From: Acidimicrobiia bacterium | GTDB taxonomy: Bacteria > Actinomycetota > Acidimicrobiia > Spongiisociales > UBA11373 | Reading direction: 5' to 3' | Length of the DNA stretch: 64,000 nt | Assembly (NCBI GenBank): GCA_041551965.1 | Contig: JBFELU010000001.1 | Span: 5,132 to 69,131, forward strand | Program-made: the position numbers and the translations under genes | Shown here: positions 1-64,000 of the stretch, one piece after another | Layout: the number at the start of each line of letters is the position of its first letter | How positions within the stretch are numbered: the first letter of the stretch is position 1 | Notes under the pieces: model-generated | What the model saw: the letters and a program-made list of their open reading frames with translations, nothing else | Database searches by the model: none | Told to the model about the DNA's origin: nothing

Positions 1-381
1 TCGGTGCTGCATCTCTGGATGGTGGCCTTGATCCTCGGCATCGTGGCCGGAGCGCTCGCATCGCAGCCGATGGCATGGCCCCTCGGGGGTCTCGGAGGCC
101 TGGCTCTCGGAGCCACCTGGGCGGCCGACAGGGTGTACATGCAGCGCATCTCGCCGCCCCGCCATCTGGGCGAGTTCTACGGCCTCTACGCGGTGGTCGG
201 GCGGTTCGCCACGATCCTCGGCCCTCTCTTGTGGGGCATCCAGGTGAGCATCTTCGGTTGGCCCCGCGAGGTGCCGCTGGCGATGTTGATGCTGTTCCTG
301 GTGGCGGCCCGGATCGTCCTGCAAGGGGTCGACGACGAGCCGCGGGACTGGAGCCCGCAGGATCTGGCGGCGCACACCTAG
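1..381 (+). CDS. MFS transporter (UMF1/Atg22-like type), C-terminal fragment; the 5' end lies outside the window
   Basis: Frame 1 is open from the window edge to the TAG at 379-381. The translation is rich in TM helices (LWMVALILGIVAGALA, FATILGPLLWG). It resembles the C-terminus of the full-length paralog at 5016-6998 ([12 protein letters not shown]). Confidence 0.6.
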   Translation, partial: SVLHLWMVALILGIVAGALASQPMAWPLGGLGGLALGATWAADRVYMQRISPPRHLGEFYGLYAVVGRFATILGPLLWGIQVSIFGWPREVPLAMLMLFLVAARIVLQGVDDEPRDWSPQDLAAHT

Positions 382-401
382 ATCACCCCGCCGTCGCCAC
401 G

Positions 402-426
402 GTCGATCCTCCGCGGGCGGATCGAC
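402..426 (+). terminator. Stem-loop just after the MFS fragment; possible factor-independent terminator without a U-tract
   Basis: GTCGATCC (402-409) and GGATCGAC (419-426) are perfect reverse complements with a 9-nt loop, 21 nt after the stop codon. No T-run follows, so the function is inferred only. Confidence 0.25.
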
Positions 427-481
427 TCGAGCGATCGGGTGATGGGAGCGCGGCATACTTGGGGGGACAAGAGAGGAGCCC

Positions 482-2029
482 ATGTTCGAGTCCTTCCGCC
501 CCGAGCCGTACTCCGACTTCACCCAGCCTTCGGCGCAGGCCGCGTTCACCGAAGCGCTCGGGTCAGTAGCCGGGACCCTGGGCCGGCATCATCCCCTCAT
601 CATCGGGGGGGAACCGATCGACACGCCGGCTCGGGTCGAGAGTGTCGATCCCTCGCTACCCGGTCGGGCCATCGGCACCGTGGCGGCCGCCGGACCCGAG
701 GAGGCGGATCGCGCCATCGAGACCGCCTGGGAGGCATTCCGGTCGTGGTCGGCCCTCGAGGCCGAAGAACGGGCTCGCTACGGGATGAAGCTGGCCGCCC
801 TCATGCGTCGCGACAAGTACGAACTGGCCGCGCTCCAGTGCTACGAGGCGGGCAAGAACTGGGCCGAGGCCGAGGCCGACGTCTGCGAGGCTCTCGACTT
901 CTGCGACTACTACGCCCGGGTCGCCATTCATCTCGCCGGGGGCGTGCCCGTCGTTCCCTATCCGGGCGAGGAGAACGAATCCCACTTGATCCCGATCGGG
1001 GCCGGCGTCGTGATACCGCCCTGGAACTTCCCGCTGGCGATCCTGGCCGGGATGACCATCGGCCCGGTGCTGGCCGGCAACACCGTCGTGCTGAAGCCGG
1101 CGTCGACGACCCCCGTCATCGGCGCAGGGTTCATGGACCTGGTCGCCGAAGCCGGCTTCCCGCCCGGTGTGATCAACTTCCTCCCGGGAGCCGGCTCGGA
1201 GGTCGGCGACGTCCTGGTGGATCACCCCAGGACCCGGTTCGTCAACTTCACCGGCTCCAAGGAAGTCGGCCTGCGGATCGCCGAGCGGTCGGCAAAGGTG
1301 CAGGCGGGGCAGCGGTGGCTGAAGCGGGCCTACATGGAAATGGGGGGCAAGGACGCCCTCATCGTCGATGAGACGGCCGACCTCGACGCCGCCGTGTCCG
1401 ATCTGGTGAGGTCGGCCTTCGGCTTCCAGGGGCAGAAGTGCTCGGCGGCCTCGCGGCTCATCCTCATCGAAGAGCTCCACGACGAGTTCCTGGACCGGGT
1501 CTTGGCTGCCACCGCAGCACTCGAGGTCGGTCCTCCGGTCGAGAACCACCCGATGGGGCCGGTGATCTCGGCCGCCCAGCACGCCTCGATCTCGGCCGAG
1601 ATCGAGGCCGGCCGATCCGAGGCCGATCTGGTGCACGGCGGTGCCGCAATCGATCGGGACGGCGGCTACTACCTCGAGCCGACCATCTTCGCCGGGGTCG
1701 ATCCGGATGCCCGGCTGGCGCAGCACGAGATCTTCGGACCGGTGCTGTCGGTGTTGCGGGCTCGCGACTTCGACCACGCCCTCGAGATCGCCAACGGCAC
1801 CGAGTTCGGGCTGACCGGGGGGCTCTACTCGCGGGATCGCGCCCGGATCGAGCGGGTCCGCCGCGAGTTCCACGTCGGGAACCTCTACATCAACCGGAAG
1901 ATCACCGGCGCACTGGTCGGTGTGCAGCCGTTCGGTGGTTTCAACATGTCGGGATCGAATGCCAAGGCCGGGGGCCCCGACTACCTGCGGTTGTTCATGG
2001 AGATGAAGACGGTCGCCGAGCGGATCTGA
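482..2029 (+). CDS. pruA: L-glutamate gamma-semialdehyde (1-pyrroline-5-carboxylate) dehydrogenase
   Basis: 515-aa aldehyde dehydrogenase. The N-terminus ([10 protein letters not shown]) is typical of the P5C dehydrogenase family. It has the EMGGKD motif and the catalytic Cys in [11 protein letters not shown]. The RBS AGAGGAG lies upstream of the ATG. Confidence 0.92.
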
Positions 2030-2033
2030 CTCG

Positions 2034-3047
2034 TCACCCGCCGATGTACGACATCTCGATCTTGGGGAGATCTCGCGTTCGTGAGGAGCGGATCTCGGAG
2101 TATCGATCCGTGCGTGCCTCCCACACGTCCCGGATCACCTTCCTCAACTCCTCGTCGTCGCCGCCGTTGCGAACGAGGTGACGGAGGTCGTTGCCCCCCA
2201 CTGCGAACAGACAGGTGTACAGCATTCCCTCGGCCGACAACCGAACCCGGGTGCATCCCGCGCAGAAGGGTTGGGTGACGGAGGCGATGACCCCGATCTC
2301 GCCTTCGCCGTCGCGGTAGCGGAATCGGGTGGCCACCTCGCCGGGGTAGTTGGGCGGGACCGGCTCCAACGGCGTGTCGGCGTCGATCGAGTTCAAGATC
2401 TCGGCGGCCGGGACGACGTCGGCCATCCGCCACCCGTTGCTGTGCCCGACGTCCATGTACTCGATGAAGCGCACGATGTGGCCGGAGCCCTTGAAATGGC
2501 GGGCGATGTCGACGACCTCGTGATCGTTGACGCCGCGCTTGACCACCACGTTGACCTTGATCGGCCCCAGCCCCGCCGCGGCGGCGGCCTCGATTCCGTC
2601 GAGGACCCGGGCCACCGGAAACCCGACGTCGTTCATGGCTTCGAAGGTCGCGTCGTCGAGGGAATCGAGGCTGACGGTGACACGGTGCAGTCCGGCCTCG
2701 GCGAGACTCGCCGCCTTGCGCTCGAGAAGTGACCCGTTCGTGGTCATCGTCAAGTCGGCGACTTCTGGAATCGCCGCCAGGATCCCGACCAGGTGTTCCA
2801 CGTCTCTCCTGAGGAGTGGTTCGCCGCCGGTGAGGCGGATCTTGGTCACCCCGAGACCGGTGAACACCCGAGCGATGCGCTCGATCTCCTCGAACGTGAG
2901 CAGCATCTCCCGCCCCAGGAACTCGTAGTCGCGACCGAAGACCTCCTTGGGCATGCAGTAGGTGCAGCGGAAGTTGCACCGGTCGGTGACCGAGATGCGC
3001 AGATCCCGAAGGGAACGGCCGAGCGTGTCGGTCGGGAGGTCAACCAT
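2034..3047 (-). CDS. moaA: GTP 3',8-cyclase (molybdenum cofactor biosynthesis protein A)
   Basis: It has the radical-SAM motif [10 protein letters not shown] and the C-terminal Cys motif [10 protein letters not shown] placed the start at the internal ATG (3047, MVDLPTD). The ORF's upstream extension to 3191 overlaps the neighbouring gene and is Arg/Ser/Thr-rich and of low complexity. Confidence 0.92.
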
Positions 3048-3075
3048 GATCGGAGAGGTTACCGGTGGGCCGGAC

Positions 3076-3942
3076 TCATGAGTACCGGTGACGCAGCACC
3101 ACGTTGCCGTGTCGATCGAGGAGCAGGACGACGTCGCCGTCGTTCGACCACACGGGGTCGTAGCCGCACTCCCACCAGAACGTCCCCTCACCGTCGTCGC
3201 CGCAACCCGAGCGGAGCGTCACCGTGCCCCCCGGGGCGACGGTGGTCCCGGCGGGGAACACGAACCGATGGGACGAGGTCTCATCGCGGATCGTCCATCC
3301 TCCGAGGTCGACCGGGCCGGCCCCGTCGTTGCGGAGACGGAGGTACTCGATTCCGGCGTCCCGACCCGGCGGGTCGTAGGAGATCTCCTCGACCTCCACG
3401 ATGGCCCCGGTCGCGGCACCGCACGCCTCGGGCTCCCAGAAGCCGAGGCGAGCGGCGTAGGCCACATCCTCGGCGGCCAAGAAGGTCGCGGCCTCGGGGT
3501 GATCGCCGGTCAGGGCGACGGCGTGCCCCTCGGCGACCAGGTCGAGGTTGACGAGACGCCCGGTCTCATTCCACAAGTAGGCGAGGACCCTCCCGTAGCG
3601 GTCCCTCCCGCCGAGGCCGTCGATCAACACGGGCCCCGAGGTCACCGCCTCGGCCAGAGCCGCTCTCGCCTCGTCATCCCAGCATTCGTCGCGTTCGGGG
3701 GCATTGATACCGAGCAATCGGATCTCGACGACTTCCCCGTCCATTGCGGCCTCGAGGCTGTCGCCGTCGAGAACCCGCACTTCGGTCGCCGGATCACCGG
3801 CGGGACGACGATCGAGGTCCGGTGAAGGCGGTGAGGCCTCGGACGATGTGGGGAACGGGCCGGGTGTGGTCGGCTCGGTGCCACCGAGGTCACTGCAGGC
3901 GGAGAGCATGATGAAGACCGCGATGAGCGCGAGAGGCCTCAC
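3076..3942 (-). CDS. Secreted lipoprotein: thermonuclease (SNase-like) domain fused to a C-terminal lamin-tail domain (LTD)
   Basis: It has a lipoprotein signal ([16 protein letters not shown]) and an SNase-like block (VLDGDSLEA...[12 protein letters not shown]). The C-terminus shows the LTD pattern: [54 protein letters not shown]. Confidence 0.8.
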
Positions 3943-4204
3943 GCCCGGGACGCTACCGCAGGGAAGCCGGCGATCCCACCCCCGGGACCGCGGGGGACCG
4001 GGCGGCGACCATGCCTGCGATCATGACCGGGGACCCCGCCGCCGACTGTGCAGGGACCTGGGAGGGAGGAGCGCTGGTCGTCGAACGGCGGGGCCTCCCG
4101 GGCGTGGCCATCAGCATCGAGTCCGGTTGTGAGCAGACCCGCCGGGCGTGGTTAAAGAACCGTGAATTCGCCGCCGATGGTCTCGGGAAAGGAGGAGTAC
4201 CAGG

Positions 4205-5011
4205 ATGCCGTTCGCCAGGGTCAATGGGACGATGCTCTACTACCGCGAGGCCGGTGAGAGCGAGCTCGCGATCTTCATCCACGGCTTCCCCCTCGACCAC
4301 TCGATCTGGCTCGATCAGCTCAACGGGCTCGCACACGTCCGGCATTGTGTGGCTCCCGACCTGCGCGGGTTCGGTCGTTCCGATCCGATCGTCGAGGGGA
4401 CGCTGACGATGGAGGTGATGGCGGACGACGTGGCCGCCCTCATCGAGGCCCTCGGCGCCACGGAAGCAGACATCGTGGGGCTCTCGATGGGGGGTTACGT
4501 AGCCCTGGCGCTCTACGAGCTGCGCCCCGCGATGGTGCGAACGCTCACCCTGGTCGACACCCGAGCCTCAGCCGATTCTCCCGAAGCACGGGCCAACCGC
4601 GATGCGCTCATCACGCAGGTGCTGGAGGAAGGGCGTTCCTCCCTCGCTGCAGCGATGCTGGGATCCCTCCTGGGCCCCCGACCATCGGAGTTCGTGCGGG
4701 CCAGGGTCCGCTCCATGATCGAAGGGACCCGCTACGAGACGATCGTGGCTGCGCTGAGCGGCATGCGCGACCGATCGGATCGGACCGCACTCCTTCCTCA
4801 CATCGCCGTGCCGACGATGGTGGCGGTCGGTGAGCACGACACGGTGACCCCGCCGGCTCAGGTGCGGGCCATGGCCGAGGCCGTGCCCGGGGCCCGGACC
4901 TCCGTCATCAAGGGCTCGGGGCATCTCACTCCGATCGAGAAGCCGGACGAGTTCAACTCGGCCGTCATGGAACTCCTCGAGGGACGGAAGGTCGTGTGGT
5001 GGCGGGAGTGA
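4205..5011 (+). CDS. Alpha/beta-fold hydrolase
   Basis: It has an HGFP oxyanion-type motif (IFIHGFPLD), the nucleophile elbow GLSMGG, and a C-terminal GSGHL motif. A strong RBS (AAAGGAGGAG) lies upstream of the ATG. Confidence 0.85.
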   Translation: MPFARVNGTMLYYREAGESELAIFIHGFPLDHSIWLDQLNGLAHVRHCVAPDLRGFGRSDPIVEGTLTMEVMADDVAALIEALGATEADIVGLSMGGYVALALYELRPAMVRTLTLVDTRASADSPEARANRDALITQVLEEGRSSLAAAMLGSLLGPRPSEFVRARVRSMIEGTRYETIVAALSGMRDRSDRTALLPHIAVPTMVAVGEHDTVTPPAQVRAMAEAVPGARTSVIKGSGHLTPIEKPDEFNSAVMELLEGRKVVWWRE

Positions 5012-5015
5012 TCGG

Positions 5016-6998
5016 CTAACTCCCGGTCGCCGCCTCATCCTCTGCGATCGCCACCCGACGGCCTTCCTCGACGTCCACTCTCGCCAGCAGCAGGCCGCCC
5101 ACGACGAAGAACACCACCACCCCCAGGACCGCCGGGCGGCTGCTCCCGAAGAGAGCGACGGCGCCCGCAAAGATCGCCGGGCCGAGGATCGCCGAGAACT
5201 TGGCCATGATCGAGAAGAACCCGAAGAACTCGCCACTCATGCTGGTCGGGGACATCGACGCATAGAGGCTGCGGCTGAGCGCCTGGCTGCCCCCCTGGAC
5301 GACGGCGACCAGCCACGCCAGGAACCAGAACTCGATCACGGCATCGAGGAAGAAGCCCCAGACCGCGATCACCGCGTACACGACCAGCGCCAGCATGATG
5401 GTGTGCTTGGTGTCGAGCCTGTGGAGCAGCGGATCGACCAGCCGGGTGCGGGCCACAGCGAGAGCGACCAGGAACGACGCCAGTTCGACGATTAGGAGCA
5501 GCCCCAGGATGGCGCCGAGATTGCTCTCTCGGACCGGTTCCAGGACCTCGATCGCAGAGAGCCCGATGACACTGCCGGTGCTCTCCGGGTCTCGCTCGAT
5601 GTGATTGGTGATCACCAGGAGGTGTTCTCCGGGCGCTCCGGCGTCGACGACTTCACGTTCCTCAAACCGTTCCGTCTCGTTGAATCCGTCGACGACCAGC
5701 GGTTCGTCATCGTCGTCGAGCACGATCTCGCCGTCGATCTCGATGACGAACGACCCGTGGTCCGGGCCCCGGCTGTAGGTGATCTCGACCTCTTGTCCGT
5801 TGTACCGCAATGCGAGCCGATCACCGGGCCGGCCGGTGAACCCATAGTCGTTGCGGGCGCCGCTGCCGAGTTCGTCCTCGGGAACGACTGCCCAATCCCC
5901 TTCGAGGTCGAACGCCTCGATGCCGTGGGTGTCTTGTCCGACGGCTTCTGCGGTGGGTTCGAAGTCGGCCCCCGGCCGTCCCACGACCCCGGCATCGAGG
6001 GTTCGTGCTCCCACGGCACCGACCAGGGGGAGCGCCACGAGGTTGACGAGCACGAACCCCACGAAGAGGCGACGACTCCGATTGTGTTCGCCGCCGGGGA
6101 TGCGCCCGAACACGAGCGTGAACGGGATGCCGACGAATTGCACGAGGAGGAGAGCCAGGATCAATTCCTCGGCCCCGAAGCCGAGCTCGGCTCCGTAGAT
6201 GGCGGCCACCCCGATGATCGTCCCGATGCCGTCGTTGTAGATGAGGAAGGCGATCAGGAACTTCAGCAGCTCCCGGTAGCGGCGGAGACGGCCGAACGTA
6301 TCGCGGAGACGGGCGATGCTCGCCCGGATGACGGCTCCCTCGGTGCGGCCCGCGGCGGTTGCCGCCGGCGGCTCGGGAACCCGTCGCAGCACCGGGATCG
6401 AGAAGACGGCCCACCATACGGCCACGCTGAGGAACGACAGCCGGGATCCGGGCACCTCGCCCAGCACGAAGATCATGGCGGCGTTGATCGCCAACAGGAT
6501 CCCGCCGCCCACGTACCCGATGGCGTACCCCAGCGCCGAAACCCGGTCCTGGTCCTCGGGTCGGGCGACGTGGGGAAGGAGGGCGTCGTAGAACACGTTC
6601 GCCGCTCCGAACCCGATCCTTCCGAGCACGAACAGCAGCGAGGCGAGCATCCAATCGCCGGATCCGACCAGGACCAGCAGCCCGGTGGCAACGACCCCGA
6701 GGCCGATCGACAGGGCCAGCATGGGTTTCTTGCCGCGCCGGAGATCGGAGATCGTGCCCAGGAGCGGGGAGAGGATGGCCACGACGAAGAGCGCCACGCT
6801 CAGGCCGATCGTCCAGTAGGCCGTGGCCACCGACTCGGAGGGCAGCGTCTCGCCTGCCACACGGCTGTAGTAGATCGGGAGGACGGCGGCGAGGATCGTC
6901 GTTGCAAAGGCCGAGTTGGCCCAGTCGTACATGGTCCAGGCGCGGATTCGCTTTCGATATTCGGTGTCGTCGACGCCCTGATGGCCCGCCAGCGTCAT
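5016..6998 (-). CDS. MFS transporter, UMF1 (Atg22-like) family, with a large soluble insertion between TM helices
   Basis: The N-terminal signature [14 protein letters not shown] is followed by multiple TM segments. Residues about 331-493 are acidic and beta-rich, not membrane-like. Confidence 0.85.
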
Positions 6999-7071
6999 CG
7001 GTCTCCCTCTTCGTTCCGCATCAGGCTAGGACCGGGAGCCTTGCCTCGCCGGGGCGATATGCTCCCGGGCC

Positions 7072-8337
7072 GTGAAGCGGGTGTCGTTCCTGGTTGCCGT
7101 GGTTTGGGGCGTCGCCGCCTGTGGGGGTGATGCCCTCCCCGACACCTCGGTCACGTCGGTCCCGGCCGTCGGTCCCGGGACGACCTCGTCGACCGCCCCG
7201 GCCTCGACCGCTCCGTCGGCGGCGGCGTCCGCCGGGACCCAGTCGCCCCCGACGACCGCCCCATCGCCGACTGCACCGTTCGCGGGGCTGGGCCTCGAGA
7301 CGATCACCGGGGGTCTCGACCTCCCGGTGTTTGCGACGTCGCCGCCGGGGGACGATCGGTTGTTCGTGGTCGAGAAGCCGGGCCGGATTCGCATCGTTCG
7401 CGACGGGGGGCTCGCTCCCGAGCCGTTCGTGGACCTCACGGCTCAGGTCCGTGCCGACGGATTGGAACAGGGACTGTTGGGCTTGGCGTTCCATCCGGGA
7501 TTTGCAGCCAACGGCCGGGTCTTCGTCTTCTACACGGACCGCGGGGGCGCGACCACCATCGCCGAACTGCACGCCTCGGGAGACCGAGCCGATCCGGGGA
7601 CATTGCAGGTCCTGCTCAGCGATCCCCAGCCCGCCGCCAATCACAACGGCGGCATGCTCGAGTTCGGGACGGACGGCTACCTCTATGTGGCACTCGGGGA
7701 TGGGGGAGGCGCCAACGACCAATTCGGCAACGGGCAACGGCCCGACACGAGGTTGGGTGCTCTGCTGCGGATCGACGTCGACGGCGGTGAGCCTTATGTG
7801 GTCCCTCCCGACAACCCGTTCGTCGAAGGCGGCGGCTCGCCGGAGGTCTGGGCCTTCGGATTGCGTAACCCGTGGCGCATTGCCATCGATCCGGCCGACG
7901 GACTCCTCTACATCGGTGACGTCGGTCAAGACCGGTGGGAGGAGATCATCGTCGTGCCGGCGAACCTCGGCGGCCTCAATCACGGCTGGCCGGTCATGGA
8001 GGGGTTCGACTGCTTCCGTTCCGACGAATGCGATCCCACCGGACTGGTGTTTCCCGAACTCGCCTACGGGCACGGCGAGGGTTGCTCGGTGATCGGGGGC
8101 TTCGTCTACCGCGGCTCCGAGATCCCGGAACTCGACGGCCACTACTTCTACGGGGACTGGTGCGGCCGCTGGGTCCGCTCGTTCCGCCGCACCGACGCCG
8201 GCATCACCGACGAGCGCGATTGGAGCGAGGACCTCGGCGACGTCGGTCAGATTCTCTCGTTCGGGCGGGACGGCGTTGGAGAGCTCTACATCCTCACCCA
8301 GGAGGGATTGATCCACCGCATCGTTGCGGACCGCTGA
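7072..8337 (+). CDS. PQQ-dependent sugar (glucose/sorbosone) dehydrogenase-family lipoprotein
   Basis: It starts with GTG and has a lipobox (VWGVAAC). Family blocks are present: GLLGLAFHPGF, NHNGGML.FG.DGYLYV..GDGG, WAFGLRNPWR. Confidence 0.85.
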   Translation: MKRVSFLVAVVWGVAACGGDALPDTSVTSVPAVGPGTTSSTAPASTAPSAAASAGTQSPPTTAPSPTAPFAGLGLETITGGLDLPVFATSPPGDDRLFVVEKPGRIRIVRDGGLAPEPFVDLTAQVRADGLEQGLLGLAFHPGFAANGRVFVFYTDRGGATTIAELHASGDRADPGTLQVLLSDPQPAANHNGGMLEFGTDGYLYVALGDGGGANDQFGNGQRPDTRLGALLRIDVDGGEPYVVPPDNPFVEGGGSPEVWAFGLRNPWRIAIDPADGLLYIGDVGQDRWEEIIVVPANLGGLNHGWPVMEGFDCFRSDECDPTGLVFPELAYGHGEGCSVIGGFVYRGSEIPELDGHYFYGDWCGRWVRSFRRTDAGITDERDWSEDLGDVGQILSFGRDGVGELYILTQEGLIHRIVADR

Positions 8338-8349
8338 GATCCGGGGGGC

Positions 8350-9126
8350 TCAGAGGAAGAGGCGGTAGCCGTCGAGGAAGCGGACGGCGGTCGGGCCGGT
8401 GACTTCGAGTTCCCCGGCGGGGATCTTCCCCGCTCGGCCCGATGCGGCGGCCAGAAAGGCGAGTCCGGCGCCCACGATCCGATCCCCGGTCTCGGGTGCG
8501 TACGGCTCGAGTCCGCCCCGGCCCCCGGCGACGACAAGGTCGCCGCCTTCGCCGTCGATCTCCAGTCGAATCCTCGATCCCTCGCTCAGGCCGGCCTGCT
8601 TCACGGCTCCCCAGCCCGAGAGCCGGATCGCTCGCGCCACCACGAGGCGAGAGGCCGTCGGTTCGTCGGTCGAGTCGATGTGGAGCCCGAGAGCCTGCCG
8701 GAGGTCGAGCAGATGCACGTAGACGTCGGCGAGGCGCATCTCCGCCGCATGCCGAGCCGGCACCATGCCTACTGGGGAGGGGGCCGGTTCATCCCAGGCC
8801 TCGTCGCTGCGATCCTCGGCCGCCTGCAGTGACAGCTGCGAAGCCACCCGGATCTCCTCGACCACCGCGGCGTGCGGCAGCGCCCTCCGGGCGGCGACCC
8901 CCTCCTCGGTGAGGCGATGGAGGCCTCGGTGGGCATCGGGGTCGAAGTCGGGTGGCGTCGGGGGCTGGTCGAAACCGTGAGCGAGACCTTCGAGGTGGGC
9001 GAGGTGGGCGGCGACATCGTGGACATCCCACCCGTCGCACGGAGTCGGCGCCGCCCAGTCGGGGTCGTCGTCGAGCGCGGCGATGACCCCCGACCACGCC
9101 TCACGCAGTCCCACGATCAGGTCCAT
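8350..9126 (-). CDS. Maleylpyruvate isomerase-family mycothiol-dependent enzyme (DinB_2 / TIGR03083-like)
   Basis: The N-terminal pattern is W.VHDVAAHLAHLEG. I set the start at ATG 9126 (MDLIVGL). The 139-codon upstream extension to 9543 overlaps nurA and is Ser/Arg/Thr-rich. Confidence 0.75.
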   Translation of the reverse strand: MDLIVGLREAWSGVIAALDDDPDWAAPTPCDGWDVHDVAAHLAHLEGLAHGFDQPPTPPDFDPDAHRGLHRLTEEGVAARRALPHAAVVEEIRVASQLSLQAAEDRSDEAWDEPAPSPVGMVPARHAAEMRLADVYVHLLDLRQALGLHIDSTDEPTASRLVVARAIRLSGWGAVKQAGLSEGSRIRLEIDGEGGDLVVAGGRGGLEPYAPETGDRIVGAGLAFLAAASGRAGKIPAGELEVTGPTAVRFLDGYRLFL

Positions 9127-9146
9127 GTTCGAGCAGGCTATCGAAC
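9127..9146. promoter_or_regulatory. Inverted repeat GTTCGA-N8-TCGAAC in a 61-bp divergent intergenic region; candidate operator
   Basis: GTTCGA (9127-9132) and TCGAAC (9141-9146) are exact reverse complements. These are the same hexamers as the actinobacterial LexA box half-sites, but in the opposite order and spacing. Confidence 0.3.
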
Positions 9147-9187
9147 CTGCCCGGGCTCGTCGCACCCTCTCGCTACCATCGCAGCCC

Positions 9188-10126
9188 ATGGCCCGCCTGC
9201 ACGTGGAGGGATGGGCTCCCGAGTACGGGGCCTCCGTCGAGCCGTTCGAAGACCTCGCTCCCACCGAGGGGTCTGTCGATCTCGACGTGGAAGATCGCCC
9301 CTGGGAACCGGTGGTCGCCGAGGCGTCGGACATTCCCGAGGTGTGCTTCGTCGACGGAGTCCGCCGCGTGGATGCCCGCCTGGTGCTCGACGACGAGGGA
9401 GGCCCGGTACCGGGGATCGCCGGCTCCTTCGGGGTCGGTTGCGTGACCTGGGATCGCAGGGCTCGTCGCTCCGAGGTCACCGAGGCCGAAGTGCGCCGGC
9501 TGGCGATCCTGGCGAGTGGCCGGGCGGTGGCGATGCCGGACACCGGGCCGAGCGTGACCTACGAGGTCCAGTCGATTGCCGACACCGATCCGGCCTCACT
9601 GGTGCGACAGTTCCATGGGGCCATGCGGCGGGCGGAGGCCGGCCTGGCCGAGCGCCTCGCCGCCGCAGGGAAGTTCGTGATCGCCGACGGGCCCCTGTAC
9701 GAGACGACCCCGGCCCAGAAGATCGGGTACATCAAGAGCCACCGGGTCTCGTACCTGGGTCCGGAAGCGGGCTCGATCATCGCCGCCTTGGAGCCGGGGC
9801 AACGAACGCCGCTCTTCACCATCAAGGGCTACGAGCGCTACTCGTGGTATCTCAGGCTGGCGCGGGCCCCGGGGGGCCACTCGTGGAGCGGCATCGTCCG
9901 CTGCGAGGCCTCGGCCTCGATGGGTGTCACCGACGCGGCCCTCCTGGCCGACCGGGCGGCCGGGATGCTGCCCGCGGTGGCTTCCGAGGCCCATCGCGAC
10001 CCGAGGGCCCCGCAGAACTTGGTGCCCATCGCCGGTCTGGAGCGCCATCTCCGTCACTTGCTGGGTGACTCAGGCCTGGTGCTGCGTCGCCTGCGGGCGG
10101 CCCTTGCCGGGGGGGTGGCGGCGTGA
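9188..10126 (+). CDS. nurA: NurA-domain 5'-3' nuclease
   Basis: NurA-type motifs are present: CFVDGVRR (motif I, DG), FVIADGPL, IGYIKSHR. The gene sits directly upstream of herA with a 4-nt overlap. I chose ATG 9188 because earlier in-frame starts overlap the divergent gene. There is no SD, and a TACCAT -10-like hexamer lies 8 nt upstream, so the mRNA may be leaderless. Confidence 0.72.
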   Translation: MARLHVEGWAPEYGASVEPFEDLAPTEGSVDLDVEDRPWEPVVAEASDIPEVCFVDGVRRVDARLVLDDEGGPVPGIAGSFGVGCVTWDRRARRSEVTEAEVRRLAILASGRAVAMPDTGPSVTYEVQSIADTDPASLVRQFHGAMRRAEAGLAERLAAAGKFVIADGPLYETTPAQKIGYIKSHRVSYLGPEAGSIIAALEPGQRTPLFTIKGYERYSWYLRLARAPGGHSWSGIVRCEASASMGVTDAALLADRAAGMLPAVASEAHRDPRAPQNLVPIAGLERHLRHLLGDSGLVLRRLRAALAGGVAA

Positions 10127-11835
10127 CCGGCGGCGTGGGACGGGTGATCGGCCACCAGCACACCTCGACTCGCGAGTTCCGGGTGATCCTCGACGAGACG
10201 TCGTACCTCCAACTCGACGACCTGGTGGTGGTCGCCACCAACGTGCCCGGCGCCGGTGAGGTCCGCACCTACGGGATCGTGACCGAGGCCGAGGCACTGC
10301 TCGAGGGAGCGTCCTACGAATCGGACACCCTTCGGATCGCCGCGGAAGGAAGCATGCCGGGCGCCCTGGTGCGCTCCGCCCGAGTGGCGATCACCCGGGT
10401 CGATCCCGAATTGTGGGTGGCTCCGGACCCGGGTGGCGTGGTGGAGCGGGCCGCAGGCGAGGAGCGCCGCAAGGCCCTCTACGCCGACGAGATGGATCGA
10501 CCGCTCCCGGTCGGGCTGGGACGCGATGGAGAGCCGGTGCCAGTGGACTTGGACTTCTTCGACGGCCGCAAGGGCGGCCACATGTCCATCTCCGGGATCA
10601 GTGGGGTGGCGACCAAGACCTCGTTCGCTCTCTTCTTCCTCCGCATGCTGACGGCCCGCAGGGACATCGTCGGCGACGCCGCCGAGAACCTCCGGGTCGT
10701 CGTGTTCAACGTCAAGGGCGAGGATCTCCTCTGGCTCGACAAACCGAACCGTTTCTTCACGGACGAGGCCGCCGCACGGTGGTCGCGCCTCGGCGTGGAA
10801 CCGGGCCCTTTCCCCTCGGTGTCGATCTGGGCACCGCCCCGGACCAGGAGCGGCGATGTGGTGATTCCCGACACCGGGGGTCGGCAGGACGTTTCCGTGT
10901 TTGCGTGGACGCCTCGTGAGTTCGTCGACGAGGCCCTGCTGCGGTTCCTCTTCACCGACGCCGGTGACACACGGAGCCAGGTGGCGTTCATCGCGGAGAG
11001 AGTCGAGGCCCAGCTACGCCGGTGGGCCGTCGACGTGGTCGGGGAACCGGGAGCGATCGTGCTGCGCGACCCGCGCGAAGGGCATCGCAAGGGGGAGGCA
11101 GTCCAACCGACCGCGGGGGAGCGGGTGATCCGCTCACTGCGCGACCTGGTGGCGGCAATCGAGGAATTCGTCGATCCGATCGACGACGAGCCTCTCGGAT
11201 CGTGGACGGGACGAGTGCTGCCGGGTACCGCCTCTGCCTTCATGCGTCGTCTCCACGCCGCCGAGCACCGATTGGGGCAGTTGATCCAGGCCGGCGACAG
11301 CAGGCGCATCGATCGCTCGACTGCTCAGGTGACCGTGGTGGGAATCCAGTCCCTCCACGACCTCGGCCAGCGCTTCGTCGTCGGTGCCCTCCTCAAGGAG
11401 TTGTTCGACCACAAGGAGCGAACCGGGCAACGGTTCCCTTTGTCCGTCGTGGTCCTCGACGAACTCAACAAGTACGCCCCCCGGGAGGGACAGAGCCCGA
11501 TCAAGGACATGCTGGTGGACATCGCCCAGCGGGGCCGGTCGCTCGGCGTGTTGCTGGTCGGCGCGCAACAGACGGCATCCCGGGTGGCCCCCGAAGTGCT
11601 CGAGAACGCCGCGGTGCGGGTCTCGGGGCGGCTGGATGCCGCCGAGGCGGAGCGCGCCGAGTACGGCTGGATGCTTCCTTCGACGCGGGCGCGCGCCCGG
11701 CTGCTGAAACCGGGGACGATGGTCGTGTCGCAGCCCTCGATCCCGGTGCCGGTCGTGGTCGATTTCCCCTTCCCGCCGTGGGCGACGCGGAAGGAGGAGG
11801 TCGCCGAGAACGACGACCCGTTTGCCGGTCTCTAG
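10123..11835 (+). CDS. herA: HerA-like (FtsK/HerA superfamily, DUF87-type) ATPase/translocase
   Basis: It has an N-terminal HAS-barrel-like region (GRVIGH...EFRVIL...DDLVVV). The P-loop region is SGISGVATKTS and the Walker B is VVVLDELNKYAP. Its GTG start overlaps the nurA stop (GTGA). Confidence 0.78.
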   Translation: MTGGVGRVIGHQHTSTREFRVILDETSYLQLDDLVVVATNVPGAGEVRTYGIVTEAEALLEGASYESDTLRIAAEGSMPGALVRSARVAITRVDPELWVAPDPGGVVERAAGEERRKALYADEMDRPLPVGLGRDGEPVPVDLDFFDGRKGGHMSISGISGVATKTSFALFFLRMLTARRDIVGDAAENLRVVVFNVKGEDLLWLDKPNRFFTDEAAARWSRLGVEPGPFPSVSIWAPPRTRSGDVVIPDTGGRQDVSVFAWTPREFVDEALLRFLFTDAGDTRSQVAFIAERVEAQLRRWAVDVVGEPGAIVLRDPREGHRKGEAVQPTAGERVIRSLRDLVAAIEEFVDPIDDEPLGSWTGRVLPGTASAFMRRLHAAEHRLGQLIQAGDSRRIDRSTAQVTVVGIQSLHDLGQRFVVGALLKELFDHKERTGQRFPLSVVVLDELNKYAPREGQSPIKDMLVDIAQRGRSLGVLLVGAQQTASRVAPEVLENAAVRVSGRLDAAEAERAEYGWMLPSTRARARLLKPGTMVVSQPSIPVPVVVDFPFPPWATRKEEVAENDDPFAGL

Positions 11836-13002
11836 ATGAAGATCCTCCATACCTCCGACTGGCACGTGGGCAAGCGGATCGGCCGGCACGATCGAATCTC
11901 CGAGCAGCAGGCGGCGATCGCCGAGGTCGCCGAGATCGCAGATCGGATCGGCGCCGATCTGGTCGTCCACTCCGGGGACCTCTTCGATCGACCGGTGCCC
12001 CCCATCGAAGCGCTTCGGGTGGGGCTCGACGGCCTCCTGGCGCTCACCGACCGGGGGAACCGGCCGGTGGTGGTGGTGGCCGGAAACCACGATTCGCCCC
12101 AGCTCTTCGAGGTGCTCGCTCCGTATCTCGAAGGGTTCGGCGTTCGGTTGGTCGGTCGCATCAAGGCCCCCGACGCCGGGGGAGTTCTGGACATCGAGAC
12201 CGGGGCCGGGACGGCGCGGGTCGCGTGCTTTCCGTTCCTCAGGGCGGCGCAAGCCGTCGACTTCATGGAGCGTGCCGATCTTTGGTACGGGCTCTATGCC
12301 GATCGGGTGCGCCGGATCTGCGAGGTCTACACCGAGGACGTGCGCAACCGGCGCCGCGGCGGCGACGTGGGTCTCTTGGTGGCGCATTTCATGGTGACCG
12401 GCGTCTCCGTGCGCACCGGGGCGCCCCGCGGCGAGCGGGAGCTCCACATGGGCGAGGCGTACGCCGCGACGACCCAGTCGATCCCCACGGCACTCGACTA
12501 CGTCGCCATGGGTCACATCCACGCCCCCCAACCGGTTCCCGGATCGCAGGTTGCCGCCGAGTACGCCGGCTCGCTTCTCCAGCTCGACTTCGGCGAGGCG
12601 GGCGAGCCCAAGCGCGTCGTGGTGGTCGACACCGGCGGGGAGGCGCCGGCTCGCGTCTCGAGCGTTCCGATCACCTCCGGTCGCCGCCTGGAGCGGGTCA
12701 CCGGTACCTGGGCAGAGATCGCCGGCCGGACAGACCTCGAGGATGCCTATCTCGAGCTCGTCGTGGAGACCGACGGCCCCGACCCCGGCCTGGCCGATCT
12801 GGCCCGCGATCGGTTCCCGCTCCTCGTCAAGGTGAAGGCCAGCTACGAGCGGCCGGATCACCCCGAAGCGGTCACGGCCGATCGGCCGCTCGACGCCATG
12901 TACGCCGAGTATCACCTGACCGAACACGGCACCGAGCCCGACGACGATCTCATGGAGGCGTTCCGGGGACTCGAAGACGAGGTTGCCGGTGCGGCCGATT
13001 GA
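11836..13002 (+). CDS. sbcD: Exonuclease SbcD (Mre11-family phosphoesterase)
   Basis: Calcineurin-like phosphoesterase motifs are present: HTSDWHVG, HSGDLFD, GNHD, GHIH. The ATG immediately follows the herA TAG. Confidence 0.9.
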   Translation: MKILHTSDWHVGKRIGRHDRISEQQAAIAEVAEIADRIGADLVVHSGDLFDRPVPPIEALRVGLDGLLALTDRGNRPVVVVAGNHDSPQLFEVLAPYLEGFGVRLVGRIKAPDAGGVLDIETGAGTARVACFPFLRAAQAVDFMERADLWYGLYADRVRRICEVYTEDVRNRRRGGDVGLLVAHFMVTGVSVRTGAPRGERELHMGEAYAATTQSIPTALDYVAMGHIHAPQPVPGSQVAAEYAGSLLQLDFGEAGEPKRVVVVDTGGEAPARVSSVPITSGRRLERVTGTWAEIAGRTDLEDAYLELVVETDGPDPGLADLARDRFPLLVKVKASYERPDHPEAVTADRPLDAMYAEYHLTEHGTEPDDDLMEAFRGLEDEVAGAAD

Positions 13003-15418
13003 ACTGACATTGGACGGGTTCCGGTCGTTTCACGGGTCGGAGACTCTGCGGTGGGAGGGCCGCCGACTGGTGGGGGTCGTGGGGCCGATCGGAAGCGGGA
13101 AGTCCTCGATCCTCGACGGCGTCGCCTTCGCTCTCTACGGCAAGACCCCGCGTATCGCCCGCGAGGTCCGGAGTCTCGTGAACCAGCGTCGGGACCAGGG
13201 GAGTGTGTCGTTCCTCTTCGAGGTCGACGGCGACCGGTGGCGCGTGGTGCGTTCCCTGCGACGCTCAGGCCAGTCGGCCCACGTGCTCTACCGGATCGAC
13301 GGCGACGACGAGACCGAGGTCGCCGACCGGCGGGCCGTGGTGAACGACCGGATTGCCGACCTCCTGGGACTGGACTTCGAAGCCTTCCGGAGGTCGATCC
13401 TGCTGGCTCAGGGGGAGTTCGACCGTTTCCTCCGCGGCACTGCGGCCGAGCGGGACGACGTCCTCAAGGGCGTCTTTGGGCTGGACCGCATCGATGCGAT
13501 GCGCGAACGCGCCAAATCGGAGCGGGACCTGGCATCGGGGGAGTTGCAGGTACTCGATGCCTTGCGGGAGAACCTCGACACCGATCGCAGGCTCCTGACG
13601 GAGGCGAATGAGGGCCTCCCGGCGGCTCGGGAGCGGTCCCGTCAACTCCAGGAACTCAGTGATGCCGTGATGGAACTCCGCCAACGCCGGGCCGGAGCGA
13701 CGGCCGGTTCCGAGGCGGCCGCGACCCGCCTGGCGACGCTGGCGGCGATGGGGGAACGGTTCCCGGGCGAGAAGGCGACCGGCGACCTCCTCGAAGCGCT
13801 TCGGACTATCAGCCGGGACCGGTCCGCCGCTGAGGCGGCGCTTGCTGCGGCGCTCGAACGCTCCGGGGGGAAGTCGGCCCTGGATCGGGCCGGTGAGCTG
13901 GTGGCGACCTACGAGGCGCGAGCGGCCGCCGCCGACGGTGCCCGGATCGACGCCGAGCGGACCCAAGAGGCGAGCAGAGAAGCCGAGGCCGACCACGCCG
14001 AACGGAAGGCCCGTGCCCAGGCCGCAGCCGAGGAGGCGGTGATGGCGGAACAAGGAGTAGCCGAGGCTCGCGCCGCCCATGCTCGGGCCGAGTCGGAGCT
14101 CCACGACGCCCGTCACGGCGCCATGGCCGCCACCTTGCGGGCGGAACTCGAACCGGGGGCTCCGTGCCCGGTGTGCCGCCAGCCGGTGGCGGTGCTGCCG
14201 GCGGAGGCTCCTTCGGTCGAAGTCGAGCGGGCCGAGCACGCCGTCGCCGATGCCGTCTCCCGAGTGAGCGCGGCCGAATCGGCCGCCAAACGGGCGGTCG
14301 CTGGGGCCGCCGAGACCTCGAACTCGGCTACCGCGAGCGCAGAGGTAGCGGCCGGTCGACGGGAGCGCGCCGCCGAGGCACACCAGAGGCTGGAGACCGC
14401 GCTCGAGGAACTCGAATCGGCCGCCGAGGCGGTTCGGACCGTGCTGGGTGATGGAGAGCCACGCCGACGCTTGGAGGAGCAGCGGGGCGAAGTCGCCGCC
14501 GCCGAGCACGAGATCGCCCGGTTGGCCGAGCGGTCCGAGGCGATCGGGAAGGAGCGGGATCTGCTCGTGACCTCGCTGGCGTCCCTCGCCGGTGCCCTCG
14601 GTGGGGAAGCCCCCGCCGAGCGTGAACCGGCGGCACTCGAAGAAGCGATCGAGAGGCTTCGCGCCGAGTGGTCGAAGCAGCGGGAAGCCGCCGAGTCGCA
14701 ACGGGCGGCCGCCGAAGCCGAAGTCCGAGCCATCGACGATCGCTACGCCGAATTGCTGGAGGGGGCCGGTCTCGACCCGAAGGGCGATCCAGCTCGTGCG
14801 GTCGAGGAGGCGCTCACGGCCGTCGCCGCCATCGAGGCCCGGGTCGCCGATCTCGAGGCTCGTCTGGACCGGCTCGGGCGACTCGAAGCCGATCACGCTG
14901 CGATCGTGGCGAAGCGGGACCGGTTCGGACGGCTGGCGGCCGACCTGGCTCGGACCAAGTTCCCCGCCTACGTGCTCACCGAACGCCGCCGGGCACTATC
15001 GGATCTCGGCGGCACACTCTTCGAGACGCTCAGCGGATCCCGCTACCGGTTCAGCGACGACGGGGATTTCGATGTCGTTGATCTGGCGGCGGCAGAGCGG
15101 CGTCGTTCGGCCGACTCGCTGTCCGGGGGAGAGACGTTTCTCGCTTCACTCGCCCTGGCGCTGGCCCTTGCCGAAACGGTGGCCCGCGAGGGCGGACGCC
15201 TCGATGCCTTCTTCCTCGACGAGGGTTTCGGCAGCCTGGATCCGGAGCATCTCGACCTGGCCATGGAGGGAATCGAGAGGATGACCACGATGGCCGAGCG
15301 GCTGGTGGTCGTGGTGAGCCACGTCGCCGGGTTGCGCGATCGGCTCGAAGATCTCATCGTCCTGGACAAGGATCCGCTGACCGGCGACACCATCGTGGTG
15401 GGAGGGGCAGGGGGGTAG
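12983..15418 (+). CDS. sbcC: SbcC / Rad50-family ATPase with a CxxC zinc hook
   Basis: It has Walker A GPIGSGKSS, the signature LSGGETFLASLA, and Walker B FFLDEGFGSLD. A long Ala/Glu/Arg coiled coil carries a central CPVC hook (14165-14176). The start is TTG 12983 or GTG 12989, and either overlaps the sbcD 3' end. Confidence 0.9.
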   Translation: MPVRPIELTLDGFRSFHGSETLRWEGRRLVGVVGPIGSGKSSILDGVAFALYGKTPRIAREVRSLVNQRRDQGSVSFLFEVDGDRWRVVRSLRRSGQSAHVLYRIDGDDETEVADRRAVVNDRIADLLGLDFEAFRRSILLAQGEFDRFLRGTAAERDDVLKGVFGLDRIDAMRERAKSERDLASGELQVLDALRENLDTDRRLLTEANEGLPAARERSRQLQELSDAVMELRQRRAGATAGSEAAATRLATLAAMGERFPGEKATGDLLEALRTISRDRSAAEAALAAALERSGGKSALDRAGELVATYEARAAAADGARIDAERTQEASREAEADHAERKARAQAAAEEAVMAEQGVAEARAAHARAESELHDARHGAMAATLRAELEPGAPCPVCRQPVAVLPAEAPSVEVERAEHAVADAVSRVSAAESAAKRAVAGAAETSNSATASAEVAAGRRERAAEAHQRLETALEELESAAEAVRTVLGDGEPRRRLEEQRGEVAAAEHEIARLAERSEAIGKERDLLVTSLASLAGALGGEAPAEREPAALEEAIERLRAEWSKQREAAESQRAAAEAEVRAIDDRYAELLEGAGLDPKGDPARAVEEALTAVAAIEARVADLEARLDRLGRLEADHAAIVAKRDRFGRLAADLARTKFPAYVLTERRRALSDLGGTLFETLSGSRYRFSDDGDFDVVDLAAAERRRSADSLSGGETFLASLALALALAETVAREGGRLDAFFLDEGFGSLDPEHLDLAMEGIERMTTMAERLVVVVSHVAGLRDRLEDLIVLDKDPLTGDTIVVGGAGG

Positions 15419-15445
15419 GGTCCGGTGGAGCGGCGAGAAGGGGAG

Positions 15446-16570
15446 ATGGGACCTCTCTCGGGCATCAGAGTCGTGGAGATCGCGTCGATCGGTCCGGGTC
15501 CGTTCTGCGCCATGATGCTCTCCGATCTCGGTGCCGACGTGATCCGGGTCGATCGGCTGGGCGCCGGCCCATCCCCCCACGATCCTCTCTCCCGGGGCCG
15601 CCGGTCGATCGCCGTGGACCTGAAGCACCCCGACGGCAGGGACGTCGTGCTCCTGCTCCTGGAACGTGTCGACGCCGTGGTCGAGGGCTTCCGCCCGGGC
15701 GTGATGGAGCGCCTCGGACTGGGACCCACCGAAGCGATGGCACGGAACCCGGGACTCGTCTACGGGAGGATGACGGGGTGGGGCCGCGACGGTCCGCTCG
15801 CCGATCGGGCGGGCCACGACATCGACTACATCGCCATTGCGGGTGCCCTCCATCCCATCGGTCCGTTCGACGGCCCGCCCCTGCCCCCGCTCAATCTCGT
15901 CGGTGACTTCGGCGGCGGCGGGATGCTGCTGGCCCTCGGCGTGGTCGCAGCCCTGGTGGAGCGGACCCGCTCGGGGCAGGGCCAGGTGATCGACGCTGCG
16001 ATGGTCGATGGGGCCGCCGCCCTCTCCGCGATGTTTCACGGGATGGTGGCGCAGGGCCTGTGGTCGCCGATCCGGGGCGGCAACTTCCTGGATGGCAGCG
16101 CGCCGTTCTACGCCACGTACCGGACCGGCGACGATCGCTTTGTCGCGGTGGGCGCAATCGAGCCTCAGTTCTACGCCGCGTTGGTCTCGGGTCTCGGGCT
16201 CGACGGCGAGGACCTTCCGGCCCAGCTCGATCGCGAGGGGTGGCCGGAGCTCCGACGGCGCTTTTCCGAGGTCTTCCGGTCCAAGACCCGTGACGAGTGG
16301 GAGGAGGCCTTTGCGGGGACCGATGCGTGCGTGGCGCCGATCCTGGCCCTCGACGAAGCGCCGGAGCATCCTGCCAACCGGGCGCGGGGGGTGTTCATCG
16401 ACGTCGGTGGCTCGCTCCAACCCGCGCCGGCGCCCCGCTTCGACCGGACCCCGAATGGGGTCCCCTCGCCGGCCTCGCCCGCCGGGGCCCATACCGACGA
16501 GATCCTGGGTGATCTCGGCATGGAGGCAGCCGAGATCGGTGCCCTGCGGGCGGCGGGCGCGGTCGGCTGA
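15446..16570 (+). CDS. Family III CoA-transferase (CaiB/BaiF; alpha-methylacyl-CoA racemase-like)
   Basis: The N-terminus MGPLSGIRVVEIASIGPGPFCAMMLSDLGADVIRVDR is typical of this family. An alternative GTG start lies at 15425. Confidence 0.85.
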   Translation: MGPLSGIRVVEIASIGPGPFCAMMLSDLGADVIRVDRLGAGPSPHDPLSRGRRSIAVDLKHPDGRDVVLLLLERVDAVVEGFRPGVMERLGLGPTEAMARNPGLVYGRMTGWGRDGPLADRAGHDIDYIAIAGALHPIGPFDGPPLPPLNLVGDFGGGGMLLALGVVAALVERTRSGQGQVIDAAMVDGAAALSAMFHGMVAQGLWSPIRGGNFLDGSAPFYATYRTGDDRFVAVGAIEPQFYAALVSGLGLDGEDLPAQLDREGWPELRRRFSEVFRSKTRDEWEEAFAGTDACVAPILALDEAPEHPANRARGVFIDVGGSLQPAPAPRFDRTPNGVPSPASPAGAHTDEILGDLGMEAAEIGALRAAGAVG

Positions 16571-16591
16571 CCCCACTACCATCGCGAGTCG

Positions 16592-17662
16592 GTGGCAACC
16601 GTCGGCATCCTCGGTCTCCCCAACGTGGGCAAGACGACAGTCTTCAACGCCCTCACGGGCCTGGAAGCCTCCACCGCCGCGCACCCGTTCTCGACCACCG
16701 AGCCCAACGTCGGTGTGGCGAGGATCCCCGACGCTCTGCTGGACCGGGTCGCAGAGCTCGAAGGCTCGAAGCGGATCGTTCACGCCACGTTGGAGTTATC
16801 GGATCTCCCGGCAATGGCCGGGCCGGGCCACCGGGGTCTGGCGGCACAATTCCTGGGCAGGCTCCGGGAAGTCGATGCCCTGGTCATCGTGGTGCGTGCA
16901 TTCGAGGATCCGGGTGTTTCCGCCGACGAGTCGGGCACCGACCCGGTCGAGCAAGTCGAGACGCTGCTATTGGAGCTGGCACTCGCCGATGCCGACGTCT
17001 TTGCCCGTCGGGCGGAGAAGGCCGCCAAGGAAGCAACGGCGGATCCCGCGCTGAAACGGGGCGCCGACGCCGTTGCCCGCGCCGCCGAACTGTTGGAACA
17101 AGGACACCACCTCAGGACGGCGGGGTGGATGCCCGACGAGCTCGACGCGTTCCGCGACCTGGCACCGCTCACACTCAAGCCGGCGGTGTGGGTGGTGAAC
17201 CGGGGGGAGGAGGACACCGATTCCCATGCCGCCCGGATCGGGGAAGTGGTGCCGGACGGCGACGTGGTGGTCGATCTCTCGGCCCGGATCGAAGAGGAGG
17301 CGGCGGGGCTCGACCCGGAGGATCGCGCCGAGTTCTTTGAGGGCTTCGGTCTCGGCGCCGGTGCGCTGGCAAACATCGTCGGGGCCACCCACGAGGCGCT
17401 CGATCTCATCGTTTTCTACACCCTCGGCACCAAAGAGTCCCATGCCCGCACGATCCGGCGGGGTGCGACCGCTCGCGAGGCGGCGGGCAAGGTCCATTCC
17501 GACATGGAGCGCGGGTTCATCCGCGCCGAAGTGGCTCCACTCGCCGACGTGGTCGACGCCGGCGGCTGGGAGGCGCTCAAGGCCGAAGGTGGGATCCGCC
17601 TGGAGGGCGCCGACTATGCGGTCGCCGAGGGTGATGTTCTCCAGATCCGTTTCTCGGTTTGA
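16592..17662 (+). CDS. ychF: Redox-regulated ribosome-binding ATPase YchF
   Basis: It has the G1 motif GLPNVGKTTVFNALT and the C-terminal TGS-like block (FIRAEV...). Confidence 0.94.
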   Translation: MATVGILGLPNVGKTTVFNALTGLEASTAAHPFSTTEPNVGVARIPDALLDRVAELEGSKRIVHATLELSDLPAMAGPGHRGLAAQFLGRLREVDALVIVVRAFEDPGVSADESGTDPVEQVETLLLELALADADVFARRAEKAAKEATADPALKRGADAVARAAELLEQGHHLRTAGWMPDELDAFRDLAPLTLKPAVWVVNRGEEDTDSHAARIGEVVPDGDVVVDLSARIEEEAAGLDPEDRAEFFEGFGLGAGALANIVGATHEALDLIVFYTLGTKESHARTIRRGATAREAAGKVHSDMERGFIRAEVAPLADVVDAGGWEALKAEGGIRLEGADYAVAEGDVLQIRFSV

Positions 17663-17705
17663 CCTCGGGCCATAATGCGCAGGCCCCGAGGCAAGGAACG
17701 CAGCG

Positions 17706-19145
17706 ATGAGAGCGATGGTGATCGGCGCCGGTGGCGCCACGCGAGATCTCCTGCGCCGCCTCGGTGAGTTGTGGGAGATCACGGTCGTGGACACCGATGC
17801 CGACCGGCTCGCCGAAGCGAGCCGGATCAGGGGCATAGAGGCGGTGATGGGCGACGGCTCGAGCCGGGTGGTGCTCGAGCGGGCCGGCATCGGTGACGCC
17901 GATGCGCTCGTTGCGGCCACCAACGACGACGATGTGAACCTCGAAGTCTGCCGCCTCGCCAAGGGCCTCGGTCTGTTGCGGGTCGTCGCCGTGGCCGCCG
18001 CTCCGGAGCGCGTGCCCGACTACCGGGATCTCGGTGTCCCGGCCGTCTCTCCGCACGGTCTCACCGCCCGACAGCTCGAGATCAGCCTGGAGCCGCAACG
18101 GGTCTCGTCGACGGCCTTTGCCCATGGTCGGGCCGAGGCCATCGAGTTCCACATCGGCGCCGACAACCCGGTGCGGGGTATCGCGTTGCGCGATCTGCAT
18201 GCCGAGAGCTGGTTGATCGCCGCCATCCTTCGCGACGATCAGCTGATCGTTCCTCACGGGAACGCAGTGCTCAAGACCGGCGACCTCGTCACGGTGGTGG
18301 GCGCTGCGACCGACTTCTCGCTGATCGTGCGCACGTTCACGTCCGGAGCCGCCCGGTTCCCCCTCGATTTTGGCAAGAGGGTCGCCGTCGTGCTCGATTC
18401 GGAGTCGGATCTCGAGACGGTCGACGAGGCGATCTACCTGACCCGAAACACCCAGGCCTCTTCTCTGTTGCTGGTCCACCGGCGCCAGGAGGGCGTACGC
18501 GATGGTGCCCATGCCGCCGAGATCGATCGGTTGCTCGAGGCGGCCGACGACCGGGCCGACGGCGTCGAGATGTATCGACGACCGGTGTCGGGCCCTCCCG
18601 TCAGGAGCCTGCAGGGCGTCACGGCCGATGAGAGTGTCGGCGTCGTCGTGCTCCCCGCGCCGGGCGGTGGCTTCCTGGGCCGCCTACGGGCGACCAGAGC
18701 GCTCCGGCTGGCCACCCGGCTCGACCTCCCGGTGCTCTTCGCCCGCGGCTCCCATCCCTATCAGCACGTGGCGGCTCCGACCCACGATACGACGGGCGAC
18801 TCGGGAGCAGCTCGGGCGGCGATCGACATCGCCTCGTTCGTCAAGGGTTCGTTGGCCGGCGTCGTGGTGATGGCACCCGCCTTTCTGACGGGGAGTGACG
18901 ATCGTGAATCGGCAGTACGGGCGTTGACCAGGCTGCGGGAGGAGGCCTCCGTGCAGGGCGTCTCGGTCCGCCGGTGGCTCCGGCAGGGGAATCCGGTGCG
19001 GGTCCTGAGCGAACTGGGCGACGAATCCGAGCTGATGGTCATGGGCTCGCCATCCCGGCCTCCGTCGTGGTTCCGGCCCGGAATACTCGGACATCTCGTC
19101 GTGCGGTCGGCTTCGTCGTTGCTGGTCGTGCCGCCCATCGACTGA
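17706..19145 (+). CDS. Fusion protein: TrkA-N (RCK NAD-binding) + TrkA-C + tandem universal stress protein (USP) domains
   Basis: The N-terminus (MVIGAGGATRDLLRRL...VVDTD) is Rossmann-like. An RCK-C-like block (LKTGDLVTVVG) follows. The C-terminal half has two USP-like repeats ending in LLVVPP. Confidence 0.72.
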   Translation: MRAMVIGAGGATRDLLRRLGELWEITVVDTDADRLAEASRIRGIEAVMGDGSSRVVLERAGIGDADALVAATNDDDVNLEVCRLAKGLGLLRVVAVAAAPERVPDYRDLGVPAVSPHGLTARQLEISLEPQRVSSTAFAHGRAEAIEFHIGADNPVRGIALRDLHAESWLIAAILRDDQLIVPHGNAVLKTGDLVTVVGAATDFSLIVRTFTSGAARFPLDFGKRVAVVLDSESDLETVDEAIYLTRNTQASSLLLVHRRQEGVRDGAHAAEIDRLLEAADDRADGVEMYRRPVSGPPVRSLQGVTADESVGVVVLPAPGGGFLGRLRATRALRLATRLDLPVLFARGSHPYQHVAAPTHDTTGDSGAARAAIDIASFVKGSLAGVVVMAPAFLTGSDDRESAVRALTRLREEASVQGVSVRRWLRQGNPVRVLSELGDESELMVMGSPSRPPSWFRPGILGHLVVRSASSLLVVPPID

Positions 19146-19200
19146 TGCCGGCGGCTCGGGTGATCGCGATGATCTTCGAATACATGACCGAGGAAGCTCG

Positions 19201-19362
19201 GTGAGACCTCTGCCGCCCCCTCCCGTCACGGCGGCCGATCGCCGGCGGCGTCGTCGTCGTGTGGCGGATCTGAAACGCCGAATTCGACGGGGACGGTACG
19301 TCGTCGACGCGGTGGACGTGGCGGAGGCGGTGCTTCGGTTCCACCGGGAGGGGCGCCGGTAG
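19201..19362 (+). CDS. Small ORF (53 aa) with a FlgM-like (anti-sigma-28 family) C-terminal motif; tentative
   Basis: Translated by hand from GTG 19201 to TAG 19360-19362: [53 protein letters not shown]. The V..LK..I..G.Y.VD....A..L pattern matches the FlgM family C-terminus as I recall it. The ORF is shorter than the ORF-track cut-off. Confidence 0.3.
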
Positions 19363-19384
19363 TGTCGATGCCGGGAACCGAGCG

Positions 19385-19840
19385 ATGCGTGCGATAGCGC
19401 AGAGGGTGAGTGAGGCCCGAGTCCTCGTCGACGGCGAGGTCGTCGGGGCCATCGGTCGCGGCTTGGCGGTCCTCGTCGGGGTCGCCGTCGGGGACGATTC
19501 CCGGGATGCCGAGGCAATCGCGGTCAAACTCGGTGGCCTCCGGGTCTTTGCCGATGAGGCGGGGAAGATGAATCTGGCGGTGCAGGACGTGGGGGGGGCG
19601 GTGCTCGTCGTGAGCCAGTTCACCCTCCTCGCCGATGTCCGCAAGGGCCGCCGTCCTTCGTTCGTGGCCGCCGCTCCACCCGACCGGGCCGACCGCCTGG
19701 TGGGCGAAGTCGTCCAACGGCTGGAGGAGCGGGGCATCACCTGCGCCACCGGCTCGTTCGGTGCCCACATGAAGCTCGAGCTGGCCAACGACGGCCCGGT
19801 GACGATCATCATCGAATCCGAGCAGGGGCGCATCCTCTGA
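19385..19840 (+). CDS. dtd: D-aminoacyl-tRNA deacylase
   Basis: 151 aa. The N-terminus is MRAIAQRV...G.GL.VLVGV, and the SQFTLLAD motif is present. Confidence 0.92.
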
Positions 19841-19852
19841 TCCCTCCTACAG

Positions 19853-20476
19853 TTGGGCGGCGTGGATCGGTTGCGGACCCTTCTGCGGGATCACATTCGA
19901 GGGGTGATCATCGCCGCGATCGCGGTGGTCTCGCTGTTCTTTGCCCCGTGGCCGACGGTCGGCCTGCTCGCCTTGGCAACGGCGTCGTTGTGGCTGTATC
20001 GGGTTCGGTCCAATCGCAATCCGCCGTCCTCGAAGCAGGAGCGGGCCAGGATGATGGCCTCGAGCGGGCTGCTCGTGCTGGCCGGCACCTTCTTTGCGAT
20101 CCAGTTCATCCCGTACGGGCGCGCCCATGAGAACCCGCCGGTTGCGGTTGAGACGTCCTGGGACTCGGCCGAGACCGAGGATCTCTTTCGGAGGGCGTGC
20201 GCCGACTGTCACAGCAACGAGACGGTGTGGCCCTGGTTCAGCAGCATCGCTCCGGCCTCGTGGTGGGTGACCGCCAACGTCGAGGAAGGCCGGGCCGCCT
20301 TCAATGTGTCGGAGACGGTGTTCACTCGGGACCAGGTGGCCATCGCCATCGATGAGATCTCGAGCGGACGGATGCCGCCCGCCTACTACACGATGACCAA
20401 GCTCTCGGCCCGGCTGTCCGACGAGGAGACCGCTCGCCTGATCGAGGGGCTGGAGCGGTCCATGACTGCGCCCTAG
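19853..20476 (+). CDS. Membrane-anchored haem-binding domain protein (Haem_bd / HHB-type)
   Basis: It has a CxxCH-like block (CADCHSNETVWPWFSSIAPASWWV..NV.EGR..FN.S) and the SSGRMPP motif. The start may instead be at the internal MM (20051). Confidence 0.7.
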   Translation: MGGVDRLRTLLRDHIRGVIIAAIAVVSLFFAPWPTVGLLALATASLWLYRVRSNRNPPSSKQERARMMASSGLLVLAGTFFAIQFIPYGRAHENPPVAVETSWDSAETEDLFRRACADCHSNETVWPWFSSIAPASWWVTANVEEGRAAFNVSETVFTRDQVAIAIDEISSGRMPPAYYTMTKLSARLSDEETARLIEGLERSMTAP

Positions 20477-23400
20477 CCGGAGCCGACCCGGGCCGATCCT
20501 TCGGGACAGAAGCGCACGAAGTCGCAGTGGTGGCAGGCGGGCGACGGCATAGGCTCGTACTCCCCGGCCGATGCCGCCGCCACCAGGTCCTCCAGCCGGG
20601 CACGCGCCTCCGAGAGCCATTCGGCGTCGACCGTCTCGGCGACCTCCTCGAGCCCGCCTCCGAGATAGACGAAGGCGACCGTGATCTCGGAAGGCGGAGG
20701 ATCCGCAAAGCCCGCCTCGTGAACGGCCAACCCGTACGCCTGGAGCTGGGTACGGCGGGCAGGGTCGTCGCTGCGGCGCCCGCTCTTGAAGTCGACGATC
20801 TCCCAGACCCCCGGCGAGGATTCGTAGACGGCATCGATTCGGCCCCCGATCCGCCCGGTGTCGAGGGCGAGGTCGAACGGCGCCTCGATCAGGAGGGGCC
20901 GTTCCCGAGCGAAGCGAGAGGCCAGGAACGCCGCATAGGCGCCCTCGGAGTCGCCCCGGTCCTCCCCGGGCCCGAGGTCGTAGAGGTCGTCGGTGAGGTC
21001 GTCCAGCGCCATGCTCCCGCGGTTGTGCAGTTCGATGCGGCGGTGGAGTTCGATGCCTCGTCGCAGTCGCGGGGAAGGGCGGCGAGGGAGGCGGTCGATC
21101 TCGGACCAGTAGAAGCGTTTGGGGCACGTGGCATAGGTCACCAGTCCGGTGACCGATGTTCGGAAGGCCGGCTGCTCAGGGACCGCGACCGGGGGCTCGG
21201 CGATCCCCTCCAGGGTCAACTGCAGCTGCTCCATGCGGGCATCGTATGCTCCCCCGCCTCCCTCGTCCTCGGCGAGGCGGCGGGGGAGCGAGGGGTCCTC
21301 CAGCGCCTGTCGAAGCACGGCGCGCCAGCCGCCGGGGAATGCCGGATCGGGTCCGCCGGAGTGGTCGTCTTCGAATCGCAGTGTCGCCGGCGGATCTCCC
21401 GGTTCGGTTTCGGCGACGACCTCCTCTCCGATCTCGGCGACCAAGCGATACAGCGGTCCCGGCCGTCTCGGCCGTTTCTCCGAGTACCAGAAGGCGCCGG
21501 TGCCCACGAGGTGCGTGGCGGCTCTGGTGACCCCCACGTATGCGGTCCGCCACTCCTGATCGTCGTGGAGGGATCGCAGCAGGTCCATTCGCTGCCGATC
21601 GTCGGTGGGCAGCGTCGGGAAGAATCCGGCGTCGAGCCGCAGTTCGAACGGCAGGTACTGCGGCTTGGCGACCGGATCGGGGTGGGCGTGGGCTCGGGCT
21701 GGGAAGGTGTCTTGGCACAGGGCCGGGAGGAACACCACCGGCCACTCCAATCCCTTGCTGCGATGCACGGTGAGCAGTACGACTGCATCCGATCCGCTGA
21801 CCGCGGCGGTGTCGAGGGCCTCGGTGCCCCGCTCCTCGCGAAGCAGATCCAGGTAATCCAGGAACGCCTCCAGCGATGGGCCGCCCTCGAGAGGGCTCCA
21901 CTCCTCGGCGAGGTCGAGGAAGCGGTACAGGTTCAGGCGTGCCGAGAGCCGGGCGGCGTCGTCGAGGGCCTCGACCTCCTGCCATGCGCCGGTTCGATCC
22001 AGCACCGATCGGCAGAGATCGACGAGGGTCGCCGCCTGGGCCGTTTCGAGAAGGCCGCGGTACACGTCGAGGAAGGCCTCCAAGCGGCGGCTCGCCTCGG
22101 CGGGTGGACCATCGCACTCCTCGAGGTGCTCGATGGCCTCGAGCAGCGCCCACCCGATACCGCCGACGTCGTCGTCGGATGCCCCCGGGCGGTGTTGGCG
22201 CACCCATCGAGCCAGCGGTGCGAGGTCGCCGAGGCCGAGGCGGTAGAACGGTCCGAGCAGCACCCGGAGCAGTGCCGGAGCATCGTCGGGCCGGTCGAGG
22301 ATCGTCAGCCAGGCCCACAGGTCTGCCACCTCGGGGACTTCGAGCAGCCCGCCGAGGGCGGCGACTTCGACTGGGATTCCCTGCCGCTCGAGCGCCTCCC
22401 GAACCAGCCCCATTTGCCGGTGACCTCGAAACAGGATCGCCATGTCGCTCCACCCGGTGCCGCCGTCGCGGAGCCGGGTCACCTCGGTTGCGATCCAGCG
22501 GGCTTCGTCGAGGGCGGTGCGGAACCACCCGGCACGCACCGAGCCCGGGCCGGCACCTTCGAGCGGACGGAGGTCTTGTCGTTCGGTCCCGTTCCCGATC
22601 CGGCTCCCGACGGCGTTGGCCAGATCGATGATCCGACCGGCCGAACGGCGGTTGACCGACAGCGGCAGGGTGACGGCGGGCGTCCCGTCGGAGGCCGGGA
22701 AATGGGTGGGGAAGGCTGCGAAGTTCTCGAGCGAAGCCCCCCGCCACTCGTAGATCGTCTGATCCGGATCGCCGACGGCGGTGACCGGAAAGCCGTCCCC
22801 GAAGAGGGTTCGCAACAGCTCGCGCTGGGCGGGATTGGTGTCCTGGTATTCGTCGAGCAAGATGACTCGATACCGGTTGCGGATCCGCTCGGCGATCTCC
22901 GGGTGCAGAGTCACCAGGCGGTGGGCGCCGGTGATCAGATCGGCGTAGTCGATCAGGCCGAGGGATCGCTTGCGTTGCCCGTACCACTCGAGCGCACGCG
23001 CCATCTCGAGCCGTTGTGACCAGATCTCATCGGGCTCGGCAGGTGCGGCGTCGATGAGATCGGCGGGCGTGAGCAGATGGTCGCCGAGCTGTCCGCCGAG
23101 TACGGCGAGCTCGTCGACGCGATGGCCGGGAGCGGTGAGATCCAGTTCGGGGGCTGCGGTCAGGGCCCGGGTGAGCAGCTGGCGCGAGTAGCCGGGGGTG
23201 ATGAGCCCCGCGGATCGCTCGATTCCTATCAGGGCGCCGAACTCGCGCAGCAGACCCAAGGAGAAGCCGTGATAGGTGGCCACCTCCACGTCGCGTCCCT
23301 CGGCCGCCAGTTCGGGGAGCAGGCTTCGAAGACGATCGGAAAGCTCGGCGGCAGCCTTGTTGGTGAACGTGACCCCGAGCGCCTCCTCGGGGGCGACCGC

Positions 23401-23535
23401 GTTGGCCCGCACCAGCGCCTCGAGCCGGAGCGCCATCGTCGTGGTCTTCCCGGTGCCGGCGCCGGCCAGCACGCGAAGCGGGCTCGGGGGGAACCGGAGG
23501 ACGACGGCCTGCTCGGGAGAGGGGGTGATCCTCAT
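20473..23535 (-). CDS. adnB: UvrD/PcrA-like helicase fused to a RecB-type nuclease; AdnB-like subunit
   Basis: It has Walker A GAGTGKTTT and the DEYQDTN motif. The C-terminal PD-(D/E)XK region ends in the Cys cluster CHHCDFVRFC. I set the start at ATG 23535 (MRITPSPEQ), which overlaps the adnA stop (ATGA). The adnA/adnB assignment is by gene order only. Confidence 0.78.
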   Translation of the reverse strand: MRITPSPEQAVVLRFPPSPLRVLAGAGTGKTTTMALRLEALVRANAVAPEEALGVTFTNKAAAELSDRLRSLLPELAAEGRDVEVATYHGFSLGLLREFGALIGIERSAGLITPGYSRQLLTRALTAAPELDLTAPGHRVDELAVLGGQLGDHLLTPADLIDAAPAEPDEIWSQRLEMARALEWYGQRKRSLGLIDYADLITGAHRLVTLHPEIAERIRNRYRVILLDEYQDTNPAQRELLRTLFGDGFPVTAVGDPDQTIYEWRGASLENFAAFPTHFPASDGTPAVTLPLSVNRRSAGRIIDLANAVGSRIGNGTERQDLRPLEGAGPGSVRAGWFRTALDEARWIATEVTRLRDGGTGWSDMAILFRGHRQMGLVREALERQGIPVEVAALGGLLEVPEVADLWAWLTILDRPDDAPALLRVLLGPFYRLGLGDLAPLARWVRQHRPGASDDDVGGIGWALLEAIEHLEECDGPPAEASRRLEAFLDVYRGLLETAQAATLVDLCRSVLDRTGAWQEVEALDDAARLSARLNLYRFLDLAEEWSPLEGGPSLEAFLDYLDLLREERGTEALDTAAVSGSDAVVLLTVHRSKGLEWPVVFLPALCQDTFPARAHAHPDPVAKPQYLPFELRLDAGFFPTLPTDDRQRMDLLRSLHDDQEWRTAYVGVTRAATHLVGTGAFWYSEKRPRRPGPLYRLVAEIGEEVVAETEPGDPPATLRFEDDHSGGPDPAFPGGWRAVLRQALEDPSLPRRLAEDEGGGGAYDARMEQLQLTLEGIAEPPVAVPEQPAFRTSVTGLVTYATCPKRFYWSEIDRLPRRPSPRLRRGIELHRRIELHNRGSMALDDLTDDLYDLGPGEDRGDSEGAYAAFLASRFARERPLLIEAPFDLALDTGRIGGRIDAVYESSPGVWEIVDFKSGRRSDDPARRTQLQAYGLAVHEAGFADPPPSEITVAFVYLGGGLEEVAETVDAEWLSEARARLEDLVAAASAGEYEPMPSPACHHCDFVRFCPEGSARVGSG

Positions 23536-26495
23536 CCGCAATATGCCTCCCTCCCGTCCGGCCACTCCGGGCAGGTCGAACGAACGGGGCAACGGTCACA
23601 TCGCGGGCCGGGACGAGGCCTCCAGTCCTCGCCGGTGATGCCGGCGGCGGCTGCGGCGAGGAGGTCGGAGACCTCGTTGAGATGGGCGGGATCGAACGTC
23701 CGCACGGTGATGCCCTTGGCGCGGGTTCCCGGGTACCAGAACTCGGCCGCGCCCACCTCGCCGAGCGCGGCGATCTCGGGGTCTGTCGCCGCTGCCATGG
23801 AGTAGAAGCCGAGCTGCACCGAGGCAGCCACCTCGGCGACGGAAGGAGCGGAACCGGAGGTCTTGTAGTCCACGATCCGCACCAGCGGGGTGGCGCCGTC
23901 CCGTTCTTCGACCTCGATGCGGTCGATGCGCCCTCGCCAGGTCGTGTCCCCGATGAGAGCGGTGACCTCGTGTTCGACCCGGATGACCCGGCCCGTTCCG
24001 GGCCACGCCGAATAGAGGCGGGTGAGCAGGCGCTCGGCCCTTCTCCGCCACGCCGCCGCCCAGGGACCATCACCGAACGGCACGGGGTCCCAATGATCGG
24101 TGAGGGTGGCGAGAGCGTCTTCGAGCGTTCCGTGGGGATCGCCCCGCTCGGATGCCTGCTGCTCCACCATTTCGAGAACACGGTGGATCAGGTTGCCGAG
24201 CTCCTGATAGACGGACCGTCCCACATCGATGTGGAGCCTCCGGCCGAGCACGTAGTGCCGGGGACAGTCGAGGTAGGCGTCCGCCTGGCTGGGCGACAGC
24301 ACCGGGTCGGGGGGGATCAGTCCGGTGTCGGGCCCGCGAGCCAAGACCCCTGCGTAGGTGATCGGTGCTCGGGGTCGCCAGGGTCCACCGGTGACCAGGG
24401 CTCCGAGCGCAGCACGGCGGAGGGCACCGGGATGGGCGGGATCACGGATGGTTCGCCGCAGCCAGGCCTCGGCCTCCAGCGGGGTGGCCGGCACCGGGTC
24501 GCTGACGGGATCCGAGAGTGCATCCTCCATGCGGTCGGCTCCCGCGACGAGCGGGAGGAAACGGCTCGGCACCCCGCGACCGTCCTCGAAGCCGACGGTC
24601 GTACAGGTCCAGATCACCCGTCGGGTGGCGCGAGTCATCGCGGTGTAGGCGAGGCGCATCTCCTCCTGGAGACGAAAACGGATGTATTCGGTGGGAGGCG
24701 TGGGGATCTCGGTGAGATGGCGGGTGCCGAGCAGCGATTCGCGGGCCCGGAGGTCGGGAAAGACTCCTTCGCGGGCATCGGCGATCACGACGACGTCGAA
24801 CTCGAGACCCTTGGCCTGGTGGAGGGTGGTGAGCACCAGGCGGTCGTCGGAAGGCGCGTGGAACTCCAGCAGCGGTGTCGCCTCGAAATCCTCGGTGATG
24901 CTCAATGCCACGTAGTCGGCCAGGGTGGCCTGCGGGTCTCGTTCGCCGAGCCGCGTCAAGACCTGCGCCAACGAGGACCAAGCGATTCGATCGGCGCGGG
25001 AGCGGTCGTTTGTGACCGACTCGGCAAAGGCCGGGAGGGTCGACCATAGGTGCCAGAATCCGTCGGCCGCCGGCATCTCGATGGCCCAGGAGGGATCCTC
25101 GAGCAGGCCGGCGAGGGCTGATCCGCCCCCCTCCAGGCTGCGGAGCACATCGGGCCAACCGGCGTCCTCGGCCGACCGGCGGCGGCGCAGTTCCCGCATC
25201 GCCGACAGCGGCAGGCGGAACAGAGGCCCGAGGAGGAGCCGCCGCATCGCTGCTTCCGACTCGTGTGTGGCTGCGGTGACACAGTCGAGGACGACCCGCA
25301 CCGCCGGATGGTCGACGAGCCTCGCATCGGGGGGATCGTGGGGGATGCCTCGCCGGTCCAGGGAGCGGGAGAGTTCGGACAAGAACGGGTTCTTGGAGCG
25401 CACCAGTACCGCCATACGGCGGTACGGGGTGTGCTCCCTGAGATGAATGCGCTCCAGGGTGGCGGCGATCCACTCGGCCTCGTGGGTCTGCTGATCGAAG
25501 GCGTAGGTCTCGACGGAGCCGCGGGTTGCGGCCGGAGTGACCGGCCCCGCGGCGCCCGGCAATCGTCCGCCGGCGGTCACCCTGACTGCGGCATCGAGGA
25601 TCTCGGCCGGAACCCGAAAGGACGTGGTCAGCACGATACGGCGTGCCGGATCCCCCGCGGCGTCGGGGAACGCGGTGGGGAACGCCTCGATGTTGCCGAG
25701 ACGGGCTCCCCGGAACGAGTAGATCGACTGATAGGGATCGCCTGCCGCCGTGAGGTTGCGATGCTCGCGATACAGCAACTCGAGGATCCGGGCCTGGGCG
25801 AGCGTGGTGTCCTGGTACTCATCGACCAGGATGTAGTCGTATTCCGCGGCGACCCGGCCGGCGGCCCCGGGTTGGGAGAGCAGTGACACCGCCCTGGTTT
25901 GCAGCGAGCCGTAATCGAGCCGGTGGGCCGCCTCGAGTGCCGTCTGATAGTGGCCGAGAAAGGCGGGGAGTCGCCGCCAGTCGGCTCGCTCCGTGGCCCG
26001 GACGGCCAGCGCCTCGGGATCGATCAGCTGCTCGCCACAGCGGAGGATGAAGTCGGCCACCTCGTTGGCAAAGGTCTGGCTGGTGAGCAGGCCCCGGTAG
26101 GGCAACGGCCAGGAGTCCGGGTCCTCAGAGGCCAGGAGCTCGTGGACCAGGGCCACCTGCTCCGGGCCGGTGAGGAGCGGCGGCACCCCGCGGTCATCGG
26201 CGTCGTGCGCCTCCAGGAGTCGGTGAGCCAGGCCGTGGAAGGTGAAGGCGCTGACTCTGGTGAGCGACCGGCCCAGTCCCTCGGTGACCCTCGTCCGCAG
26301 ATCGGCCGCCCCTCTTCGCGAAAACGAGAGCAGGAGGATGCGTTCGGGCCCGACCCGCTCTTCGTCGATGAGGTGGAGGGCCCGTCGGACGAGGAACTCC
26401 GTCTTGCCGGTCCCCGGTCCCGCCACCACGAGCTGCGGCCCCGACGCCCGTGCGATCGCCTCCGGCCAGTCCCCGGGGTCGACGCGCACCTCCAT
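23532..26495 (-). CDS. adnA: UvrD/PcrA-like helicase fused to a RecB-type nuclease; AdnA-like subunit
   Basis: It has Walker A GPGTGKTEF and the VDEYQDTT motif. The C-terminal nuclease region has the Cys cluster CDRCPVRSTC. It is the first gene of the coupled pair. Confidence 0.78.
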   Translation of the reverse strand: MEVRVDPGDWPEAIARASGPQLVVAGPGTGKTEFLVRRALHLIDEERVGPERILLLSFSRRGAADLRTRVTEGLGRSLTRVSAFTFHGLAHRLLEAHDADDRGVPPLLTGPEQVALVHELLASEDPDSWPLPYRGLLTSQTFANEVADFILRCGEQLIDPEALAVRATERADWRRLPAFLGHYQTALEAAHRLDYGSLQTRAVSLLSQPGAAGRVAAEYDYILVDEYQDTTLAQARILELLYREHRNLTAAGDPYQSIYSFRGARLGNIEAFPTAFPDAAGDPARRIVLTTSFRVPAEILDAAVRVTAGGRLPGAAGPVTPAATRGSVETYAFDQQTHEAEWIAATLERIHLREHTPYRRMAVLVRSKNPFLSELSRSLDRRGIPHDPPDARLVDHPAVRVVLDCVTAATHESEAAMRRLLLGPLFRLPLSAMRELRRRRSAEDAGWPDVLRSLEGGGSALAGLLEDPSWAIEMPAADGFWHLWSTLPAFAESVTNDRSRADRIAWSSLAQVLTRLGERDPQATLADYVALSITEDFEATPLLEFHAPSDDRLVLTTLHQAKGLEFDVVVIADAREGVFPDLRARESLLGTRHLTEIPTPPTEYIRFRLQEEMRLAYTAMTRATRRVIWTCTTVGFEDGRGVPSRFLPLVAGADRMEDALSDPVSDPVPATPLEAEAWLRRTIRDPAHPGALRRAALGALVTGGPWRPRAPITYAGVLARGPDTGLIPPDPVLSPSQADAYLDCPRHYVLGRRLHIDVGRSVYQELGNLIHRVLEMVEQQASERGDPHGTLEDALATLTDHWDPVPFGDGPWAAAWRRRAERLLTRLYSAWPGTGRVIRVEHEVTALIGDTTWRGRIDRIEVEERDGATPLVRIVDYKTSGSAPSVAEVAASVQLGFYSMAAATDPEIAALGEVGAAEFWYPGTRAKGITVRTFDPAHLNEVSDLLAAAAAGITGEDWRPRPGPRCDRCPVRSTCPEWPDGREAYCG

Positions 26496-26501
26496 GTGCG
26501 T

Positions 26502-26524
26502 ACGCTATCGCGGCGCTGTGACGC
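26502..26524 (-). promoter_or_regulatory. Candidate promoter for a leaderless adnA mRNA, with a partial match to the mycobacterial RecA-independent DNA-damage promoter (RecA-NDp)
   Basis: The minus strand reads gcGTCAcag-N8-TAGCGT, followed 6 nt later by the adnA ATG. The RecA-NDp consensus as I recall it is tTGTCRgtg-N8-TAnnnT. Only the GTCA core, the spacing and the TAnnnT element match. Confidence 0.25.
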
Positions 26525-26710
26525 GTCTCGAGACGCTCCCCGGCAGAGGAAGGGTCACCGCCGTAAGGTCGACCGTCCCGTGCCGACGGGATCCCCGGGC
26601 GGGACCGGGGATCGCTGAGGGAACGAGTCCCCTGATTCCCGAGAGGCGCCGAAACGGGTGGCAGATCTGATCTGTGTCGACGACGGCGAAGCTCGGGGGG
26701 CGTCTCGTCC

Positions 26711-27517
26711 CTAGGGACTCGCGGCGGCGCTCGGCTCCGGCGTTCCCACGAAGGCCGGCACCCGGTCCTCCCACGCCGGACAGATGTCCTGGAACGAACA
26801 CCAGTCGCAGAGGCGACCCACCCGGGTCGGAAAGCGGTCTTCATCGATGGCCCGCTCGATCGCCGTCCACAATGCCCGGAGCTGCCGGTCGACGGCATCG
26901 AGTTGGGCATCGTTGATGGGGATCTCGTAGACCGTGGGGCCATTGAGATAGATCAGCTTGACGGAGTCGGGCGTGCGTTCCATCCGTCGGCGGATGAGGA
27001 GCGCGTAGATCTTGAGCGCAAAGAAGGCGGGGAGGGCATACCGTTCCGGCGGCGCCTTGCCCGTCTTGTAGTCGGTGATCACGAGCCGGCCATCCTCGGT
27101 TTCCTCCATCCGGTCGAGGATGCCGCGAATGGTGATCCCATCCATCTCCTCGAGCATGTCGAGTTCGCGATCGAGAGGCTCGATGCCCCGGGGATCCTCC
27201 GCGGTGAAGTAGTTGGCGAGGAGCTCGAGGCTCTCCACGCCCCAGGCCCGCTCCCCCTCCACGTCGTCGAACAACCCGTCGTACTCGGTGGTGCGCAGTT
27301 CGGCCCACGCCCGTCGGAACAGGTCGAAGAGAGCCTCGGGGGTGCGCTCCTCCGGCGGCATGTCGAAAAGCCACTCGAGCGCCTGGTGGGCCGTCGTTCC
27401 CCGGGCCTGGAAGACCGTGGCCGGTTCGGGGAGGCGATCGATAGCCCGGAACTTGAAGAGTTGCGGGCAGGTCTTGAAATCTCCGGCCCGGCTCGGGGAC
27501 AGGGTCTCGAGTGGCAT
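26711..27517 (-). CDS. PD-(D/E)XK nuclease, Cas4/RecB-exonuclease-like, with a 4-Cys (Fe-S type) arrangement
   Basis: An N-terminal Cys lies in DFKTCPQLFKFR, and the C-terminus has CDWCSFQDIC. The central region is RecB-like (ITDYKTGK). Confidence 0.8.
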   Translation of the reverse strand: MPLETLSPSRAGDFKTCPQLFKFRAIDRLPEPATVFQARGTTAHQALEWLFDMPPEERTPEALFDLFRRAWAELRTTEYDGLFDDVEGERAWGVESLELLANYFTAEDPRGIEPLDRELDMLEEMDGITIRGILDRMEETEDGRLVITDYKTGKAPPERYALPAFFALKIYALLIRRRMERTPDSVKLIYLNGPTVYEIPINDAQLDAVDRQLRALWTAIERAIDEDRFPTRVGRLCDWCSFQDICPAWEDRVPAFVGTPEPSAAASP

Positions 27518-27627
27518 GGGGCGACCTTACCCCAAGGGAGTGACACGGGTGTGATTCGGGCCCCGTTCGGTGACGTCACGGGAGCGGTGTGCCGGCGCGG
27601 ACAGACTCGCGAATAGTTCGCATGAGA

Positions 27628-28000
27628 CGCGAAAACAAAGCAGCGTTCTCGCTTGACGCCCCTCTCGCGGCCGTCGTATGGTTCAAACACTTCCTCCTCG
27701 GGACCGCAAGGAAACGGGGAGGCGGCCTCGGAGGAGGCTCCCGAAAGGGAGACGCCCGAGAGGGCCTTCGGGCTCACTCGGGTCACCTCCGGGGCCACGG
27801 CCCGAAAGCCGGGTTTCGGCCTGGTGGCCGGGTTCCCCTCCGGGGAGCGCTTCGCAAGGGGCGCACCACGAAGGGTAGAGACCCCGAGGGGGTTGAGGTT
27901 TCGGCCGAGACTTCCTCGGGGTTCTCGCGTCTCCCGGGTTCCCGTGTCCGATTTGGCCCGGTGCTCATGCGGGATAGCCTTAGTCCGAGAGCGGACACGG
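27628..28000 (+). ncRNA. Candidate structured RNA element, copy A (long 5' leader of the ferritin gene); family unknown
   Basis: This is a non-coding interval. It contains a dense series of GC stems capped by GCAA (27706-09, 27854-57), GAAA (27743-46), GAGA (27758-61) and UUCG (27767-70, 27900-03). These read as stable tetraloops on the + strand only. It aligns in blocks with copy B, and a 9-bp closing helix (27942-50/27992-28000) abuts the SD. Confidence 0.45.
27653..27682 (+). promoter_or_regulatory. Candidate sigma-A-type promoter inside structured element copy A
   Basis: TTGACG (27653-27658), an 18-nt spacer, then TATGGT (27677-27682). It is tentative, because the motif shared by both repeat copies (27628-27641) lies upstream of it. 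Confidence 0.3.
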
Positions 28001-28010
28001 AGAGGTGACC

Positions 28011-28505
28011 ATGACGATGAGTGCCGGGCTTCTCTCGGCCTTTCAGGAACAGATCGCACTCGAGTTCTCGGCGGCGTACTCCTATCTCGCCATTGCGTCC
28101 TACTTCGAGGGCGAGAACCTCCCGGGTTTCGCCCATTGGATGGAGGTCCAGTATCGGGAGGAGCTCGAGCACGCCGAGAAGTTCCGCCGCTTTCTCCTCG
28201 ACCGCGGGGTTCCGGTCGAGTTGCGCGCCATCACCGCGCCCGCCTCGGAGTTCGATTCCCCGGTGAGTGCGATGGCACAAGCCCTCGCCGGCGAGGAGCG
28301 GGTGACCGGCGCCATCCACGAGCTCTATCGCTCGGCCGTCGCCGAGGACGACTACGCCAGTCTTCCCCTGTTGCAGTGGTTCATCGACGAGCAGACGGAA
28401 GAGGAGGCCTCGGTGGGGGCACTCCTCCAGGCCATCACGATGGCCGCCGACGACCCGGCGGCACTTCTCATGCTCGACAGGGAAGTGGCCGCGCGGGGCG
28501 GGTGA
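28011..28505 (+). CDS. ftn: Ferritin (non-haem ferritin-like di-iron protein)
   Basis: Ferritin blocks are present: QIALEFSAAYSYLAIASYF, EELEHAEKF, FIDEQTEEE. The SD GGAGAGG (27999-28005) lies 5 nt before ATG 28011. The ORF track starts at an in-frame GTG at 28005. Confidence 0.9.
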   Translation: MTMSAGLLSAFQEQIALEFSAAYSYLAIASYFEGENLPGFAHWMEVQYREELEHAEKFRRFLLDRGVPVELRAITAPASEFDSPVSAMAQALAGEERVTGAIHELYRSAVAEDDYASLPLLQWFIDEQTEEEASVGALLQAITMAADDPAALLMLDREVAARGG

Positions 28506-28508
28506 AAC

Positions 28509-28886
28509 CGCGAAACAAAGCGTTCGGTCGCGAAAACGAACCTGCGGCTGAGAGGGCGATCGCTCCGTCGACTCTCTAACGTGACGGGACCGTCGAGTCG
28601 GGAGACCGGCACGACGGAGGCGACGGCCTCCTCCGCAAGGAGGAACGGGCGACACGGGCCTTCGGGTCCGAGCCGGCCGGGGTCGGAGTCGGCCCCGCCG
28701 AGAGTTCGCTCGAGGCAGGGATCGGAGTGGTCGCAAGGCCGCTTCGGCTCCCGCCGGGGAACCGGCCCGCAAGGGAACGGATCCGACGGGAAGGGAACCC
28801 CGAGAGGGCGGAGGCTTCGGCCGAAACTCCCTCGGGGTTTCCCGCGTTCCGTCCGCTGCGGCGTCCCGGGATTCCCGAGACGCCGC
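28509..28886 (+). ncRNA. Candidate structured RNA element, copy B (3' of the ferritin gene); a paralog of copy A
   Basis: It begins 4 nt after the ferritin stop. Tetraloop hairpins are GCAA (28635-38, 28733-36, 28769-72) and UUCG (28661-64, 28743-46, 28816-19). It shares sequence blocks and a nested helix module with copy A. Confidence 0.45.
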
Positions 28887-28900
28887 ATGATTCTTGATCG
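28858..28900 (+). terminator. Strong terminal hairpin of copy B followed by a relatively U-rich tail; possible intrinsic terminator of the ferritin transcript
   Basis: GCGGCGTC (28858-65) pairs perfectly with GACGCCGC (28879-86). An inner stem CGGG/CCCG encloses an AUU loop. The hairpin is followed by AUGAUUCUUGAU. Confidence 0.35.
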
Positions 28901-29181
28901 CCTCTTCGCAGTCGCCTGACCGACGCCGGACGCGATCGCGGAGTCCGACAATGCAGAGGCGGTCAACGTCAGCACCCGCGTGATCGTGTCGGCCAAACAC
29001 GTCAGCGCCAGTGCATTGGGTGCCTACCTGTTCAAGAACACACACGAACTGAGCGCAGTACTCACCGATTCCGGGACCGTGCAGAACGCGGCCCTGACTA
29101 CCCCGTTCTGCGAGCGCGCGGGCAAGGTCGTGTTAGGTGATCGGCGAAGTCTGGTGAGGTATCTACGTGCGGCTGGGGCGT

Positions 29182-29469
29182 TCACCCCGACTCACCGAAA
29201 CGCTCAAACGCTTCGGCACAAGCTCGATTCCATCCGGCATCCCCGGTCCAGTAGAAATCGAAGGACCTGAACTCGAAGTCGTCGGCGTAGAACGGGTCTG
29301 AGGTGAGACCTGGTTGCCCTGCCTCACCGAGTTCGATACCGACCTGCCCGTGCAGGTCCATGTTCCGGGAGCACCAGTTCTTCGCCTCCTCGGAGAGGGA
29401 TGGCCCGCCGTTGCCGCATGCAGCTGTGGCCAGGGCAACGGTCAAGACGATGGCAACGATCCGATTCAT
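29182..29469 (-). CDS. Small lipoprotein, function unknown
   Basis: I set the start at ATG 29469, which is preceded by GGAGGGGGA. The signal sequence plus lipobox is MNRIVAIVLTVALATAAC. The longer ORF (to 29679) overlaps the divergent gene's upstream region. Confidence 0.6.
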   Translation of the reverse strand: MNRIVAIVLTVALATAACGNGGPSLSEEAKNWCSRNMDLHGQVGIELGEAGQPGLTSDPFYADDFEFRSFDFYWTGDAGWNRACAEAFERFGESG

Positions 29470-29616
29470 CTCCCCCTCCGGGTGTGGATGACTGCATCTT
29501 GCCATGGTCTGCTGGTTGCCCCTGGGCAAAGGTCCCACTCCGCATCCATCCGCGAGCGTCGCGTGCAGATGCGAATCGCTCTTGTGAACCTGACTGCCCG
29601 TCCTAGGATTCATCCC

Positions 29617-30231
29617 ATGGGTTATCCGGAGCGCCTCCTCACAACCGGCGAGAAGATCGTTCGAGAGTTCCGACCGCATTGGAGGTTGCTGGTCATTCCA
29701 TTTGGGTGGACGGTGCTCATGGGCGCCGCCGTGCTACTCACGTGGGTCTTCCCGCCCGATCAGGAGATCTTCGATTGGGCCGTCACCGGGGCGGCGGTGG
29801 TGGGGTTCTTCGTGCTCGGGCTGTACCCCTTCATCTCGTGGTGGTTCACGTGGTACATCCTCACGACCGAGCGCCTCATCACCCGGCGGGGCGTGTTGGC
29901 CCGAAAGGGTCTCGAGATGCCTCTCGAGAACATCAACGATGTCTCGTTCAGCCAGACGATCCTCGAACGGGTCCTGCGGTCGGGCGATCTCCTCATCGAA
30001 TCAGCGGGTGAGATGGGTCAGAGCCGGTTCGGCGACATCCCCAGCCCCGAGGAGTTCCAGAGCCTGCTCTATCGAGTACGGGAAGACCGGTCGAAGTCCT
30101 TGAGCGGCGCCGGACCCGGATCGGACTCGGTGAGCAAACTGGAGCGGCTGGCACAGCTCTTCAAGGACGGCCTCCTCGATCGCGACGAATACGAGGCCAA
30201 GAAGCAGTCGCTCCTGGACGACGACGCCTGA
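29617..30231 (+). CDS. Membrane bacterial-PH (bPH_2/YdbS-like) domain protein with a C-terminal SHOCT domain
   Basis: E.I..EFRPHWR is followed by two TM helices, then TTERLI.RRG.L.....E.PL..I..V...Q....R.L..G.L (the bPH_2 pattern). The C-terminus (LERLAQLFKDGLLDRDEYEAKKQSLL) is SHOCT-like. I set the start at ATG 29617. Confidence 0.75.
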   Translation: MGYPERLLTTGEKIVREFRPHWRLLVIPFGWTVLMGAAVLLTWVFPPDQEIFDWAVTGAAVVGFFVLGLYPFISWWFTWYILTTERLITRRGVLARKGLEMPLENINDVSFSQTILERVLRSGDLLIESAGEMGQSRFGDIPSPEEFQSLLYRVREDRSKSLSGAGPGSDSVSKLERLAQLFKDGLLDRDEYEAKKQSLLDDDA

Positions 30232-30315
30232 GCAACCGGCTCAGGCCACGGTCGTCCTCTCCTCGGTGCTGCGGACTGCAGGCGGAGCGCGGTCGGCCCC
30301 CTAACCTGCTCGGCT

Positions 30316-30780
30316 ATGGAGACGCCGGCCATCGCTGCAGTGACCGCCGCCGGTCTCGCCCATCGGGTCGTCACCTACGGCCGGGTGCGCGACCTCGACG
30401 AGGCGGCGGCGAAGCGGGGAATCGCCGTCGATCGCATCATCAAGACGTTGGTGATCCGGCGGGGAGACGACGACTACCTCTTCGTGCTGGTACCGGGCGA
30501 CCGGGTGATCGACTGGCCCCGGCTGCGGGCTCACTTGGGGGTCACCCGGGTCTCGCTCGCCGACGCCGATGATGCCCTGGCGGTGACCGGCTATCCGCGG
30601 GGAGCCATCACCCCGTTCGGTTCACGGACCCGCCTCCCTGTCATCGCCGACGAGGGTATCGGGGCGATGGGCGAGGTTTCGGTCGGTGGGGGAGCTCACG
30701 GGGTCGCCATCCATCTCGAGGGCGCCATCCTGGTCGAACACCTCGAGGCCCAGACGGTGAGGGTGACCCGTCCCCGCTAG
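30316..30780 (+). CDS. YbaK/EbsC-family aminoacyl-tRNA editing (trans-deacylase) domain protein
   Basis: 154 aa. Family blocks are present: IIKTLV....DD.YLFVLVPGD..ID...L and TGY..GAITPFG. Confidence 0.8.
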   Translation: METPAIAAVTAAGLAHRVVTYGRVRDLDEAAAKRGIAVDRIIKTLVIRRGDDDYLFVLVPGDRVIDWPRLRAHLGVTRVSLADADDALAVTGYPRGAITPFGSRTRLPVIADEGIGAMGEVSVGGGAHGVAIHLEGAILVEHLEAQTVRVTRPR

Positions 30781-30784
30781 CGTC

Positions 30785-31150
30785 TTGGCAGTGCACGGTC
30801 TCCATCAATCATGGGCGTACGTTGCGGTGGCGCTCGCCGGACTGGCTGGGTCGTGGGGGCTGGCGCTGGCCGTGGCCCGTCGCCCGGTGACCGTCGTGTC
30901 CCGGTGGGTCTTCGGGGCCGGAGCGGGGGCGATGCTGCTCGAGGTGGCCCTCGGTCTCATCCTCCTGCAGCAGGGCAAGGAACCCGGCGACGACTTTCAC
31001 GTGTTCTACGGGATCGTGATCGTGATCACCTTCGCGTTCGCCTACATCTTCCGGACTCAGATCGCCCGACGGCCTGCGGTGACCTGGGGACTCATGCTCC
31101 TCTTCGTGATGGGCCTCGGCCTGCGGGCGTGGGCCAACGCGGGCGGCTGA
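30785..31150 (+). CDS. Small integral membrane protein, function unknown
   Basis: The 121-aa ORF has four hydrophobic segments, fills the gap between two well-supported genes, and has typical coding composition. Confidence 0.5.
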   Translation: MAVHGLHQSWAYVAVALAGLAGSWGLALAVARRPVTVVSRWVFGAGAGAMLLEVALGLILLQQGKEPGDDFHVFYGIVIVITFAFAYIFRTQIARRPAVTWGLMLLFVMGLGLRAWANAGG

Positions 31151-31190
31151 GTGCCCGGTCTCCTACCATGACGCCTTCCGAGGAGAATCA

Positions 31191-31979
31191 GTGATTCTGA
31201 ACGAGAAGCGCCTTCTGGTGACCGGTGTCCTCACGGATGATTCGATTGCCTGGCACAGCGCCCGGGTCGCCCAGGAGCAGGGAGCCGAGGTCGTGCTCAC
31301 CGGATTCGGGCGGGCCCGCAGCCTCACCGAACGCTCGGCACGGCGCCTGCCGCGACCGCCGGACGTACTCGAGCTCGACATCACCAGCGACGCCGACATG
31401 CGGGAGCTGGTCTCCGAGCTCGATCGGCGTTGGGGCGGGATCGACGGCGCATTGCACGCCATTGCGTACGCCCCCGAGGATGCCCTGGGAGGGCGGTTCC
31501 TCGAGACGCCCGCCGACAGTGCGGCGACCACCTTCCTGACCTCTGCGTTCTCGTACAAGACCCTGGCGGTCGGCCTCCTCCCACTCTTCCGTAAGGCGGG
31601 CGGGGGAGCCCTGGTGACGCTGGACTTCGACAACACCCAGGCCTGGCCCGCCTACGACTGGATGGGGGTCGCCAAATCGGCCCTGGAATCGGTGACGAGG
31701 TATCTCGCCCGGGACCTGGGGGCCGACGGCATCAGGGTGAACGCGGTGTCGGCCGGACCCCTAGGCACCGTCGCCGCCAAATCGATTCCCGGCTTCGCCC
31801 GGTTCCAGGAGGTCTGGTCGGAGAGGGCTCCCTTGGGCTGGGACGTCGGTGACCCCGATGCCGTGGCTCGGATGGTCGCGGTGCTGCTGTCTGAATGGTG
31901 CCCGATGACGACGGGAGAGGTGATCCACGTGGACGGCGGGTTTCACGCCGTCGCCGCCGGGTCGGGGGATGAGGCCTAG
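31191..31979 (+). CDS. fabI: Enoyl-[acyl-carrier-protein] reductase (NADH), FabI/InhA type
   Basis: The N-terminus is KRLLVTGV..DDSIAW..A...QEQGAEVVLTGF. The SDR-like core is present, along with a Y...K region (YDWMGVAKSALES). Confidence 0.9.
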   Translation: MILNEKRLLVTGVLTDDSIAWHSARVAQEQGAEVVLTGFGRARSLTERSARRLPRPPDVLELDITSDADMRELVSELDRRWGGIDGALHAIAYAPEDALGGRFLETPADSAATTFLTSAFSYKTLAVGLLPLFRKAGGGALVTLDFDNTQAWPAYDWMGVAKSALESVTRYLARDLGADGIRVNAVSAGPLGTVAAKSIPGFARFQEVWSERAPLGWDVGDPDAVARMVAVLLSEWCPMTTGEVIHVDGGFHAVAAGSGDEA

Positions 31980-33778
31980 GCGACTGCGGCCGACGACTCC
32001 CGCGAGACGGGCTTGAGCTGCGGCACCCGGATCTTGAAGGTGGCTCCGCCGCCCGGGGTCGGTTCGTAGCGGATCGTTCCGCCCATCGCCTCCACGAGCC
32101 CCCGCGAGATGGCGAGACCGAGCCCCACGCCCCCTTTGGCATCGACGGACTTGCGATTCAACTGGGTGAAAGAGTCGAACGCCCGATCCCGCATTTCGAA
32201 GGGGAGCCCCGGGCCGTGGTCGGCCACAGTCAGTGAGAGACCGCCGGCTTCCGGCCGTATCACGATCTCGATCGGGGATCCCTCCCCGTACTTCACGGAG
32301 TTGGCCAGCAGGTTGATGAGCACACGCCTGGTGTGGGTCGGATCCAGGGTGACCTGGGAGAGCGTCGGGGCGAGGCGAACCGTCACCAGTTGCCCGGAGC
32401 CGGGCACGTCTCCGACCGCACTCCTGATGAGGTCCCGCACGTCGACGATCTCCGGGCGCACCGGGATGGCCCGGTTGTCCACCCGCGAGATCACCAGAAG
32501 ATCCTCGATGAGCATGTTGAGACGATCGGCCTGCTTCGCTCCGGATTCCAGGAGGGATCGGATCGTGGGATCCGGATGGGCGAATTCCGGCCGCAGGGCC
32601 GTCTTGAGTCCGCCGATGATCGAGGTGAGCGGAGTGCGGAGCTCGTGGCTGACGACCGAGACGAAGTTCGATTTGAGTTCGGCCAGTTCGGCCATCCGCT
32701 CCGAGGTCTCGCGGGCCTCCTGATAGCGGGAGATGTGATCCAGGACCAACGCGGCCGGGGCGGCCAGGGACTCCAGGATCTCGGCATCGCGGTCATCGAA
32801 GTCGCCTGTGATGCGGTTGGCGAGGAGCAGTACCCCCACATCTCGATCCTCGATGCGGAGTTTGCTCGCAATGAGATTGTGGAGCCGGTACCCACCGACG
32901 AGATCGCCCCAGGCGTCGGCCGAGCTCTCGAGGGTGTTCACGACCGCCCGGACGTCCTCGACGAACACCCGTTGAGCGACGCCGTGTTCGGTCAGAGGCA
33001 GGATGCTGGGTCGGTCCACCGCAGTGTCGCCGAGAGCCGACCAGGAGGGTTGGAGCAACTCGAGGGCCTGCTCCTCGGGCCTATAGGCGAAGACCATGCC
33101 GACTCTCGCCGCCACCGACTCGGCGGCCCTGCGCAGGATCTCGGGGACCACTTCGCTCAGCGTGCTGCCGGCTGCGATGCTGCGGAGCACCGCGTAGGCG
33201 CGCTCGAGCTCTGCCTCGCGTTGAATCAGAACACCCTCCTCGCGACGCAGGTCCCGGATCGTGAGCGACTCCCTTCGGATACGGGTCTCCAGCTCCTCGG
33301 CGACGATCGCCGCCAGCATGCCCAGGCTCGTGATGCCGATCATGCCGGCGGCGTCGCCGAGCCCGATCGTGATTTCGGACCGGAGCGACGCGAACACGTA
33401 GGCGCCCACTGAGCCGGCGACGACCACGGCGGCCGCCGATCGGGGCAGCATCATCCCGGCGAACACGGCCAAACCGAGGTGGAGGCCCAGCACCGGTGGG
33501 CCCATGTCCAGGTCGGGGGCCACCCCCAGGAGGCCCACCATCGCCGTCAGCCAGACCACGATCACGGCATCGCCGAGCGAGGTGCGGAGGAGCCGCGACC
33601 ACGGGAGAACGCTGAGGACCATCGTCGCGACGACGGCGATCGCCAGGGGAAGGTACACGGCCTCGAATCGCTCCTGATCTCGGAAGCGGTCCCAGGCAAT
33701 CAGCGCGAGGCCGATCCACATCAGGGCAATGGCGATCCGAACCGCCCACACCCTGAATCTCGGCGCGATGGGCCTCAT
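31976..33778 (-). CDS. Membrane sensor histidine kinase with a GAF domain; no adjacent response regulator
   Basis: There are multiple N-terminal TM helices, a GAF-like middle region, an H-box (SHELRTPLTSI), and an HATPase region (DHGPGL, GLGLAISRGL). I set the start at ATG 33778 to avoid overlapping the ddl start. Confidence 0.85.
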   Translation of the reverse strand: MRPIAPRFRVWAVRIAIALMWIGLALIAWDRFRDQERFEAVYLPLAIAVVATMVLSVLPWSRLLRTSLGDAVIVVWLTAMVGLLGVAPDLDMGPPVLGLHLGLAVFAGMMLPRSAAAVVVAGSVGAYVFASLRSEITIGLGDAAGMIGITSLGMLAAIVAEELETRIRRESLTIRDLRREEGVLIQREAELERAYAVLRSIAAGSTLSEVVPEILRRAAESVAARVGMVFAYRPEEQALELLQPSWSALGDTAVDRPSILPLTEHGVAQRVFVEDVRAVVNTLESSADAWGDLVGGYRLHNLIASKLRIEDRDVGVLLLANRITGDFDDRDAEILESLAAPAALVLDHISRYQEARETSERMAELAELKSNFVSVVSHELRTPLTSIIGGLKTALRPEFAHPDPTIRSLLESGAKQADRLNMLIEDLLVISRVDNRAIPVRPEIVDVRDLIRSAVGDVPGSGQLVTVRLAPTLSQVTLDPTHTRRVLINLLANSVKYGEGSPIEIVIRPEAGGLSLTVADHGPGLPFEMRDRAFDSFTQLNRKSVDAKGGVGLGLAISRGLVEAMGGTIRYEPTPGGGATFKIRVPQLKPVSRESSAAVA

Positions 33779-33820
33779 GCGGCCCCCTGAGCTCGCGAAC
33801 TCACTTGGTAATCTCCGGTC

Positions 33821-34834
33821 GTGGCTCGTGTTGCTGTGTTCTTCGGCGGTCGATCGGCGGAACATGAGGTCTCATGCGTCTCCGCCGTCGCCGTCATGGC
33901 CGCCCTCGCCGAGAAGGGACACGAAGCCGTCCCCATCGGGATCGACGGAGACGGTGGATGGCACGCGGCCGACCCCAGCCTCGAGCCGCTGAAGGCCGAG
34001 GGACCGGACGTGGTCTTCGAGGTCCCGGGAGGGATGATTCGGGGCCCCGGAGGCACGATCCGATTCGACGTGGCCTTTCCCGTTCTCCACGGTCCCTACG
34101 GGGAGGACGGGACGGTACAGGGCATGTTCGAAATGGCGGGCAAGCCCTACGTCGGATCCGGGGTCCTCGGCTCAGCGGCCGCCATGGACAAGGACGTCGC
34201 CAAGCGGCTCTTCCGCGAGGCCGGCATCCCGATCACCCCTTTCTTCGTCGTGCGGCGCTCCCAGTTCGAGGACGATCCGGGAGAGGTGATCGAGGAACTC
34301 GTCGATGAGATCGGGCTCCCGGTGTTCGCCAAGCCGGCCGCCCTCGGTTCCTCGGTCGGTATCGGCCGGGCCGTCGACGTGGAGGGCGTCAAGGACGCGC
34401 TTCAGGAGGCGTTCCGACACGGACCGAAGGCCGTCGTCGAGCCTGAGATCACCGGTCGGGAGATCGAAGTCGCCGTGCTCCAGGGCCCTCGGGCATCGGT
34501 TCCCGGTGAGATCGTGGTGCGCGACGGTTGGTACACCTATCAGGCCAAGTACCAGGACGATGCCACCGAGCTCATCGTTCCTGCGGCCCTGGACGGGGCC
34601 GCCGAAGCGACCGTTCGCCGGCTGGCATGCCGGGCCTTCGAGGTCGTCGAGGGCGCCGGGCTCGCTCGCGTGGACTTCTTCTACGAGGCAGGTGGCCGCG
34701 GGTTCATCCTGAACGAGGTCAACACCATGCCGGGTTTCACCCCAAAGTCGATGTTCCCGATGATGTGGGCCGCTTCGGGGATGCCGTATCCGGATCTCTG
34801 CGACGAACTGGTGACCCTGGCATTGGAGCGGTGA
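33821..34834 (+). CDS. ddl: D-alanine--D-alanine ligase
   Basis: It starts with GTG. The N-terminus is VAVFFGGRSAEHEVSCVSA, and it has an ATP-grasp core and the C-terminal EVNTMPGFT motif. Confidence 0.94.
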   Translation: MARVAVFFGGRSAEHEVSCVSAVAVMAALAEKGHEAVPIGIDGDGGWHAADPSLEPLKAEGPDVVFEVPGGMIRGPGGTIRFDVAFPVLHGPYGEDGTVQGMFEMAGKPYVGSGVLGSAAAMDKDVAKRLFREAGIPITPFFVVRRSQFEDDPGEVIEELVDEIGLPVFAKPAALGSSVGIGRAVDVEGVKDALQEAFRHGPKAVVEPEITGREIEVAVLQGPRASVPGEIVVRDGWYTYQAKYQDDATELIVPAALDGAAEATVRRLACRAFEVVEGAGLARVDFFYEAGGRGFILNEVNTMPGFTPKSMFPMMWAASGMPYPDLCDELVTLALER

Positions 34835-34879
34835 ATCCGCGCCGATGGGGGCCGGTGGAGCCCTGCGGGGCGGCGGCGC

Positions 34880-35119
34880 TCAGAGCTTGACGACGGGGCA
34901 GGTGAGCGTGCGGGTGATGCCCTCCACGGACTGGATCCGGGCGACGACGAGCTTGCCGAGCGAGTCGACGTCGTCGGCCTCTGCGTGGACGATCGCGTCG
35001 TAGGGGCCCGTAACCGCTTCGGCGGCGCGTACGCCGGGGATCTTCTCGACCTCACCGGCGACCTGAGCCGCCTTGCCGACCTCGGTCTGGATGAGCACGT
35101 AGGCTTCGACCACCTTCAC
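34880..35119 (-). CDS. Stand-alone Lrp/AsnC ligand-binding (RAM) domain protein
   Basis: 79 aa. The sequence (VEAYVLIQTEVGKA..V...V..IPGV..A..VTGPYD.IV.AEA) matches the AsnC_trans_reg domain pattern. There is no HTH region. Confidence 0.75.
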   Translation of the reverse strand: MKVVEAYVLIQTEVGKAAQVAGEVEKIPGVRAAEAVTGPYDAIVHAEADDVDSLGKLVVARIQSVEGITRTLTCPVVKL

Positions 35120-35187
35120 TCCTTCGCGGATTGACCGAGGCGGACTCTACCCGACCACACCGATCCTCGGGATCGCACCTCGGCCCG

Positions 35188-35400
35188 CTACGACCCGTCG
35201 GATCCAATGCGAACGTTGCCGGCGAAGGCCTGCTCCCCGTCGCTCTCGACCTCGAAGACGATCCGTTGGCCCTGACGGAGGGTGCGGAAGATGCTTCCCG
35301 CCAGCGAACCGGGTCGAAGGAGGATCTCGGTCCCGTCATCCTCGCGAACGATGACGCCGTATCCGGTTTCGGGGTCGTACACCTTGACGACGCCCTGCAC
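35188..35400 (-). CDS. Small OB-fold / cold-shock-domain-like protein (tentative)
   Basis: GTG 35400 lies 2 nt after the rpmB stop. The translation is (M)QGVVKVYDPETGYGVIVREDDGTEILLRPGSL...QRIVFEV, resembling the CSD pattern G.VK.F....G.GFI...DG.D.F. Confidence 0.5.
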   Translation of the reverse strand: MQGVVKVYDPETGYGVIVREDDGTEILLRPGSLAGSIFRTLRQGQRIVFEVESDGEQAFAGNVRIGSDGS

Positions 35401-35402
35401 GA

Positions 35403-35591
35403 TCAGACCTTCTCGACCTTGCCCGCCTTGAGACACGAGGTGCACACGCGAATACGGCGCGAATTGCTCCCATCGCGGACCCGGACGCGCTGGATGTTGG
35501 GCAGCCAGCGGCGATTGGTGCGCCGGTGGGAGTGGCTGACCTGCTTGCCGACCCACGGGCCCTTGCCGCAGATCTCACAGCGGTACGACAC
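35403..35591 (-). CDS. rpmB: 50S ribosomal protein L28
   Basis: The sequence is [35 protein letters not shown] chose the GTG start at 35591 ([10 protein letters not shown]), with AGGAGG 11 nt upstream. Confidence 0.85.
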
Positions 35592-35677
35592 GGTGGAAGG
35601 AACCTCCTGACGAGCGGCCGGAAGGATAGCACCGGAGGACGGATGCGCCAGATCGTCCGCCGTATACTCCCCACGCT

Positions 35678-37396
35678 GTGGCGCCACCACTCCCGACGCT
35701 CCGCTTCCAAGACCTGAAGAAGGTCTTGCATCGCTACCTCATCAGGCTGCGCGAGCATCGCGACGCCCTCAATCGCCTGAACGTCTACCCGGTTCCGGAC
35801 GGCGATACCGGCACGAACATGACCCTCACGGTGGAAGCGGTCGTCGCCGAAGCCGATGGCACCGAGAGCATGGCGGATTTGGCCAAGGCCATTGCGCACG
35901 GTTCGCTGATGGGGGCCCAGGGGAACAGCGGGATCATCCTCAGCCAGATCCTCCGCGGTCTCGCCGACGTGTTCCGCGCCGTGGATCTGGTCGACCGCAC
36001 CCAGCTCGTCGAAGCCCTCGAGAAGGCGTCGATCGCCGCCTACGAGGCGGTCGGGCGGCCCGTCGAGGGCACGATTCTCACCGTGTTGCGAGAGGCCGCC
36101 GCCGCCGCTCAGGAGACCGAAACCCCGCAGGGCGAGAGCCTCGCCGATCTCCTTCGACGGGTCTATCGACGCGCCGAGAAGGCTCTGGAGGCCACTCCCG
36201 AACTGCTCCCGGTGCTCAAGGAGGCCGGGGTGGTCGATGCGGGCGGCGCCGGACTGCTGTTGCTTCTGGCCGCTTTCGTCGAGGAAGTCACCGGGGAGGA
36301 GATCGTGCTTCCCGACGACATCTTCCGAGCCGCCGCCGGTCAGGTCTTCGTCGGCGGCGGGGATGACTCGGTCGGCGACCTCCGCTACGAGGTCATGTAC
36401 CTGCTGGACGGATCCGACGATGCCGGCGACCGGCTTCGGGATTCGTGGTCCGCGATGGGTGACTCGATCGTCGTCGTCGGGGGAGGCGGGACCTGGAACT
36501 GCCACATTCACACAGACGAAATCGGCGGGGCGATCGAAGCGGGCATCGCCGTCGGGACGCCGCGGCGCATCAAGGTGACAGATCTCCTCGAACAGGCGGC
36601 CGAGATCGGCTTTCACGAACCCGATGACCGTTTTGAGCCACTCCCCGAATTCGCCAAGGCGGCCATCGGATTGGTTGCGGTGGCCAGCGGCCCCGGCCTG
36701 ATCGAGTTGTTCCGCAACTACGGCGCCCAGGGGATGGTCGTCGGAGGGCAGACGATGAACCCTTCGGTCGGCGATCTGCTCGGTGTGGTCGAGGCGGTGC
36801 CGGCGCAGACGGTCGTGATCCTTCCCAACAACAAGAACGTCGCCCCCGCCGCCGAGGAGGTGGATGCCCTCACCACCAAGGCCGTTCACGTCGTACCGAC
36901 CCGCTCGATCCCTCAGGGCATCGCCGCTCTCCTCGCCTACACGATCGAGGGAGATCCGGCGGACGTCGCCGCCGCCATGACCGGTGCCGCCGAGGACGTG
37001 CGAACCGGGGAGCTGACTCGGGCCGTGCGCGATGCCCGCACCCCGGCCGGGGCGATTGCCAAGGGCGACTGGCTGGGTCTCATCGATGGGCGGGTCGAGG
37101 TGATCGCCGGGACCGGGCGTCTCGTCCGAATCCTCGATCGGCTCCGGCGCCTCCTCGACGGAAGGGATCGGGATTCCCAGCGCACACGGGACGCGCTGCA
37201 GCGGGCGCTCGTCCGACTCCTCGCCGGCGTCGTCGACGAGCAGGCGGAGGTGGTGACGATCATCACCGGTGAAGGCGCGGATCCCGAGGTGACCGCGGCG
37301 GGGCGGGCATGGCTCGGGGAGCAGAGACCCGGTGTCGGGATCGATGTGATCGACGGGGGTCAACCGCTCTACCCCTACCTCATCGGAGCCGAGTGA
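35678..37396 (+). CDS. yloV: DAK2 domain fusion protein YloV
   Basis: The Dak2 block is [17 protein letters not shown], with a C-terminal DegV/YloV-type extension. Its position upstream of recG is conserved. Confidence 0.85.
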
Positions 37397-39588
37397 GCGG
37401 CCGCGACCTCGCCTACCTCGCCTCGATTCCGATCGAACGAGTGAAGGGTGTCGGTGATCGGCTCGGACCGAAGTTGCGTGAAGCCGGAATGGAGAGCGTC
37501 GGCGACCTCCTCTTCCACTTTCCCCGGCGGTACGTCGATCGGTCACTGGTGGTGGACCTGGCCGGGGCCCCAACCGATCGCGAGGTGACCGTCATCGGGT
37601 CGGTACGCGGGTCGACGATCCGGCGGGTGCGGCGCGGTCTGACGATCGTCGAGGTCCAGGTCGCCCAGGATGTCACGAACTACGAGGTGCGGGAAGAAGC
37701 AGGGGTCTGGATCGCCGTGCCGAGGCACGGCGAGGAACTCCCGCTGATGTCCTTCCCCTCCCGTCGCCGGGCGGAGGAGTGGGTCGCCACCGCCTCGAGC
37801 CCCCAAGTCGTATGGGCCACGTTCTTCAACCAGCCCTTCAGGGAACGACAACTCACGGCCGGCACCGAGGTGGCCCTCTCGGGGAAGCTCGAGCGGTATC
37901 GCGGCCGACTCCAGATGAAATCGCCGGTCGTCGACGTGGTCGGCCGCGGCGGACACCGGAGGACGGGTCGCATCGTGCCCGTCTATCCCTCGCTGGCCGG
38001 TGTCGCCTCGTGGCGGCTGGAGCAGATGATCGCCAACGCCCTTCGCCGTTCGCGTCCGATCGAGGATCCGCTGCCCCGGGACCTCGTCGAGGATCAGCGG
38101 CTCCTCGATCGCGACGCTGCTCTCGCCGGCATCCATTTCCCCGAGGAGATGGGGGATACCGAGGCGGCTCGCCGGCGGCTGGTGTTCGATGAGCTGTTCC
38201 GGCTGGAGATCGCCCTCGCCCTCAAGAAGCACGCCCAGATCCGGGAGGCCCAGGGCATCGCGCACACCGTGGATGCCGCGCTCGTCGGGGCATTCCTGGA
38301 AGCGCTCCCTTTCGAACCGACCGGGGCCCAGCAGCGGGCCATCGCCGAGATCCGAACGGACATGGGTTCGCCCCACCCGATGCACCGGCTCCTTCAGGGC
38401 GAGGTGGGGTCCGGCAAGACCGTCGTGGCCATGGCCGCGCTCCTGACGGGGGTCCAGGGGGGTTACCAGGGGGCGGTGATGGCGCCCACCGAGGTCCTCG
38501 CCGAACAGCACTTCCTCGGCCTGGCCCCGCTGGCGGCGCTCGTGGGGGTGCGGATGGCGCTCCTCACCTCGAGTTCTGCGGATCGGGAGAGCACGATCGC
38601 AGCGGTGCGGGACGGCACGATCGATGTGCTGGTGGGAACCCATGCGCTCATCCAGGAGGGGGTGGCGTTCGATCGCTTGGGGGTGGCGGTCGTCGACGAG
38701 CAACATCGCTTCGGGGTGCATCAGAGAGTGGAACTCCGGGACAAGGCGACCGGGCCGACACCGGATCTCCTCATCATGACCGCGACCCCGATCCCGAGAA
38801 CGCTCTCGATGACTCTCTACGGGGATCTCGACGTTTCGGTGCTCGACGAGATGCCGACCGGTCGGGTCCCGGTGCGGACGATCGCCGCGCCGACGGTCGA
38901 TGAGAGCTACCCCCTCATTCGGGACGAGGTCGCGGCAGGTCGGCAGGCCTTCGTGGTGTGCCCCCTCGTGGAGGAGAGCGAGAAGCTGCAGGTGGCGTCG
39001 GCGACCGAGGAGTACGAGCGGTTCGGCAAGGTATTCGCCGATCTCAGCGTCGAGTTGCTGCACGGGCAGATGAAATCGGCCGACAAGGAAGCCGTCATGG
39101 CGAGGATGCGGGCCGGGGACGTCGACGTGCTGGTCGCCACCACGGTGATCGAGGTGGGCATCGACATTCCCAACGCCACCGTCATGGTGATCGAGGACGC
39201 CGATCGCTTCGGGCTCAGCCAGCTCCACCAGTTGAGAGGTCGCGTCGGACGAGGGGAACATCCCGGCATCTGTGTGCTCGTCGCCGATCCGACCACCCCC
39301 GAGGGGGAGCAGCGCATCGCGGCAATGCTGGCGACCACCGACGGATTCCGGCTCGCAGAGGAGGACCTGCGGATCAGAGGCCAGGGGACCGTCTTCGGTG
39401 CGCGACAGGCGGGGGCGGCCGATCTCCGGCTCGCCGACATCCTGCGTGACACGGACCTGCTCGTCGAAGCCCGGCGGATCGCCTTCGAGATGGTGGCCTC
39501 CGATCCGCACCTGGACGACCGGCCGGCCGTCCTCGACGAGGTCCGGGCACTGTTGGGCGACGCCGCCGAATGGTTGTTCATCTCATGA
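37393..39588 (+). CDS. recG: ATP-dependent DNA helicase RecG
   Basis: GTG 37393 overlaps the yloV stop (GTGA). It has the wedge FFNQPF motif, Walker A GEVGSGKTVVA, the VVDEQHRFG motif, and the TATPIPRT motif. Confidence 0.92.
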   Translation: MSGRDLAYLASIPIERVKGVGDRLGPKLREAGMESVGDLLFHFPRRYVDRSLVVDLAGAPTDREVTVIGSVRGSTIRRVRRGLTIVEVQVAQDVTNYEVREEAGVWIAVPRHGEELPLMSFPSRRRAEEWVATASSPQVVWATFFNQPFRERQLTAGTEVALSGKLERYRGRLQMKSPVVDVVGRGGHRRTGRIVPVYPSLAGVASWRLEQMIANALRRSRPIEDPLPRDLVEDQRLLDRDAALAGIHFPEEMGDTEAARRRLVFDELFRLEIALALKKHAQIREAQGIAHTVDAALVGAFLEALPFEPTGAQQRAIAEIRTDMGSPHPMHRLLQGEVGSGKTVVAMAALLTGVQGGYQGAVMAPTEVLAEQHFLGLAPLAALVGVRMALLTSSSADRESTIAAVRDGTIDVLVGTHALIQEGVAFDRLGVAVVDEQHRFGVHQRVELRDKATGPTPDLLIMTATPIPRTLSMTLYGDLDVSVLDEMPTGRVPVRTIAAPTVDESYPLIRDEVAAGRQAFVVCPLVEESEKLQVASATEEYERFGKVFADLSVELLHGQMKSADKEAVMARMRAGDVDVLVATTVIEVGIDIPNATVMVIEDADRFGLSQLHQLRGRVGRGEHPGICVLVADPTTPEGEQRIAAMLATTDGFRLAEEDLRIRGQGTVFGARQAGAADLRLADILRDTDLLVEARRIAFEMVASDPHLDDRPAVLDEVRALLGDAAEWLFIS

Positions 39589-40130
39589 GGATCATCGCCG
39601 GTTCTGCAAAGGGGAGGCGACTGGCGACCCCACCGGGTCTGGCGACCCGTCCCATGACCGGCCGGGTCAGGGAGGCCCTCTTCTCGATGTTGGGTCCGGC
39701 GGTGCGGGAAGCCCGGGTTCTCGATCTGTACGCCGGCACCGGAAGCCTCGGCCTCGAGTCCCTCAGCCGGAGTGCAGCCCGGGTGGTCTTCGTCGAACGG
39801 GCCCGCCCGGCGCTCACGGCCTTGCGCGCCAACGTCGCTGCAATCGGTCTCGGGGGCGAAGTCGTGGCCGCCGACGTCCTGGACTATCTCCGGCGAACCG
39901 ACGACGCCTTCGACCTCGTGTTCGTTGACCCCCCGTATGAGCTGTCGCTAGCGTCCCTGGAGCAGGTTCTCGGTCTCGTCGCAGCCTTGGCGACCGACGG
40001 CGGTGTGATCGTGCTCCATCGGCGAGCCGATACCGAGCCGGTGGCGGCACCGGACGGATGCACCGTCGTCGATCGCCGGCGCTACGGGGATTCCGGGATC
40101 ACCCGAATGGTGAAGGAGGAAGTCGGTTGA
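39585..40130 (+). CDS. rsmD: 16S rRNA (guanine966-N2)-methyltransferase RsmD
   Basis: The sequence starts MRIIAG..KGR.L..P....TRP and has the DLYAGTGSLGLE and DPPY motifs. ATG 39585 overlaps the recG stop (ATGA). Confidence 0.88.
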   Translation: MRIIAGSAKGRRLATPPGLATRPMTGRVREALFSMLGPAVREARVLDLYAGTGSLGLESLSRSAARVVFVERARPALTALRANVAAIGLGGEVVAADVLDYLRRTDDAFDLVFVDPPYELSLASLEQVLGLVAALATDGGVIVLHRRADTEPVAAPDGCTVVDRRRYGDSGITRMVKEEVG

Positions 40131-40600
40131 TCACCGCCCTCGTGCCCGGATCCTTCGACCCGCCGACGAACGGCCACGTCGATGTGATCTCCCGCTGCGC
40201 CGGTATCTTCGACCGGGTCGTCGTCGCCGTCGTGAGCAACCCCTCGAAGCAGTCGCTCTTCACCTCCGAGGAGCGCGTTGCCCTGCTGGAGGAGAGCTGC
40301 GCCGAGTGGCCCAACATCGAGACGGCTGCGTTCGACGGGCTCCTCGTCGACTTCGCTTCCGAGGTCGGTGCGGATGTGATCGTGAAGGGCCTGCGGGCTA
40401 TGACCGATTTCGACTACGAACTGCAGCTCGCCCAGATGAACAGGTATCTCTCGGGGATCGTGACGATGTTCGTGGCCACCAAACCGGCCCTCGGCTACCT
40501 CTCCTCGTCGCTCGTCAAGGAAGTAGCGCGGCTCGGTGGCTCGATCGACGAACTGGTGCCGAAGCCGGTGGCGGCGGCGCTCAAGGCGAGGTGGGAATGA
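40127..40600 (+). CDS. coaD: Phosphopantetheine adenylyltransferase
   Basis: It has the PGSFDPPTNGHVDVI motif. The TTG start at 40127 overlaps the rsmD stop. Confidence 0.9.
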   Translation: MITALVPGSFDPPTNGHVDVISRCAGIFDRVVVAVVSNPSKQSLFTSEERVALLEESCAEWPNIETAAFDGLLVDFASEVGADVIVKGLRAMTDFDYELQLAQMNRYLSGIVTMFVATKPALGYLSSSLVKEVARLGGSIDELVPKPVAAALKARWE

Positions 40601-41121
40601 GTGAGGAGCCCGAGGAAGCCAAGGAAGAACTCCCGATCCCTCCGCGGCTGGGGGAGCTGCTGGAACTCGTCGATGAGTTGATCCTCGCCGTGGAAGGGGC
40701 TCGCACCGTGCCCCTGTCCAGCAACGTGATGCTCGATCGTTCGCAGCTGCTCGACATGCTGTACCGATTGCGGGACGACCTCCCCGACGATATGCGAGCC
40801 GCTCGCTGGATGGTTCGGGAGCGGGATGCCTTCGTGAGCCGCACCAACGAGAAGGCGCGCGAGATGCTGGAGAGTGCCCGGATCCGATCCGAGGAACTGG
40901 TCGACGAGTCCTACATCGTCAGGGAGGCGGTGGAGGAGGCCAATGCCGTGATCCGAAGGGCGGAGGGTGACGCCACTCGGATCCGATTGGAAGCCGAGGA
41001 CTACAGCGAGAAGGCGCTCGAGGAAACCGAGGCGGTCCTCGCCAATCTGCTGGCTCAGGTCCGCCGATCCAGGGCCGAGTTGCACCAGGCCCGGACCCGG
41101 TTCCCCGGGGAAGACGCCTAG
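40597..41121 (+). CDS. Coiled-coil protein of unknown function (ATP synthase b / DivIVA-like heptad character)
   Basis: ATG 40597 overlaps the coaD stop (ATGA). The 174-aa Glu/Arg/Leu-rich helical sequence occupies a slot that holds a similar-sized gene in related actinobacterial synteny. Confidence 0.55.
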   Translation: MSEEPEEAKEELPIPPRLGELLELVDELILAVEGARTVPLSSNVMLDRSQLLDMLYRLRDDLPDDMRAARWMVRERDAFVSRTNEKAREMLESARIRSEELVDESYIVREAVEEANAVIRRAEGDATRIRLEAEDYSEKALEETEAVLANLLAQVRRSRAELHQARTRFPGEDA

Positions 41122-41155
41122 CCGCGCTGCGGCAGCGCATCGATACAATCCGCTT

Positions 41156-41659
41156 GTGCCCGCCAACCAGTCTCCCTTCCGCATCGGCGTGTCCGATCTG
41201 CTCCGCCATCCCGGTCGGAGGCGACGGGAGCCTCTCGCGGCTTCGGTCTCATGGGGTGTCGAGCTGAGTGCCGTCGATCCCACCGTGCCGCTCAACGGCG
41301 AACTGACCCTCGATGGTGTCGGCGGGGGCGTCTACGTGGCCGGTCGGTTGCAGGCCACCGTGGTGCACACCTGCCACCGGTGCACGATGCAGTGGTCGGA
41401 GGAGATCACGATCGAGGTCGGGGAGTTGATCGCGAGGGATGACGACACGGATTATCGGCTCGACGGCGAGATCGCCGACACCGAGCCGATGTTGCGCGAT
41501 GCCCTGGTGCTGGCCCTGCCGCTGTCCCCGACCTGTCGATCCGACTGCCTGGGACTTTGCGCTTCGTGTGGAGCCGACTTGAATACGGGCGCCTGCCCGG
41601 GGCACGACGAGGATCCCGAATCCCCGTTCGCAGCGCTCCGCGACATACTCGAGCCGTAG
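41156..41659 (+). CDS. yceD: YceD/DUF177 family protein (large ribosomal subunit accumulation protein)
   Basis: It has CHRC...W and C-terminal C..DC.GLC..CG.DLN...C.H motifs. It lies immediately upstream of rpmF, as is usual. Confidence 0.8.
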   Translation: MPANQSPFRIGVSDLLRHPGRRRREPLAASVSWGVELSAVDPTVPLNGELTLDGVGGGVYVAGRLQATVVHTCHRCTMQWSEEITIEVGELIARDDDTDYRLDGEIADTEPMLRDALVLALPLSPTCRSDCLGLCASCGADLNTGACPGHDEDPESPFAALRDILEP

Positions 41660-41669
41660 AAAGGCGCCC

Positions 41670-41846
41670 ATGGCGGTCCCGAAGAAGAAGATGTCCCGCT
41701 CCCGGACCCGGCGGCGGAAAGCTCAGTGGAAGGTCGATCGGCCTCGCACCTCCCGGTGCCCGCAGTGCAATGCCGCCAAGCTCCCGCATCGGGTGTGCCC
41801 CGAGTGCGGTACCTACCGGGGCCGGGAGGTGCTCACCGAGAGCTGA
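41670..41846 (+). CDS. rpmF: 50S ribosomal protein L32
   Basis: Translated by hand, because it is below the ORF-track cut-off: MAVPKKKMSRSRTRRRKAQWKVDRPRTSRCPQCNAAKLPHRVCPECGTYRGREVLTES. This is the canonical L32 N-terminus and zinc ribbon. Confidence 0.88.
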   Translation: MAVPKKKMSRSRTRRRKAQWKVDRPRTSRCPQCNAAKLPHRVCPECGTYRGREVLTES

Positions 41847-41850
41847 CGCC

Positions 41851-42834
41851 GTGGCCGCCCGCGTGGTCCTGGACGCCATGGGCGGCGACCACGCGCCGCG
41901 ACAGACCGTGCTCGGAGCCGTCGACGCGGCTCGTCGCGGCATCGAGGTCGTGCTGGCGGGTGACGAGGCCCGTCTCCGGCCGATCCTCGCCGAGATCGAT
42001 GCCGATCTCCCGGTGGTCCACGCTCCGGAGCACATCGAGATGCATGAAGACCCGGCGACGGCGATCCGGGTCAAGAAGGGGGCATCGGTCACCATCGCTG
42101 CCCGATTGGTCGCCTCGGGCGAGGTGGCGGGGATGGTCTCCGCCGGTTCCACCGGTGCCGCGCTGGCAGCAGCCGCCATCGTCATCGGGCGGATCGAGGG
42201 TGTCTCCCGGCCGGCGATCGCCACGATCTTGCCGCTCACCGCGCCCATGGTGGTGCTCGATGCCGGAGCGAACATCGACGTCAAGCCGCGACATCTGGCC
42301 GAATTCGGGGTGATGGGGTCGATGCTCGCCCGTGTCTATCTCGGGATCGAGCAACCCCGGGTCGGTCTGCTCAACATCGGCGAGGAGGCCGGCAAGGGGC
42401 GCGACCTCGAGCGGGAAGCGCACCTGCTGCTCGCCGATCTCCCGATTCGCTTCGTCGGCAACGTGGAAGGCCGCGAGCTCGGCACGGGCTCCGTCGATGT
42501 CATCGTCACCGACGGGTTCACCGGCAACGTCGTGCTGAAGAGCGCCGAAGGCACGGCACGCGCCATCGCTGGTCTCGTGCTCGAGGTCCTGTCATCCAAC
42601 GAAGACCCGGCGTTCCAGGAGGCTGCCGGCGTGGTCCTGCCCGGCCTCCTGGCGCTCCGGGAACGGGTCGATCCCGACACGCACGGCGGGGCCCACCTCC
42701 TCGGTGTCCGCGGCACCGTCGTGATTGCCCATGGCTCATCGTCACGACTCGCCATCGCCAACGCCCTCTTCATGGCCGCCGAGGGAGCCGAGCGGGGTCT
42801 CCCCGGGTTGATCGAGGAGGGGCTGCGTGGCTGA
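41851..42834 (+). CDS. plsX: Phosphate acyltransferase PlsX
   Basis: The GTG start gives VVLDAMGGDHAP, and the NIGEE and GFTGNV.LK motifs are present. Confidence 0.92.
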   Translation: MAARVVLDAMGGDHAPRQTVLGAVDAARRGIEVVLAGDEARLRPILAEIDADLPVVHAPEHIEMHEDPATAIRVKKGASVTIAARLVASGEVAGMVSAGSTGAALAAAAIVIGRIEGVSRPAIATILPLTAPMVVLDAGANIDVKPRHLAEFGVMGSMLARVYLGIEQPRVGLLNIGEEAGKGRDLEREAHLLLADLPIRFVGNVEGRELGTGSVDVIVTDGFTGNVVLKSAEGTARAIAGLVLEVLSSNEDPAFQEAAGVVLPGLLALRERVDPDTHGGAHLLGVRGTVVIAHGSSSRLAIANALFMAAEGAERGLPGLIEEGLRG

Positions 42835-43510
42835 CGATCTCGACGCCGTCGAATTGCGGCTCGGACACCGGTTTGCGGACGCAGCGCTGTTGCGCCTGGC
42901 GCTCGTCCATCGGTCCTTCGCCTCGGAGTACGAGGGCGAGGTCACCAACGAGCGCCTCGAATTCCTCGGCGATGCGGTGCTCAGCCTCACGGTGGCCGAA
43001 GAGCTCTATCGCTCCTGGGATCTCAGCGAAGGGGAGATGGCCAAGGTGCGAGCCGCCGTGGTCAATGAAGCTTCCCTGGCTGCGGTGGCCCGGGGCTTGG
43101 GCCTCGGCGAGGCTCTCCTCCTGGGGAAAGGGGAGGAGGCTTCCGGCGGGAGATCGAAGGCCTCGATCCTCGCCGACGCCATGGAGGCGGTGCTCGGAGC
43201 CGTGTTTCTCGACGGAGGTCTCGACGCCGCCCGCCGCCTGGTGCGCCAACGCTGGGGTGAGCTCCTGGCCGCCCGGGCCGACGCTCCCGGCCGCCTCGAC
43301 TACAAGACACGCCTCCAGGAGGTCCTCGCTCGCGACGGCCGAGTCCCCGAATACGAGGTCGAAGGGGAGGGCCCCGACCACGCCATGACCTTCACCGCCC
43401 AGGTGCGCATCGGCGGCGAGGTGGTGAGCTCCGGCTCCGGCTCGTCGAAGAAGCGTGCAGAACAGGATGCGGCTCGGCGGGCCCTGGAGCAGTTGCGCAA
43501 CCGTGCCTGA
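42827..43510 (+). CDS. rnc: Ribonuclease III
   Basis: It has the signature ERLEFLGDAVL and a C-terminal dsRBD (DYKT.LQE). Its start overlaps the plsX 3' end. Confidence 0.95.
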   Translation: MADDLDAVELRLGHRFADAALLRLALVHRSFASEYEGEVTNERLEFLGDAVLSLTVAEELYRSWDLSEGEMAKVRAAVVNEASLAAVARGLGLGEALLLGKGEEASGGRSKASILADAMEAVLGAVFLDGGLDAARRLVRQRWGELLAARADAPGRLDYKTRLQEVLARDGRVPEYEVEGEGPDHAMTFTAQVRIGGEVVSSGSGSSKKRAEQDAARRALEQLRNRA

Positions 43511-44333
43511 ACTTCCCGAGGTCGAAGCGACCCGGCGTCATCTGGCTCCGGTCCTCGTCGGCGCCACGATCGATTCGGTCACCGTTCGCAGGGAACGGAT
43601 GGTGCGGAGGCAGGAACGACCGGGGGATTTCGCGTCGCGTTTGACCGGGAGGCGGGTCACGACCCTCGATCGACACGGCAAGTTCCTGCTCGCCTCGCTG
43701 CGCGGCGATCTGACATGGGTGACGCATCTCGGCATGTCGGGCCGGTTGTCCGTTGCGTCGCCGGGTTCCCCGGAGCCCCGGCACACCAATGTGATCGTCC
43801 GCATCAGAGGCGGGTCGGAGGTGAGGATGATCGATCCCCGGACCTTTGGGTTCATGGCGGTGTTCACGCCCGGCGAACTCGAAGTCTCGTCGCTCGGGGC
43901 TCTCGGGCCGGATGCCCTCGACGACCTTCCCGAGGCGGCCGTCATGACAGAGCGGCTCTCGCATCGGTCCGTTGCGATCAAGGCAGTGCTCCTCGACCAG
44001 GGCTTCGTGGCGGGAATCGGCAACATCTACGCCGACGAGATCCTGTTCCGGGCGCGGGTGGCTCCGAACCGGCCGGCCGGGTCGCTGACTCTCGGGGAGG
44101 TCGAGGCCCTTCGCGATTCGGTCGTCCCGGTGCTGGCGGAAGGGGTGCGTCACGGAGGCACCAGTCTCGACGATCTGGCCTATCTGCTGCCCGACGATCG
44201 GGCCGGCGCCTATCTCGGCCGGTTGGCCGTGTACGGGCGGACGGGGGAGGCGTGTCGGGTCTGCGGCGGCGCAATCGAGCGGGCGGTGATCCGTCAGCGT
44301 TCCACCCACTGGTGTCCATCGTGCCAGCGCTGA
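43503..44333 (+). CDS. mutM: Formamidopyrimidine-DNA glycosylase (Fpg/MutM)
   Basis: The GTG start gives (M)PELPEVE. It has an H2TH region and a C-terminal zinc finger (CRVCG...WCPSCQ). Confidence 0.92.
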   Translation: MPELPEVEATRRHLAPVLVGATIDSVTVRRERMVRRQERPGDFASRLTGRRVTTLDRHGKFLLASLRGDLTWVTHLGMSGRLSVASPGSPEPRHTNVIVRIRGGSEVRMIDPRTFGFMAVFTPGELEVSSLGALGPDALDDLPEAAVMTERLSHRSVAIKAVLLDQGFVAGIGNIYADEILFRARVAPNRPAGSLTLGEVEALRDSVVPVLAEGVRHGGTSLDDLAYLLPDDRAGAYLGRLAVYGRTGEACRVCGGAIERAVIRQRSTHWCPSCQR

Positions 44334-45001
44334 TGCACCGGTTGGTCGCAACGGTGATCGTGATGGTGACGGCTGCCTGCTCCGCCACCGCCGCAAACAC
44401 GACCGATGCCGGGTGGGTGGCGGCGGAGGACTTCGCGGCTTCGGCGGGACGAGCGCTCATCGGCACCCGGTTCCAGGACTTTGGCGACGACTGGCTGGCG
44501 GAGCTGATCCTGGGGGCCTGCGACGACCTGACCGCCGGTCTCGCTCCCGAGCCGGGGATCGCCGAGATGGTCGCCGACGCTCCCGGCGGCGCTTCGGCCG
44601 ACGATGAGATCCTCGCAGTGGTCATCGGCGAGGGGATCGGCCAGCTCTGTCCCGACGCGGCTCGATCGGGTGCCGAGGCTGCGGTCGAGGAGTTCGTCGG
44701 AGCGGCGCTGAGTGCGGCGGCCGAGCTCGACCTCGAGATCGAGACCGATCGGGTCTTGGATGCAGGTGCCGTGATTTGCCTGACTCTGGCGTACGGGGGG
44801 AACGCCGAGGATGCGGTGCTCGCCGAGGTCGGTGCCCTCTTCGGTGTCACCGGCACGAGCGTGAGCGATCTCTCGACGCGCGGGGTGGTGTCGGAGCCCG
44901 AGGGGCTCCTCACCGGCGCGGTGTTGGGATCGGCGGTGAGCTTCCTCTGTCCCGAGCACCGCGATACCGTCGATGCGTACCTGCTCTTGCTGGGGGAGTA
45001 G
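44333..45001 (+). CDS. Cys-containing lipoprotein, function unknown
   Basis: ATG 44333 overlaps the fpg stop (TGATG). The signal sequence plus lipobox is MHRLVATVIVMVTAAC. The mature part is acidic and helical with several Cys residues. Confidence 0.55.
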   Translation: MHRLVATVIVMVTAACSATAANTTDAGWVAAEDFAASAGRALIGTRFQDFGDDWLAELILGACDDLTAGLAPEPGIAEMVADAPGGASADDEILAVVIGEGIGQLCPDAARSGAEAAVEEFVGAALSAAAELDLEIETDRVLDAGAVICLTLAYGGNAEDAVLAEVGALFGVTGTSVSDLSTRGVVSEPEGLLTGAVLGSAVSFLCPEHRDTVDAYLLLLGE

Positions 45002-45271
45002 ATGATTGCCAGGAAGATCGTGGTCGAGGGGATCGTGCAGGGAGTCGGGTTTCGCTGGGCGACTCGAGACGAGGCCGTCCGGCTCGGCATCGCCGGATGG
45101 GTTCGCAACCGCTCCGACGGCTCGGTCGAGGCCCATGTCGAGGGACCACCCAACGTGGTCGAAGCGATGCTCGATTGGCTGAGCCGGGGACCGATCGGAT
45201 CGGTGGTCGCCTCGGTCTCGGTCGAAGCCGTGGACCCGGGGGGTCTCGAGGGTTTTCGTGTCGTTCGCTGA
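45002..45271 (+). CDS. acyP: Acylphosphatase
   Basis: 89 aa with the motifs V.G.VQGVGFR and G.V.N..DGSVE. Confidence 0.9.
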   Translation: MIARKIVVEGIVQGVGFRWATRDEAVRLGIAGWVRNRSDGSVEAHVEGPPNVVEAMLDWLSRGPIGSVVASVSVEAVDPGGLEGFRVVR

Positions 45272-45313
45272 ATCCCAGCCGTGTGATTCTCGGGTGATAG
45301 CCTGGGCAAACCG

Positions 45314-48300
45314 GTGCATCTGAAGACGCTTTCGCTCGTCGGCTTCAAGTCGTTCGCCGACCGGACCCGGCTCGTGTTCGAGCCGGGGGTGACGGTGATC
45401 GTCGGCCCCAACGGGACCGGGAAGTCGAACATCGTCGACGCCATCGCATGGGTGATGGGCACCCAGGCTGCGAGCGCGCTCCGCAGTGAACGAATGGAAG
45501 ACGTCATCTTTGCGGGGACTGCGCTGCGCTCTGCGACGGCACGAGCCGAGGTCGCGCTCACCTTCGACAACGAGAGCCGCCGTCTGCCCCTCGATCTGCC
45601 GGAGATCACCGTCACCCGGCGTCTCCATCGCGACGGTACCTCCGACTACGAAATCAACGGAACACCCTGCCGGCTGCTCGATATCCAGGAGTTGCTCTCC
45701 GACGGTGGGATCGGGCGGCACCAACACGTCATCGTCGGACAGGGCAGGGTGGAGGGCATCCTCAACGCCGGTCCCGAGGAGCACCGGGCCGTGATCGAGG
45801 AGGCGGCCGGGGTCATCAAGCACCGGCAGAGACGGGATCGGGCCCTCCGTCGGCTCGAGGCCACCGAGGTGGATGTGCAGCGCCTCGAGGACCTGCTCGC
45901 CGAGCAACAGCGGAGAATGCGTCCCCTGCGCCGTCAGGCGAGGGCGGCAGAACGGTACGACGAGGCAAAGGCCGAGTGGCGCGCGCTGCGGCTCTGGCTG
46001 GGGGGCGAACGGCTGCGCGCCATCCGGGGCCGCCTCGAGCATCTCGGTCGCGAGCAGGCTACGGCCGAGAAGGCCGCCGAGACGGCGACCGCTCGCCTCG
46101 AGTCGATCGACGAGTCGCTCGGAGATCTCGCGGCAGCCGCCGGCGATATGGGCAAGGCCCTGGACCGCGACACGACCGCCGCCGCCCGCTTGGAGACGAC
46201 GCTCGAGCGGTTGCAGCGTATCGCCATGGTGGCTCGGGAACGGGGCGGCAATCTGCGGCGACGGATGGAGGGCCTCGAACATCGGCGCCGCGACCTCGAC
46301 GTCGAGGCTTCCGACATCGAGCGGGATCTCGAGCGGTCCCGCGGCCAGGCCGTCGGCCTCGGTGCCCGGCTCGAGCGGTGCGAGGTGGCTCTTCGCGCGC
46401 TCGAGGACGAGGAGCGATCGCTCACCGAGGAGCACGGCCTTTCCGCCGAAGGGGTGACGGCCCGGCTTCGGGGAGAACTGGCCGCTCTCGATGCCGCCCA
46501 CCGTCGCGATGACCAAGAGGTCGCCGAGATCCGGCGGCGGCTCGAGGTCGTCGAGGAACGGCTCACCGAGGACGACGCCGAGGCCGCGGATCTCAATCAA
46601 CGCATCACGACCGCCGATGCCGGAGTCGACGACGTCCGGCGGCGCTACGAACGAGCGGCCGCTCATCGTGAGGAAGTGCAGGCGGCCCTGACTTCGGCGG
46701 AGGAACAGGCGGTGGCGGCCCAGACGGCCCTCGCCTCAGCCGAAGCCCGCCTGGAGGTGGTGCTGGCATACGGTGCCGATGCCGCCACAGACCGCCTCGG
46801 CGACTTCGAGAGCGTGATCGGCCCGGTCCTCGAACTCGTGTCGGTGCCCTCCGGTTTGGCCGCCGCCGTCCATGCGGCGCTCGGCCCGTGGAGCGGCGCC
46901 GTCGTCGTTGCTGATTCGGAGGCTTTCGGGCCTGCGATGGAGCTCGCCGGTAGCGGGGCTCTCGTCGCCGCCGACGCGTCGGCGGCGGATGTCGCCGTCG
47001 CCTCCCTGGTCGACCACCTCGACCCGGGTCCCCATCGTCGGCTCATGGAAGCGTTGTTGGGCGACGTGGCGCTGGTGGAGACGTGGCGGGAAGGGCTCTC
47101 GCTGGTGCGCAGTGGGGGGGCGGCCAGGGCGGTGACACCGTCGGGGGACCTGATCACGCCGTTCGGGGTCCGGCTGGCGGGAGAGCTCGAGTCGCCCGAT
47201 GCGGTCCGAGGCCTCGTCGATCGAGCCGGCAGCGAGGCGGCGCGGGCGACCAGCCGACTGACCGTGGCCCGACGAGGGTTCGAGGATTCCCGAGCCGACG
47301 AACGGGCCGCCCTCGAGGAGCTCGAGGCGATCGAGACCCGAATCTCGGGTGCGGCGGAGGCTCTGCGGCTCGTGGAACGGTCCCGGTCCGAGTCGGAGGC
47401 TGAACGGTCCCGGCTCGCGGCACGGCTCTCCACCCTGGAGGAGACCGCCGTCGGCCGATCAGAGCGAATCGGCGACCTACGTCGCCGGCTCGACGCTTTC
47501 GAAGGCGAGGAAGCCGAACGGCAGGCGGCCTGGGAGGCGGTGACGGCGCGCCGGGTGGAAGTCGGATCCCGTCTCGACGACGTTCGGCGGGATCGGGAGG
47601 AGACGACCGCCGGCCTGGCCGCCGTCGAAGAGCGGATTCGGCTGCTGGAGCAGCGAGCCACCGAGGTGTCGGCCGCTCGGGAGGGTTTGGCATTGCAGCC
47701 GACCGACACCGGACCGGTGGAGCGGCTCGTGACAATCGAGGGACGGGCACGAGCTGCACTGGCTGCGGTGCAGCATCACCTGAGCGTCCTCCGGCAGCGG
47801 CAACGGGAACTCCGCTCTTCGGCCGGTGCCGCGGGGGCCCGGCTCGAGGCGGCGCATGCCGAGCGGGATCGGCTTTCCTCGATCATCACGGAGGCGCGAG
47901 AGCGAATCGGCCAAGGGGCGATCGAGATCGCCGAGTTGCGGGTTCGCGACGAAGCCGAAGCCGAGGGCTTGCGTCGCGATGTCGATGCGGAGGCCGCGGA
48001 GGCGTTGGCGGCGCCCCCGTGTGAGCTCCCCGATGGAGCCGACGGGTGGGAGCACGCCGCATCACTCGAGGCCCGGATCAAGCGCCTGGGCCCGGTCAAC
48101 CCGCTCGCCGCCGCCGAATACCGGGAGCTGGCCGAGCGCGCAGAATTCCTCGAGGGACAACTCGCCGACCTGGCGAGTTCTCGGAGCGACCTCGGCAAGG
48201 TGATCGCGGCGCTCGACGGTGAGATCGGGAGGCTGTTCGGTGAGGCGTTTGTCGAGATATCCGGCCGTTTCGAGGAGAACTTCTCGCTGCTCTTCCCCGG

Positions 48301-48700
48301 TGGATCCGGCCGGCTGTCCCTCACCGATCCCGACCACCCGCTCACCACCGGCGTGCAGGTCCATGCCCAACCGATGGGCAAGAAGATCGGGAAGCTCAGC
48401 CTCCTGTCGGGTGGCGAGCGCTCGTTGGCGGCCCTCGCTTTCCTGTTTGCGGTCTTCCGCGCCCGACCCAGCCCCTTCTACGTCCTCGATGAGGTCGAGG
48501 CGGCACTCGACGACGCCAACCTGCATCGATTCATTCGGCTCGTGTCGACCCTGCGGGACTCCTCGCAGCTGGTCGTCGTCACCCACCAGCAGCAGACGAT
48601 GGAGGCGGCGGATCTCCTCTACGGGGTGACGATGGAGCCCGGGGAGTCCTCCAGAGTGTTGGCCAAGCGAATGACTCCGGCGGGTCTGGAGTCGGCGTGA
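45314..48700 (+). CDS. smc: Chromosome segregation protein SMC
   Basis: It has Walker A GPNGTGKSN, long coiled coils with a hinge, the signature LSGGERSLAALAF, and Walker B FYVLDEVEAALD. Confidence 0.95.
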   Translation: MHLKTLSLVGFKSFADRTRLVFEPGVTVIVGPNGTGKSNIVDAIAWVMGTQAASALRSERMEDVIFAGTALRSATARAEVALTFDNESRRLPLDLPEITVTRRLHRDGTSDYEINGTPCRLLDIQELLSDGGIGRHQHVIVGQGRVEGILNAGPEEHRAVIEEAAGVIKHRQRRDRALRRLEATEVDVQRLEDLLAEQQRRMRPLRRQARAAERYDEAKAEWRALRLWLGGERLRAIRGRLEHLGREQATAEKAAETATARLESIDESLGDLAAAAGDMGKALDRDTTAAARLETTLERLQRIAMVARERGGNLRRRMEGLEHRRRDLDVEASDIERDLERSRGQAVGLGARLERCEVALRALEDEERSLTEEHGLSAEGVTARLRGELAALDAAHRRDDQEVAEIRRRLEVVEERLTEDDAEAADLNQRITTADAGVDDVRRRYERAAAHREEVQAALTSAEEQAVAAQTALASAEARLEVVLAYGADAATDRLGDFESVIGPVLELVSVPSGLAAAVHAALGPWSGAVVVADSEAFGPAMELAGSGALVAADASAADVAVASLVDHLDPGPHRRLMEALLGDVALVETWREGLSLVRSGGAARAVTPSGDLITPFGVRLAGELESPDAVRGLVDRAGSEAARATSRLTVARRGFEDSRADERAALEELEAIETRISGAAEALRLVERSRSESEAERSRLAARLSTLEETAVGRSERIGDLRRRLDAFEGEEAERQAAWEAVTARRVEVGSRLDDVRRDREETTAGLAAVEERIRLLEQRATEVSAAREGLALQPTDTGPVERLVTIEGRARAALAAVQHHLSVLRQRQRELRSSAGAAGARLEAAHAERDRLSSIITEARERIGQGAIEIAELRVRDEAEAEGLRRDVDAEAAEALAAPPCELPDGADGWEHAASLEARIKRLGPVNPLAAAEYRELAERAEFLEGQLADLASSRSDLGKVIAALDGEIGRLFGEAFVEISGRFEENFSLLFPGGSGRLSLTDPDHPLTTGVQVHAQPMGKKIGKLSLLSGGERSLAALAFLFAVFRARPSPFYVLDEVEAALDDANLHRFIRLVSTLRDSSQLVVVTHQQQTMEAADLLYGVTMEPGESSRVLAKRMTPAGLESA

Positions 48701-49680
48701 TCATCGCGCTGGTGGCGGCGGCCGCCGTCATCGTGATCGTGGTGCTGATCTGGGCTCTTCGACGGCATGGGAGAACGTTGCCGCGGCCCGCCGCCGCGGC
48801 CGGGGATTTCGGTGCCGGTCTCGCGCCGACCAGGCGGGCCATGCGGGAGCGCCTCGGCGCACTGCTCGGCCGGGAGCTCGACTCGGTCGTGCTCGGAGAC
48901 CTCGAACGCGTGCTCCTGGCGGCGGACGTCGGGCCGGCGGCAACCGCCGAGATCATCGGCTCCCTGCGTGCGGAACGGCCGGACGGCCGAGACGATGCCG
49001 ACACCGCGCTCCGCCGCCTGTTGCTCGGATCGTTCCGAGACGTCCCGAGAGAGCTCCGTCTCTCCGGGGACCCGGCCATCGTCGTCGTGGTGGGCGTCAA
49101 CGGATCCGGGAAGACGACGACGGCGGCCAAACTGGGAGCCCGGCTCGTCGGCGACGGTCTCAGCGTCCTTCTCGGGGCGGCCGACACCTACCGGGCGGCG
49201 GCCGCGGAGCAGTTGCGCTCCTGGGCGGAGCGGCTCGGCCTGGAAGCCGTGGCGGGGCAACCGGGCGCCGATCCGGCCTCGGTGGCATTCGACGCATATC
49301 GGGCCGCTGCGGCCCGCGGGAATCGGGTTCTGATCGTGGACACAGCGGGGAGGCTGCAGTCGAAGCAGAACCTCATGGACGAACTTGCCAAGATCGTGCG
49401 GGTGCTGGGTCGCGAGGGGGGTGAGGTGGGCGAGGTTCTGCTGGTGTTGGATGGCACCGGTGGCCAGAACGGCATCGCTCAGGCTCGGGCCTTCACGGAG
49501 GCGGTCGGTGTGACGGGTCTGGTGGTGACCAAGCTCGACGGAACGGCGCGGGGCGGCATTGCGATCGCCGTCGAGCGCGAACTCGGTATTCCGGTGAAGT
49601 ACGTTGGAGTCGGTGAGGGCCCGGGTGACCTCCTCCCGTTCGAGGCCCATGCCTTCGTCGACGCACTCCTGGGGGTCTGA
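48697..49680 (+). CDS. ftsY: Signal recognition particle receptor FtsY, with an N-terminal TM anchor
   Basis: The GTG overlaps the smc stop. It has the motifs GVNGSGKTTTAAKLG, DTAGRL and TKLDG. Confidence 0.93.
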   Translation: MIIALVAAAAVIVIVVLIWALRRHGRTLPRPAAAAGDFGAGLAPTRRAMRERLGALLGRELDSVVLGDLERVLLAADVGPAATAEIIGSLRAERPDGRDDADTALRRLLLGSFRDVPRELRLSGDPAIVVVVGVNGSGKTTTAAKLGARLVGDGLSVLLGAADTYRAAAAEQLRSWAERLGLEAVAGQPGADPASVAFDAYRAAAARGNRVLIVDTAGRLQSKQNLMDELAKIVRVLGREGGEVGEVLLVLDGTGGQNGIAQARAFTEAVGVTGLVVTKLDGTARGGIAIAVERELGIPVKYVGVGEGPGDLLPFEAHAFVDALLGV

Positions 49681-50057
49681 TGAACGACGAACTCGTTGCG
49701 GAGGCCAGACGGGCCGCGCTGAATGCCTACGTTCCCTATTCGGGGTTCCGGGTCGGCGCCGTCGTGATCGACGACGAGGGCAACCGGTACCACGGGGCCA
49801 ATGTGGAGAACTCCGCATATGGGGCCACCATCTGTGCGGAAGCCACGGCGATTGCCCATGCGGTCGCTTCCGGGGGACGCAAGCTCACCACGGTGGCGGT
49901 GGCCTGCATCGATGCCGAGGAGGCTAAGTATCCGTGCGGCAACTGCCGTCAGATGATGAGGGAATTCGATGTTGATCGAGTGATCGTGGACGGCCCCGAT
50001 GGCGCGGTGGAGCACACGCTCGACGAGATCCTTCCGTACGGATTCCGGCTGTCGTGA
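49680..50057 (+). CDS. cdd: Cytidine deaminase
   Basis: It has the zinc motifs CAEATAI and PCGNCRQ. Its start overlaps the ftsY stop (TGATG). Confidence 0.9.
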   Translation: MNDELVAEARRAALNAYVPYSGFRVGAVVIDDEGNRYHGANVENSAYGATICAEATAIAHAVASGGRKLTTVAVACIDAEEAKYPCGNCRQMMREFDVDRVIVDGPDGAVEHTLDEILPYGFRLS

Positions 50058-50356
50058 AGGGACGAGTCAAGCGACGGGCCCGGGCTCCCGATAGCCGGTC
50101 TATGACATTGGCCCGAACCCAGGACTGGAAGGTGACGCCCGCCTACCGGCTGTTGCTGCGGGTGGCGTGGGTCGCCGCAATCGGGGCGATCTACCTCGTC
50201 GTGGTGGCGGCGATCATGGGAGTGGAGCGAGCCTGGTGGGCTGCGGCCGGCCTGGCCGCGCTGGCGCTGGCCATCGGTGCGTTCCTCCCCGAGCCGGTGC
50301 CGCGGCAGTTCATCACCGGCGGGCGCAACCACATCGACACCCGCCGCTCCTCCTAG
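50054..50356 (+). CDS. Small membrane protein, function unknown
   Basis: The GTG overlaps the cdd stop (GTGA). It has two hydrophobic segments, and no family was recognised. Confidence 0.45.
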   Translation: MKGRVKRRARAPDSRSMTLARTQDWKVTPAYRLLLRVAWVAAIGAIYLVVVAAIMGVERAWWAAAGLAALALAIGAFLPEPVPRQFITGGRNHIDTRRSS

Positions 50357-50369
50357 GGCTTCGGGCCGA

Positions 50370-51311
50370 TCAGCCCCGGGCCTTGAGCGCCTCCAGCAGC
50401 TGGGGCAGGATCTTGTGCACGTCACCCACGATGCCGAGGTCGGAGATGCCGAAGATCGGTGCCTCCTCGTCTTTGTTCACCGAGATGATCGTGCCGGCGT
50501 CCTTCATGCCGACCGCGTGCTGCATGGCCCCGCTGATGCCGAGGGCCACGTAGACGCCCGGCTTGACGGTCTTCCCGGTCTGGCCGACCTGGAGGGAATA
50601 GGGGACCCAGCCCGCATCGACGACGGCCCGGGTGGCGCCGACCGCCGCCCCGAGGAGCCCGGCGAGTTCCTCGATGCCCCCGAATGCCTCCTCGGTGCCC
50701 ATCCCGCGGCCGCCGGACACGACGATGTTGGCCTCTTCCAGCTTCGGCCCGGTTGCCGGCTCCTCATGCCGTTCGACGATGGTGGCCGGCCCCGGCTCGG
50801 GCATCGCGACCGGCACCACCTCCGGTGCTGCCTCGCCTCCCGGCTCGGCGGCGAAGGACTTCGGTCGCACGATGGCGATCCAGGGGCCCTCGCCGTCGAA
50901 GGCGGTTTCGACGATGGTGGTGCCTCCCAGGATCTCGTTCATCACCCGGACGCCGCCCCCCTCGACGGCGATGTCCACCGCTCCGGCGAGCACGGGGCGA
51001 TCGAGCCGGGCGCTGAGGCGACCGGCTACGTCGCGGTCGGTGTAGCCCTGACCGAAGAGCAGCAGATCGGGCCCGTGCTCGGCAACCAGGTCGCCGAGGG
51101 CGGCCGTGACACCTGCCGCCGGCAGTGCGTCGCCGGGATCGATGTGAAACACCCTGCTCGCTCCATGAGAACCGAGGGCCGCGACGGTGTCGTCGGATGC
51201 AGGCCCGGCGTACACGACGGCGAGGTCGCCGTCGAAGGAGCGCGCCTTCGTCAGGATCTCGAGTGCCGTGGAGGTGGCGCCCGCCTCGTCGGTGAAGACC
51301 CAGGTCTGCAT
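50370..51311 (-). CDS. etfA: Electron transfer flavoprotein, alpha subunit
   Basis: The C-terminal FAD-binding block is VGQTGK.V.P..Y.A.GISGA.QH..GM. Confidence 0.92.
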   Translation of the reverse strand: MQTWVFTDEAGATSTALEILTKARSFDGDLAVVYAGPASDDTVAALGSHGASRVFHIDPGDALPAAGVTAALGDLVAEHGPDLLLFGQGYTDRDVAGRLSARLDRPVLAGAVDIAVEGGGVRVMNEILGGTTIVETAFDGEGPWIAIVRPKSFAAEPGGEAAPEVVPVAMPEPGPATIVERHEEPATGPKLEEANIVVSGGRGMGTEEAFGGIEELAGLLGAAVGATRAVVDAGWVPYSLQVGQTGKTVKPGVYVALGISGAMQHAVGMKDAGTIISVNKDEEAPIFGISDLGIVGDVHKILPQLLEALKARG

Positions 51312-51312
51312 G

Positions 51313-52089
51313 TCAGATCACCTTCGTTTCTTCGAGGATCTTGACGATCTCGAGATAGGCCTCGCCTTCATCGGTGACCAGACGGCCGGCTTCACGGGCC
51401 GGCGCGGGACGCACGCCGGTGATGGTCTGTCGGGAGCCCCCGACCCCGACCGATTCCGGCGAGACCCCGAGGTCGCCCAGCGAGGGCTGATCGATCGGCT
51501 TCTGCTTGGCGGCCATGATCCCCTTGAACGTCGGGTAGCGGGGTTCGACCGCACCCGATGTCACCGACACAACGGCCGGGAGCGGGCACTCGACGACGTC
51601 GTATCCGTCTGCAGTCTGCCGCTCGATCCGGAGGGACCCGTCGCCGATCTCGATCTTGCGGGCGAAGGTCAGAGCGGGCAAACCGAGCAGCTCGGCAAGC
51701 TGCTGCGGCACGACGCCGGTGTAGCCGTCGGTCGACTCGGTTCCCGTGATGACGAGGTCGGGGCCCTCGGGCCCGATGGCGGCCGCCAGCACCTTGGCGG
51801 TGGGCAGTGCTCCCGACCCGCGCAGCGCGGCGTCGTCGACGACGATGGCGCGGTCGGCACCCATGGCGAGGGCCTGACGGATGCCCTGGAGGCTGCCGGT
51901 CGGCCCCATCGAGACGAGCACGATCTCCGCGTCACCGGCCTCGGCGATCTGCAAAGCCAACTCGACGCCGTAGCGGTCGGTGTCGTCGAGGACTTGCTCC
52001 TGGGGCCGGACGACGAAGTGGGTCTCGGCATCGAGCTCGTACGGTGTGTTCGGATCGGGTATCTGCTTCACGCAGACGGCGATCTTCAT
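51313..52089 (-). CDS. etfB: Electron transfer flavoprotein, beta subunit
   Basis: The sequence starts MKIAVCVKQIPD. It is about 258 aa and lies immediately upstream of etfA. Confidence 0.92.
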   Translation of the reverse strand: MKIAVCVKQIPDPNTPYELDAETHFVVRPQEQVLDDTDRYGVELALQIAEAGDAEIVLVSMGPTGSLQGIRQALAMGADRAIVVDDAALRGSGALPTAKVLAAAIGPEGPDLVITGTESTDGYTGVVPQQLAELLGLPALTFARKIEIGDGSLRIERQTADGYDVVECPLPAVVSVTSGAVEPRYPTFKGIMAAKQKPIDQPSLGDLGVSPESVGVGGSRQTITGVRPAPAREAGRLVTDEGEAYLEIVKILEETKVI

Positions 52090-52152
52090 GACCCTCCTCT
52101 CTCGTGGCGCCGATGCTAGGCCATCGCCGCCGGGGCTCCATCGGGTGCGTAC

Positions 52153-52983
52153 TCAGCTCCGAGCGGCCAGATATTCGAGCAGCCGGTCGAGGAGGGTCGT
52201 GAAACGATCCCTGGCTTCAGCTGCCGTTTTTTGGACCTCATCGTGGCTCGGGGGTGTCGCCGAGGTCCCGGCCGCGAAATTGGTGACGAGCGAGATGCCG
52301 AGTACGTCGGCGCCCATATGGCGGGCGGCTATGGCTTCGGGCACCGTCGACATGCCGACCAGGTCGGCGCCGAGACGCTTGGCCATCTGCACCTCCGCCG
52401 GCGTCTCGTAGCTGGGGCCGAGAAACCAGGCATAGACACCCTCGGCGAGGTCGACGCTGACGGCGGCCGCCGCTTCGCGAGCCAACTCCCGAAGGCCCGG
52501 CGCGTACACCGTGTTCATGTCGGGGAATCGCGGGCCGAGCCGATCGTCGTTGGCTCCGACCAGCGGATTGCGACCGGTGAGGTTGAGATGATCGGAGATG
52601 AGCACGAGATCTCCCGGTGCCAGGCCGTCGCCCACACCGCCGGCCGCATTGGTGAGCATCACGGTGTCGCATCCGGCCAGGACGGCACAGCGGACGCCGA
52701 AGACGATGTCCTCCATGGGCCATCCCTCGTAGGTGTGGACCCTCCCTGCGAGGATCAGGACTCCCTTGCCGCCGATGACGGCCGACACCAGGCTTCCCCG
52801 GTGGCCCTCGACCGCCGGCACCGGGAAGCCGGGGATCGAGTCATAGGGGAGTTCGGTAGCCTCGGGGAGCCGGGCCGCATACCCGCTGAGACCGGAGCCG
52901 AGGACGACGGCGATGTGGTGTCGGTCCCGTCCGGTTCCGTCGGCGATGGCGGCGACTGCGGTCTTGAGTTCGTCGTAGGTCAT
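52153..52983 (-). CDS. punA: Purine nucleoside phosphorylase (trimeric PunA type)
   Basis: It has the motifs GSGL, GR.H.YEG, GP.YETPAE and GMSTVPE. Its ATG overlaps the deoA stop. Confidence 0.9.
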   Translation of the reverse strand: MTYDELKTAVAAIADGTGRDRHHIAVVLGSGLSGYAARLPEATELPYDSIPGFPVPAVEGHRGSLVSAVIGGKGVLILAGRVHTYEGWPMEDIVFGVRCAVLAGCDTVMLTNAAGGVGDGLAPGDLVLISDHLNLTGRNPLVGANDDRLGPRFPDMNTVYAPGLRELAREAAAAVSVDLAEGVYAWFLGPSYETPAEVQMAKRLGADLVGMSTVPEAIAARHMGADVLGISLVTNFAAGTSATPPSHDEVQKTAAEARDRFTTLLDRLLEYLAARS

Positions 52984-54284
52984 CGGACATCTCCGTAGAC
53001 GAGCGGCGTGCCGAGGTGCTCGGAGATCTCGAAGGCGCCTTCGATCATCGGGAGAGAATCGGCAAGCTTGCCCTCGTCGTTCCAGAAGATACGGGCGACC
53101 GCTTGACCTGCTGTCACCTCGTCCCCCGTCTTGACCTCGACCGCAATCCCGACGGCGGGATCGATGTCGTCGTCCTTGCGTTCGCGACCCGCGCCGAGCC
53201 GCAGGGCGGCGCTGCCGATGTCGAAGGCGTCGATGCGGGCTACGTATCCGGCCCTCGGGGCGCGGACGACGTGCTCGTTCTCGGCCTGTGGGAGCAAGGA
53301 GGGGTCGTGGAGAACGGCCGGGTCGCCCCCCTGGGCGATGGTGACCTGCTCCAGCTTCTCGAAAGCGGCTCCTGTGCGGACCGCCCTTTCGAGGCGCTGG
53401 CGGGCGTCGCCGCGTTGCGATTCGATCCCAGCGAGCATCAGCATCTCCTCACCGAGCCGGTACACGACCTCCACGAGATCCCGGGGACCGCCGCCGCGGA
53501 GCACGTCGATCGACTCGGCGATCTCGTTGGCGTTACCGACCATCCGACCCAACGGCTGGTTCATGTCCGTGAGTACTGCCACCACAGGCGTGCCTTGTGC
53601 TTTCCCGATTCCAACCATCGTCTCTGCGAGGAGGCGAGCCCGGTCGAGGTCCTTCATGAAAGCGCCGCGGCCGACCTTGACGTCGAGCACGAGGCCGCCC
53701 AGGCCGACGGCGAGCTTCTTCGACATGATCGAGGAGGCGATCAACGGAATGGATGGGACCGAGCCGGTTGCATCTCGAAGCGCGTAGATGGCGCCGTCGG
53801 CCGGCGCCAGCGACCCCGACTGTCCGGCGAGGACCAAACCGGTTTGCTCCACGACGGATACGAACTCGCTGGGTGAGAGGCTGGTGCGGAACCCCGGAAT
53901 CGACTCCAACTTGTCGACCGTGCCCCCGGTGTGCCCGAGGCCCCGCCCGCTCATCATCGGGACGGCCGCGCCGCAGGCGGCCACCATCGGCGCCAAGGGG
54001 ATGCTCACCTTGTCGCCCACCCCGCCGGTGGAGTGCTTGTCGACCTTGGGGGCATCGATGTGGGAGAGGTCGAGGACCTCGCCGGAGTGGAGCATGGCGT
54101 CGGTCCACACAGCGAGTTCGGTTCCGTCGAGCCCTTCCTTGAAGACCGCCATCAACATGGCGGCCATCTGGTAGTCGGGGAGGTTGCCGATCGTGTACTC
54201 GGCGATGATCCAGCGGATCTCCTCGCCGCGCAAGACACCACCGTCGCGCTTGCGTTCGATGAGTTGCCGGAAGCTGAACGCCAT
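52980..54284 (-). CDS. deoA: Thymidine (pyrimidine-nucleoside) phosphorylase
   Basis: It has the KRDG block and the DKHSTGGVGDKVS motif. I set the start at ATG 54284, preceded by AGGAGG. The ORF-track extension to 54908 overlaps two upstream genes. Confidence 0.92.
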   Translation of the reverse strand: MAFSFRQLIERKRDGGVLRGEEIRWIIAEYTIGNLPDYQMAAMLMAVFKEGLDGTELAVWTDAMLHSGEVLDLSHIDAPKVDKHSTGGVGDKVSIPLAPMVAACGAAVPMMSGRGLGHTGGTVDKLESIPGFRTSLSPSEFVSVVEQTGLVLAGQSGSLAPADGAIYALRDATGSVPSIPLIASSIMSKKLAVGLGGLVLDVKVGRGAFMKDLDRARLLAETMVGIGKAQGTPVVAVLTDMNQPLGRMVGNANEIAESIDVLRGGGPRDLVEVVYRLGEEMLMLAGIESQRGDARQRLERAVRTGAAFEKLEQVTIAQGGDPAVLHDPSLLPQAENEHVVRAPRAGYVARIDAFDIGSAALRLGAGRERKDDDIDPAVGIAVEVKTGDEVTAGQAVARIFWNDEGKLADSLPMIEGAFEISEHLGTPLVYGDVR

Positions 54285-54298
54285 GCCGATCCTCCTCG

Positions 54299-54577
54299 CT
54301 ACGTTCCCAGAGATACTCTGTCGGAACGGGTGAACACTACGCCTTCGGCCTCGAGCCTCCTGCGATGCTCCTCCTCGCCACCCGGTACCAGGCGACCGGA
54401 TGCCGCTACCACTCGCCACCAGGGAAGGCCGGTCGAGTGCCGCAAGAGGCTCCCCACCGCCCGGGCCGCCCCGGGATACCCCGCCTCGGCGGCGACCTCG
54501 CCGTAGGTGCTGACCTCTCCCGGTTCCAGGGCGGAGATCACCTCCCGTACCCGGGTCTCGAAGTCGTCGCCCGACAT
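54299..54577 (-). CDS. Alkyltransferase-like (ATL) protein: MGMT DNA-binding domain with Trp in place of the acceptor Cys
   Basis: 92 aa. The sequence is STYGEVAAEAGYPGAARAVGSLL...GLPWWRVV, where canonical Ogt/Ada has PCHRV. Its ATG overlaps the upp stop (TGATG). Confidence 0.75.
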   Translation of the reverse strand: MSGDDFETRVREVISALEPGEVSTYGEVAAEAGYPGAARAVGSLLRHSTGLPWWRVVAASGRLVPGGEEEHRRRLEAEGVVFTRSDRVSLGT

Positions 54578-55194
54578 CACAGGGTTCCGAAGAGACGGTC
54601 GCCCATGTCGCCGAGGCCGGGCACGATGTAGAAGCGATCGTTGAGTGACTCGTCGAGGGAGGCCACGACGATCCGGGCGTCGGGGTGTTCGGCGAACATC
54701 CTCTCGGCTCCCGCGGGGGCGGCCACCACGCACAGGCAGGTGATGTCTCGCGCCCCGTTCTCCTTGGCCTTCCCGACCGCCCACGACAGGGATCCACCGG
54801 TGGCCAACATCGGCTCCAGGATGAGCACGTGGGCCCCGGAGAGATCGGCGCTCTTGAAGTAATACTCCATTGGGGTGGCCGTTTCCTCGTCGCGCTGCAC
54901 GCCGGCAAACCCGACTTTGACGTGGGGGATCAGATCGATCACCGCATCAAGGAGCCCCAGCCCGGCGCGCAGCACCGCAATGGCCACTACCTCCGGCATG
55001 GTGTGCCCGGGCGTCGCGGCGAGGGGAGTGGTCACCGAGTGTTCCTTGAGAGGGATCTCCCGGGTGGCCTCCATCAGGAGTGTGTAGGTGAGCCGCCGGG
55101 CTGCGGCCCGGAAGTTCTCGGGCACGGTGTGGGCGTCTCGCAGGACGGTGAGGTAGTGCCGGGTGAGCGGGTGGTCGATGACGGTGAGGTTCAT
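54577..55194 (-). CDS. upp: Uracil phosphoribosyltransferase
   Basis: 205 aa. The N-terminus is V.DHPL..H.LT.LRD, and a PRPP-binding block (LEPMLATGGS) is present. Confidence 0.94.
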   Translation of the reverse strand: MNLTVIDHPLTRHYLTVLRDAHTVPENFRAAARRLTYTLLMEATREIPLKEHSVTTPLAATPGHTMPEVVAIAVLRAGLGLLDAVIDLIPHVKVGFAGVQRDEETATPMEYYFKSADLSGAHVLILEPMLATGGSLSWAVGKAKENGARDITCLCVVAAPAGAERMFAEHPDARIVVASLDESLNDRFYIVPGLGDMGDRLFGTL

Positions 55195-55265
55195 GCCGCC
55201 TCCTCTCGCCCCCGAGAGGCTACCCGGCCGAGACGATCCTCCACGGCGGGCTACGCTCCAGAGCC

Positions 55266-56606
<1,341 letters not shown>

Positions 56607-56610
56607 AGCA

Positions 56611-57111
56611 ATGCCGGTGAAGATCCGCCTGACGCGGAAGGGCAAGAAGAAGCAGCCCACGTACCGGGTCGTGGTGGCCGACTCGCGTGCGCCGCGTGAC
56701 GGCCGGTACATCGAGCAGATCGGTCGCTACGATCCTCGACCGGACCCCTCGGTGGTGGAGATCGATGACGAGCGCGCCCGGTATTGGTTGAGCCAGGGAG
56801 CTCAGCCCTCGGACGCGGTGCGGCGCCTCCTCGAGATCACCGGTGTCCTCGAGGCGACGCGGGTCAGATCTGCCAAGGTCCACGTCGTCGGTGAGGAAGC
56901 GCAGATGGCCGCCGCGGCCGAAGAGGCCGAGCAAGTCGATGTCGACGAACCGGAGTTCCAGCTCGAGGAAGAAGCCGCTGCTGTGGAGACGCTCGAGGGG
57001 ACCGAGGAAGCGGAGGAGACCGGCGTAGCGGAGGAGACCGAGGAACTCGTCACCGATGATGAGGCCGAAGAGGCTTCGTCGGAGGACGAGGCGAAGGGAG
57101 GTGGGGCGTGA
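56611..57111 (+). CDS. rpsP: 30S ribosomal protein S16, with an acidic C-terminal extension
   Basis: The N-terminus is [37 protein letters not shown]. It is followed by a Glu/Ala-rich tail. Confidence 0.92.
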
Positions 57112-57356
57112 AGGGCGACATCGTGAAGAACGTCGTCGAGTACGTCTCCCACGAGATCGCCGAGGATCGCGACTCGGTGCGGGTGACGATCGTCGAAGAG
57201 GGCCCCAACGAGGTGACGGCCGAGGTGCGCACCGCCAAGAGCGACATGGGGCGGGTCATCGGCCGCCGGGGACGCGTGGCGCGTGCCATCCGGGCGGTCG
57301 CTCAGGCCGCCGCCGAGGAAGAGGGCCTGAACGCCGGCGTTGAGTTCGTCGACTGA
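57108..57356 (+). CDS. KH-domain RNA-binding protein (YlqC family)
   Basis: 82 aa with the GRVIGRRGR motif. The GTG overlaps the rpsP stop (GTGA). Confidence 0.85.
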
Positions 57357-57863
57357 GCCGACCGGTCGGATCCCCGTCGGCAGGATCGGCCGACCCCACG
57401 GGCTGCGAGGTGAGGTCACGATCCTTCCGGAGAGCGACGCCGCCGAGCGTTTCGCCCCCGGCTCTTCGTTGGCCACCGAGACGGGTCGGCACCTGGTCGT
57501 GGCCGCCTCTCGGCCATATCGTGACCGCGGCCTGATCGTCGCCTTCGAAGGCGTCGTCGATCGCAGTGCCGCCGAAGCCCTCCGTGACGTGATCGTGACG
57601 ATCTCCGCCGCCGAACGTCGCTCCCTCGAGGAGGGGGAATACTGGATCGACGACCTGGTGGGGCTCCGGGTGATCGATCCGGGCGGGCAGATGGTGGGAA
57701 CCGTCACCGACGTGGTCCTCGGGCCACAGGATCGGCTGGTCGTCGACGTCGGAACGGGGGAGATCGAGGTCCCTTTCGTTCACGACCTGGTCGGGGACCC
57801 ACACGACGGCACGATCACCGTCGATCTACCCGTCGGCCTCGAAGTCAGGGAACGCAGAACGCC

Positions 57864-57867
<4 letters not shown>
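57340..57867 (+). CDS. rimM: Ribosome maturation factor RimM
   Basis: It has the VGRIGRPHGLRGEV motif and a PRC-barrel C-terminus. It starts with TTG and overlaps the KH gene's 3' end. Confidence 0.85.
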
Positions 57868-58873
<1,006 letters not shown>

Positions 58874-58877
<4 letters not shown>

Positions 58878-59896
58878 ACGCCCTCCTTCCGATCGAATGC
58901 GGCAAGGTGCTCCATGACCTCGACCGCTCGGGCGGCGTAGCCCCAACCGTTGTCGAACCAGATGATCGCCTTCAACATCGTCTCCTCCATCACGAGCGTG
59001 GCGAGACCGTCGAAGATCGCCGAATGGGTGTTGCCGATCACGTCGCTCGACACGATCGGCTCGTCCGTGTATTCGATGACGGTGTTCCCGGCGGCCGCCT
59101 TGGCGATGGCGGCGTTCACCTCATCACGGGTGGCGGCCGTGCTGAGGATCGCCACCAGATCCACATTCGAGCCGTCGGCGACCGGAACGTTGAGGGCCAT
59201 GCCCGAGAGCTTCCCGGCCATCCGGGGGAGGACTCCTTCGATGATCTCGGGGGAGTTCGTCGGGGCGGGAATGATGTTCTCGGCGGCGGCCCGGCTGAGC
59301 CGGAGGTCGTCGCCCGGCACGTCGGCGAGACGGTGCTCGTTGGTGAAAGCGTGCACGGTGGTGAACATGGCGTACTCCACCCCGAAGGTCTCGTCGAGGA
59401 TCCGGAGTACCGGCGCCACGGCATTCGATGTGTTGGAACCGAGCGCGATCATGACGTCGGAGGGGTCGAGGACGTCGTCGTTGGCTCCCATGATCAAGGT
59501 GTCCATGTCACCGGGATTCTCCGGCGTGGAGGCCAGAACCACCCGCTTTGCTCCCGCTTCGATGTGGCGGCGGCACTCCTCGGCCGTGCGGTGCTTGCGG
59601 GTCGCCTGAACGACGATGTCGACGTCGAGTGCTCCCCAGTCGACATCGCCGGGGTCTCGATCCCGGCGCATGGGGATGGTGCGTCCGTCGACGTGCAGGT
59701 TTCCCTCCTCGAATGACACCGGTTTCGGGAACCGCCCGAAGATCGTGTCGTAGCGGAGGAGATAGACGAGGGCCTCGGGGTCGGCGATGTCCACGATCGC
59801 CGCGACCTCGATGGTCGGATGATCCTCTAGTTGGCGGAAGACGTTGCGCCCGATGCGTCCGAACCCCATGAGGCCCACGCGGGTCTTGCGGTCCAT
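58874..59896 (-). CDS. GAPDH-family paralog lacking the catalytic cysteine (Cys->Asn)
   Basis: The fold is collinear with the gap product (GFGRIGRN, TTVHAFT, WFDNGWGYA). The active-site segment reads ALGSNTSNAVAP where gap reads VSNASCTTNCLAP, and TTGAAKA is replaced by PTNSPEI. Confidence 0.8.
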
Positions 59897-59980
59897 GGGT
59901 TGCTTCCTCTCGATCGACCGGTTCTCCAGGCTACCCGGCCGCCGGGGCCTACCCGCCGCCTCGTGATACGGTGTCCCGCC

Positions 59981-61114
59981 ATGTCATTCCCGGCCCCGGA
60001 ACCGGACCTCGCCGCCGCCCTCATCAGGGGACGCGGCGACGTGACCGGGCTGATGGAGGAGGCCCGGCGCCTCAGAGACGAGGGCAAGGGGCGGACCGTC
60101 ACCTACTCCCGCAAGGTCTTTGTACCGCTCACGACCTTGTGCCGGGATCGTTGTACGTATTGCACCTTTGCCCAACCGCCGGGGGCGGGGGGCGCGTTCC
60201 TCGAACCTGAAGACGTGGCGGCCATCGTCGGGGCCGGTGCGGCAACCGGCTGCACCGAAGCGCTGTTCACGCTGGGCGATCGTCCCGAGGACCGGTGGCC
60301 CGAAGCCCGCCGATTCCTCGAACGTCGCGGGTGTGCCACCACCCTCGAGTACGTGGCGCAGTGCTGTGAGCGTGTCGCCGCCGAGTCTCCGCTGTTTCCC
60401 CACGCCAACCCGGGGCTCATGGACGGGTCGGCGATCGAGCGGCTGCGTCGCAGCAACGTGTCGATGGGCTTGATGCTGGAGAACTCGTCGCCGCGGCTGA
60501 TGGAGCCGGGCATGCCCCATCACGACTGCCCCGACAAGGACCCCGCTCTCCGGATCGCCACCATCGGAGAAGCGGGCCGTCGTCGTGTCCCGTTCACCAC
60601 CGGCGTCCTGATCGGGATCGGCGAGACCGTGGAAGAGATCGTCGACAGCGTGTTCGAGATCGCCCGTCTCCATGCCGAAACGAGCGCCATCCAGGAGGTG
60701 ATCGACCAGAACTTCAAGGCGAAGGCCGACACCCGAATGCGCGGCTCGGCCGAGCCGACCGTCGCCTTCACCGCCCGGGTGGCGGCCGTTGCCCGCTGGA
60801 TTCTGGGGGCGACCATGAACGTGCAGGTCCCGCCGAACCTCACCGAGCGGTTCGAGGTCTATCTCGATGCCGGTGTCAACGATTGGGGGGGTGTGTCGCC
60901 GGTGACCATCGATTGGGTCAACCCCGAAGCACCGTGGCCCCACCTCGACGAATTGGAGCGACGCACGTCCGCCGCCGGATTCCAGCTCCGGCCCCGGCTG
61001 CCGGTGTATCCCGAGTACATCGAAGACGATTGGATCGACCCGGGCCTCCTCCCCAAGGTGCGTCGCGCCGTCGATGAGCATGGCTTCGTCGCAACGGAGG
61101 TGATCGCCGCATGA
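59981..61114 (+). CDS. cofG: FO (7,8-didemethyl-8-hydroxy-5-deazariboflavin) synthase subunit CofG
   Basis: It has the radical-SAM motif CRDRCTYCTF. Its size and sequence match CofG, the N-terminal half of FbiC. I set the start at ATG 59981. Confidence 0.87.
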   Translation: MSFPAPEPDLAAALIRGRGDVTGLMEEARRLRDEGKGRTVTYSRKVFVPLTTLCRDRCTYCTFAQPPGAGGAFLEPEDVAAIVGAGAATGCTEALFTLGDRPEDRWPEARRFLERRGCATTLEYVAQCCERVAAESPLFPHANPGLMDGSAIERLRRSNVSMGLMLENSSPRLMEPGMPHHDCPDKDPALRIATIGEAGRRRVPFTTGVLIGIGETVEEIVDSVFEIARLHAETSAIQEVIDQNFKAKADTRMRGSAEPTVAFTARVAAVARWILGATMNVQVPPNLTERFEVYLDAGVNDWGGVSPVTIDWVNPEAPWPHLDELERRTSAAGFQLRPRLPVYPEYIEDDWIDPGLLPKVRRAVDEHGFVATEVIAA

Positions 61115-62961
61115 TTACCTTCTGCCGGCTCAGGCCGGCCCACTCGGTGAGCGAACGGTGGGCGTCGGCTCGTCGCCGGCAGGGTACGACGGTGGTCGAG
61201 GTTTCCTCGGCCGAAGCGTCGGCCGGCGCCTTGGCCGGGGGGTTGCTGCCGCTCGGTCGGTCGGCCGGGATCGAAACCGCCGGCTGGGTCGTGTCCCCGG
61301 CCGAGGCCAGGGTCCTCCAGGATCGAGGCGAGGCCGGGTGGCGGGTCACCGTGATCCATGAGGACTCCACCGAAGCCGTGCTGGCTGCGTTGGTGAGCAC
61401 CGGCGCCGCCTTTCTCAGGACCCGGCGGAGCGCCGTCGCCGAAGCGGCCCGGCTGACCGCTTTGCCCGGAGTCGCGGCCACGGTGTCGGTGTTCGTCGAC
61501 GACGTGGATCAGGCCGTGGCGGCGGTCGGCGCGGGCGCCGGGGACCTCCTGCTCCGGGATTGGGACACGGAGCGGCTCGGCCAACTGCGCCAAGCGCTGG
61601 CCGGGGATCTGGTGGAGCGGACGGCCTTCCCGATCGGGATCTCCGTCGACGAAGCCCGGACGAGATTGGTGCCCGAGACGCTGGCCGCCTATCTGGGTCT
61701 GGTCGACGGATCGGGTGCCGTCCGTCCTCGCACGGCATGGGCTCCCGGCAAGGACGAGCCGGCTCCTTTCGCCGCCGGGAGGCTCTCGGCCGAGTGGGCC
61801 GATGCGGCATGGTCCCGTGGCGATTCTCGGGCCGGGCTCAGCGAGGTCGGCCCGGCCCTCCGGCTGATCCTGGAGCGGTCCCTCGACGGTCGGCCGCCGG
61901 CCCGGGACGACGTCGAGTTGCTGCTGCGATCCCGGGGCCGGGATGTCGAAGTCGTGGCCGCAGTGGCCGACGAGTTGCGCAGGAGGGCGGTCGGCGAATC
62001 CGTTTCGTACGTGGTCAACCGGAACATCAACTACACCAACCAGTGCTACTTCCGTTGTGGATTCTGTGCCTTCTCGAAGGGGCCTCGTTCCCTCAACCTG
62101 CGAGGTGATCCGTATCTCCTCGAGATCCATGAGGTGGCCTTTCGGGCGAAGGAGGCATGGGAGCGGGGAGCCACCGAGGTGTGCCTCCAGGGTGGGATCC
62201 ATCCGCAGTTCACCGGTGCCTTCTACGAGGAAGTGGTGACGGCGACCAAGACGGCGGCTCCCGGCATCCACGTTCATGGGTTCACTCCGCTCGAGGTGTG
62301 GCAGGGTGCCGAGACCCTGGGAATCTCCGTCGAGCAGTTCCTCGTCAGGCTTCGCAACGCCGGCCTGGGTACGTTGCCCGGGACCGCCGCAGAGATCCTC
62401 GATGACCGGATCCGGGCCCACCTGTGCCCGGACAAGATCAAGACGGCCCAGTGGGCCTACGTGATGGAGACCGCCCATCGGGTCGGGCTGCGGTCGACGG
62501 CCACGATCATGTTCGGCCACATCGACGACCCGGGTTCCTGGGCCAATCACTTCGAGGTGATCCGGTCGATCCAGCGGCGCACCGGCGGGTTCACGGAGTT
62601 CGTCCCGCTGCCGTTCGTCCACATGGCGGCCCCGATCTACCTGCAGGGTCGGGCCCGTCCCGGCCCGACGTGGGATGAGGTCGTGCTCATCCACGCCGTG
62701 GCCCGTCTCGCCTTCGACGGCTTGATCCCCAACATCCAGGGGTCGTGGGTCAAGCTCGGCCTGGCGGGTGCGGCGGCTCTGCTGGGGGCGGGCTGCAACG
62801 ACCTCGGGGGCACGCTCATGGACGAGAACATTTCTCGGGCCGCCGGTGCCGACCACGGCCAGGTGGTGGAGCCGGCCGATCTCGAGCGCACCATCCGCTC
62901 CGTGGGGAGGACCCCCGTCCGGAGGAACACCCTCTACGAGGCGCTGGAAACCATCGAGTGA
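61111..62961 (+). CDS. cofH: FO synthase subunit CofH with a roughly 245-aa N-terminal extension
   Basis: The radical-SAM motif CYFRCGFCAF lies at residues 312-319. The C-terminal 370 aa are CofH-like. The ATG overlaps the cofG stop (ATGA). Confidence 0.85.
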   Translation: MITFCRLRPAHSVSERWASARRRQGTTVVEVSSAEASAGALAGGLLPLGRSAGIETAGWVVSPAEARVLQDRGEAGWRVTVIHEDSTEAVLAALVSTGAAFLRTRRSAVAEAARLTALPGVAATVSVFVDDVDQAVAAVGAGAGDLLLRDWDTERLGQLRQALAGDLVERTAFPIGISVDEARTRLVPETLAAYLGLVDGSGAVRPRTAWAPGKDEPAPFAAGRLSAEWADAAWSRGDSRAGLSEVGPALRLILERSLDGRPPARDDVELLLRSRGRDVEVVAAVADELRRRAVGESVSYVVNRNINYTNQCYFRCGFCAFSKGPRSLNLRGDPYLLEIHEVAFRAKEAWERGATEVCLQGGIHPQFTGAFYEEVVTATKTAAPGIHVHGFTPLEVWQGAETLGISVEQFLVRLRNAGLGTLPGTAAEILDDRIRAHLCPDKIKTAQWAYVMETAHRVGLRSTATIMFGHIDDPGSWANHFEVIRSIQRRTGGFTEFVPLPFVHMAAPIYLQGRARPGPTWDEVVLIHAVARLAFDGLIPNIQGSWVKLGLAGAAALLGAGCNDLGGTLMDENISRAAGADHGQVVEPADLERTIRSVGRTPVRRNTLYEALETIE

Positions 62962-62962
62962 C

Positions 62963-64000
62963 TCAGCCCGGCGGCTGGACGGCGTCCACGTTCTCCAGGT
63001 CGGACACGCGGTACCGCATGGACACCTGGGTGGTTCCTCCGGGGTAGCCGGGGCCGACAAGCGCTGCCAGGTCGGCTGCTTCTCCCGTCAGCGAGATGTC
63101 GAGCTCGACGAGCCAGCCGGTGCCTTCGGAGATCCACACGTTGAAGACGTCCACGACGACATCGCCGGCCGACCCACCGAGTGCGGTCCCGAGATCGGCG
63201 GTGGTGCCCCGGTACCCCAGCGCGGGCACGCCGCCCACCTCGTGACGGGCCGGCGTGCCCTCGGTCACCCCGCCGAGTCCTGCTTCGAAGGGATCGATCG
63301 ACCAGAGCGGACAGAACGTGAGAAGGGTGCGGTCGAGCACGGCCGCACTCGGCGATTCGACATAGTCTCCCTGTCCGGTGGGGCGGCTCCAGACGCGGCC
63401 GTCGACGACGATGAATTCGCGATCGGCGGTCCCGTCGGGGCGATCGAGACGGACTCGACAGGAGACATCGCTGCCGTGGACGATCCCCTCGGCCGTGGTC
63501 GGCCACTGCGTCCCCTCGATGGTCACGACCTGCCGATGGTCGAATCGGTATCCGCTCGGCCCCACCCTGCTCGAGGGTTCTGGAGTGCGCTGGAGCAGCA
63601 CGTCGAGGATCCTCTGCTCGACCTCCTCGGCGAGGTACTGGGCGGGGACCCGGGCATCGATCGGTTCGGTGGCGATGTGGGAGGCGAATGCGACGATGCG
63701 ACCCATCGTGAAGGTCACAAGGGTTTCGTGGAGGACGCGGCCGTCCACCTCGATCTCGAGTACGAGCCCGATCGCATTGTCGCCGACGCCCTCGATCGGG
63801 TAGTCGTCGGCGGCGATCAGCGCGATGTCGGGTCGGTGGCTTCCGCCGAGTCGCTTGGTGATGTCGCCGGTGGTGTCGTTGAGCCAGTCCCGGGCTCCGC
63901 CGGCTTCCTCGAAGACGTCGATCCAGACGTACGAATCGTGATCCGGGCCGGAGTACCGGGCCCCGACACCGGTGATCCGGCCGCTCCGTTCGATGTCGTC
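62963..64000 (-). CDS. Hypothetical protein; the 5' end lies outside the window
   Basis: The frame stays open from the window edge down to the stop at 62963. The ORF-track start at 63748 is only the first in-frame GTG. The composition is coding-like, and no family was recognised. Confidence 0.5.
   Translation of the reverse strand, partial: DDIERSGRITGVGARYSGPDHDSYVWIDVFEEAGGARDWLNDTTGDITKRLGGSHRPDIALIAADDYPIEGVGDNAIGLVLEIEVDGRVLHETLVTFTMGRIVAFASHIATEPIDARVPAQYLAEEVEQRILDVLLQRTPEPSSRVGPSGYRFDHRQVVTIEGTQWPTTAEGIVHGSDVSCRVRLDRPDGTADREFIVVDGRVWSRPTGQGDYVESPSAAVLDRTLLTFCPLWSIDPFEAGLGGVTEGTPARHEVGGVPALGYRGTTADLGTALGGSAGDVVVDVFNVWISEGTGWLVELDISLTGEAADLAALVGPGYPGGTTQVSMRYRVSDLENVDAVQPPG

Follow-up and report, generated by a model that had tools for sequence, protein, structure and literature searches.

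Two homologous tetraloop-rich RNA elements beside a ferritin gene point to an apparently undescribed small RNA family of Acidimicrobiia

Results

The ferritin locus and its flanking tracts

The window, that is the whole 64,000-nt stretch of DNA analysed here, contains a ferritin gene bracketed by two tracts which the earlier note had described as a pair of old paralogous, structured RNA elements of no known family. Our analysis supports this core reading, which withstood the three checks that the note itself had proposed, for an Rfam match, for covariation among homologues and for many near-identical dispersed copies. The tracts are indeed non-coding, with real extents of 27518-28010 and 28506 to about 29180 instead of the roughly 370-380 nt each that had been proposed. 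The features of the locus are as follows.

23532-26495, behind the PD-(D/E)XK nuclease gene: UvrD-like helicase-nuclease gene (Pfam)
26711-27517, minus strand: PD-(D/E)XK nuclease gene (Pfam), the usual divergent upstream neighbour
27608-27614 and 27628-27636, plus strand: double box of copy A, CGCGAAT and CGCGAAAAC, 20 nt apart; candidate activator or UP-like site
27653-27682, plus strand: candidate promoter of copy A, -35 TTGACG (27653-27658), 18-nt spacer, -10 TATGGT (27677-27682); predicted start near 27689
27689-27932, plus strand: predicted sRNA A, about 245 nt, with H1 (27693-27722), three-way H2 (27724-27796), H3 (27799-27834), H4 (27836-27875) and terminal H5 (27878-27926)
27875-27933, plus strand: terminal module A, flank AGAG(A), stem CCCCGAGG...CCUCGGGG with internal GA/GA loop and UUCG cap, tail UUCUCGCGU
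27975-27980, plus strand: putative -10 of ferritin's own, TAGCCT, upstream of the RBS GGAGAGG and the ATG at 28011
28011-28505, plus strand: ferritin CDS (Pfam Ferritin, E 7e-37)
28509-28516 and 28529-28537, plus strand: double box of copy B, CGCGAAAC and CGCGAAAAC, kept in all B-type orthologues
28553-28582, plus strand: candidate promoter of copy B, degenerate -35 AGGGCG, -10 TAACGT (28577-28582); predicted start near 28589
28589-28848, plus strand: predicted sRNA B, about 260 nt, seven to eight hairpins
28723-28748, plus strand: hairpin CGGAGUGGUC-GCAA-GGCCGCUUCG of sRNA B
28791-28849, plus strand: terminal module B, flank GGGAA, stem CCCCGAG...CUCGGGG, tail UUUCCCGCGU
29604-30231, plus strand: bPH_2/SHOCT membrane-protein gene (Pfam bPH_2 and SHOCT), putative -10 TAGGAT (29604-29609), then 7 nt and the ATG at 29617

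All 12 GNRA and UUCG tetraloops reported for copies A and B were found at their positions, as were the helices 27882-27889/27914-27921 in A and 28798-28804/28831-28837 in B, and the inner UUCG hairpin is closed by U-G in A and by C-G in B. When GNRA or UUCG loops closed by at least three base pairs are counted, the plus strand carries 6 in A and 10 in B, and the minus strand one in each. Dinucleotide shuffles gave a mean of about one loop and reached the observed count in 0 of 1000 cases, which places stable tetraloop hairpins in the tracts 6-10 times above chance; their density is 24-38 per kb, against 2.2 per kb in the rest of the window. Each tract folds better than its shuffles on the plus strand (z -3.7), the corresponding values on the minus strand being -2.4 and -1.7. 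The strand specificity of the signal, claimed from the loops alone, thus appears in the tetraloop counts, and the scores of covariance model R1 given below favour the same strand. Copies A and B are homologous (nhmmer, E 5e-8, B 128-344 against 27741-27932; blastn, 77% over 99 nt) and are the sole two in the window.

Structure of the predicted RNAs

The predicted sRNAs A and B have minimum free energies of -148.7 kcal/mol (z -4.55) and -155.5 kcal/mol (z -4.43), respectively. The covariation among homologues that the earlier note had called for as a check is present. In an alignment of eight A-type sequences with 79 pairs, 92% paired, compensatory (double) changes occur in 22 pairs; shuffles give 11±2 (0/500) and slid controls 3-6. 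Such changes are also present in 10 of the 84 pairs of six aligned B-type sequences, and in 22 of 48 pairs of the short class. In both A and B types, conservation is higher in paired than in unpaired columns, and across the two elements it follows helices, not codons. Open reading frames at 27589-28008 and 28581-28919 were considered as coding and rejected, because gaps of 1 and 2 nt separate close orthologues within the conserved region and the frame is not kept.

Could these RNAs regulate mRNAs in trans by base pairing, their hairpins serving mainly for stability? The layout is typical of a multicopy sRNA family with a common promoter and terminator, and 15-22-nt invariant segments that might act as seeds exist in other classes of the family, namely GGGGGCCCGCUUUCC amid the covarying stems of the short class and GGAGUUGGGUCCCCGGCCCGAC in the long class. 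In addition, the A-type 5' end is CU-rich (CUUCCUCCUC) and resembles an anti-Shine-Dalgarno sequence; however, it is paired inside H1 in all sequences. Moreover, the only conserved unpaired runs of at least 4 nt in the A and B alignments are UUCG loops, so that a conserved single-stranded seed is missing from these two types, and inspection by eye revealed no complementarity to the start regions of ferritin or bPH_2. We therefore regard antisense action as a minority possibility, rather unlikely for the family as a whole. Since only structure is conserved in A and B, stable, trans-acting, protein-bound RNAs are favoured instead.

The loops themselves are generic. Among 79 non-redundant RNA bodies we counted 136 UUCG, 76 GAAA, 74 GCAA and 40 GAGA loops, and no k-mer was enriched in these bodies beyond such tetraloops.

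The terminal hairpin

Both copies end in a near-invariant, GC-rich and covarying hairpin, about 50 nt in length, whose irregular stem measures about 20 bp and includes tandem G-A pairs, an A-C mismatch and a UUCG cap. Covariance model R1 scores module A at 67.2 bits (E 7e-15) and module B at 77.4 bits (E 2e-17) on the plus strand, and at 23 and 25 bits, respectively, on the opposite strand. Compensatory changes affect 9 of the 21 pairs of the module. Furthermore, the 5' flank pairs with the tail, and this pairing covaries family-wide (GAGAG:UUCUC, GGGAA:UUCCC, UGGAG:UUCCA).

The stem has the GC-rich hairpin expected of a canonical intrinsic terminator, which also carries a U-rich tract of 7-9 nt directly behind its stem. 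The family tail consensus is UUUCUC, and a strict scan for U-tracts (at least 5 T in 8) recorded no terminator in the window, the tails UUCUCGCG and UUUCCCGC falling short. Tails without CGCG, found in 32 of 128 units, are longer and U-rich. The mycobacterial RNA polymerase needs a U-tract in order to terminate, and imperfect U-tracts do function with this polymerase plus NusG. Transcription would probably stop at the terminal hairpin, which would then define the 3' end of the RNA; terminal module A is a probable terminator and protein handle.

Copy A also has an internal hairpin (27753-27783) that reproduces the terminal one in miniature and points to duplication of the module.

Promoters and double boxes

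The double-box pattern occurs twice in the window, where no occurrence is expected, and each of the 166 double boxes found across 852 kb of related loci lies ahead of an RNA unit. At least 93 family members have boxes and promoter at fixed spacing; common to these 93 units is the order box, N13/14, box, 17-18 nt, -35, 17-18 nt and -10, and their conserved positions reach beyond the search pattern. The -35 and -10 hexamers are conserved among orthologues, while the spacer sequence varies freely. The copy A promoter is the single sigma-70-like match of a promoter scanner in 27450-29700. At the position aligned with the copy B promoter, the orthologous loci L001 and L009 carry TTGACG-N18-TAACGT/TAGGTT; the -35 of B has decayed in the window, as it has in its close relatives L003 and L062. 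Owing to this degenerate -35, B may need an activator or read-through from ferritin.

These data change the interpretation of the first block shared by the two copies, CGCGAAA(A)CAAAGC, which had been taken as part of the RNA. This block, which contains CGCGAAAAC, is probably promoter DNA, a conserved double box outside the RNA. The 5' 60-85 nt proposed for each element are better read as promoter. The motifs of ClgR, GlnR and IdeR were compared with the boxes, and none fits family-wide. Literature searches for a CGCGAAA motif returned nothing relevant.

Alternatively, the RNA could be about 310 nt long and start upstream of the boxes, with a helix between CGCGAAAAC (27624-27636) and GUUCUCGCGUCUC (27921-27933), the apparent promoter being a variable internal loop. 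This 13-nt inverted match of copy A is 92% complementary and forms part of the MFE structure of the entire tract, 96 of 128 units have CGCG after the terminal hairpin, and L004 shows a single exchange of G-C for C-G. However, the box keeps its CGCG in the 32 units whose tail has lost it, hence no covariation for the long-range helix, which is also weak in L001, L009 and the B copies. Moreover, a fixed 17-18-nt spacing of TTGACG and TAnnnT with free sequence in between is the signature of a promoter, and the space further upstream, which contains no conserved promoter, is occupied by that of the divergent nuclease gene. A longer transcript of this kind thus appears highly improbable.

Neighbouring genes

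Between RNA A and the ferritin start, the only block conserved in five orthologous loci is TAGCCT; TACGAT sits in its place in loci L148 and L151. An iron box in front of ferritin was considered, and the conserved block is a -10 element instead. The slot between the two RNA genes holds ferritin in some lineages only, and elsewhere other genes or nothing. Ferritin is therefore lineage-specific cargo inserted between units and not part of the RNA system; as the RNA pair is present without it in most genomes, the link to ferritin is incidental.

Homologues of the bPH_2 protein, which has two predicted transmembrane helices, are the nearest downstream gene in 65 of 122 units. In 40 of 46 loci a TAnnnT motif ends 6-10 nt before the bPH_2 ATG (background 2.3%), at a distance of 6-8 nt in 38 of these 40. 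With their own -10 right before the ATG, the bPH_2 genes would be leaderless. On the upstream side, the PD-(D/E)XK nuclease protein cluster precedes 40 of 115 units. The survey of gene neighbourhoods brought up no recurrent gene for an RNA-binding protein or regulator, and no partner emerged from it.

These arrangements bear on whether the elements act in cis, A as leader or attenuator of ferritin and B of bPH_2, with the terminal hairpin as a regulated terminator whose read-through sets expression. The next gene is co-oriented in 99 of 122 units, often just 30-140 nt away, ferritin and bPH_2 are each preceded here by one copy, and strong stems followed by imperfect U-tracts could leak. Against this, both genes have conserved -10 elements of their own, two units often stand in succession without an intervening gene, and short units at other loci face convergent genes. 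In addition, the RNA bodies measure anywhere from about 100 to 450 nt and even close relatives differ by the gain or loss of hairpins, which is unlike a ligand-binding aptamer, and no alternative antiterminator pairing is evident. A riboswitch was rejected on the same grounds, given the intervening promoters and the lack of a ligand-binding core of fixed architecture. Cis regulation is thus improbable. Among the functions suggested by the earlier note, an sRNA and a protein-binding scaffold fit the data, and a leader/trailer pair does not, because ferritin and bPH_2 each keep a conserved -10.

Distribution of the family

A pattern scan for the terminal hairpin found 103 stretches in species-representative genomes, nearly all of them Acidimicrobiia MAGs, and covariance model R1 located 164 terminal modules across 100 loci, most of which have two on the same strand. 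The units, whose RNAs range from 150 to 500 nt, are usually paired in tandem, with an AdnAB-like nuclease gene on one side and a leaderless bPH_2 gene on the other. In both complete chromosomes, pattern matches fall at a single locus each. At orthologous loci, where the ferritins are 57-86% identical, both elements are kept far better than their flanks. A metagenome scan for close relatives of the ferritin returned only ferritins of at most 48% identity, none with the RNA.

No match to Rfam 15 was found at gathering or permissive thresholds in the window and 20 related loci, the best permissive matches (mir-207, sucA and F6) having E values of at least 0.9 and scores far below gathering. Neither Rfam 15 nor our literature searches contained an RNA specific to Acidimicrobiia, and searches on Acidimicrobiia ncRNAs and tetraloop-rich actinobacterial sRNAs found nothing relevant. 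This tetraloop-rich small RNA family of Acidimicrobiia is apparently undescribed so far.

Finally, we considered whether the tracts are DNA-level repeats without RNA function, such as REP/MITE-like palindromes or sites for gyrase or a nucleoid protein. They contain many GC-rich palindromes, box and tail are inverted copies of one core, and the miniature hairpin of copy A speaks for module duplication. However, R1 scores differ by about 45-50 bits between strands, the tetraloops lie on the plus strand, and the many G-U pairs would be A-C on the opposite one. Tandem repeats are absent as well. Nor are there the many near-identical dispersed copies that the earlier note had named as the mark of such an element: we find two in 64 kb and, in each genome, 2-5 diverged copies that keep syntenic positions, and no match to the family in plasmid and phage collections. 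This explanation is largely refuted, and we give it almost no credence.

Discussion

Structured RNAs that are made from genes of their own, or that partner with proteins, occur in several bacterial systems, and the family described here resembles a number of them in part. Like RsmX/Y/Z and CsrB/C, it would consist of free-standing sRNA genes with several paralogues of differing length, many stem-loops, a promoter with a dedicated upstream activating sequence and, at the end, a probable terminator hairpin. In contrast to the Rsm/Csr RNAs, it lacks a repeated GGA-like loop motif, its loops being generic UUCG and GNRA, and its most conserved part is the terminal hairpin. As the loops mix UUCG, GAAA, GCAA and GAGA with no single motif, a Csr-like sponge is not specifically supported, and to our knowledge CsrA is generally absent from Actinobacteria.

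The OLE gene adjoins a small membrane-protein gene. OLE itself is just one RNA, about 610 nt long, that adopts a single ornate conserved fold and is transcribed together with its neighbours; its partner is the membrane protein OapA (PMC3413148). The present family is likewise a structured ncRNA limited to one bacterial lineage and has a membrane-protein neighbour, here bPH_2. It differs in having two to five RNAs of 150-500 nt with variable bodies and their own predicted promoters, next to a gene that would be leaderless and transcribed separately, and it has no sequence or Rfam similarity to OLE.

Ms1 and 6S, from Actinobacteria and other bacteria, are RNAs that bind RNA polymerase (PMC9130861, PMC4191392). 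Our RNAs share with them a highly structured nature, a length of about 200-300 nt and conservation by synteny rather than by sequence, and differ in being present in several copies per genome. Ms1 is about 300 nt long, and both it and 6S fold into rods that open into a central bubble. An identity with either was rejected, the predicted and consensus folds here being strings of separate hairpins; moreover, the synteny of Ms1 involves an oxidoreductase and a HAD hydrolase, against an AdnAB-like nuclease and bPH_2 here.

Qrr1-5 and LhrC1-5 are paralogous sRNAs, sometimes in tandem, whose promoters have boxes in common for a single regulator and whose 3' stem-loop is conserved; they measure about 100 nt and have conserved single-stranded seeds. 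The common boxes and the conserved 3' stem-loop recur in our family; A and B, however, are seedless, 2-4 times longer and variable in their bodies. The antitoxin RNA of a type III toxin-antitoxin system was also considered and rejected: TRF finds just one repeat, of 16 nt in 1.9 copies, and the downstream gene encodes a bPH_2/SHOCT membrane protein or ferritin, not an endoribonuclease toxin.

The explanation that we favour, with moderate confidence, is that each tract is a free-standing gene for a structured small RNA that acts in trans by binding protein, as scaffold or decoy, under one transcriptional signal. A dedicated promoter would drive it, composed of CGCGAAA boxes 20-21 bp apart and 18 bp before a TTGACG -35, followed by a -10 of the TAC(G/T)TT type. 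The RNA would be an array of short GC helices with ultra-stable GNRA and UUCG caps, this variable body conferring stability and rigidity, and would end in the near-invariant irregular hairpin of about 20 bp whose 5' flank pairs with the U/C-rich tail. This hairpin most likely halts transcription, through a strong stem and an imperfect U-tract, and most likely serves also as common handle for a family-specific protein. A-type and B-type paralogues would normally stand in tandem upstream of bPH_2, ferritin having been inserted in the present lineage. We thus propose that the RNAs are neither regulators of ferritin nor antisense RNAs.

A more ambitious version, which we consider rather unlikely, is that they form the RNA half of a class-wide RNP system unique to Acidimicrobiia, comprising a hairpin-binding protein, a transcription factor of the double box and the rigid scaffolds. 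By analogy with Sm sites and histone stem-loops, the protein would recognise the invariant hairpin, and the scaffolds might act at the membrane together with the adjacent bPH_2 protein, as OLE RNA does with OapA. If true, this would constitute a new kind of bacterial RNP with snRNA-like genes, each having a private promoter and a private 3' element.

Acidimicrobiia are widespread and, at the molecular level, almost unstudied. The family combines about 100 species, two to five genes per genome, a private promoter motif, a near-invariant 3' hairpin and variable tetraloop arrays, and it offers three directly testable handles, which are the regulator that binds the boxes, the factor that binds the hairpin and the RNA itself. 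Its study may bring to light a new RNA-protein system or stress regulon. For the annotation of Acidimicrobiia genomes, the gain is a covariance model together with a promoter motif, leaderless promoters flagged directly behind sRNA terminators, and, at the present locus, a ferritin gene that need not be placed under an exotic RNA control element.

Two paralogous RNA-like tracts bracket a ferritin gene

Two GC-rich tracts, here called copies A and B, flank the ferritin gene in a window whose overall G+C content is 68%.

28011-28505, + strand: ferritin gene (Pfam Ferritin)

An earlier note, made from the sequence alone, had described the tracts as tetraloop-rich RNA-like elements, and this observation is confirmed. 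All 12 tetraloops that it listed lie where it had placed them (12/12), as do its two 7-8-bp helices and the U-G and C-G closing pairs that distinguish the copies. When GNRA or UUCG loops with a closing stem of at least 3 bp are counted, the + strand carries 6 hairpins in A and 10 in B against 1 and 1 on the - strand, which bears out the proposed strand specificity; dinucleotide shuffles gave a mean of about 1 and reached the observed counts in 0 of 1,000 cases, and outside the tracts the window holds 2.2 such hairpins per kb. Folding compared with shuffles gave z values of -3.7 per tract on the + strand (-4.5 and -4.4 for the predicted transcripts) and of -2.4 and -1.7 on the - strand. The copies are indeed paralogous (mutual nhmmer E 5e-8; blastn 77% over 99 nt). 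R1, a covariance model built from 42 distinct terminal modules, scores 77 and 67 bits at the two tracts, the next unrelated match reaching 15.6 bits, and nhmmer, blastn and R1 found no third homologue elsewhere in the 64-kb window.

A conserved promoter-like architecture and members of the family

Ferritin homologues at 57-86% identity were traced back to their own contigs. An A-like element lies upstream of ferritin in related loci L001/L002, L004-L007, L062, L148 and L151, accompanied by a complete downstream B-like element except in L004 and L007, whose contigs end within the element; a B-like element is kept in L003, L005, L009 and L149. Ferritins in other gene contexts (L008, L145-147, L150) have neither. 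Conservation in the orthologue alignments is sharply bounded, and comprises from 5' to 3' two CGCGAA(A/T) boxes 20 nt apart, TTGACG, a freely variable spacer of 17-18 nt, TAnnnT and a hairpin region whose 3' limit is GGGGUU(U)C(U/C)CGCGU. Past this region the only conserved short block is TAGCCT (27975-27980), about 30 nt 5' of the ferritin ATG, which we read as a putative -10 of ferritin itself. Hexamers conserved at fixed spacing around a variable spacer form a promoter signature, and a promoter scanner found the copy A site as its only match in 27450-29700.

27653-27658 and 27677-27682, + strand: predicted promoter of copy A, TTGACG, N18, TATGGT (promoter scanner)

On this basis the RNA starts would lie near 27689 (A) and 28589 (B). 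The window and its close relatives L003 and L062 have a degenerate -35 in copy B; in L001 and L009 it is intact.

The terminal-hairpin pattern GAGNGGGNNGAGGNTNCGGCNNANNCTNCCTC, scanned over one genome per species, returned 103 stretches, a search that demanded the exact pattern and possibly missed diverged members and cultured relatives. Two of the 103 are chance matches in Verrucomicrobia MAGs; the remainder come from MAGs labelled Acidimicrobiia, Acidimicrobiaceae or Actinomycetota, and from some bins with other labels whose gene neighbourhood matches that of the Acidimicrobiia ones. These odd-labelled MAGs (MFD bins including L011, L021, L022, L031 and L033; L073; L087), whose records say Acidobacteriota, Gammaproteobacteria or Boseongicola while the locus is of Acidimicrobiia type, are probably taxonomic mislabels or misbinned contigs.

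R1 detected 164 modules in 100 of these loci; in most cases a locus has two, both on one strand. The full composite promoter was matched by 93 units, with 18 nt between box 2 and the -35 in 76 of them, 17-18 nt between -35 and -10, and a -10 that is mostly TACTTT or TACGTT. Conservation goes beyond the search pattern, to an AA at +10/+11 relative to the start of box 2 and a GC preceding TTG, so the composite motif is not an artefact of the regular expression. The fetched loci, 852 kb in total, contain 166 double boxes, all of them directly ahead of RNA units of this family, and the window has exactly 2 against 0 expected. The predicted RNAs form three size classes (about 150, 240-300 and 360-450 nt), a few being as long as about 500 nt; A, at about 245 nt, and B, at about 260 nt, belong to two distinct mid-size types. 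In L003 (650-750), an NCBI metagenome contig, the B-type unit has an internal duplicated segment broken by NN; misassembly of a repeat-like hairpin region is the probable cause.

Structure of the RNA

Homologues support the paired structure, with compensatory changes in all four alignments, the A-type and B-type ones being small (8 and 6 sequences).

Table. Covariation in the four alignments
Alignment; sequences; predicted pairs; pairs with compensatory changes
Short class; 17; 48; 22
A-type; 8; 79; 22
B-type; 6; 84; 10
Terminal module; 42; 21; 9

The short class folds into four hairpins. The A-type alignment is 92% paired and has 22 double-change pairs, where column shuffles give 11±2 (0/500) and sliding the partners gives 3-6. 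In the terminal module, five pairs joining a purine-rich 5' flank to the pyrimidine tail covary (GAGAG:UUCUC, GGGAA:UUCCC, (U)GAGA:UCUCG, UGGAG:UUCCA), and at one internal position 31 sequences have A-C, 5 have G-C and 5 have A-U. R1 favours the + strand by 45-50 bits; this gap, the many G-U pairs and the tetraloop asymmetry show that selection acts on the + strand RNA. That the tracts are DNA repeats is scarcely credible.

RNA bodies of close relatives differ by whole hairpins. A count of loops closed by 4 bp or more in 79 non-redundant bodies is led by UUCG (136), GAAA (76), GCAA (74) and GAGA (40), at a density of about one tetraloop per 50 nt. Some internal hairpins are like the terminal module: one in A (27753-27783; R1 23.5 bits) is a miniature of the terminal hairpin, one in B (28686-28732; R1 19.4 bits) resembles it, and GCCCGAGAGGGCCUUCGGGCUCACUCGGGU exemplifies a shortened copy, which suggests that the bodies grew through duplication of hairpin modules.

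Paired columns of the A- and B-type alignments are more conserved than unpaired ones, and the only conserved unpaired runs are UUCG loops, which argues that A and B are not seed-type antisense RNAs and that shape carries the function. Antisense sRNAs, an unlikely explanation overall, are more plausible for the short and long classes with their invariant segments of 15-22 nt. In the short class (about 150 nt; alignment A4, with L012, L015-L017, L022, L029, L041, L046 and others) a 15-nt stretch, GGGGGCCCGCUUUCC, is invariant while the stems around it covary; the invariant segment of the long class is GGAGUUGGGUCCCCGGCCCGAC. Each is a candidate seed or protein site, and A and B contain neither.

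The 3' end

The strong terminal hairpin is followed by UUUCUC, then by CGCG(U) in 96 of 128 units; the other 32 have longer U-rich tails, e.g. UUUCUCUUUUC. By a strict U-tract rule the tails of A and B in the window do not qualify. With the help of NusG, imperfect U-tracts are efficient termination sites for actinobacterial RNA polymerase, which still needs some U-tract (PMC3993855). We infer that the terminal hairpin is a terminator. Its roughly 40 nt are near-invariant across the whole class while the rest drifts, beyond the needs of a terminator, and we take this as evidence for a second, putative role, most simply recognition by a protein.

The conserved CGCG that follows the hairpin repeats the box core in inverted orientation, and the tail CGCG region of copy A has a 13-nt inverted match to box 2, as would suit a longer RNA closed by a helix between box and tail. 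However, units that have lost the tail CGCG still have the box CGCG, so no RNA helix is maintained by covariation, and we regard the longer RNA as very improbable.

Neighbouring genes

With genes in related loci called by a crude GC3-based heuristic, 99 of 122 units point in the same direction as the next downstream gene, and 90 of 115 have a divergent gene upstream. Homologues of the window's bPH_2/SHOCT membrane protein are encoded nearest downstream of 65/122 units, and the upstream protein is a PD-(D/E)XK / UvrD-like (AdnAB-like) nuclease-helicase in 40/115. A typical genome (L016) has, in order, the nuclease gene on the opposite strand, a short RNA, a long RNA and a leaderless bPH_2 gene. 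In 40 of 46 distinct loci a TAnnnT ends 6-10 nt before the bPH_2 ATG (38 of the 40 at 6-8 nt), against a background frequency of 2.3%, which points to a leaderless bPH_2 mRNA and to bPH_2 genes as probable separate transcription units. In related loci this -10 stands directly behind the terminal hairpin of the sRNA, and the window keeps the arrangement despite a 770-nt insertion between copy B and bPH_2.

29604-29609, + strand: TAGGAT, -10 of the bPH_2/SHOCT gene, with ATG at 29617 (sequence)

Other short units lie in unrelated loci, facing convergent genes. Given these and the separate bPH_2 promoters, 5' leaders cannot account for the family as a whole, and read-through from the units to form leaders is quite unlikely. 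The leader/trailer pair offered in the earlier note is thus abandoned, while its other options, an sRNA or a protein-binding scaffold, fit.

A-type units also occur without ferritin (L014, L060, L075, L076, L096), each then followed by a B-type unit. Nothing occupies the slot between them in L075 and L096; L076 has an unrelated ORF there, and the window's lineage has ferritin. Ferritin is therefore cargo, and not the reason for the existence of the RNAs.

Relation to known RNAs and possible mechanism

The earlier note could place the elements in no RNA family, and in agreement Rfam 15 gave no match for the window and 20 related loci at gathering or permissive thresholds. Plasmid and phage collections held no match to the RNA family, and literature on Acidimicrobiia ncRNAs, the CGCGAAA motif and tetraloop-rich actinobacterial sRNAs yielded nothing relevant. 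Identity with Ms1/6S was rejected, as fold and synteny both differ. Rsm/Csr RNAs follow the same gene logic, with hairpin arrays, paralogues that differ in length and a dedicated site upstream, but their repeated motif is not found in the family. OLE/OapA presumably resembles it only in adjacency to a membrane-protein gene. We class the family as a new bacterial structured-sRNA class, unusual in its private promoter and 3' elements.

In the model that we find best supported, the RNAs would be free-standing, co-regulated and very stable, and would act in trans by way of a protein that binds their shared terminal hairpin, with the tetraloop arrays as a rigid, nuclease-resistant scaffold or decoy. 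We give this model as a whole an even chance, and consider the gene anatomy far better supported than the function. A class-specific RNP, possibly at the membrane together with bPH_2, seems rather unlikely.

Other features of the loci

Second-locus short units in L023, L018 and L083 stand tail-to-tail with a membrane protein of about 730-820 aa, whose C-terminal sequence looks by eye PP2C/SpoIIE phosphatase-like; in L031 and L035 a short unit adjoins the gene for a 113-aa protein. The insertion between copy B and bPH_2 (28850-29600, about 770 nt) is lineage-specific, orthologues having 30-60 nt there, and carries on the - strand a small lipoprotein-like ORF (about 29182-29470, MNRIVAIVLTVALATAAC...). 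At 28857-28887 lies a strong 15-bp hairpin (UGCGGCGUCCCGGGA/UCCCGAGACGCCGCA, 93% complementary) followed by UGAUUCUUGAUC. Orthologues lack this hairpin, which may serve copy B as a back-up terminator or may belong to the insertion.

The PD-(D/E)XK nuclease gene (start 27517) looks leaderless from its upstream arrangement on the - strand (27524-27558: TGTCAC, N10, TAAGGT, N6, ATG). The block GTGACACGnGTGT upstream of it is conserved in orthologues and resembles the mycobacterial RecA-independent (PafBC-type) DNA-damage promoter, TGTCRGTG-N8-TAnnnT.
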